Shown in pieces: positions 1 to 45,554 of a stretch of DNA of 45,554 bases. The notes below the pieces were generated by a model. That model saw only the letters and a program-made list of their open reading frames with translations. It did no database searches and was not told the origin of the DNA. A program made the position numbers and the translations under genes. Source of the stretch: Dimargaris cristalligena (taxonomy: Eukaryota); NCBI GenBank assembly GCA_003614675.1, contig ML002302.1, forward strand, positions 1-45,554, in the 5' to 3' direction. Each line of letters begins with the position of its first letter. Position 1 is the first letter of the stretch.

Positions 1-1051
1 AGGCGAACGAGTGCGGGACCGTTTACGACCCGGCTGGTCGGATTTAGAAGGCGACCGGGGATGTGAGCGCTTGTTCGCCGGCGGGTCCCGATCCCGGTCC
101 CGGTCACTGCTGCGGTTTAGTATAACCAAGGAACGGGGCTGGGTGGCCTTAGCTGGCGCTTCGCCGGATACGGCGGATGCTGTGATGCGTATCGGCGAGC
201 GTGAAAGGGCCGGCGACTTTGACCTTTTGCGAGACTGTGAGCGGAGACCGGTCCGTTCGGGTGCGTAGCAGTCGGGGCCCTAAATAAAAGGTAGAGTAAT
301 TGTTACCAGCAGGATGTATAAAAATATAAAATAGGGTATAATTAGTAAAGAACGATACTGGGGCAGATGGTAGCAATGGATAAACCACTACATCGGCATA
401 TAATAGGATAACAATATGATGAACTAGTAGCGAGTCAAGTCAACTGGGACCGTCATGAATTCGCGCTCAGCAAATGAGCCTCGCTATACCAATGAGGAGA
501 ACTAAACAGGATAAAAGGCTTACTCGAAGCGGGGCTCTATTTGAACGGGGTCGGTTGGACTTCCGGGCGAGACTCACGCTTCGGCTGCGACTGCGGCCCC
601 GACCTCGGCTACGACTTTGACTACGACTAGGGTACGTGGGGCGAAAAGTGTCGTACCGGTTACTCCGGCCGGGCGAGGGTGATCGGTTGTCTCGGGATCG
701 TTGGGAACGGAGCGGCGTAGACCGCGTATAGTCATTACGCCGAGTGGACTCATGCGGAGGGGATGAAGTACGTTGTCGGTGCCGCCGGTTACGGGGTCGC
801 TCACGGTAGTTATGACTGCTACTGCTGTTGCCTTTTTTATGGTCGTCGTCCTTGCCATGGTCGGCTATGGTGGTGCGGTAGCTGGTGTCTTCGTTGTCGG
901 TGGTGGTAGCTTGACCCGAGTTGGTCGCTGGACTACGCGAAGCAGGTGGTAACAGGGGGCGGCTCAATTCCATTGACGGACTAGACACGCACCGAGGACG
1001 TTCACTCGCCATCGACCGTGAAGAAGACGGGGAACACGGCGAAGGTGACAT
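1..1051 (-). CDS. Arg/Ser-rich low-complexity protein, 5' part only (continues beyond the left edge); possibly an SR-related nuclear/RNA-processing protein
   Basis: ATG at 1051 (MSPSPCSPSS...). Exon 1 1051-524 (176 codons), GTAAGC donor at 523, TTTAG acceptor ending at 280. Exon 2 279-1 stays open in phase 0 (GPDCYAPERTGLRSQSRKRSKSP...DRDRDRD...RKRSRTRSP). Rich in RS/RSP/RD; no folded domain inside the window. Confidence 0.7.
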
Positions 1052-1125
1052 TATAGTGTTCAATGTGTTACTTGCGCGATGGGACTGGGGAAAAAAAGAA
1101 AGAGTAGGTATATAGGCCTTTTTCA

Positions 1126-1149
1126 ATATATATATATATATATATATAT
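1126..1149. repeat. (TA)n microsatellite upstream of the RS-rich gene
   Basis: Directly visible. Similar tracts at about 3302-3319, 4132-4154, 30941-30964 and 40208-40242. Confidence 0.9.
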
Positions 1150-2853
1150 GAAAGTAAAATAGGGTAGCGGGACTAGAAATTCAGTCAAGGAACTGGGGAA
1201 GGTCGGGCTTGAAAAGAATGGGTCAATGTGAGGGGTATGCTATTATAAATGTTTAATACGGCAGTGCAAATGGGGGGGCTGAATCAGTAAGCGGCGGAAA
1301 GACCAAGTGGGCCTGGGGGAAAGCGGACACGGCAGATAAACAGGGCGTGTACTTTTTTTCTTTAGAAAGAGGGTTCCCCGGTGGATTAATCAAAGCCGGA
1401 AGTAAATAAAACTGATCAGTAGTATAACAAACGCACAACAGCGAGTAAGGGGGGCGTGAGGGGAGGCGTAAGTGCAGTGCTGGTTACCAAGCGGATTGCC
1501 ACTCGACGTCAATTGCCAGAACCAGCGGTCCAAGACAATCGAAGATAACAAAGCGAGAGAAAGAAAGAGAGAGAGGGAACGTGGGGGGGTGTATGTGGGA
1601 AGAGGGGGATTAAAAGAGCGACGCCGAAGGGACGCGTTTAATAATAGGTACTAAAGAGCAAGTGGTAAACCCGCTCTAAGTCAAGCGAAGGAATATATAA
1701 ATGTATAAGGAGAGAAAGAGAGAGGTGCACTGGCACCGAAGTGGAAGTAGATTGACTGCTACTATCTATAGTAGGTTGTATCCTATACTCAATGAAGATC
1801 CGCTGAACTTCAATTAGAAGGGGGGTTTTCTACCAAAGGGAATCACCACGGCTAAAAGTAACAAGAGAAACAAGGACGCCCAGACAGGAGAGGGCGCGAA
1901 ACAGTCCAAGTAAAGGGCAAACAGCCAGGTGCGTATGTCTCTCCTAATGGGAGCTAGCATAGAAAATACACCAAGTAGGAGGAGACATTTTAATGAGGCA
2001 TTTATAAATAAAACGCACTCATTGTCAGTGACAAGGTGCATCCTCTTTGTATTATGTTTTGCCCTCATCATTTGATTACAAAAGAATTCACCCTTACCCA
2101 TCCTCCGCCTTGCTCCGTTTCAGCCCAGTGGCCATGCGTGAAAACTATGGTTTTAAGGGATGTCTATCACTAGCTCAAGTGGTTTGGGTGGGGAGTGATC
2201 CGAGAATTCTAAGATGACACAGGCAACTCCTCCCCTCCCCCCTATATTGTCCAAGTTAAAATTACGAGTGCGGAATGCCTAGGCTATAATGGGGGTATAC
2301 AAATAGGCGCAGCTATTGCGGTTGAAATGATTGACACGCAATATTAACGGTGGTAATGGTTACCAACCCCAACAACCCATTGTGCGAGGAAGTCAGTCAA
2401 CAAGCAAGTCTAGTTGTTCCAGATATCGACTACGCGGACATTTGAAACTAATCCAACTCATTAATTGGAAGGAACTCACTAGTACAGAGCCAGACTGATG
2501 GATAGTTTTTCAACACCGAAAGAGTGTTTATTAATTCATATTTACCTGAACAAGTGGGTGAAAAGGGGGGGGGGATAGCGAAACGGGAGGGGGGATAAGC
2601 GGGTGGAATGAAATATAGGTAAGCGGAGAAAAGGGGGAAAAACAACAAAGAAAGGCCTGAAGAGGAAAGACAGTGTACGGCTAGGACGAGTGGGGGGATA
2701 CGTACAAGCAATGGGTATGGTATGGTGGCCATGGAACTAAGAGCCGTTGATAATTTCGGATTAACGGTATAAGAAGCGCAAAACCCGGCTGGATCTGGCC
2801 GGTAAAAGATTCAGTTGGGCACGGAACAATCGGCATCGCTCGCTGGAAATGGT

Positions 2854-3544
2854 TTAGGCGAACGGGCTGATCAGTCTGTAAAATCCATTATTATTAATAT
2901 ACAATACATAGTTAAAGCAATATAGTGGTGAGTATAGGAGATACGGGGTGTTCCAGGGTTTGCACCGATTTGCACTCATGGGATCCTGTTCGGGTCTAAG
3001 AGTTCAAAACTGAGGATGGCACCATCGCATATGAATCAGCAAAGAACCAAAAGTACTCGTTCGGGCGAATCGTTATCTGATAGGCAAGTAGGGGGTGATT
3101 TACCTTATTAATGAAGGCCGGGGACTGGTGCGGGTAAAGCCTGGTTAGCCATAGCATAGGTATGTTGGGGACAGAGTAAGCACAGCGGTTAGACAAAATC
3201 GTATATAGGTCAATGGGCACATATGACCAGTCACAAAGACTGTATAGTTTGGCCGGTGGCTTCTATCGGGGGGGGGAGGTGTGTACCAGCCCAGCCCTAT
3301 GATATATATATATATATATTAACCGTGGCTCCCACGTGAATCAGAAAAGCCAATAGAAGGGAATGCTTATTTTGGATAAGGTTCGTAAAGCACCAATCCG
3401 TCGGGGAAGGGCCAACTTGGTCCCGAGGTAGGGAAATATGGTATGCTTACCTAGGTAGAGAATGAACGGAATGAAGCCGTAGTGGAGCACCTGGCGGGTA
3501 ACGGCCGTGGCACGGGCGATGGCAGACTTGAGACCTTCGTTCAT
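2854..3544 (-). CDS. TOM7: Mitochondrial import receptor subunit Tom7 (50 aa, 3 exons)
   Basis: Exons 3544-3451, 3140-3104 and 2875-2854 with GTAAGC/GTAAAT donors and CAG acceptors splice to MNEGLKSAIARATAVTRQVLHYGFIPFILYLGFTRTSPRPSLIRLISPFA*. Contains the Tom7 signature HYGFIPxILYLG...PRPSLxRLxSP. Confidence 0.95.
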
Positions 3545-4160
3545 AGTGGCTGGGTAGGTGGTAAATACGAGTTAAGAGTTAAGGTGAATGGGAAGAATCA
3601 AATAATATCGATCCGGACAGAGAACAAAGGTAGGTTTAGTAGAATCTCGCGCAACCAAACCAAACTGGAACCAGTAGTCGCCTCGGGTGGGCGGGTCGTT
3701 GATGGGTGGGGGGAGATTTAAGCGCATATAGGTTGTATGCCCCCCCTCACGCATATACGTAACGACTGGACCATATGCCTTCCCCCCCACCCACTCTTGT
3801 TTTTTTCAGCCTCCTAAAGCGAGAGTGCCGCAGCAACCGGAACTGGGTTGTTCCATCCATAGTACAGAGCAGGAAAGATTAGTGGGAGAAGTCTGGGAAG
3901 TTATTTTCCAACCTGTTTAATATTCAAGTCAGATCACGCAAAGAGATTCCCTTCAGTCCCTAAGGAATAGTTGTGTGTGAAGTACACCACTCCCCCGGAG
4001 TCTGCCCTAATTAGAAAGAGCTCAACGACTTCAACTTGGTGGCTGTTGCTAATCAACTAACTACACCCTTCCTAAAAGCTATAGCACCCACCTACTAGGA
4101 GGGAAACCAGCTGCCTTTGGCCACTTCATAGTATATATATATATATATATATATTCCTTC

Positions 4161-5997
4161 ATGGCAACGACCCACTTCGCCCGCCTAAGTCCGCGGTGTT
4201 TCACCACCACCCGGCCCCGTTCGCTGGCTTTGGGCTGCCTCCCAAAGGCCGCTGCAGTCCGGCAGCATTACTACTTACCCAGCCCGAACCTCCCTCGCCA
4301 GCTCCCAGGTCCACCACAACACCGCTGGTTCTCGTCGGAGCGCGAGCGTCCTCCACCCACCGAGTCCTTCTCCGAACCCTACATTGCGAATGATCCCCAG
4401 GCGCCCGTGACACCCTCGCCGAAATCCCTGCAGGAAGACCTTTTGAATCAAGTAGGCCAAAAGCACCCCACCCCCTCCACATTTCCATATTGCGTCCGAT
4501 TAAACCCTACTGGCCTATTGCTATTCGAAGCCATTTTAATTAACCCGATCTAACGAATACCTCTTATCTGTGGTCGAAAATGGCCGCTATTTCGAACGGT
4601 ACCATGTTTATTATTGTCTACCCACCTCTCCCCCCCCCCGTTTTACCATATAATAGGAAGAATCAAAGGCAACTGAAGCGAAAAAACAACGGAAACGGCG
4701 GGCCCTACTGTATGCCGCCAAAACATTCCAGAAGCCTGCCTACTTGATATGCCCGGCCGTATCCGTAAAGCAAGCCCAGCACCTGCGGGCCCCCGAGGTG
4801 GTCTTTCTCGGCCGGAGTAATGTGGGTAAATCCTCGCTCATCAATGCCCTATTTCGCCAGGAGAAGCTTGCTCGGACGTCCAAGCAACCGGTAAGTAGTG
4901 CATTCCGCCACTTTGCTCAGGGAAGACTACGAGCACCGCCTGCATTGAGTGGCCCTCATATAGACTAGAGTATATATATGGTTTCGACCATTTCCTATAG
5001 CCCCACTCTTCCTAAAATTACATGACCGCCCACCCATCCCTACTAATATACGATTCATTCATTTCCTGGATCTCAATGTCGTGACTATATTGTGCAATAA
5101 TCCCATCATATATGTTAAACCCAAACAGGGCAGTACCGCGCAAATGTTTTTCTATAGTCTCGGCTCCATGGTGCCCCAAATGGCCATTCTCACTTTAGTG
5201 GATATGCCCGGTTACGGTTATCGTTCCCGCCCCGAATGGGGGGAATTCATCAATGAATACTTGAAAAGCCGTGACCAGTAAGTTCATTTAAATAGCTTAC
5301 CAAGTGGTACCCACAGCCCCCGCTCTCACCTATATTAGCCGATTAATATTTCAGTTTTAAATACACTTCATATATTAATATATTGCCCATCCACTCTCTC
5401 CCTCCTCCACACTACACATCACACCCCCATTACCTGTGTTCTCTTTGCTTAGATTACGAGGCGCATATCTATTGATCGATGCCAACATTGGCGAACTCAA
5501 GGCTTCAGACATCCAAGTTATTGAGACTCTGAATTACCTGCAGGTTCCTTTCCAGGTTCGTCCATAGATAACATTTCCCTCTCTACCTCCACTATTTATA
5601 AGAATCAACCTAACCCAACGGCCTAGCTACGATGGTTTGTGTTTTTTTTTTAAAAAAAAATACACCTGTAGTTGCACTGAATTTCCCCCTAAAAGATCAC
5701 CCCATATGACTAACCTCCATCTCCATTATCCCTACTGCATTGCTTCCCTTTTTTTCATACATTTCTCACCATAACTCTATGGGATGTGGTCTAAACGTAC
5801 ACTAGGTGATCCTAACCAAAATAGACAAAGTCAAAGATACAACCAAGGTGGAAGCGGAAATCACTCGCAAAGTACGCGCATTATCGTCTTATTTCCAGGA
5901 GCCCGTATTTTTGGCCAGTTCGCGTCGCGCCTACGAAATGGCTGAACTCCGGCTGAATATTCTAGTGACCTGTCGGGTGGCCAAAGCCCCAAACTAG
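4161..5997 (+). CDS. EngB/YihA (YsxC, GTPBP8-like) GTPase with a probable mitochondrial presequence (5 exons)
   Basis: Exons 4161-4451, 4657-4890, 5129-5277, 5453-5555 and 5806-5997, all GT-AG and frame-consistent. Motifs: [18 protein letters not shown] (G1), SKQPGST (G2), LVDMPGYG (G3), LLIDA, ILTKIDK (G4). The N-terminus is Arg/Thr-rich and lacks acidic residues up to RWFSS, typical of a presequence. Confidence 0.92.
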
Positions 5998-7222
5998 GGC
6001 ATTGGTTATTTACCCAATAAAGTCCCCCTTTGGAATATAATGGCCCTAGCGTTAATGTGGGGAGGGGGAGGTTAATTAGAGATTGCCCGAGCTATGGAAA
6101 CATACGCGGGCTTTGGACAATGGTAACATGATGGGCCCAATAAATTCACAGCCGAATAATTGCCCAAGACGAATATACGATGCATTTCAGTTAGAATATA
6201 TTTGTGGTGCTAGGTAGCTTCATCGTTCATTAGCTTGGGCCTTGGGTTGCAAGCGGGAGGTAGTATTCCCGTCTCTTTCAGGATAGCCCAGAATTCACAT
6301 AATGGTTCCTTGGCATACCAAATATAGAATGGGGGCGCTCATTGGCTTGGAAGGAGCGGATCCAAGTGTCTTGGAACTTGGGATCGAACGGGGAGGAGAG
6401 AGAGTGAGATTCTAACAGAACAATGCTGCGTGAGTAGATCTGACAGGGTATTGCATATAGTAACGATGCACCCTAATTTGTTCGAATGGGATTGAGCAAG
6501 TTAATCATCCTATTTTCCTGATAGACGCTGACATCATAAAATAGTAACAACCATTAGTTTCGTTGGATTAATCGTCAGTGGCAATTGATGACCGCCATCG
6601 ATAATCAATTACGGCTTTCCAAATCGAATGAATAAAAATTCCTTCAAAAGCTTTCGCATGGTCGTGAGAGGGGGGGTTGAATTTTTATTGAATTGGGATC
6701 GAATAAAAAGCAGAAACAAAAACAATGTAAATTTAATGAAATGATATTAGAGTGAGACCATATGGCGATAAAAATCACTAAAAGCACATTATAAAAATGT
6801 AATATTAGGTCGACCCAAAATAATAGCCCGGCGCGGTCGTGTGTGTACTTATTTAAAGTATCTTAGCTGATTTGTCAATTCAATCGGTTCTAGGTTAAGC
6901 CAGGAATCGAAGAATTGGTGACAATATATAAGCATAAACGATGGCATCCAATTGTCAAACCTTCAGACATAAACATCCCAAGTTGGTTAGTAATTTGAAC
7001 ATGATTATGGGGCGATCGGAGAAAAAATAACGGATTTGAATAATATCTCCATATGCAATATATTCCTTAGACAGCAAGAGGGCATAGTAAACATGAGAAA
7101 TGAGAAGAAATAAAACACATTAGTTCAGTGAATGGGAATGTCAAACATAGATTGTGAAAACAAAATAGAAGCAAGGCCTAGGGGTGGTTAGCCTCATATG
7201 TATAGATAACAATAATAAGAGG

Positions 7223-7250
7223 AATAATAATAATAATAATAATAATAATA
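7223..7250. repeat. (AAT)n microsatellite downstream of the Polo kinase gene
   Basis: Directly visible. Similar (AAT)/(ATT) tracts near 15691, 17035, 25581, 26651 and 34896. Confidence 0.85.
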
Positions 7251-7592
7251 CCACAGCGACCGAAATGCTGGGGTACTAAATAAAAGATAAAAACCAAAAC
7301 AAAGAACAAATACGACGGACTAAGAGGAACTAATACCGATAAATATAAAACCAAAAAAAAACCCCAGATTGTAAAAGTAAAAGTATATCATACATGGCTG
7401 AAACCAAAAACAAGACTGATAGAAAAAAAGAGATGATCATAGCACAGGTTAACTCACCACACACCTCCCGAAATTTTCAAAGTGGACACACAACAGTTAC
7501 TCTCAAGCGACTATTGAGTGGCCAAAGGGGATGCTTTAGAGGAAGGCCAGTCACACTGCGCGGGTAACCATCCCACATCACCAGCCTCGTTA

Positions 7593-10500
7593 TTAACATT
7601 TGGGCTCCGTGCCGGTCCGGCGCAAGTTAATCAAGCCAAGCACGTCACGAGTGTACTTGAGCCGCTTTAGCACATCGTTATTAGCCCGCAAATTTTCCAA
7701 ATCGGTCAGGGCGTAAGTACTGGCTTTACCCTCCGAAATGTACGTAATCACTTCGCCCCGATTTTGAATGATTAGCTTGGAGTGGTCATGGATGAAATTG
7801 AGCTGCAGGACCCGGTGACTAATGCGAAAGACGGCGGCGTACTTGGTACGGATAAATTTGTTCAAGTAGAGCAGGTTATGGGCCGGGTCACGGTTAGTCC
7901 AGGCCAGGGGGCAGTGGGAACTATGGGCCACCATCCCATTGGAAGTGGGGTCAGAGCTCGGACTGACGGCGGTGGTACCGGACGTTGAGGTAAGTTTGGC
8001 GCGGTCAGCCGCCTGTTGGGAGTCTGAAGCGCCGCATATACAGAGGGAGGGGTCATTATCCGATTGCCCCTCACCCGAACTACTGGCGTTGTACCAGAAA
8101 CTGGGGTTATTTCGGTGGGGGTTCGATATATTTTCGGGCACGGTGTTATGCAACTGTTTCCGCATGTAGCGCCGGAACTGGAGAAGGAGGGTGACCTTCT
8201 TTTTCAAATCGGATGGGTAACTGTCCAACGTGTGGGATTCCCGTTTAATGGACTTTTGCGACTTGGTGGGGTCGTAGAAGAGATGTTCGATACGTTGCTG
8301 ATCGGGTAGCAGCAATAGGGTGGTGTTATCATTGAAATGCACCCCGTAGGAATTGTTGGTCAGCTCGTAGCCCAGCCCATACTTGTTGGAAAGGTCGATC
8401 CACTTACTCATGAACACCTTAGGGAAGTGGGCTGCTTTGGGGTCTGCCGTAACACCCATCCGACTCGGATCCGGCGGGGTGTTGTGAAGGTCCTGGAAGA
8501 ACTGGTTAATCCGGTTTTCCATACCAGACATAACGGGACACTTGCGGTTGCGGTCGGGTTCAGACGAATGGTGGCTCGGGGGTGAGTCGGCCTGGGGCGG
8601 CGGGGGTGGTAGTGCGCGTGACACCCCCGGAGAGGCAGCCCCCGAGGGGTTGGGCTGGGACTGGCTGCGCGGGGGCATGGGATGACCCGACGCCGGCGGC
8701 TGACTGGGCCGAACCGAACCGGTTGGACCGCCACTTGGAGAAGCAGGTCTTTGGAAGGCTGACCGAGGGGTGGGCCAGGCGGAAGATTTGCTGGCGACAA
8801 CCTCCTGCCTACTTGACATGGGATTGCTGCTGGGTTGGGCATGGGAGACTCGGGGACTAGATACGGCCCCGGGGTTCTGGATGGACTCGGGTGTATCCGG
8901 AAGCTGCGCGTCTCCCCGGGCGTAAGGCGATTGAGGGCTGTATTGTCCGGAGCGGTGGGAATGGGGTTGGATATTGGCAGTGGAGATGGGTTTAGGACTG
9001 GATTGGCTGCGACCACTTGGATAGCCGGCCGAGCCCTGGCTCGCGGGTAATGAGGCGGATTTCTCTCGGTTAATGTGGAGCTGTTGGAGCTGGGCGGTCA
9101 ATACCTCCGGGTGGGCCGGCCTAGAAGAGTGTGAAGGGGGGGCCGCCGCTGGCTCGCCCTTACCATCAGTGATGGCTGCGGGTCGACGGCTGTTAGTTAG
9201 GGAAGCCGAATTACTCCTGGAACGTCTGTACGAGTCTGGAATTTCGGGGGCTTGGAAGAAGACGGAGCGGGGCATGTCGGGCAAGAGATTATAATTAGCG
9301 AAAAAGGCCATGCGGCGAATCTCGTAGGCATTGGGTCGTTGACTGGGGTCTTTGTTGAGGAGTGATAAAATGAGATACTTAGCGTCCGATGAGACGCGAG
9401 GGGTGTCGGGGAAGCGACACTCCTCGTTGGAGATTTTTTCGTACAGGAGCCTGGACTGGGCCTGCTTAGCACCCCCCGAGACGTGGAACGGGGGTTTGGA
9501 GTAGAGCATACTGTACATGACGATGCCCAATGCCCAAATATCGACTTCATAGCTGTGGCCGTCTTTGGTTCGGGCAATAATTTCAGGCGCCAAGAAGTTG
9601 GGGGTGCCGAGGAACGACTTTTTGCGTTCCTTGTCGGTGCCCAGCATGGCCGAGAGGCCAAAGTCGGCCACCTTGACTTGCATGGACTCGGTCAGTAACA
9701 CATTGGCAAATTTGAGGTCGCGGTGGATGACCTTGTATTTATGCATATGTTCGACGGCATCGATGAGTTGGTACATGAAATAACGGACCTCGGGCTCCGA
9801 TATGCACTTGCGGGTCTTGAAGATGGCGTCCAGGCTCTGCAGGGGGGAGAGAAGAAATAATGCGGGCGGAATACAGCATACAATTGGTAGGAGCGAAGGA
9901 TTAATACTAGGCCCAAGTACCAGTAAGACCAGGGGAACATCCTCATACCAAAAGGCCGTCTGGGGCTAGAGGGATCTAGTCTCCATAGCTGCGGTAGACA
10001 GGGGGGTTGAGAGAGAGAGAATACCAGTTGGGGTATTTGGGAGACTACCAAATATACCAACATTAAAAGCTCAACCAGGCCGGCCGATTGCAAATGAGGT
10101 ATCAAAGAGCAGAAAGTCGATCTATCGCTATAAATGAGCAGGGGTGACAATCAAGCACCCCTTGCGGAGTTTCGCGAAGGAATGGAATTGCGAAGTCAGT
10201 GACGATCTTGGCGGAAGAAAATGCGGATCGGGGTTAAATCGAGCCACCGGGAGCGGCTGACAGTCAGTGGATAGACGCCCTCTACATGGGCGTTGCATTT
10301 CAATTTAATTTAATTTAATTCGATAAACGGGGATATCTAAACCAAAAACACTGACCAAGCCTAAAGTATGGGGGGGCGAGGACTTACCTTACTAGAGCAT
10401 AACTCCATCACAATATACACGAAGGCATTATCTTCGAAACATTGAACGAAACCGACGATATGGGGATGACCCGGAAGTTTACGCAGGGTTTCGATTTCAT

Positions 10501-11037
10501 TGATGAGCCGTTTACGATACTGCGGGTTCTTGAAGTTTTGCTTGTCTAACACTTTGCAGGCATACCGCTCTTCCTTATCATTGACCACACTGTAGACTCG
10601 ACCAAAGGCACCCTAAAAGGAAAAACAACAAATGGTGAGGGAATGCAAAAGGGTGGGGGATGGACATATACTAGGCCTATAGAGTAAGAAGTCAAGTCGA
10701 GAAAACAAATAGGTGGCATATAAACCTCGCCCGGACAAGAAGGGTTGTGGCCCATGTGCATATAGGGCAGGTGTGACTCTAGGAGAGGGTGCCCGGTGGG
10801 GTTCTTCTCTGGGAAAGGCACATCCCCAACAACAGGCCGACCAGGGCTAGCAATATAGACAAGGTAATAGAAATAAACACGTACAGCACCGACGAATTCC
10901 TGGGGACGATATTCGCTTCGCAGCTTCTTGTCTCGGAATATAGAAGGGAGATGGGGCCAGACGGCGTCTTTGAACGGACGCGGCGGGGCCAATTCAAAGG
11001 TTTTTAGTTTGGGGGTGCCAGCACTGACAGCAGCCAT
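7593..11037 (-). CDS. CDC5: Polo-like serine/threonine kinase (Cdc5/Plo1/PLK1 family), about 873 aa, 3 exons
   Basis: Exons 11037-10885, 10612-10388 and 9836-7593 (donors GTACGT, GTAAGT; all phase 0). Kinase motifs GAGAFG, ACK, HRDLK, DFG, GTPNFLAPE, GHSYEVDIW. Polo box 1 KWIDLSNKYGLGYELTNNSYGVHFND, linker LKKKVTLL, Polo box 2 QLNFIHDHSKLI. A Pro/Ser-rich linker lies between the kinase and the Polo boxes. Confidence 0.95.
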
Positions 11038-14000
11038 GGCAAATACGGTTGGCTAGACGGGCACAGTTTGAAGTGCAGGCTAAATGGGGTATATGTATAG
11101 GTATATATAGAGAGAGGTATTTGGATACGGGTAGAAAGGGGAAAGAGAAAGAAAAGGACACAGGCCGGGGAAGTAGAAAATAACTCAGCAAAGGGAATCG
11201 GACCAAGTAAGGCGAATGCAGGTATAAAGAGGCAGGGGAGTTTGTAGGTCAAGAAGGGGAGGGGGAATGTTTGGGTGAGCGGGGCCAAGAGAGGAAGGAT
11301 CCGAGTGCGCTAGTCAGACACATATAAATAACACTGACGGCCAGGGAAACACACCACCGACTTTGTTGGATCGGCTGACTGGTTGATGAGAAAAAAGGCG
11401 TTGTTAAGGAGAGCAAGCGGAGAAGAAGAACAGAAGCAGAGAAGGTAGAAAGTATTAGGTGCTTCCTATGAATGCCTGAAGGGATGGTGTATTCTCCCTG
11501 TTGGACTCATATCCCCCGAAATAGTGAAAACCACACCTTAAGAATGACTCAACGGACAGTGGAGTGGAGAGAAGGGAAGGGGAGGATCGACCCTAACTTG
11601 TTGTCATTTTGGCTGATACTAACCTCGACCTTGTACGGCAGAAACCCCAAACATTATTCCACCACCACCACAACTCCGCCGCCCATAACAACAACACGCT
11701 CCCGGCTGGCGCGCGCGCGTTAATTGGCGTAGTCCCAGGCTTTGTGACGCGCGGAGAGGGCCAATCGTCAGCGAGCGAACTATTTATCGTACCCTTCCAC
11801 CTACCCAATAGCTTCCCCATTCATCGATTCACGACCCGAGTAAAACATCCTATGCCGCACCGACTTTCGAATCCTAACCCTCCTCCTATACCCACACCCC
11901 TTACGACCATCACGAACCCCAGCCTACGACCAAGGCAGCCGGCCTTCGTCCCCCCCCTCCGAGTCGCACGGCATCCGGGCCGGGCTAGAGAAGCCGTCCT
12001 GCATAACCACCAGGTCGCAGGTCTTGTTGTTTCTTTCTAACCTCGCGAAACCATGTTTACGCAGCGGACTGCATGGTCCCGCTTATTTACCAGCCAGGGG
12101 CGGCGGCTGAGGCGTTGAGGGGAGAACACCACCATTCCTATACATACCTTTCTCTCTCTCTCTCTCTCTTTCGCTGGTAAAACGGTGGCGCTCTACCCTA
12201 ACCGGTCGGTCCTTCCTTTCTGCACGCCAGAATCTTAAGGGGCCCGGACCGCATACCCCCCACTTTCCCTGGACCTGTCCAGTGAATCCCTGGGGAGGGG
12301 GGGCTGGTCACAATGCCCAGTCTAATTCACCTGGTCCTGCTTAACATACCCACCCCTGCTGACTCCATTACGGGCCTTTAGTCCCTGCCTGCCTGTCTGG
12401 ATCGGTCGTCGATTGCGCGCGCCTCCGTTGCTTAACCAGGTGCTCGTCCCATACCTCCCCTTCCCACCATGGTGCAGATGACCCAGCGGATTAGGTAACC
12501 GTGCCCCATCTGCCTGTAGAATTTATCTATTTATCACTTGGGTATATTACATTCCCCTTACTAAACCTGGCCTTATGCCGGGGGCTTTGTCCGGTCCGCC
12601 ATACTAACCTAAATAGCGACATGGCCCCATAAACTCTATACCAGCTCACTTCTCCCTGGGCCAGTGATTTCCCAATCCGCTCTTCCTTCTTATTCTTCTA
12701 CTTCTACCCACGCCTCCCTGCTTGCCTAAGTGACCAACTGTTATCCCGTCCATCGGCCATGGCGGCTTCGTTGACGCTAGTTCGGTAATTACAGCAATCC
12801 CCGCGACCTATCTTCCCTTTTCATCATGAAGGCCTCCTACTGCTGCATAGCGAAGCCCCGGACCTTGGGCCAGCACCCCCCCACAATAGGTACCCTACCG
12901 CATATGCAATCCGATAAAACTCCGATTAGCGCGAAAATCACGGAGTGGGCGGTTCACCCCATTGGGTCAGTGGGTCAAGATTTAACCACCCTCCTACTCC
13001 TTTTTTCCCCGTCGATATTGCGTATCCAATCACGCCGCGTAGTCCTTCCTTTCCCTTCACGACCTTCCCCAACCAATGTCGGGGAATTCCCAATGACGAA
13101 TGAAGGGCCCCCGATAGAATGGTAATACGATACTGATGGGTAGAGGTGGTTGGCCAGAAACTACATCCAGTATTCGGAACCAGTAAATAGGTAAGTAGCT
13201 AAGTTGCCTGGGCTTGAAGAATATATTAAATGGGCTGGTGAACAAATCAGCAAACCAGCAACTTAACATTTCTTAATAAAGTAAAATGGGTAAACCAATA
13301 TACAACATCACCACACCATCCTCCTGTGAGTGGGTCGCACAGATTGAATCATTGCTAGTTAACCAGATTAACCTTACACTCACTTCATTTTCGGGCGTGT
13401 ACACCATACCAGCAGCTCATTTGTATACTAATTGTTTTAGACCCCTCAGCCCATTCCGGGGATTGCTCGAAAAATATTATATTAACACTGCCTGAAAACA
13501 CCAGTAAGCAGTCTAGAATATCGACCTGGGAAAGAGTAGGCTGAAACCTGCCAGTGGATACCAGTGTAAACCTGGAAGGGAAATAGGACGTGAGTCACAT
13601 TTGGGAAGTCAGTTGGTCCAGTAGTAGTAAGCGGATCCATCGCCTGGCCAGGAAAATCATTCCGGGGTAGACTATATTAATCCTAGGGTCAAATGGGTTC
13701 AAGGATATAGATAGGCATTTGGCAGACTTGGTCCTGAGGAACCTGTATATATTTAATATCCCGGGCCAGGGGGTTCCATTTGCAGGGGCACAGCCACGGT
13801 TGAGCCATTTCGCTACAACTCTCCTCACTGCCGGCCCCAAGGCTGCTGGATTTTCCTAGGATAGTCTTGCCCATAGACGAGGTTCAACCTACACAGGAAA
13901 TAGATACGCCAACTTATTGAACTAGCTCTGCCACTAGCTAACCAAGGCCAATATCTCTCGCTGTAGCCCTGTAGACATTCCGCGCCCATTGCCATTGCCA

Positions 14001-15488
14001 CGCCGCTAAGTTGATTTCTGTACTATAGCAATTGTCAGGCGATGGTTTGGTTTACTTCCATAAACGGAGAGTTCTAGAATAGATTAGCCGGTTGTATTAG
14101 AATAAAAAATCTAAAAAATCGGCTGATATATAATGAGAGTATAAGAGGCACCCTAACATTGGTCGGGAGCTGATGGATAGCGGTTACCGGAACCACTGGG
14201 TGAATCCCACTTAGTTTAACCAAGGAGCAACCGGAGGTTGAACAATGAGCTCCAAGTCTGCTCTTCACATGAATCCTATACGCGATATCTATACCCAGGC
14301 ATATTACACCCCGGAACTAACACATGGAGAATGGTCATAACAATCCAAACGAACAGTTATATTCACGCTGCCCATCACCCCGGACCCGAATGGAGGAGAC
14401 AGTCAATGGGCTATCGCATACGGAGTTACCAAACAAAAACCCCCGTAATTATACAAATACCCGTTAACAATAGTGGGTGGCGACTATAGGCTGGCCTGGT
14501 TCAAAAGGTGAAAATATAAATAAGGTGTATGACTAGTTGTATTATTATGGTTCTCAGCTGTTTCCAAAAAGAAGACCGTTGCTGTGTTTAAGTTTCCCTA
14601 CTCCGCTGATAGTCCTCGGACTTCATCATCGCAAGGCCGGATTGGACTCTATCCCGCTGATAAGTAATGATCAATATAATATTGGGTCGATTTGTATCCG
14701 TTTCCATTGAACCCCATTATTGCCGTGCACTCATTCCAATATTTGATCATCGCTTTTAAGCCATCAATGGACTAGCCCAACCCGCTCATGTGTACGCCCG
14801 AACTATTAGGTTGGGTAAGTTGTAATCAATATTGGGGTGTTGCTGTATCCACCAACCACGTCCCGTGGTGAATTTAATGATTTGTATCATTAGGTTTCCG
14901 ACGTATATTTAAGTACAGGATATTAGATAATTGACTCCGACTGTTTTGCGACTTGGTTACCCTACAGCAGAGGCATACATTGCCTTTATATAGAGGTATC
15001 CGTAAAAGTGCCATAAACATTCCCAACATATTACTGCGGGCATTTCATTGGCTTTAAGTAATATATTTGTCCTTTCGGCGAATGTACGGCGAGCTGCTCT
15101 ATTATAGGGGCCTGACTAAGCACAGTAAGTATTTGATTCCGAGACTATTGTTTTATTGTTAGGTATTGCATGAAAAAAAAAGTTGGCTTCGCGCTGACAT
15201 ACTTCTTCGGAAGAAACACGACCATCCATAAAGGTGTCACCGAAAATACAAAATATGTGTCCAAGTAACAAGAAAACGGAAGGGGGTGTCCTATTGATTA
15301 ACCTACCAAATTGCTTTTTATAAATATGTATGCCTATAGCCGCCAAAACCTCCCTTTGTTATATTCAACTTTGAAGTTAAATGGCTTCTAGCCCCCTATT
15401 GTGACTTTGGCGGGATCTACCCCACCTACAACGTACACTGTCTATTAAGTGAATGCAGCAATCCTGAACAAGGAACTAATTGTTGATA

Positions 15489-15606
15489 TGTGAGATGTTT
15501 AACCAAGTTGTATAAACGAAGAATCGGCGGAATAGTCATGCTTAACCAGTAGTATTTGCCTCATCCAACGGATTTATTGTTATACAGCCTGGTTGAATCT
15601 TTTCCA
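15489..15606 (-). mobile_element. MITE family copy F (internally deleted, 118 bp, reverse orientation)
   Basis: Reverse complement reads TGGAAAAGATTCAACCAGGCTGTATAAC...GGATGAGGCAAATACTACTGGTT...TTATACAACTTGGTTAAACATCTCACA and aligns with copies A and B. TA on both flanks (15487-88, 15607-08). Confidence 0.8.
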
Positions 15607-17564
15607 TATCCTTTAGTTCTTTAAACAGCTAGGCCAATTTTCACCCATACGCTTTCACAGCTATCGCATCAGCTTCACTCTCTTTTTTTAAATAATAATA
15701 ATAATAATAATACGCGGTAGATGACCAGGTGATTGTCACAAAGTTATCCAAGAGTTTGTGGTTCGGCCTTAAGCATCAAAAATTGCACTTAGTTTAACCA
15801 CCCCTTACTGAAATATGAAGTATATATATAGGCATGTAATTTTCTTACATTTACGCAAATGGAGCCGTTACATAGCTCAGCCGAGAATCGGGTGTCGATC
15901 GGAGATCCGTGAATATAAGAAAAATGAAATGGTTAAACATATCCATTATTTGTGTGTGTATGTGTTTTAGTTGTGGGCCTGGGGATCTTTATTGTATGAA
16001 TGATAGCTGTGATGTCAGCATGTAGAAGTTACCGCCATTCCATATTATTTTAATGGGGGTGTTTTGAGATCTCCTTCCCGAACGCACCGTTCTCGTTTAT
16101 TGGGGAAGCATTGCCTGGATATTCTAAGGCAGCTTCCATCCGATCGGTTTTGGTAGCAATCCTCATCCTTCTGGATATTTCCATACCTTCCAACCATCAC
16201 GATGTAAAGGGTATCGGATTTCATTTACATCGAATCGCACATTTTAACTTAACCAAGGCCCCGGCAGCCATTCCTATCTCTAATATTCTCCCGGCCAGTC
16301 CGGTTGGGATCACGCTCATGAATAAACAGCACGGGTATGATACGTCTGAAAAGAGGTACATGTTATTCGGAATCGGGAGGGCCAAGATCGGGCCCCGTCA
16401 TATTCGCCAACCCAGCCGGTTTTCAATGGTGTTTCGGTAGAAACTGGTAGTCAGTTTATAATGGTAGTGTATAAGACTCTTTTAATACATACTATTGCGG
16501 CGATACTTAAATTATTTTTGAGTATATATGTATAGTAGGACGCATACGAGATGGAATAGTTCGCCTTTGGTCAATTCAAGGGTACCGGTTACTTATAATC
16601 AATTGATTAAAAGCAGGGTAGCCGGCATAGATTTGATATTTTAAATTAATTAAAAAATGTATTTAAACTGCTGCAACATGGTGAATAGAGGTCAACCCTT
16701 CAAATCGACGCGTATAAAAAAAACCAACCATACTAATTTTTTTTCGTTCAATTCGTTTATTTTTGAAAATGTGGGCAACCTGGGTACTGGTCCTCGAGCA
16801 AGGTGGGGGGGAAGGGGGGCTGGGAAAATGACTCGAATGGCTGTCATAGGGGGCGATGGAATCACAATTTAATAATAACACTTGAAACCGGCATCTTATG
16901 CATGGCGATAATCCTGATTATATGATCTGGAGCTGAACCATTTTTCAACGCCTACGAATACAACTGACGGATAGCCGTTAAGGTATTCTACACCTTCTTC
17001 ATGTCCTTGGAATAACTGTCTGATCACTACTTTTTATTATTATTATTATTGTTGTTGTTGTTTTGAATGCCACCGTGATAATAATTGTGCAATAGTGATA
17101 CTTCGAGCTGATAAAACGACCAAGTACTTCATTATAGCAAAGACGGGAGCTGGCCATCACATCTGGGGCTTTTCATGAAAGAGGCCTGCGATCCATCACC
17201 CTTTGGCAGTCTAGAATATTCGGGAAATCATTGAGTGGTTGGGATGGGTTATATTCACCCAACTTATCATGCAAGGTAGGGTCCATGCATAGTGCAGAAA
17301 CTGTTAGTTTGTAGTGTTACGTGTAGGCCGGGTATACCGTGGAGTCCCGGTAATATGTCCTCACCGGTTGTGGGGTCGACCTCGCCCAGTGGTTGCAGTA
17401 GTAAGGCTGAAGAAGGGTATCGAAAACCAGTCTAAGGCATGTGATGGTGGTGATAAAAGTTGACATGGGTGCTAATAACTGATGATTCATCGTTAAATGA
17501 AACTCCGGTAGGCATAATGTACCTATCTACCTAACCCATAGCTAGTCAAATGAATAGCCCTGTA

Positions 17565-17709
17565 TGGGCGAAATTCAGCCCAGCGAAGTAGAGGAGGGGG
17601 GTTGACTGAAAAGTAAAGAGTGAAGTAGGTCGGGCATTAAGTTTTAACCGGTTAAACCAGTTTCACTAAAATGGGCTGTTCGTTATACAGCTGTTCCGAG
17701 TCCCACCCA
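17565..17709 (-). mobile_element. MITE family copy E (diverged, 145 bp, reverse orientation)
   Basis: Ends TA|TGGGCGAAATTCAGCCCAGC and TTATACAGCTGTTCCGAGTCCCACCCA|TA match the family termini. The interior is only weakly similar. Confidence 0.6.
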
Positions 17710-19604
17710 TATAGTGGGTGTTGGAATGGGGACGGGGAGAGACCGAGTGTAAACATACCCGCATAGTCGACAGAAGTGGGGTTATGTTATCGGATACTTG
17801 TTTCCGACTGCCTTCTCCATGTTCTATGGCATAATGCAAAGTCCTACAACCTCCTGTACTGTGCGGTCTATAGTCAAGGGCGGGAGAGGGGGGAGGGGAG
17901 GTTTGTTTCTGACGCTAGCAATGATGACCACATCCCCTCACCAACCGCTAACTTACCATTGCCAAGCCCATATTTTGGGGATCGCCTAGGGTCCGTGGAT
18001 TGGGCTATAAAATGGGAGTAGTAGCATCGGGAGAATCAGGTGATCTCGAAGTACCAGCGGGCGGAGGGGGCGGTTGAAGTTGTGGCGGGTATTGCAAACG
18101 ATACAGGGGAGTGTTATTTACGGGCCGTTTCTAATTACTTGGATTAGCGACTGGCGGATCATTTATTAGCCATTCGGATATCCTGGGTTGCGTTAGGGGC
18201 TTTGTTCTATTCATAGCTAAGAAGAGCCCCTATGAATAGAACGGCTCCTCTATAGGCCGTGGCCTGGCCTGAAGCATTTGCGCCAATGCCTAATAATCGG
18301 AGGTGTCTTCTTTCAAACAACTGGCTTACAATGGGGCTGGAGGCAACATCGAAGGGACTGGATCGCACCCCCTCCTCTTATTCCATAGGCCCAGGCTAGA
18401 CCAGGATGCGCTGGGTCCATGTGACCCTTTTCCCTTGCGGTGGTGGTACAGGTGAATATCCATTACCCTTCTCATTTCAGTGCTCCCGTGTATACATTTC
18501 CTTTCACCGGGGTTAGTAGTCCTAGCCATAGACGAATAACCTATATATAGATTTAAACAGAGACTATCCGCCCCACCCTTTCCAGCGCTGCTTCAGTTAT
18601 GTATAACACCCCACTAACCTTCTCCAGGGTCCTAGAATATCGAATTTATCACTAGCCCCTCCTATTGTTTTATGGTGTGCCCATATTTCTTTGTCTTCTA
18701 TTGGAGAGTATATTTCTGCCTAGCCTACAATAACTATTACTATTGGCCTTTAATAGTCCGCCTTATCTGTGTTATTCACTGGCCCATTCGCCTCTTATCT
18801 CACTATTTGCCGCTCTTCCTTCTTCCCATTGCCTAATCATTGCATTTTTTTCCCATCCACTTTTGCTTGAGCTTGCCCCTCCCTATTTTAATACTCTGCC
18901 CATGGCTCTTATCCGCCGCCCCTGCCTCACCTTAACCTTTCTTGTTCTCCAACTTTTATTAAGTCGTCCCCATTGCCGGTTTGCCTCAGACCGTTTGCCC
19001 GCCCTATTTTCGCCGCACCCGCTGTGCGCAGTAAGCCCAACTCTATAGTACACTCCCGTTCGTCGAATAGCTGCTTGTCCTGTCGGACAGAGATCCCGTT
19101 GTGTTCAGACCTGCGATCACACCACCCCTCCCGTATTATTACCTCCTTGGGAAATTGTCACCCTGCCACATATATATACCACCACCTTTCCAGGTATACT
19201 CGACGAGTCCCCAATACCTCCCACCAGCCCGTCCTACTCGAAAGTAACCGCTACTATACCTGGAACTATAGGTCATATTGACCCATTTCCACGTCACACC
19301 GAAACACCCAGTGTACTCGCATACAACCTACGCGCAAAAGGCAACACCGGGATAGACTCTACTATTCCTGACCACTGAGCCAGCATATATCCCCAACCAT
19401 TACCGGCCTTCCCGGCGTTTATATCCGTACAACATCGCCTCTCTCCCTCCTAGGGCCGTTTTTTGAATTTTTATCGGAACAATTCCTTCCTACGCGTATA
19501 TTCAATCAACCAGGACTAGACATATCCCAGCGAGCCACCTCCTCCATTTGCGAACCGAACACCCCCTTTCCTTTCAAATTATCCCCTCCCCCCCATATTG
19601 CACC

Positions 19605-22604
19605 ATGAACGCCGCTAAAGGTTCGTCTGACGACCCCACCCATTTGGCTGTGACCAAAATGCTCAGCGAACTCTCCCAGTCCATAATGAAGGAAGCCCAA
19701 GCTATTCAGACCACCGCCCAACCCTCCCCCTCTTCCATCACCCACCCGGTGGTGGAAAATAGAGGGTTTGTCATGAAACAGGATATAAAACCCATGACTG
19801 CCCCCCCGCCCCACTCGAAGCCTAGTCTGATGCATATGCCACCCCCGGCTGCCGCCTCTCTAGGGAAACCATCCACCCCCCTGGGAGCCCAGCACCCCAT
19901 GGCAAAGGCTAATCAAGTCGAGGACTTTATTGACCGCCAGGCTAAGCAACCCCGGGTGGGCAATCAGTCCGGCTCGTCTAGCGAATCCTCGGAGGACGAA
20001 GGGGCTGGGGGGGCCACGTACGCTCGACTACGGGACGACAAGAACTCTCTTAAACTGCGGGCGAGTCGCTGGAATTCCCACTCCGACTCCTCCTGGCCCC
20101 AGGGCAGCGAGTCCCGCCGGGGTGGGCCAGACCGGGGTTCAGCCCACGCCAATGAGCGCCCCCAGCGCCAGTCAACTAATCGAGACTCCCCAGCGCGAGG
20201 TGAGTCCCGGTCGGACCCGGCCCTGATTCTGCTTACCTACCCCACTGACCTGGAGGTCAATAAGAACGACCTGTTCTTCTATTTCAAGCGCTTCGGTTGG
20301 ATTGCCCATATCGACGTCCGGGACGATTTTGCGACTGTTCGGTTTGCCAGTCCCCGGGAAACTTTCGCCAAAACTCGGTTCTTACCTATGATCAGCCTCC
20401 GCCATCGCCCCGTGGACCTACGGGTCCTGAGTTACGGCGACGTCGAGTCCGATCCCCGGCTGAACTCGCGGGATTCTGAAGGGTCCTATGGTCAGCGTTA
20501 CGATAGCAGCCGCCCATCCAACGATCGGGACGAAAGCCGTACTCGGGACCGATCTGTCGGTGCCCCCCACGGCAATAGTCGTCGTGACCAAGAAAATAGC
20601 GACTTTTACCGGCCCAATGGCGCGGATCGCGGTCGGAGTCCACCTCCTTCCTATTCTAGGCGCGAGTCGGCTGGTCGGGGGCGTTCGCGCTCCCGATCCC
20701 GGTCCCCTGGCCCACGCTACAGTCGGCGGAGCCCTTCGGCTAGCCGTGAATCAGCGGATGTCACCCTCCGCCGGGCTGCTCGTCGCCAGGATGGTAAAAT
20801 CCCTTACTGTGAAATCGTGACTTTCAAATCTGTGCATAGGTAAGGGTCACAATTGCTCCTTAGGTGTTACCCCCCGTTCATTTATATTTTGGACATATTC
20901 TATAAGTCGTTGGGCATTCTACTATGGTTTTCTTTTTTCTTTTAAACTCCCCCCCCCGCTATTGTACTAACCGGGATTTCCATGTCACTGTTTTCGTTTG
21001 GTGCGCCCCAACTACAGGAGTTTTATTCAATCGACGATGGACTTGGTCAAGAATCAGAAAGCATCAGTGCACACCATTTATTGTATGGACCAGTTTTCCC
21101 TGACGGATGTTCGTAACTATTTCTTCCAAGAGGGGGTTGTAGCCATACTCTACCTGGATCCCCAGTCGGAGTCGACACGTAAAGGCAGTCTTTATATCCG
21201 CACTCACCCGAAGACTAACTCTTATGGGGATTTCCGTAAGTACTTACTTCGTTACATATGGCATTTTACTTTACTCTGCCCTTACTTCGGACTTACCTGT
21301 TTTATTTCAATCGGCCCCTTGCCTATATTTAGGACTTGGCTGGCTGCTCACTTGTGCGACTCGCCACAGTTGCCTACCTAATTTCACGTGCTAAAAGCGA
21401 TGGTACTAACAACCTAATATATGGGTTAACCCACACTTTGCACCTTCCCTATGGCCGATGGGAATCCATTTCTTGGTTTTCACTAGGCGAATACAACAAT
21501 GTCAGCCTTACTCACATTATGAATACGCTCAAACAGAGCGTCGAAGAACGGAAGCGCCGTATATCTAGTACCTCTCGAACCAGTTCCCAGCATACCACTA
21601 ACTCTTCATTTAATCGCCCCAATCAACCTCCAGCTAACGCTGAACCTACAAGTGGGCAGACCCCCGCCGCTCCCGTTGGATCTCCTAACGATATCACGCC
21701 CAATCTCTTAGCAAATCTCGCGTTTCCCAACCCTGGTGCGGCCAATACAGGTGGCTTGGATCTGGGCAATCTTGGGGGTCTAATTAATCTCCTTAATATA
21801 CAGAATTCTCTCCAGAATCAACTCCAGCCCCTACTTGCCTTGGCACAGAACCCCGGGCTATTGGCCGCTTTGATGGGAGCTAGTCAGAAATCCCCGGGCT
21901 TAGGAGTCCAACAACCACAACAACAACAACAACAACACTATCAGCAACAGGCTCCCCTGGGCTCACCCAATTCAACCAGTGGACATGGTGCCCAACAACC
22001 CGCCATGGCAACCAACCCACTATTAAGTTTACTGGGTAATAACGCACACCTTTTGGCCCAGCAGCAACCCCAAGTATCGGCTGCGCCCCAAATGTCCTTG
22101 GGCGGGGCGGGCAACCCCCTTCTCCAATCCCTAATGATGATGGGTATGAATAATCCGGCGATGCTCAGTAATGGTGCGGTTCCCCAGAGCGGCATCCCTC
22201 CGCCTGCCCCCCCGGGCCCTCAACTGAGCCCCCCCATTAGCCATAGTTCTAACGCCAACGCCCTCCTGAGCCAGCTTCTGGCTGCTAACCAAAATCAGAA
22301 CGGAATGTCTGCCGCACCACCCGCGGTTAATCCAGTGGTTACTGCTCAGCCAATTGCTTCTCCCCATTCGGAGTATATGGCCCGATATACCAGTAACGGT
22401 AGTAGCTCTGGAAATGGAGGAGGAATCCAGGCGTACTCCTCGTTTACCCACCCAACATCGGCAGCCATGGCGCCTACAAATCCAACTTACAGACAGGGGG
22501 AAACTCCGGAAAACCCACGTGTCAGCCATCCGAAAACCAGCTTGGCGTACCTTCATAACTCGGATCGACCGACGGACGATAATGGTGAACGTCACCGGCG
22601 ATGA
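19605..22604 (+). CDS. Nab3-like nuclear RNA-binding protein (RRM, RS region, alpha/beta domain as in fungal Nab3 homologues/NCOA5, Q/N/P/G-rich tail), about 856 aa, 3 exons
   Basis: ATG in CACCATG context at 19605. Exons 19605-20839, 21018-21235 and 21487-22604 are GT-AG and frame-consistent. RRM-like NKNDLFFYFKRFGWIAHIDVRDDFATVRF; GRGRSRSRSRSP; spliced domain RRQDGKIPYCEIVTFKSVHRSFI...QEGVVAILYL...DFREYNNV resembles the post-RS domain of fungal Nab3 homologues; polyQ low-complexity tail. The family call is from remembered motifs. Confidence 0.75.
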
Positions 22605-23369
22605 ATCCCAATGCTAAAGTGTAATAGCGCGCTACATCCATAGCTCACATTTTACGACTATCGAAATTTAGAACTCAACATAATGTGCACCAAAATGATT
22701 CCGAAAGCTACCCTCTTCATTCTGATATACCAATCTACGGGATGTTAGAGGAATAGGAACTTAATCCAAAGTCGAGGATCCGAATTCATAGAAGATTAAA
22801 GGCCTTGGTAACCGCCGGGTTATGTTTTACGTGACGTTAATTACGTTTCTCCCCCTTTCCTTCCACTGACTGATTTTATTGTGCAAATAGGGGCTTGAAG
22901 TGTGTGAGGAGGGGGGATCGGGAATACATCCAGCGGGTATATTTGAGGTCGCGTATTAGCATTCATCATGCTATCTCAAGTCACGAAACTATCACTATCC
23001 ATTTTGTCTCCGTTCATCTATTCTTATTATATTTACTTATCGAGTGTGGTTACAATCTTTTACTGGAGGTTGGTCGATTGAAGTAGAGGGAGGGACGATT
23101 TATCTTCCTAAGCAGTATACTATGGCTAACCTCCATCTGTATTAGTGTTGCACCACTTAGTCATATGTGTCATACACTATTAATTTTTTTTTTCAAATTT
23201 GCATACCCTTAGTTAATGTTCCCGTTAGTTTTTTAAAAATATAATATAGCAGTAATCGGTTCTACGCTGGGCTATCGAAAGTGGGGGTGCCAATTTTTTA
23301 TCAGGACCATGAATAGACAGTCTAAATCATGAGCTCCGCTTACTCTTCTTCGGTATGGGATTGTTCATA

Positions 23370-23507
23370 TGGGAGTAGTTCAACAAGGCTGTATAATGAA
23401 AAATCCATTTGATGAGGCAAGTACTACTGGTTGAAAATAAACATCCCACCGATTTTCCCATACACATATCAGTTAAACCCTTATACAGCCAAGCTGAACT
23501 TCACCCA
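23370..23507 (+). mobile_element. MITE family copy A (138 bp)
   Basis: TA|TGGGAGTAGTTCAACAAGGCTGTATAA ... TTATACAGCCAAGCTGAACTTCACCCA|TA. The termini are imperfect inverted repeats (22 of 27 positions by hand count) with TA on both flanks and no coding capacity. Confidence 0.88.
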
Positions 23508-23859
23508 TACGGTTTCTTATTATAGAATTCGCAAATAGACGATGGGAGTAAACTATCGATAAGAAATAACGTATAGCGGTTGATCGCATATTCCTGGCAA
23601 CCATGTGCCAGTTCTTTTATATCGTTACACTTGTATTGGTAAAGCACAGCACCCTTTGTCCTAACCGGACAACTCGTACACCTCAGTCCTTCCCTTTCCA
23701 GATATTCCAAAAAAAAAGTTTAATCTATTCCAGCTGTGTACTTAATGAATCCCCTGCCGACGGTAATCAAAACGCAACCCAACTCCGAATATTCGAATTA
23801 CAGTTGCTGGTGTGAAAACGCGACAGCTTTTATGGATCGATTGCGAATACACGAGCTAT

Positions 23860-24249
23860 ATGATGTAAATATTATTGGTAGGAATATGGAGAGCATTCCT
23901 TCATATAAAAATACGCACAGTAAAATGCTGATAAAGAGCCCGGACTGTTCCGGTGGCCGACATAGACGTAGGGGATTGAGGGAAGGCCTCCGCTGAGTTA
24001 GGATCGCACACTCCTTTGGATAAGTGAGAGGGGTAAACAGCCTTGCTAACCAGTTTTACTTTGAGAAAGAAAACTGGCCCAGTATTCTATGCCTCCCTAG
24101 GTATTATACTGACTGCAGTTATCGGACTTTATTCTCTAATCCCACCTGCGAAGGCTTCCCCTGTGTTCCCACAACAGACCATGAATGCCGCCGTCAAAAT
24201 ATGGCAGTTGGAATGCTCTGGGTTATACTCGGCGGTGTTGGTATCCTAA
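23860..24249 (+). CDS. Candidate small secreted or membrane peptide, gene model uncertain
   Basis: Strong branch/acceptor GCTAACCAG ends at 24053. The following frame encodes FTLRKKTGPVFYASLGIILTAVIGLYSLIPPAKA-SPVFPQQ...LVS*. A 5-nt first exon ATGAT (23860-64) with a GTAAAT donor would supply the start in the correct phase, but this is only one possible model. Confidence 0.3.
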
Positions 24250-27200
24250 GTTATAATTAGTGGCATTGGTTAAGTGTATTCTTTCAAGAAGATTCCGAGT
24301 GGCATTTCGAATAGAATGTGGATAGGCCGTATCACATGCACCGTCTATTGATTGACACTTATATTGCCATGTTATTCGGTCGATGCGCTCTACCAAGTGA
24401 GCTTCAGGGTGCCATTTTACTAACATACCACTCTATCAGTCGGCCAATAATATAGTATAATAGGGACGGTCCGTAGAGCATTGGCGAAACAGTGAAGACT
24501 AGGTGTATTTTATCCGACGCCGGTATCCGAAAGTCGGTGGCGACTTGTGTGCTACTCAGATAGGTTGTACACTGTTATTGCATCAACCCTGGTATTCTGA
24601 TTTATATGTTACATGTATTCTATTTTAATGCCCATCCGATTTGTCGAAACGGCTGGGTCGGCGCCACTGTGTAGCATGGGGCTTACAATGAATGAGTGGC
24701 GGCGGACTATTGGAAGGGGCGGTTCACCGCCGATTCTCTCATTTCGTTAACCTACTTCCCTCTCTTTCTCTGGACCTATACACCCCTCTCTAGATAGTGT
24801 GCCGCTGGGTAAGCCGACCGTAGGCTTCCAATACATATATATTAAAAAAATGGCAGCCATCCTATAGCGCCTTCTTCTTTTCCAATCGCCTAGTGTGCCT
24901 CCCTCCTCCTCGATATCCCCATTCCATCATCCCCGTTTGGGTATGCTGTACCCATGGACGATATCAAGTTGTCGGGATTTCTGACCCCTCGACCCATCTG
25001 GAAGATTAAGGAGCCGAGGAAGGAGGCTGACCCAATTCACTCGGTTTATTGATTCAGATTTACCGCCTGGTCGGGTCGCCTTGGCTTGGCGAAAGAAAAA
25101 GCTTAAAAGGGAAAGAAGGAGGGGTGGTGAACCTTTTCCAGGGTGAACTGGAGACCGCTGGACTGGTTTGTGACCCTGGTGGATAATTCCGTAAAGGGAG
25201 ATGTAAAGCGGCATCTCCGCTACTTTGGTCTTTTTTATTTATTTTATTCCCGACAGGAAGGGGTGTGTGGACTTAGACCAGCAATACGGAAGTGCTCATT
25301 TAAAAATATCCATACACTCGTCCAGACAAACATTGACAATCCCAAGTGTAATGATTCTATTTCCGACCAGACTTACCGCTACTGTAATTTCTTTATTTAT
25401 TTTCCACCGGATAGTGAGTATACATAATAGAATGAAGCCACCACTTTTCCATTTAAGAAGCAAGTGCTCGGTGTTAGCATACGTCTTATGGTTAATCAAA
25501 ATAGGTTTATAGCAGCAATGGTGATAGCGATGGAAATAGTAATAGGAATAGTATAAGTAATAAGAATCATAACAATAATAATAGTAATAATAGTATTAGT
25601 ATTAGTATTAGTCGCGGTATTGGATATGCTCTAGTTGGTTCGGGCCTCTTGGTTGATGGGCAGCCAAGACTGTCGAATTCAATGACGCGCCCCTTAGTTA
25701 CGCATGGGGAGAATGGCCAAGAGAACGGGAGAATGAAAAAAAGGGGACTGTACGAGAACCGTGAATGTGGACTAGGAATCAGTGGGCGAGTCAGGTAATC
25801 GAATCAGTCCATCAGGGGCGGTTGGTCCCGGCAAGCTAATAATTATATATCGCAGTGTAGTCGCCAAATGATCGGAGGAGTAAGAGTAAGAGTTGTACCC
25901 CTTTCCTTACGTTCCCGTAGTTAGGCCCTCTGCTCGGTCCACCAGCATGCCGCCGCCATATACCTCTCTCTTATGCCCGCAGTCCAGTCACATATATGAA
26001 GGGGGGGTGGGAGGGGGTTATCGTTAATAGTTGAAGTCTTCGTCGTTGATCTAACTGATGGTTAATGTCGTCCTGTGATGGTTTTTGCATTGGCATCGCC
26101 CCTGACCGCCAAATGGGCTTGGTAGAAGAGACCCCTAATACCACCAATCCAGCGTAGTAGTGATTGAGGGCTTACATCGCCTAACACTGGGGAGCTTGGC
26201 AACGTTTTTAATATATATATGTTAAATACAAAATATGATCTCGAATGCGACCCAATCGGTCGATTAAGCGGATATCCCGCCAAGAATGACCGTATCAATT
26301 ATTCAAATTAAGAAGATTTTATTTTATTTTATTTTATGCTATTGCTACATGAATATACTCGTGGGCTCCGCGTTAAATGAATAATGACTGGGCCGCCACT
26401 AAGGCTATAATTAGAATGAATCAACATGAACTCGGTGGATATGCCTGGACGGGGGCACTCATGTTCAGCGCAGTAGAATGCGGTCACTCAATGGTAAATT
26501 CGTCCAGCAATGGGTCACCAGATGAACTGTCATGCCTACACCACATGTATCGATTAAACGATCAACCGATAGGCGGAATGAACTGACCAAACCAGTGGTA
26601 GTATGCAATCAGACATCCGAAACGGAAGGTGATTTGGAGTAGCTGTTTTCAATAATAATAATAATAATATCTGGTTATCAACAGGCCCACGGGTCACACA
26701 CAATATTCAGCTTGAAACATGTACAGCAACAGCACAAAACTCTTGTATGTCTCCAAAAGGCATGTACTCCTCCCCCCCACCATCTCTAGATTATGAGCTG
26801 CTTCCTAATATACCACTAACACAGTATCGGGGGACCGCTATGCACCGATGATCCCACTCGGTTGTGGGCCAGACGTGCAGGCTACCGGTTTGTTTGGAAT
26901 CCCAAGTGGACGCAAGTAGGTAAGTAGCCCAATCAGCATGGAGATGGGGGGCCATTGTTGCAGATACAGGAGCTGCATCTGGCATGAGGAGGACCAGGAT
27001 CACGCTGAATAAAGTATGGCCTCTTTTTTAAACCTGGGGCCAGCCAAGGAAGTGCCGGTAGGGAGGGGGCGGGGATATGAAGTTCCCTATATTCATCCGT
27101 ACGAGACGTGCTGCATCTCTGGACCCCCGATGACGGTGGCGGCAGCGACTGTTAACCCTTTCTCCCTTTTTAGCGGATTTGGACCATTGAATCTCCAGTG

Positions 27201-27490
27201 CACTCAAACTCGAACATTTGCATCGCATCGCCTTGCAACAGCGTATAGCATCCAAAGACGGCCCCACTTTTTCTGTCGACACGCAGGCCTGCCTAACCAC
27301 GCACAGCGACCCGCATGTTCACTGAAGGGGGGGTCTCTTCCTCGTACTTCTCCGTCCTACTTTATTCTGTACACTTATTCGGCCACTCTCGATGGACTGT
27401 GACCACCCACATCAGGCAGAATCGGTTAGGTCTGCTACACTCCAACTAATTATAGCTCTGACCCCTCTCGTTCCTTCCCCCCTAACCCAC

Positions 27491-27511
27491 ATATATACAC
27501 ACACACACACA

Positions 27512-27539
<28 letters not shown>
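27491..27539. repeat. Compound microsatellite (AT)n(AC)n(TC)n
   Basis: Directly visible; lies about 70 bp upstream of a TATAAA at 27610. Confidence 0.9.
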
Positions 27540-27542
<3 letters not shown>

Positions 27543-27949
27543 AGGATTCAGTTTATCCCTTCCTAATCTCATTGAATCCGGGTCTGACTGCTCGACTACG
27601 ATCTGAGAATATAAACCCCCTCTTTTCTGCCTCTGTGGTTCCCGATTTCTCAGTACAACAACCACTTCTTCCTCGAAATTACTATTACCTTTGGGATTTC
27701 TTCAATTCTCTCTTATTTTTTGGTATTTTTCGGCTTTATCAAATTATAGCTTAACTTCCAAGACTGCAGGCATTGTCTTCGGTGTGCACTCCGTGAGGTC
27801 CACAATTATTACTTCCTATTATCCAAGCCAATTCGTGTATTTAAATTTGCCTTGGATTATCTCCAAGCCATTACTGACCCACTCGTCTTCTACGCCCAGC
27901 TTTACCCTCACCCCTCTACTACCGTAGTTGTTTCGAAAGAAATAAAAAA

Positions 27950-28111
27950 ATGACCACCTTTAAACAGTTGCTGGTTATCGCCCTGGTCTTCGGCGCCGTC
28001 TGGGTTGCCGCTGCCCCTGCCTCCAACACGTCGTCTAGCGACACCGCCCCTTTGGCCACCCGGGCTCCCCGAGCCAAGGATGATGTTGTCTGGTCCGACC
28101 GCCGCGCTTAG
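27950..28111 (+). CDS. Small secreted peptide precursor, 53 aa (below the ORF-track length cut-off)
   Basis: MTTFKQLLVIALVFGAVWVAA-APASNTSSSDTAPLATRAPRAKDDVVWSDRRA*. Classic n/h/c signal peptide, A-rich start context, GC-rich codons in AT-rich surroundings. Upstream TATAAA (27610) and a likely 5'-UTR intron 27793-27927 (GTGAGG...TACTGAC...CGTAG). Confidence 0.75.
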   Translation: MTTFKQLLVIALVFGAVWVAAAPASNTSSSDTAPLATRAPRAKDDVVWSDRRA

Positions 28112-30183
28112 GCACTCCCAACACCACTGGCCCCTCTTAAATCTCACTTGCAGTCGTCCCTCCACCCTACACGCCTTCTCTCACTTGCTTTCTTGACGAT
28201 AGCTAGCTCTACCGTTTCCGTATACTTTTAACCCCAATTTCACTTGTTTTCTTTGATTTTTTTTAACCAACTGATGCCCCTCCTCCCATATTTGCCACAC
28301 TTGTCCTTACACCGGCATTTATTTTGTTTACGATCTTTCTCATTGCCCTAAGGCTTGGAATCATTTTTTGAAAACGGCAACGGTCCAATACTCTTCCCAT
28401 TCAGTGAACTACCTCCTACCCATCACTCCGTGACACCCCCCTCCTTCCAATGTCTCTGACTGGTGGGGAAAGGGGTGAATGTTGGACGTGGTTGTGATGA
28501 TGGTATGTAGTATGTTCTTTCAGCCGTGGTCCCCGTTTCGTGGAGGACATGCGAAATCCTCATTGATTTCCCAATCATCCAATGTACCTTGCCTCTTTGT
28601 TGTTCTGATCAGTTTTTTCATCGCGACCCATGCTAGCTTTTGGCGTCATCAATAAATACCAGTTTTTGTTTTTCGGGGCTTTCAAACTTGTGCTCGCCTA
28701 TAATTTCTGCCAGTGCTTTGGGTTGGAGGGGGGGGGGGTTAACCGGAAGTGCAGCGCAGTATTTAAAGGATATGTTTTGCTTACCTTAATTTGCATAAAG
28801 CCACGGCGTCACATAGTTTACCTAGAAGTGCCAAATCGTTTACTAGCTGTAGTACAGACACGGACTGCTCTGTATCGAAAATTGTTTTTTTTTTTTTTTT
28901 ACAATTTGAATATTGTTTCATCCACCAATTTCTATGCTATGCATCGCATCGACTTCTATAAATAGCGCTGTTCTATAGTCCATAATATCCCGTGAAATTA
29001 ACAATCGATCTCGCAGCATCTTAATTCTAACTATATTTTGAGATATGACTGTCGTCGAGACTAGGGTGTTTATTACAGCGCGCCATTTCCTGAAAGACTG
29101 TATTATTGGTAGGCAGGGTACCGTGTTTTTGCTATTACTGAAGGGTGGGGGCAATTCTAAAAATCAAATAAGAAACAGTCTAGTGGAATTGTAATTATAA
29201 TTAGTGAATTGGATAGTTAAAATATCGGTATAGTTGTTAAATGGATGGGTCACTGTGGAACCGCCACCATCCCTTTTTGTCCGAACCGACTGCCTAAATA
29301 TCAGCATTCGGAAACCAAAACGGGATATTCGCATGGCTTTGTTTATTTACAGACCCGAAATCAAACAAGGCGCTTGGTGAACCTCCCGATTTCATAATTG
29401 TAGGGCTCCGGCTTCAGCTTAGCGCATTTTAACCCGCCCATTTATTTTCGTAAATCCGCTTAGTCATAAAGATACATGCGACCTTCTAATTCTCATTTTA
29501 CTTACCACTATGAGTAGCCATTAGGATGTAGAATCAAATGCAGTCGATGAAATATAACCGTATTTAGAATTTGGTGCTTGGTGGTGGGGAAATAGGTCGT
29601 TTGTGGCTACTTCCGGTTTATTCCGATTTTTCCGGGTAAATTCACATAACTCGATACCATTCCTTTCCGTCAAAGGAAAAAGTATAGGGGCTTCTGGGAC
29701 CGGGGCGTGCTACGCATTTTAGATGGGACCGAGTCCCCGTCTACAAGCATTTCAGTGCACTGCCTGAGAACCCTTGGTCTTTGGTTGGGTCCGATTAGAT
29801 CGATAAATCCAATAGATCATGAAGGCATTGCATTATAGACCCACAGTCAGTGCCATCACAAAAAAAAACTCGCATGTAAATGGGTCAGTGGCCCAGAAAC
29901 TCAATATATCGCGGAGTTTAATATTTAGTGCATCTATATCCCAGGACACTGCGCTATTAGCCATCCCCACCGGTAATATTATCCATAGACCGCACTAAAG
30001 TTTTGGTGGACTATTGTATTAATTTTCATCGTCACCCCTCATCGGTGCCCTTAACCGAACTAACCAGCGCTAGGGGCTGATTGATAAAGCATGTCGTCAC
30101 CAACTGATTTACTTTACCATCCCCTTTTGAATTATCCATTTTATTTTATCGGTCTTTTTGATTCTTCCTGGTACCCCCCCATA

Positions 30184-30321
30184 CGGCTAGGGTTCAACTA
30201 GGCTATGTAACGAACAATCCATTGGATGAGGCTAATCCTACTGGTTAAAAATGAATCACGCGCCTATTTTCCCACATACTTATCATTTCAAATCTTATAC
30301 AGCTGTGCTGAATTTCTCACA
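30184..30321 (+). mobile_element. MITE family copy C (138 bp, moderately diverged)
   Basis: TA|CGGCTAGGGTTCAACTAGGCTATGTAA...GATGAGGC...CTACTGGTTAAAAATG...TATTTTCCCA...TTATACAGCTGTGCTGAATTTCTCACA|TA. Same length as and colinear with copy A. Confidence 0.82.
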
Positions 30322-30804
30322 TACCCTTTGCATTTTACATATATAGAAATTCATTATACCAATATATCGTCAACACCCAGCACTACCGGTGGCGCCTTTA
30401 TTAAACAACACTTGTGTCCAGTCCGGAGTAGAGTACGCCAAATGCCCTCGTTTCACCCAGTATTCCTCCATAGGTTATGCATTGTTCCAATTGAAAAAGC
30501 AAGTACCTCTTCGAGCGAAGCTTCGGTGAATTATTAAAAAGGGGTGTGGGGATGGAGCAGATGAGTGGAGGAGAAGGACCGATCCCAATTAAAACCCCTG
30601 GAATCTATTGTCTTCGGTTGCTAGGACTTAGTGGCTGAAACTGGGATGCCCCAAGCATCAATAAAACCCCGCCCCTGGCATAGCTAACGCCAACCCCCCC
30701 CCCCCTAGCACCTAACCTAATTTTAGATGAGAGATTCTATATATTGAGAAGTAGGTTTTAGAGTAATACAGGGCAGTCCCGAGAAACGATTCTCTCTGTC
30801 TATA

Positions 30805-30942
30805 TGGGAGTAGTTCAACCAGGCTGTATAATGAAAAATCCATTTGATGAGGCAAATACTACCAGTTTAAAATGAACATCCCACCGATTTTCCCATACGC
30901 ATAATAGTTAAACCCTTATACAACCAAGCTGAACTTCACCTA
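30805..30942 (+). mobile_element. MITE family copy B (138 bp), running into a (TA)n tract
   Basis: About 11 substitutions and no indels relative to copy A (hand count). TA on the left flank, (TA)n at 30941-30964 on the right. Confidence 0.88.
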
Positions 30943-31060
30943 TATATATATATATATATATATAAGCAATGTGCACCGGAGTCATTTTATCATCAAGATT
31001 TCTACAAGATCTACTATAGCGCCACCACATCCCCCTATACCCAATTCATTATTCATCAAA

Positions 31061-31393
31061 ATGCGGCTCGCGATTATATGTCTAATTATTATACAGTGGA
31101 TGGTCATTTCCTCTGCTCGACCTGTGCACCGGTTTGCCATTGAGAATATCAAAAACTTCATCAACCCATATGTCCATGTCATCTCACCGGTAAGTTTGCA
31201 TCCCTGTTGTAATTGGCTAAAATCAGATATAGCTTATTCGTTTGAGCTCAGCTCTGGATCATTCGCTACACTCGAATACGTATTAATGTAATCTATCAAT
31301 ATTATACTTCGTAATTCTACTCCCCAATTCTAGAAAACAAGCGATGCCAAGCACAGCTCTAGTCTCCGAAGTACACCCCCGCCATCCCAGTAA
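31061..31393 (+). CDS. Small secreted peptide, 62 aa, 2 exons
   Basis: Exon 31061-31189 MRLAIICLIIIQWMVISSA-RPVHRFAIENIKNFINPYVHVISP, GTAAGT donor at 31190, TTCTAG acceptor ending at 31333, exon 31334-31393 KTSDAKHSSSLRSTPPPSQ*. AAAATG start context and TATA-like tract about 100 bp upstream. Confidence 0.6.
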
Positions 31394-32604
31394 GCTACCA
31401 CTTATATTATAATTCGTAAAATGTTTAGTGTATCCCGGGTAACAGCGCTCGAGCAATTCGTATGGGCCAGCAACATTGTTTGCTCTTATAGAAACCCCTT
31501 ACTGGAGATCCTAATGGATCCACCTAGTATATATAGTTGGTGGAAGTTATTTTCAGCTGCCCCCCGCAAACTGCAGGGATTTTATTACTCAACCAGCTTG
31601 CTCGTTTGGGTGACGTAGCTATTAAATGATGGAGATCTAACTATACGATGTTAAATATTCGCTTTTTTAAAACTGATACTTACGACTGATCCTGCAGACT
31701 TGACCCTGGTTTGGTTAACCCTACCGACTATCCAAATAATAGCGAGTCGGTGGCCCCTACCAGTGGCATCATCAGTTCGCCCATAACCGATCGTAGTATA
31801 GTATTGCCAACGTTAGCATAATGCCTACTCTATTACCAGAGCTGTAAAATATTACACTCGTTTTTACGCATATCTAATGTTGCGCAAACGAGTGTTTGGT
31901 AGAGCGACCTGGCCAATTTATTAGGGACCCTGAATATATATGAAAGCCCGAGGACCCTTAATTATAGGCCACTGCCCTTCATCCTTTTATCTCCCAATAT
32001 TCCAACTATAATGACATAATATCATGAACGGACCATGCCAACTTCTCATTAATATCCTGTATTTCTCATCCCTCTTGTTGCCATACTACCTAATTAAATA
32101 ATGTCGGTCGACTTTATGGTCGCCCATATGATTTATTTTTCCTTTTACGTTTACTGTTACGTTTTGTAGGCCGACCCCTAGCTCCAATATTCATATAATT
32201 ATAAAAAAAATTTAAGTACCCCATTAAGCTATTGGAACAATGGGGATCGGGGGGATAGAAGGGAGAGGTCATCTAGGAAAATCCCCATCATCGGGTTCCA
32301 ACACTGCCATCTGAACCCTATTTCCTGGCCTATCTCACTCTCCTCACCCACTGCCCATAGGGTCTGAAACCAAGCCTTACAGCTTAGCCTGGGAATCCGC
32401 GCCTTCCAGCGGATTCCAACCCCCTCTACCAGCCGGTATCGGGCAGAGTGCTCTGAGCTACAGGATGGGCACCACATATACACACTTTGCTTCCCACCAA
32501 GTCCAGAGAATTCCGACATTGGTTCGACCACATTTACTTCCCTTTTCCATCAAGAACCGACTTATTCTTTGTAGTATCGTTTGTCTTTTGGTTTTACGTT
32601 CACC

Positions 32605-34125
32605 ATGTATCTCCTACTCGTCATTCTATTCATCTCATTCCTCACCGAAATATGCCACTGCATTGGCTATTCGACGCTTGCTAGCCAGGTCAGTTTCCAG
32701 TCCCCCGAGCACGGGTGTACCACGCCAACCCACCCGGTCTATGGACACGAGGTGCACCGCGCTTGGCCTTCATTTAGTGTTCGAGGGATCAATGAACCCA
32801 TTTATCCTCCAACCTTTCCATTTGCTGATTTAGACGACCCCGTGTACTTACCACTAATTAGCCATCTACGGACTTGACTTTTTTCACCAACTATTCAATA
32901 GGCGTGGTACTGGTATCGCCGCATACTCTTTGCTAAAGAAACCGCGGCCCAGCAAAAACTTAAGGATGTCCTCCTTGCCCTCAAGACCGAGCTCCGCCAA
33001 ACTACAGCACAGGTAGGTTCACCACTGTGGTACAAATAAGGAGAACTGGAATCCAAGGGCACTGCCTAACACAGCTCTGGTATTCCACTTAGGTAATAAC
33101 GGCCTGATACTTGTCAACTAACGCATGGAATGAACCTGCGTCGAATCTATTATATATACCCCTAATGGCCACCTGGGTCGTGCTCTCTATATAGGACGAA
33201 TTTGCGCGATGGGCGAAGCTAAAACGTCGCCTGGACAAGGATATGGCCACCTTCGACAGCAAAAGTAAGCCCTCGCATTCCCAATGGAATTGTGTCTAAC
33301 GCCATTTACTCAAGTTTACTGAAAACCTTTCCCTGGTTGAGCTCCGACGGTGCCCGCTCACCCAATGCATTGGAGGATAGTCCTGTCGCTAATTGGTCTA
33401 GAGTTGCATGCTAAATCCATACCGTCACTAACCCATTTTTTGTCCTATACCCCAACTGCATCATTTCATATATCCCGGCTTTTCAGCATCCGAGCAGGCC
33501 TACGCCAAATCTGCCTTTGAGATCAAAGTGACTATCTTTATGCGAATCTTTCTCTACGGCATCCGCTCCTTCGTTCTGTTCTGGTATCGTTCGTCCGCCG
33601 TGTTCTTCTTGCCCACCCACTGGTTTGATCCCATCTCATCCTTTTTGGCATATCCCCTGGCTCCCACCGGTAAGTACTTCACATGAGTAGGCCGTCGAAT
33701 ATTAAATTGGCGAGTCGAAGGAGTTTACCTCGACTACCTTTTTTTTTGTCCATCGCCCGTTCTCCCAGGTTGGGTGGCCATCTGTAAAGGGATGGCTGTC
33801 ATGGCCCCTGGCATGCATTAGATACGGGTCACGGGATAACCCGGTATTGGGTTGCCCGAACTGAATATGGGAGGGAGGGCGGGTTGCTTAGTATCCCTCG
33901 TTTCAATGCTCAATGTGCTGCCTTTCGTAGCATCTATTATGCCCACCTCCATCGGTATGTATATTATGTAACTAATCGAATGATTTCCCAAACTGAAATT
34001 TTGATTATGTATTCCAACCAGGTTCGGTGAGTGTCCCTATCTGGATGTACGTGTGTCACCGCGTTTGCTCACAGAGTGTCCGAACCATCCAGCAGATGGT
34101 TCAACCGGCTGATACCAAGTATTAA
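32605..34125 (+). CDS. GET1: Guided entry of tail-anchored proteins factor 1 (Get1/WRB/CHD5-like), 183 aa, 5 exons
   Basis: Exons 32605-32688, 32902-33012, 33195-33264, 33487-33669 and 34022-34125, all GT-AG and frame-consistent. N-terminal TM, signature TTAQDEFARWAKLKRRLDK, FWYRSSAVFFLPTHWF, PLAPTGSVSVPIW. Confidence 0.93.
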
Positions 34126-34691
34126 CCGCACCAGGATCTGGGTCATTTCAATATTATTCTTATTGGGCTTCATAGTAAATACCCGAAGGCAACTGCCCAC
34201 CAATGAATAGCGCACCCCATAACACATATCGCCGATCCTAATCTAGAAATCCCCAGTTTTATTAGCACCTGTGGATTTAAAACGAGTATCAAAAAAAGAG
34301 AAACTATGCCGAAATAAAGTATATAGTGACACCTCCTTAAATGTTGGGGTGGGGGATACGGAAAAGTAAAGTTGGCTTGAGTTGGTTGGCTGGCAATGGG
34401 TGTAACTTGAGTCGGTTTCCCACCGAGGCGCTGCAGCTCGACCGAATTTTAGTTAAGCATGTATTCGTGACAGTATTCGCACGGATAATTGGGTAGTTTT
34501 CCATAGATGTAGAACCCCGAGGTCCCTTTGGGATGGTTGGAGCAGCACCCCCCGCCTATGCTAAGGCATTGTTTGACATCCATGTTGACTCCGATTCGAT
34601 GACCGCAATCCTAGATAGACCGAGAATTGATAATATCATAGCCCGAAAAAATACAATGAAATATATTGTTGAGTAATTAAGAAAATGCACT

Positions 34692-35009
34692 TCAGTGGCA
34701 GCATTCCGCTGCTGGGGAATCCTTTATATAATCGTAGATTGCCAGGAAAAGGTGCTGCCTGGAAGATGGCACCGGTTCAGGATGGCCTTGCTGACAACTT
34801 TCGACTTCGGATTCCTGATGATACTACACCAATAGCCCATATAAAGCCAGTAAATATAAGCATTTAGATATTTGTTTTAACCCTATCCCCACAATCATAA
34901 TAATAATCATAATAATAATAATAATAATAGTACTTACCATACTATACGTGGTTCCAATGATCGAAACCACAACACATAAAAGTAGCAGGTTGCGAAGAGC
35001 CATGGTCAT
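34692..35009 (-). CDS. Candidate small secreted peptide, about 67 aa, 2 exons
   Basis: Exon 35009-34938 MTMALRNLLLLCVVVSIIGTTYSM (signal-like), GTAAGT donor at 34937, intron carrying an (ATT)n tract, GTAG acceptor ending at 34824, exon 34823-34692 YHQESEVESCQQGHPEPVPSSRQHLFLAIYDYIKDSPAAECCH*. The acceptor choice is uncertain. Confidence 0.45.
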
Positions 35010-36597
35010 ACTGGACAAAATGCAAATGGTGTGCGAGGGTTGTAAATATGAATATTTAGCGATTTACGAATAATATATCAGATATTCAAAGAAATACCAA
35101 ATCAAAATTACGAATCAAGGTTGAACACCATCCTAAAGAGGAGGTGTATTTCTAAAACAATGGTAAAACCCAGGCAAAGGGCAACTCTTGTAAAGGGCTA
35201 GGCGGCACGGGGAAAGGTGGCGGGGGAAGTAGCAGAGGGCTGAGACATGAAATACCAGACACAAGCTCCGCCAAATGGTACACACAGTATCCAGCTTTTA
35301 AAACAAAAAATCATATCGGGTAGAATCAACCCGTCGGTCGACTAGTAGTGTCATTTATACGGCCACCCTTCCCTACCCCTTGCGTGTTTTTCCGTCCCTC
35401 TTCCTACAGGCTTGACTGGGGCTAGTATTATCTCCTATTCAGCTTTAATATTCCTCCTCTCTTAATTTGGTGCTTTTTACCATGTACTCCTGGGCTCCTT
35501 TGTTTCCCTCTCCCTTTCTTTCTCTCTACTGCCTCACCCTCCAGCTCCAAGGTGCGCCCCATGGGTCGACTCACTTATACACCTGAGAGTACATTATACC
35601 ACACTCTTTTTCTAAATTTACCGCCAAGGCAAACTTGTTGGGATCATTCAGTCATAGCTGCCTAACTCTGCATCAGACGCGGAGGTCACGGCGGGGAGGG
35701 AAGGGGAATGGGTATTGTACCGTACCCTCTTCTCCTTTAATAATTGACCATAGAATGCCTTGCAATGAGGTGGAATCAATACCACGGATAATTTAAAATT
35801 ACGTATCCATTACAGTCAACTAGGCCAGTCCCGGCGCACGTAAACTTCATCCTCACTCCACCCCGCATGTGTGTGGGTGCCTCTCGGCTGAAGAAATGTA
35901 CAAGGGGGGGGGGGGGAGAGTAGAATGGGCCAAATAGCCGACCCCATTCACCACTATAATCCCCCATACTTACTTTTATCCTTAGCTCCCCTCCCAATAT
36001 CCCCCCCCCTTTGGTGGCTGAGTTACTTGGTAAAATTAAGCAGGACTAGGTTACTGTGTAGAAAATTTCGCCGACATTATCTGTAGCTAAAAATCATGGG
36101 TTAAGCCTCAATTCACCCAGTCCATTTTTTTTTTCGGGGCGCAAAACTAACCACTTTCAATTTACGCCGCCCGCCCAGCCAAACGAATTTCGACCATATC
36201 GAATGTGTCCCTAGAACATGATACTACTAGATCACTCTCTCCCTATCCCATCCCGGTCGGAGGCACTTGGGCATTGGTGATACTAAATGAAATGTACACC
36301 TTGACTGAGTCGCCCAGCCTCTTTGATACCCATTTATCTGATGCAGTGTAAAGTCTACTACCTCTAAGCACATGTAAAATATATAATAATGATTAGTATA
36401 GCATTGGTAGTCCATTAGGCGCTGACCCGATATACCCTGGCTAGCACCCCCCCCCCCGGCTGGAACTCCATTAGTGGTATGGACTATGTGGTAACATGAA
36501 AGCACAACAAAGGGCTTAGTCGCTTGTTTATTATAATGGAAGTACTCCACCCCTATTCGGCGTATTTGATGGTAGTAGACCTGGCAGGCGGAATTGA

Positions 36598-38940
36598 CTA
36601 CGCGGATTTAGAAATCGGCATCTTGTATTTCTTCCAATTCTTAGTATTAGGGACTTTAGGAGCCCGCACAGTCCCGCCGGACTGATCGGCCGCGGCTTTC
36701 CGCTTAGATTTTTTGGATGACTGTGAAGTATTTTGGTTATCCGTCGGGTGGTGGTCCATGGGCTCCACCGGAGCGAGCACCTCCCACGCCGGGAGGGACG
36801 TAAGGTCTTCAATAACTTCGGGTTCTCCGACCCGCTCAAATAAAGCGGCGAAAAACCCAATTGTATGATCCATATCCGGCTGACAGCGAATGACGCATTC
36901 CGCCTGTTCGGCCGTTAGGGGGTGGAGCTCCGACTCCTGGGTGTCCGTGGGCGAGTCGTCCAGAACGGCATCGGGTCGAGGTGTGGTTGGTTCGGGTAGG
37001 CCAGAGATACCCCGGTGGGTCCAAGTGGGTAAACACCGTGGCCGCTCTACCAGCTGGAAATGGGGGTTAGTGGCTAGAACGCGGGCCACCACTGATTCAT
37101 TTTCAATGTGATGCAGAGAACAAGTGGAATATACAATGCGCTTTACACCCGGGACTGGTAACCGCGATAAGTGAATATCCGCCCGGATTGGATTAAAAGA
37201 TACGGCAATATAAAAATAAACAAAGAAAGGTGGTTACTGTGTTAGCAGGCAGCTTGATAATGGGGGCACGATATATTTGGAAACATACTTAGCCGGGGGG
37301 GGGGGTTACACTACCAAACCTACAGTTTGGGGAGGGGTAATTCACCCAAATCTATAAGCAACTTACATGTCATGGCGTGGTTGAGTAGTCTGACCTGGAC
37401 CTCGGCTAAATTAGCCAGACGTTCCGCCAAACTGATCCGCTGGCGCTCTTGCCGGACGTCCTCATCGGCTGCGAACTGATCGACCAGATAATCCAACCGA
37501 TTCACGATTCCCGATCCGGAACACGACGGGTCCAACAATATATATTCCACCTGGGCCATTTCGCGGGAATGGGGCGGAACTTCCATGAAATCCCCCTGCA
37601 GGGCCCGGATGGCGCGGCAACCGGCCTTGCCGGTGAGGATTTCGAGGGTCCGTAGCCGCCGCGGGTCTTTGTCAAAGGCATAAATGGTACCCTGATTCGC
37701 CATGAGTCCGCACAAGTGACTGGTTTTATTACCCGGTGCGGCACAGGCATCGATCACCTGAGCGTGCGGGGCGGGAGCTAACAGGGTGGCGGGGAAGCAG
37801 GAAGCCTTGTCCTGGAGGATAATGTCCCCCGAGACAAAAAGAGGGTGGTCATGGAGATCAGTTTGGACGGGAAAGACGAGCATATCGGATAAGTGTTCGT
37901 CGATTTGCATGACCTGACCTCTGAATAAAAAATATAAAAAAGTAGGGTGATGGGTATGCGTATCAGGTGTAAGTCGTCAAGGGAGGAATTGGGTGTACCT
38001 CATAGAAAATGAGTCCTGTTGGGTAAATTTTGGAATATAAACGCCACAAATTCCCCTATAATTGGCCTTAGTATCATGTAGTAGCCAGCAGTATCAAGGC
38101 AGGCAGTTGTCATCTCAGCAATGTAAACCGAAACCTACTTGAGTTTTGATAGCAGTACCGGCGGCGTATTGAGCACGAAACCCTGCTCTTCAAATTTCTG
38201 GATAACCTTGGCCATGGTGGTTTTGAGCAGATTGATCCGAACGTAGCGCGGGGGTGTATCTATAGGAGATTGTTAACAGCATATTAATGTAAAGGGATCA
38301 GTAACTAGGTACAATGGCCTATCTAGAGTAACACAGGGCAGACATATAGCCAGGGCATATGGCAGGGGTTATTGCTCCTGCTATAACCCATAAACATAAT
38401 ACAGTGGTTAGCCATTTCTACCATTGAGCAATTCAAATACATACTCAGAGCGAGGTCAGCGGCCTCCTGTAGCTGCTGTTTCTTTTCCAAATTCCGTTCG
38501 GCTACGAGTTCATCGAGTGCTGTTTCGAGCTGGGGCCGCGCCGCCGTCATGCACTCCTTCAGTAATCCCCGCGGCAGTTGCACCGTACCCTTCTTGGTGA
38601 ACAAGGTATCGTGAGTCAACACCAGCGCTAAACTCAGCGAGTCGTTTAAAACGGGATACTGGGCCAGAAGGTCGCTTCGCTCAATGATCGTCGTGAGAGC
38701 TCGGGCGTATTTGAGGGTCTCACACACTAGGGCGTAGAGGGGGCGGCGTTTTTGGTCGGGGACGTCCCGGTTACCAATGGTCAGACCCTTGATGGTGCCC
38801 GACCGGTACTTCAGCCGGTCCAGGACTTGCCGGGCAAACTCGTACAGGTCGGTTTGACCAGCACTAGGCCGTCTCCGATCAGAATGGGTAGAATGGTGGG
38901 CAGGGCGCGGGGCCTTATGGGGCAGGCGATTAGGGGCCAT
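36598..38940 (-). CDS. RCM1: 25S/28S rRNA cytosine-C5 methyltransferase (NSUN5/Rcm1), 575 aa, 4 exons
   Basis: Exons 38940-38445, 38259-38139, 37920-37367 and 37154-36598 are frame-consistent. N-terminal LYALVCETLKY, PRYVRINLLK, ILQDKASCFPA, IDACAAPGNKTSHL, catalytic LLDPSCSGSG and VYSTCS...ENE, GFFAALF, basic tail. Confidence 0.95.
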
Positions 38941-39311
38941 GGGTCAGAAGGGGGGGGGGGGGTTGTGCGGGTTATATTGGGTTGGGCAATGGGACTGTAA
39001 TGGGTCGAGTCGGGTGAATAATTCGCTTTTCGTAATAAGTTGGTTTGGGAGTGGATTGTATTTACATGTACTAAATGTTGCGAGCGCCCATAGACTTAGG
39101 CCCAGGGTCTCGGTTATTTTTCCAATGGGAAATTCAACGGCATGAGCACTCCCCTCTATTTTTTCATTTTAGTTATTTGCTGAAAAACCTGGCTTCAGTA
39201 TTTATCTGCGCGGGTCACGTGCATAATACGATAGATCTTCCATTGTACTCCCACAACAACAATGATCATCATCTCTTCAAGCCTAGTTTGGAGACCACCT
39301 TATATAATATA

Positions 39312-39345
39312 CGAGAGGTTCAACTAGGCTGTTCATAAAAAAAAT
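39312..39345 (+). mobile_element. MITE family left-end fragment (copy G)
   Basis: TA|CGAGAGGTTCAACTAGGCTG matches the left terminus of copies C and D. No matching right terminus was found. Confidence 0.45.
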
Positions 39346-40207
39346 CACACTTAACAACCATTTCAGATTGAATAACTAATGGCTTTAATACGGGCTACCT
39401 TGTATTAACAAAAGGCGTATCTGTCCCGTAATACGGTATCTCGTGCCATGATTGAGGGTGATAGACAGCCCCGCCCAACAATGTTGTCAATTATTAAAAA
39501 TGTCTTGTGGTAAGGTGTATTGTCATACAGGGAAAGGGGAGGATACAGCCAATGCTTGAACTAGAATCATAGCAACCAACCGTGTAGTCCTTTTGGTGGG
39601 GAAGTGAGTACAAGTCGCAGTCTTCCTTGGGCATTGACTCTGTTTTGCCTTTGGCCATGCTAATTGTTACACCGTTTGCTGTCTTGAAGCACCCAAAGCA
39701 TCTACCATTGGTTATGACGAATGATTTTTCCATATCTGCCATACCTTGCTTGACATTTCATCGGGAAATTTATTCCTTTCTCCATCACAATTTTAGCGTC
39801 CTAAATGACTTAGTACCCTCATCCGACAGTATCTCTTACATCTGTCGCCCTATTGTGAATGGTCATTGTATACGCCTCGCATAATCCGCGGTGGCCCCTT
39901 CTTTATCTCCTCTACTTGGCCATGATTTGCGCTTGCTACTACCAAGTCATTATATTTAGGACTCCCAAAGGTTTTTTACATGCCAAGCAATTGCCAGGGT
40001 CCATAGTGACTAATGCCTAATTGTATATCTGAGTGGGTTTATTTCGAAGGAAATCAAATCATACTCATCTGACAGGAAGATATTCCTAAACTCATTGTTA
40101 ATCCGTACTGGGACAGGCAACCGGGCCGAAGCGCAAAAAATAAAAGAGAATCTATAAAACCACGGTAATAATAACACCCCAGGAGGTAAGATCAATCATA
40201 GTTTCGA

Positions 40208-40242
<35 letters not shown>

Positions 40243-40369
40243 GGTTGGGCGTCGCTCATCTCTACTTGCAAGCCAGCATTGACACTATAAATGTCACCCG
40301 AGTCTTAGTTAAAGCGCGGGAGCACACGCAATGAGGGGGATGTGAGTGGAGTTAAGCTACCGACATGCT

Positions 40370-40624
40370 CTAATTCTTGGAGGCACTTTTGTTGCATGCT
40401 TCTTTCTCGGCCAAAGTGGCGTGTTCGTGGCCCTGCATGCACATGAACAGCTTATGTTGCTGTTTGGGATCAAAGGGGGCACGCACCGATGCGTTGAGTT
40501 GGGCTTGGACCAAGTGGGAAGGTCGCATAGCAAGATCACTCTCGGCGTTGGGCAATACGGCCGCCGTGGTGAAGGGGGTCGCAATGGTCAAGAAGGCGAT
40601 CAGAAACGTAGGGCAAGGGCGCAT
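40370..40624 (-). CDS. Small secreted protein, 84 aa, single exon
   Basis: MRPCPTFLIAFLTIATPFTTA-AVLPNAESDLAMRPSHLVQAQLNASVRAPFDPKQQHKLFMCMQGHEHATLAEKEACNKSASKN*. Signal peptide, GC-rich codon usage, TATAAAA on the minus strand at 40738-40732. Confidence 0.7.
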   Translation of the reverse strand: MRPCPTFLIAFLTIATPFTTAAVLPNAESDLAMRPSHLVQAQLNASVRAPFDPKQQHKLFMCMQGHEHATLAEKEACNKSASKN

Positions 40625-42512
40625 CGTGATGAAAGGTGGGCGGCGGCGGTGGTGGGGATGGTCGGCTAAGGAGCTAATGGTCAAGTTGCGGGGCGGGTTG
40701 ATGTATTCGCTAAAGGGGGCCGGGGTTGGTCTTTTATATTTTAGGATGGAGTTAGAATATATATTAGGTCAATCAATTATGGTGCAGTTGGGTGTAATGT
40801 CCACCCTATTCGTATGGTTTTGGCGATTTAGATTTACGAAATCTCTCCTCAGTTAGTTGTCACAAGGACCCCCATTAGGCAACGACCCTACGGCATCCGT
40901 TCATCTGGCCAGCAGTTAGTTCAGGGAGCATGCCATGGTCCTGTCCAACCGGTTGGTCAAATCCACCAATGGTATGGCTGGGCCCTTTTTGTCAAGTAAG
41001 CTCCCAATTGTATAAACCTTATATATCGTTGGCCTTCATGTGCAGCTTCCCTTTTAAGATCAACCAATTGGGCCACGTCGGGTGTAACTGGCTGCCCTGC
41101 GGTTGAGAGCGGGAGTGAGGCGGTGTATGTCTATGAACAGCACCCATGTAATCCAAGATCGAAGATGTCCCGAATTTAATTGGATATGCCTAGTGGGCTT
41201 ATGACAAGGCAGGCTGGATGGCCGTCGCTGAGCAGGTCTGCGAGATGGGTAGTACAGTATTTATCCCCCTCTCCTCCACAGTTTTAAAAATAGAGATATA
41301 ATTACGCACTTGTTTAGGGATCTTACGAATCCGTACTATAGTTAGTGCCCTATGCCGAGGGCGGTGCGGAATTTTAGACTGATTCATCTAACAAGCTAAT
41401 TCATAGTGATAACCTGTATATTAGGGATGGTACTTCCATCCATTATATTCTATTGGCGTACTAGAATATATATCATTAATTATAGACCGTAAATTCAATA
41501 CTACCAACTGTTGCCCTTAAAGCCATGGCAATGGTATAGTCATGGCACTGGCTCCCAGTATAAAAAGTACACGGTACTAAATGTTGACAATGATAATACA
41601 TTGATACATTTACATCCCATTGATAGCCGAAGACTGTCAAACGGGTTTAGTGTAATTTAATGCACGACTTTAAATCCAGTCCTCGGAGTATACTAAAACC
41701 CGGTCCCTCAGCTGATTTAAGTGTATACTAATCCTCAAGGTTTATATGTAACCCCTTTTCAAGTGGACCATGCGGGTTACTCGCGGCTTAATTTGAACAA
41801 ATCGCTGATGCAGACTTACTTGCATGCTTAACTGAATGACGGGGTTGATATATAAAACTGACTTTTGGCATTTCAATTAATAAGAAGCAATTACTACACT
41901 GCGTTTAATTGGCCCAATCGGGAGAATTCGATAATTAGTGCAAGGGAAAGTACGACGTTGGTAGCCCAAACCGATTTCTTAAGGCACTCGTGTATCATTC
42001 CTATTTTCTACCCTAGCCACCTTACCCGTGGCTTTCGCTCGGAGGCCATATAAGCCAAGTGCTGGTCATACACAAAGAATATAAAAAAATGGGACCATGG
42101 AAAGCTAGTCACCCTAAAAAAGCACTGCTCCTCTCGTTTAGGAATGCCATCAAGTCATTGGCGCTGTGCCACACTTCCCACCTGCCTTCCGGGTCCTGCA
42201 CTAGAAGCCAAATTAAGCCTCAGAATGGTGGGTCGGTTAATTGCCCATTTTGAAGCATCATGAGGTGGGCCAAAAAAAAAGCAAAAAACTATGGGGGCTC
42301 CCATGGCTATGTCACACCTGTTCATGTGAACGCGCGGTGGAAGAGCCGAAAAATATAGAGACATTCGGCCAAAATAAGACATGTAGTACGCGGGAACCTA
42401 ATGGGGGATTTACTTTTATGCCGTAGGTTAAAGGACCTAACTAACGCATTACGAGGGTGTTAGGATAAAATCGGCTACGAAAGTTACCAGCCGTCCAAAC
42501 CAAGTAGCAATA

Positions 42513-42760
42513 TAGAGGACAAATTGTTCGTGCAGGGGAAAATGGACCGTATCCACCCTCGGGGCAAGACGACACTTTTGAAGGGCTGTAGTCGACCTTC
42601 TTACTCTTCTTCTTTTGAATACCGGCAGTCAGAGGTTAAATGTTAGGGGGGGATCATGCATGCGGCCATATACATGTGGGCCCAACACCGCCTCCGTATG
42701 GCTCCTGACAAGTATCGGTTGGCGAATCCTCAAAAAGGCCAGTCGCACATTTGTCCTCTC
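42513..42760. mobile_element. Possible second MITE type (248 bp) with short terminal inverted repeats
   Basis: TA|TAGAGGACAAAT ... ATTTGTCCTCTC|TA. The 11-mer AGAGGACAAAT is a perfect inverted repeat and TA lies on both flanks. Only one copy seen. Confidence 0.4.
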
Positions 42761-43442
42761 TACTAAAATGGGGACTCTTCCCTGATATATATTAAAATAA
42801 GCTCTTCATTCCTTGTCGACCATGAACACTGGCGGGGGGAGGGGCCTTTCGGAATGGTGTCCTTCAGTAATATTGGCTACTACACTTTAAGGTTTCAATT
42901 AGACATTCCTAAATGAATCAATCTAGATGCCACTAATAATATACCAACTAGACAGTACTATACATATCGGGAGTACTTCTGTGTATTACGTATCCACTAA
43001 TAACTGTCTAATTAGCACTGCCGTGTCCCCTGCAGCTGAGTATGTTGTTGGTAGGATGTATCAAATAGTTGATCATGTAGTATAAATCTTGGGTGAGTTT
43101 CTGGGTTGAAGGGTTCGTGGGTATCCAGGTGATTGTTTACGCGGTGGGGGACCATGCTTGTGTGAGAAACGGGCCGATCAGTGAGTGGCAATTTGGGAGT
43201 ACTTTATAATACGCGAAGTGACTAGGACATCAACTGGGATGACGCTCCAAAACGGTTTCACTGGCTACTACCATACCTCTCCTACAAATGTAGGGCACTG
43301 GTTCTTCATGAATGTGCGGCTAGATATTTAGGGGGGGGGTTAGTCGAGGAGAAGCAACCCCCATAATCGATTACAACGCCATATATTACCAATCCATAAT
43401 AATATTGAACAATCCCTCTACCAGTTACCAAATTAGAGCAAG

Positions 43443-43580
43443 TGGGAGAGGTTCAACCAGACAGTATAATGAATAATCCGGTTGGCGAAACAAAGCCTAC
43501 TAGTGAAAAATGCATCCCCTGCCTATTTTCCTCTAAACGTATCATTTAAAGCCCTATACAGCTCGGCTGATTTTCACCCA
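43443..43580 (+). mobile_element. MITE family copy D (138 bp, diverged, TA flanks not retained)
   Basis: TGGGAGAGGTTCAACCAGACAGTATAATGAATAATCC...CCCTATACAGCTCGGCTGATTTTCACCCA. Same length as and colinear with copy A. Confidence 0.78.
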
Positions 43581-43999
43581 CCTTTGTGTTGGGGAAGCGA
43601 AGTAGAACAAAGCGCTTCTCGTTTCCCATCCCGCTGTTTTTTTCTTAGGCGTAGGCTTTGAACCTTTTCCTGGCCCCCTTTCTATTTTACATCCCTATTA
43701 TTTCAAGCGGTAAGCCCCATGCCTAATAGTAGAAATACACATATCGTAATAAAACCAAACATAGCCATTTTACTGAATTTACTGAGCAAGCTATCACTAC
43801 CAGGGCCATGATTAAACGGGGCACCTCTTCGGAAGTTAACAATAAAAAATAATAATTGCAAGTGTAGTATAATCAAATCAATCATGTGGGATACGTCCTG
43901 CAAATAAGAAAATAAGTGAGTATGGTGATGAGTGAAAAAATATAATAGCAGCTAACCGGACAGTCACCATTCTTAAGCCGTTTCAGGCATCCTGGACTT

Positions 44000-44263
44000 T
44001 CACTTGCGAGATGGAGGCTTGGGAACGGTCAAAAAATTGGGATTCTGAGGGGGGACTGCGTTCGGGCGATTGGGATCATTCTTGTTAGGAAACCTGGGAG
44101 ATTTAATATTAAAGGTCTTTTTGATTCTCCCTTTGAGGGAATAATAAGCTTGCTTTACAGAGGGCAACTTAATAGGGGCTGGGCTGGCAATAGTGACATT
44201 GGCCAGTGCTAAAGCAACGAGCCCCAACAGGCCGAGAGTAGCAAAGGAAGAAGTGAAACGCAT
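44000..44263 (-). CDS. Small secreted Pro-rich cationic peptide, 87 aa
   Basis: MRFTSSFATLGLLGLVALALANVTIA-SPAPIKLPSVKQAYYSLKGRIKKTFNIKSPRFPNKNDPNRPNAVPPQNPNFLTVPKPPSRK*. Clear signal peptide; TATAAATA on the minus strand near 44450. Confidence 0.72.
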   Translation of the reverse strand: MRFTSSFATLGLLGLVALALANVTIASPAPIKLPSVKQAYYSLKGRIKKTFNIKSPRFPNKNDPNRPNAVPPQNPNFLTVPKPPSRK

Positions 44264-45554
44264 ATTAAAATAGTGAAACAATGTAGGAGGAAAAATGCGT
44301 CATGGAAAGCAACAACTCAATGGACTTGCTTACGGCGGGGGAGTCAAAATTGAGCGAATGGACAGAGTAAAAAGTAGAGTAACGAGGAGGGTATTGGAAA
44401 AAATGGCACTGAGGATATAAGCTCAATCAAGGCGTCGGGGCGACTATTATTTATAATGAACATCGGAGGGGGCCAAGTTGATGCTGTAAAATGAAGGCCT
44501 TGCGGTGAATTGGTGCGCTTTCCCGTTTGTAGTCTACGGCCTTGGTATTCGTAGCGTCCATATCCATATGGCCCACGGGCCTTATATTTTATCCTGTCAG
44601 CGTCGCTGGAAAGATGTGTTTCCCAATAAACCGACGTGCTTGAGTCAACTCTCTCTCTTAACCGTGCTATGTATTTTAGTCAAGATAGAGCAGGGCTACA
44701 ACAAAGCCATGCTGTGAAAGCGGGGTGGAAAATCCTAGTATTCTTTGAGCCCCCGTCTTTCGCTTTGAGTAGCTGCGCCTATAATAAACCCAACTCGATA
44801 GATCCCACGAAGATCGTAGGCCATTGGAATAGATCATCTTTAAACCACGGGCGAGCTTATTCATGGGCTACACCTATACTCTTCCGGACCCTTAGCCCGT
44901 CGGGGAAACCAGTCACTGTAATATCCACAAACGACCCTTCCTTTAGTTTCAACTTTGTGGTGGGCCACTTGGCTTTTCTTTCCCCTCCCTTACGCCTCAT
45001 TTTTACTAGTGGTGACCGTTGCAATGGTTAGGGGAATAGCCGGGCCCCACCAAATATATTTGGCTGGGTAAATGCCAAGTCTATTGCGAGGGTGTGCGGA
45101 TGTGAGTACTATCCGTCCCTTAGAGACACTCCATTATTTGGATAACTTCCTTCTATCCAACTGGTGGTATTAATTCCCTACTTCCATAATCACAATGGAG
45201 ATTGGAGGCATCTCGACTCAACTATAGCGTGTAACAATGTTGTGGGGATAGGTGATGCGGTCGCCTATATGGGCTTTAACCCAGGCACCAAAGTAACCCA
45301 TAATCCAAGAGGACCATCGGGGAGAGGGGGAAACCCAGAGGGGCTATGATGTTTTGGGACTATTTGGCGTGTTGATACCCCTTATACCAGCGTACTGTTG
45401 GAAATATAAGTTTGATGGTAAACGCAAGTGCTTTCAGATACAACTAAAACAATTTAAAGAAGAGAGAAAGAACCGCAAGGGGCAAGGCTAGATGCCCGTG
45501 GTAGGTTTTATTGAGTTGGAATTAGTAGTAATAATGACTAGGACGAAGTCCCGG

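Follow-up and report, generated by a model that had tools for sequence, protein, structure and literature searches.

A putative secreted 53-residue prepropeptide of Dimargaris cristalligena with candidate kexin sites around a single tryptophan-containing core

The locus considered here lies on contig ML002302.1 of Dimargaris cristalligena, in a stretch of 45,554 nt that was analysed at its full length (hereafter the window). D. cristalligena belongs to the Dimargaritales within the Kickxellomycota, outside the Ascomycota, and the Dimargaritales are described as mycoparasites (PMC9866270). The locus contains a short single-exon ORF whose translation resembles a small secreted precursor, with candidate regulatory elements on either side of it. 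Its features and neighbours are the following:

27610..27615, + strand: candidate TATA box (TATAAA), the only TATAAA in 27550-27960
27793..27899, + strand: probable 5'-UTR intron, delimited by sequence motifs (donor GTGAGG, branch CTGAC at 27874, acceptor CAG)
27950..28111, + strand: single-exon 53-aa ORF, from translation, codon bias and 52/53 identity to KAJ1990456.1
27950..28012, + strand: putative signal peptide, residues 1-21, from hydropathy, with cleavage after residue 21 or 22
28013..28063, + strand: Ser/Thr/Ala/Pro-rich pro-region, residues 22-38, from translation
28025-28033, + strand: N-T-S sequon within the pro-region
28052-28063, + strand: LATR at the end of the pro-region
28064..28072, + strand: spacer A39-P40-R41, in which R38-A-P-R41 forms a second candidate kexin site (Pro-Arg)
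28073..28099, + strand: acidic Trp-containing core AKDDVVWSD, residues 42-50, from translation
28100..28111, + strand: terminal RR-A-stop, the only dibasic site, in the context SDRR
28651..28656, + strand: possible polyadenylation signal AATAAA, the only one in 28112-29200, about 540 nt past the stop
7593-10612 (- strand), 19605-22604 (+ strand), 32605-33700 (+ strand) and 36598-38940 (- strand): neighbour genes

The neighbours are ordinary. Pfam recognises a polo kinase, an NSUN5-like methyltransferase and, near 19.6-22.6 kb, an RRM/SR-like gene; a further gene is by eye GET1-like, and lies with the NSUN5-like one at 32.6-39 kb.

The case for a gene at 27950-28111, which ends in TAG, comes mainly from codon usage, scored with a synonymous codon model trained on nine other genes. 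The ORF ranks first among the 71 short ATG ORFs between 22.7 and 36.5 kb, and again first among 1103 short ORFs in 245,554 bases, a sample made up of the window and twenty 10-kb stretches elsewhere in the genome. Its score of 0.36 bits per codon, a noisy estimate from 52 codons only, lies above those of all nine training genes (-0.05 to 0.32), and the bias extends through the signal (0.37), the pro-region (0.43) and the core (0.26). Beyond the TAG the score is -0.15 and the GC content drops from 0.64 to 0.44. When the region from 22.3 to 32.9 kb is divided into coding segments, the ORF is the sole strong one (32 bits, with all others at 13 or less). A protein of the same 53-aa length, KAJ1990456.1, is predicted in another assembly of D. 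cristalligena and is listed in NCBI as hypothetical protein H4R33_001708. Given the codon bias, the coding segment and this near-identical protein, the gene is probably real and was predicted before without being named. The description of a tiny missed gene thus stands as regards a small gene that looks real, but its counterpart is already in the NCBI annotation as a hypothetical protein.

Three other readings of the locus were considered and set aside. The frame stays open for 39 codons past the TAG, and a read-through product or a GPI-like tail in that stretch is ruled out by the codon score. An upstream coding exon is ruled out by the lack of an ATG and by codon scores near zero or negative. 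The placement of the gene inside a repeat-bounded element is likewise rejected, since inverted repeats are absent and about 2 kb separate the gene from the closest dispersed repeat.

The TATA element that had been noticed upstream was located at 27610, and the leader that follows it is pyrimidine-rich and carries no ATG across 27610-27949. The 5'-UTR intron had been placed at 27793-27927; its donor (GTGAGG at 27793) and branch (27874) are retained, but the first AG past the branch CTGAC is the CAG ending at 27899, leaving the TAG ending at 27927 as a second option. The choice of acceptor does not affect the coding ORF.

The translation contains all the elements that the earlier note had listed, in the same order: a hydrophobic N-terminus, N-T-S, LATR, AP-RA, KDDVVWSD, RR-A and the stop. 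Hydropathy in an 11-residue window peaks at 3.14 over residues 7-17, in the N-terminal third, and the remainder is hydrophilic; this peak and a small-x-small cleavage motif together define the putative signal peptide. LATR starts 13 residues past the putative signal cleavage point. The segment AP-RA may alternatively be read as two dipeptides, X-P and X-A. Three contexts for kexin-type cleavage (P4-P1) are present, namely LATR at R38, RAPR at R41 and SDRR at R52, the last with one residue behind it.

To gauge how much of this layout follows from composition, residues 22-53 were shuffled in 200,000 trials. The strict layout recurred in 0.021% of the shuffles, a loose version in 0.8%, and a site followed by 5-20 aa and a dibasic pair in 2.9%; general definitions of the layout gave 0.9-2.9%. 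Single elements were frequent (dibasic 43%, LxxR 12%, sequon 22%), so the order of the sites exceeds what composition yields by chance, and the sequon does not. Dipeptides AP and RA after the monobasic LATR, as opposed to KR or RR, were seen in 1% of shuffles, the confinement of all four Arg to candidate sites (extended kexin motif) in 1.9% of 100,000 shuffles, and the restriction of all basic residues to the C-terminal half in 4.4%. As these patterns were picked after viewing the sequence, 1-3% is the fair estimate of how often chance would produce the layout. The general layout of a site, a core and a terminal dibasic pair occurs in 19 of the 1103 short ORFs, and the 53-aa precursor is the one ORF of the 19 whose codon bias exceeds 0.1. 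The coding signal, the hydropathy profile and the shuffles support the earlier proposal in so far as it sees here a small precursor, destined for secretion, in which kexin-type sites are arranged in order.

We searched for relatives at several levels. Pfam gives no family match for the precursor at E<=1, MF_alpha and MF_alpha_N included. A word-index protein search returned KAJ1990456.1 as its sole candidate (1/1), and none of 94 candidate longer proteins matches at E<=10. A phmmer search of 1.84 billion representatives, in which orthologs within 50% identity would sit hidden in the cluster of KAJ1990456.1, produced three matches: KAJ1990456.1 itself and two long metagenome repeat proteins (P0003, P0004), which we rejected as homologues because the matches are of low complexity. 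A profile built from the precursor and nine related signals matched 3 of 127 candidates, all from D. cristalligena, and the ESM Atlas held nothing usable for the whole precursor or for residues 22-53. Within its own genome, the precursor finds itself and one weak signal-only match at the protein level, its mature part finds only itself, and the gene finds only itself at the DNA level. A pattern for the core has two matches in the genome, the second outside any signal ORF; a looser pattern has 13 matches, as against 27 for a control, and only the precursor itself lies in a signal ORF.

Across these protein, profile and genome searches, no ortholog outside D. cristalligena and no paralogue was found; such blanks count as weak evidence for a 53-aa query, small genes being often unannotated. 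KAJ1990456.1 is conspecific and shares 52 of 53 positions with the precursor, a distance too small to reveal selection. A literature search on Kex2 in Dimargaris and on Kex2 and secreted peptides in Zoopagomycota, with most subscription journals outside its coverage, returned nothing on the gene, and the core motif is absent from the supplement text of two KEP surveys, the rows of which list accessions and not sequences. We conclude that the ORF is probably a real gene and a single-copy orphan, apparently just one of the many small orphan genes for secreted products that this genome contains. It would be an unstudied orphan among kexin-processed secreted prepropeptides, the protein itself having already been predicted in NCBI without a name.

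The signal peptide of the precursor resembles that of a family of secreted proteins in the same species. This family comprises at least 15 loci, on 14 contigs (L007-L021), encoding Cys-free proteins of 58-248 aa. Their conserved 23-aa signal leads into 3-6 X-Pro dipeptides, behind which comes a cationic tail rich in Lys and Ala. The X-Pro start is present in all 13 members examined, and early stops occur in 2 of the 15 loci. One member (P0006) has no Pfam match, and a profile of the family matches only D. cristalligena; two further proteins of the other assembly correspond by eye, letter for letter, to the loci L010 and L016, so that the two assemblies are too alike for selection to be read from them. 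We take the layout of these proteins to resemble that of melittin and cecropin precursors. The precursor signal aligns in the same register as the family signal with 6-12 of 23 positions identical, and scores 36 (region-shuffle P 2.5e-4), whereas 13 members score 53-65 and one scores 32, a comparison to be read in light of the family having been discovered through this very resemblance and of a design without unrelated signals as control. The rest of the precursor is unlike the family: AP occurs once, and the tail is close to neutral, with 5 K/R and 4 D. The family may possibly be of more interest than the precursor itself.

If the basic sites are used, an enzyme to cut them is at hand. One kexin gene was found in the genome (G000:C197), encoding a 979-aa protein with Peptidase_S8 (E 5e-46) and P_proprotein (E 3e-27) domains. 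Inspected by eye, the pro junction of this kexin has the sequence RFKR and then AP, so that its P4 residue, like that of RAPR, is Arg; yeast Kex2 accepts a basic P4 as well. Two near-identical secreted ORFs of 132 aa with high codon bias (L064:164 and L064:2358, + strand) have a short pro-region that ends in LERR, with Gln as the next residue, and this is probably a canonical site for kexin. The kexin pro junction and the LERR pro-regions of these two paralogues suggest that kexin processing is likely in use in this fungus.

The extended motif of Kex2 tolerates Leu at P4 and Thr at P2 and disfavours Asp at P3 (PMC8528282), so LATR fits well and the canonical-looking RR sits in a poor context. 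Kex2 is known to cut after Pro-Arg, and many Arg sites escape cutting (PMC6624476). Basidiomycete KEPs are cleaved after single Arg residues and Trp-containing 6-11-mers derived from them are detected (PMC9769878), and LxxR pro junctions of other fungi are cut in vitro (bioRxiv 10.1101/2020.05.27.120113). A second kexin cut at RAPR would make a Ste13-type enzyme unnecessary.

These considerations lead us to favour, tentatively and at slightly less than an even chance, a single-core prepropeptide from which kexin would release one short linear Trp peptide beginning at A39 or A42, to act as an extracellular signal or effector. What the analysis shows is that the ORF exists, that it carries a coding signal and the described layout, and that the genome encodes a kexin; expression, secretion, cleavage, product and role are inferred, as follows. 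The signal of 21-22 residues would take the precursor into the ER, and the Ser/Thr-rich pro-region would serve as a disposable carrier along the secretory pathway. The sole kexin found would, by analogy with the specificity of yeast Kex2, cut after LATR38 and probably also after RAPR41. The product would be a short, unmodified, acidic peptide whose first residue is most likely A42 or A39 and whose C-terminal RR-A is kept or trimmed, to give AKDDVVWSD, AKDDVVWSDRR(A), APRAKDDVVWSD and the like. Calculated monoisotopic masses are 962.435 for residues 43-50, 1033.472 for 42-50, 1345.674 for 42-52, 1416.711 for 42-53, 1357.663 for 39-50 and 1740.902 for 39-53. Outside the cell it would most likely function in a biotic interaction (with self, a mate or the mucoralean host), in the manner of linear KEP peptides. 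Against this reading, both N-terminal sites are non-canonical single-Arg sites, there is one core per precursor, so that the product is not amplified as KEP products typically are, the specificity assumed for the kexin is that of the yeast enzyme, and the sole homologue, being conspecific, says little on constraint. A narrower version, in which two monobasic kexin cuts yield from the single core, free of Ste13, a pheromone or a host-directed ligand of a seven-helix receptor, strikes us as distinctly unlikely.

Comparison with known systems places the single-core prepropeptide near several classes. It would work like a KEP or an alpha-factor precursor reduced to one core and is a member of neither. 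With KEPs (such as those giving the -AADW and QYKAPSW peptides in Agaricomycetes; PMC6339444, PMC7329392 and PMC9769878) it shares a non-repetitive pro-region, basic sites and a short linear Trp core, behind what is here a putative signal; single-Arg cuts likewise appear there (PMC9769878), and the kexin that KEPs require is encoded in the D. cristalligena genome. The KEP pipeline calls for at least 4 fragments on KR/RR cutting and at least 3 similar repeats (PMC6339444), whereas the 53-aa precursor has one RR, one core and no repeats, and Ste13 was not found. Because KEP surveys demand repeats, single-core precursors of this sort escape them. The knockout of six kep genes gave no axenic phenotype (PMC9769878).

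The K2PP effectors (SnTox3, ToxA, SIX1/4/6) share with the precursor a pro-region that is of low complexity, is longer than 4 residues and has LxxR at its end. Their rules, as set out in bioRxiv 10.1101/2020.05.27.120113, place LxxR, KR or RR more than 4 residues past the signal and assign over 50% of the mature protein to the C-terminal part. The position of LATR agrees with the former, and the C-terminal part falls narrowly short of the latter, with 15 of 32 residues. In contrast to these effectors, LATR precedes a 15-residue unstructured peptide and not a folded Cys-containing domain.

The first alternative is that the protein is secreted essentially uncut, as a disordered glycopeptide of 31-32 residues that might serve as a small effector or as a wall or surface component, its Arg sites being incidental. 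The sole dibasic site stands one residue from the end in a poor context, the dibasic and LxxR motifs are each frequent by chance, and many short Cys-free secreted proteins of this fungus do without dibasic sites; of 14 X-Pro family members, 12 have none. The confinement of the basic residues to the C-terminal half and of all four Arg to candidate sites argues to the contrary, as do the presence of kexin and the in vitro cutting of LxxR pro junctions in other fungi, and we see uncut secretion as somewhat unlikely.

The second alternative is the exact route of ascomycete alpha-factor (MF-alpha; Kex2, Ste13, Kex1), which the earlier note had proposed. Kexin would cut at LATR and RR, a Ste13-type enzyme would remove AP and RA, and Kex1 would trim RR to leave KDDVVWSD. 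The likeness consists in the prepro plan, the sequon, the candidate X-A/X-P dipeptides behind a basic site and the terminal dibasic pair, and the rarity of the strict layout in shuffles speaks for it. In at least 13 other secreted proteins of this genome the signal is followed directly by 3-6 X-Pro dipeptides, and such starts may hint at a dipeptidyl peptidase step, either the fungus's own or the host's. Unlike alpha-factor, the precursor has LATR in place of KR, dipeptides AP and RA in place of the usual EA/DA type, no repeats and no MF_alpha match. In SDRR, moreover, the P4 residue is Ser and the P3 residue Asp, and a single residue follows the site.

The route also calls for an S9B peptidase (Ste13/Dap2/DPP IV), and no such gene was found in the assembly with PF00930, PF00326 or a bacterial S9B query, in an exon-by-exon search with a lossy first pass over 2220 contigs that could miss a gene. 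PF00930 gave no candidates in D. cristalligena, and the same search matched 5 of 14 control genomes. PF00326 gave seven matches, none of which looks like DPP IV (two of the seven judged by eye): in Pfam, two have prolyl-oligopeptidase N-domains, one is APEH and one is an S9 catalytic fragment only, and of the remainder one is close to acyl-protein thioesterases and two are, by eye, short hydrolases. The bacterial S9B query, which has Pfam DPPIV_N at E 1e-66 and detects eukaryotic DPP4 at about 130 bits, recovered in the genome only the APEH gene (E 6e-4). On the other side, an S28 proline-specific peptidase gene is present (at C147), and Coemansia and Conidiobolus, both Zoopagomycota, are not among the taxa listed as without Ste13 in Table S1b of Le Marquer, with a loose BLAST test behind the listing (PMC6339444). 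The apparent absence of S9B is an observation in its own right, the enzyme being described as widespread in fungi. With no S9B found, a poor SDRR and an RAPR that would make Ste13 unnecessary, the claim that the product is exactly KDDVVWSD made by alpha-factor maturation is not borne out, and we regard this route as unlikely.

A third possibility is that the gene is a remnant, namely the signal and pro-region of a formerly longer secreted protein that the TAG behind RR-A has truncated, or else that it is a young orphan without selected function. The frame open past the stop, the want of a homologue outside the species and the early stops that break 2 of 15 loci of the X-Pro family are compatible with it. 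It would, however, account poorly for the abrupt fall in codon score and GC content at the stop and for the identical 53-aa length in the annotation of the other assembly. The strong codon bias also suits an old or highly expressed gene better, the X-Pro family scoring -0.20 to 0.12. A remnant or young orphan accordingly appears quite improbable.

Very unlikely, in our assessment, is a structural peptide in which an aggregation-prone VVW core coats spores or aerial hyphae like Rep1 of Ustilago. High codon bias suggests abundance, and the peptides that Kex2 releases from Rep1 form amyloid-like surface fibrils (PMC8528282), but the core here comprises 9-15 residues with only three hydrophobic ones and 3 Asp, as opposed to the 37-residue repeated peptides of Rep1, and there is a single copy per precursor.

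A RiPP precursor with a cyclised or oxidised core, in dikaritin fashion, is highly improbable and the label of a RiPP-like core finds no support: the dikaritin precursors (ustiloxin, phomopsin, asperipin) do follow a plan of signal plus Kex2-type sites (PMC9769878), and the core has an aromatic residue, but PF11807 (UstYa/DUF3328) has no match in the genome at E<=1 (the control likewise gave none), no tailoring gene or second strong coding segment was found within about 5 kb on either side, none of the 11 stand-alone KEPs listed for D. cristalligena bears a DUF3328 mark, and the core lacks both repeats and the Tyr that is mandatory in those three compounds, the last two comparisons resting on PMC7329392.

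If the single-core peptide is indeed processed and active, a cheap synthetic 9-15-mer could serve as a tool for studying how a mycoparasite mates or recognises its host. Were the ligand reading true, it would supply a signal for a fungal phylum in which few signalling molecules are known. That Ste13/DPP IV is apparently lacking although X-Pro starts are frequent on the secreted proteins of this fungus is noteworthy in itself.

Several other small ORFs in the window resemble secreted proteins. The ORF at 40370-40624 (- strand) encodes 84 aa with a signal-like N-terminus, LAMR followed by Pro, and two Cys, and that at 44000-44263 (- strand) encodes 87 aa with a signal-like N-terminus, an SP-AP start and a cationic tail like that of the X-Pro family; neither has a Pfam match. 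Possible tiny spliced secreted genes, with a signal-like exon followed by GTAAGT and low codon bias, lie at 31061-31390 (+ strand) and at about 34790-35009 (- strand). Finally, a dispersed repeat of about 145 bp occurs at 23362-23509, 30176-30323, 30797-30944, about 15500-15600 and 43450-43590, and is found near 7 of the 15 loci of the X-Pro family and in 5 other loci.
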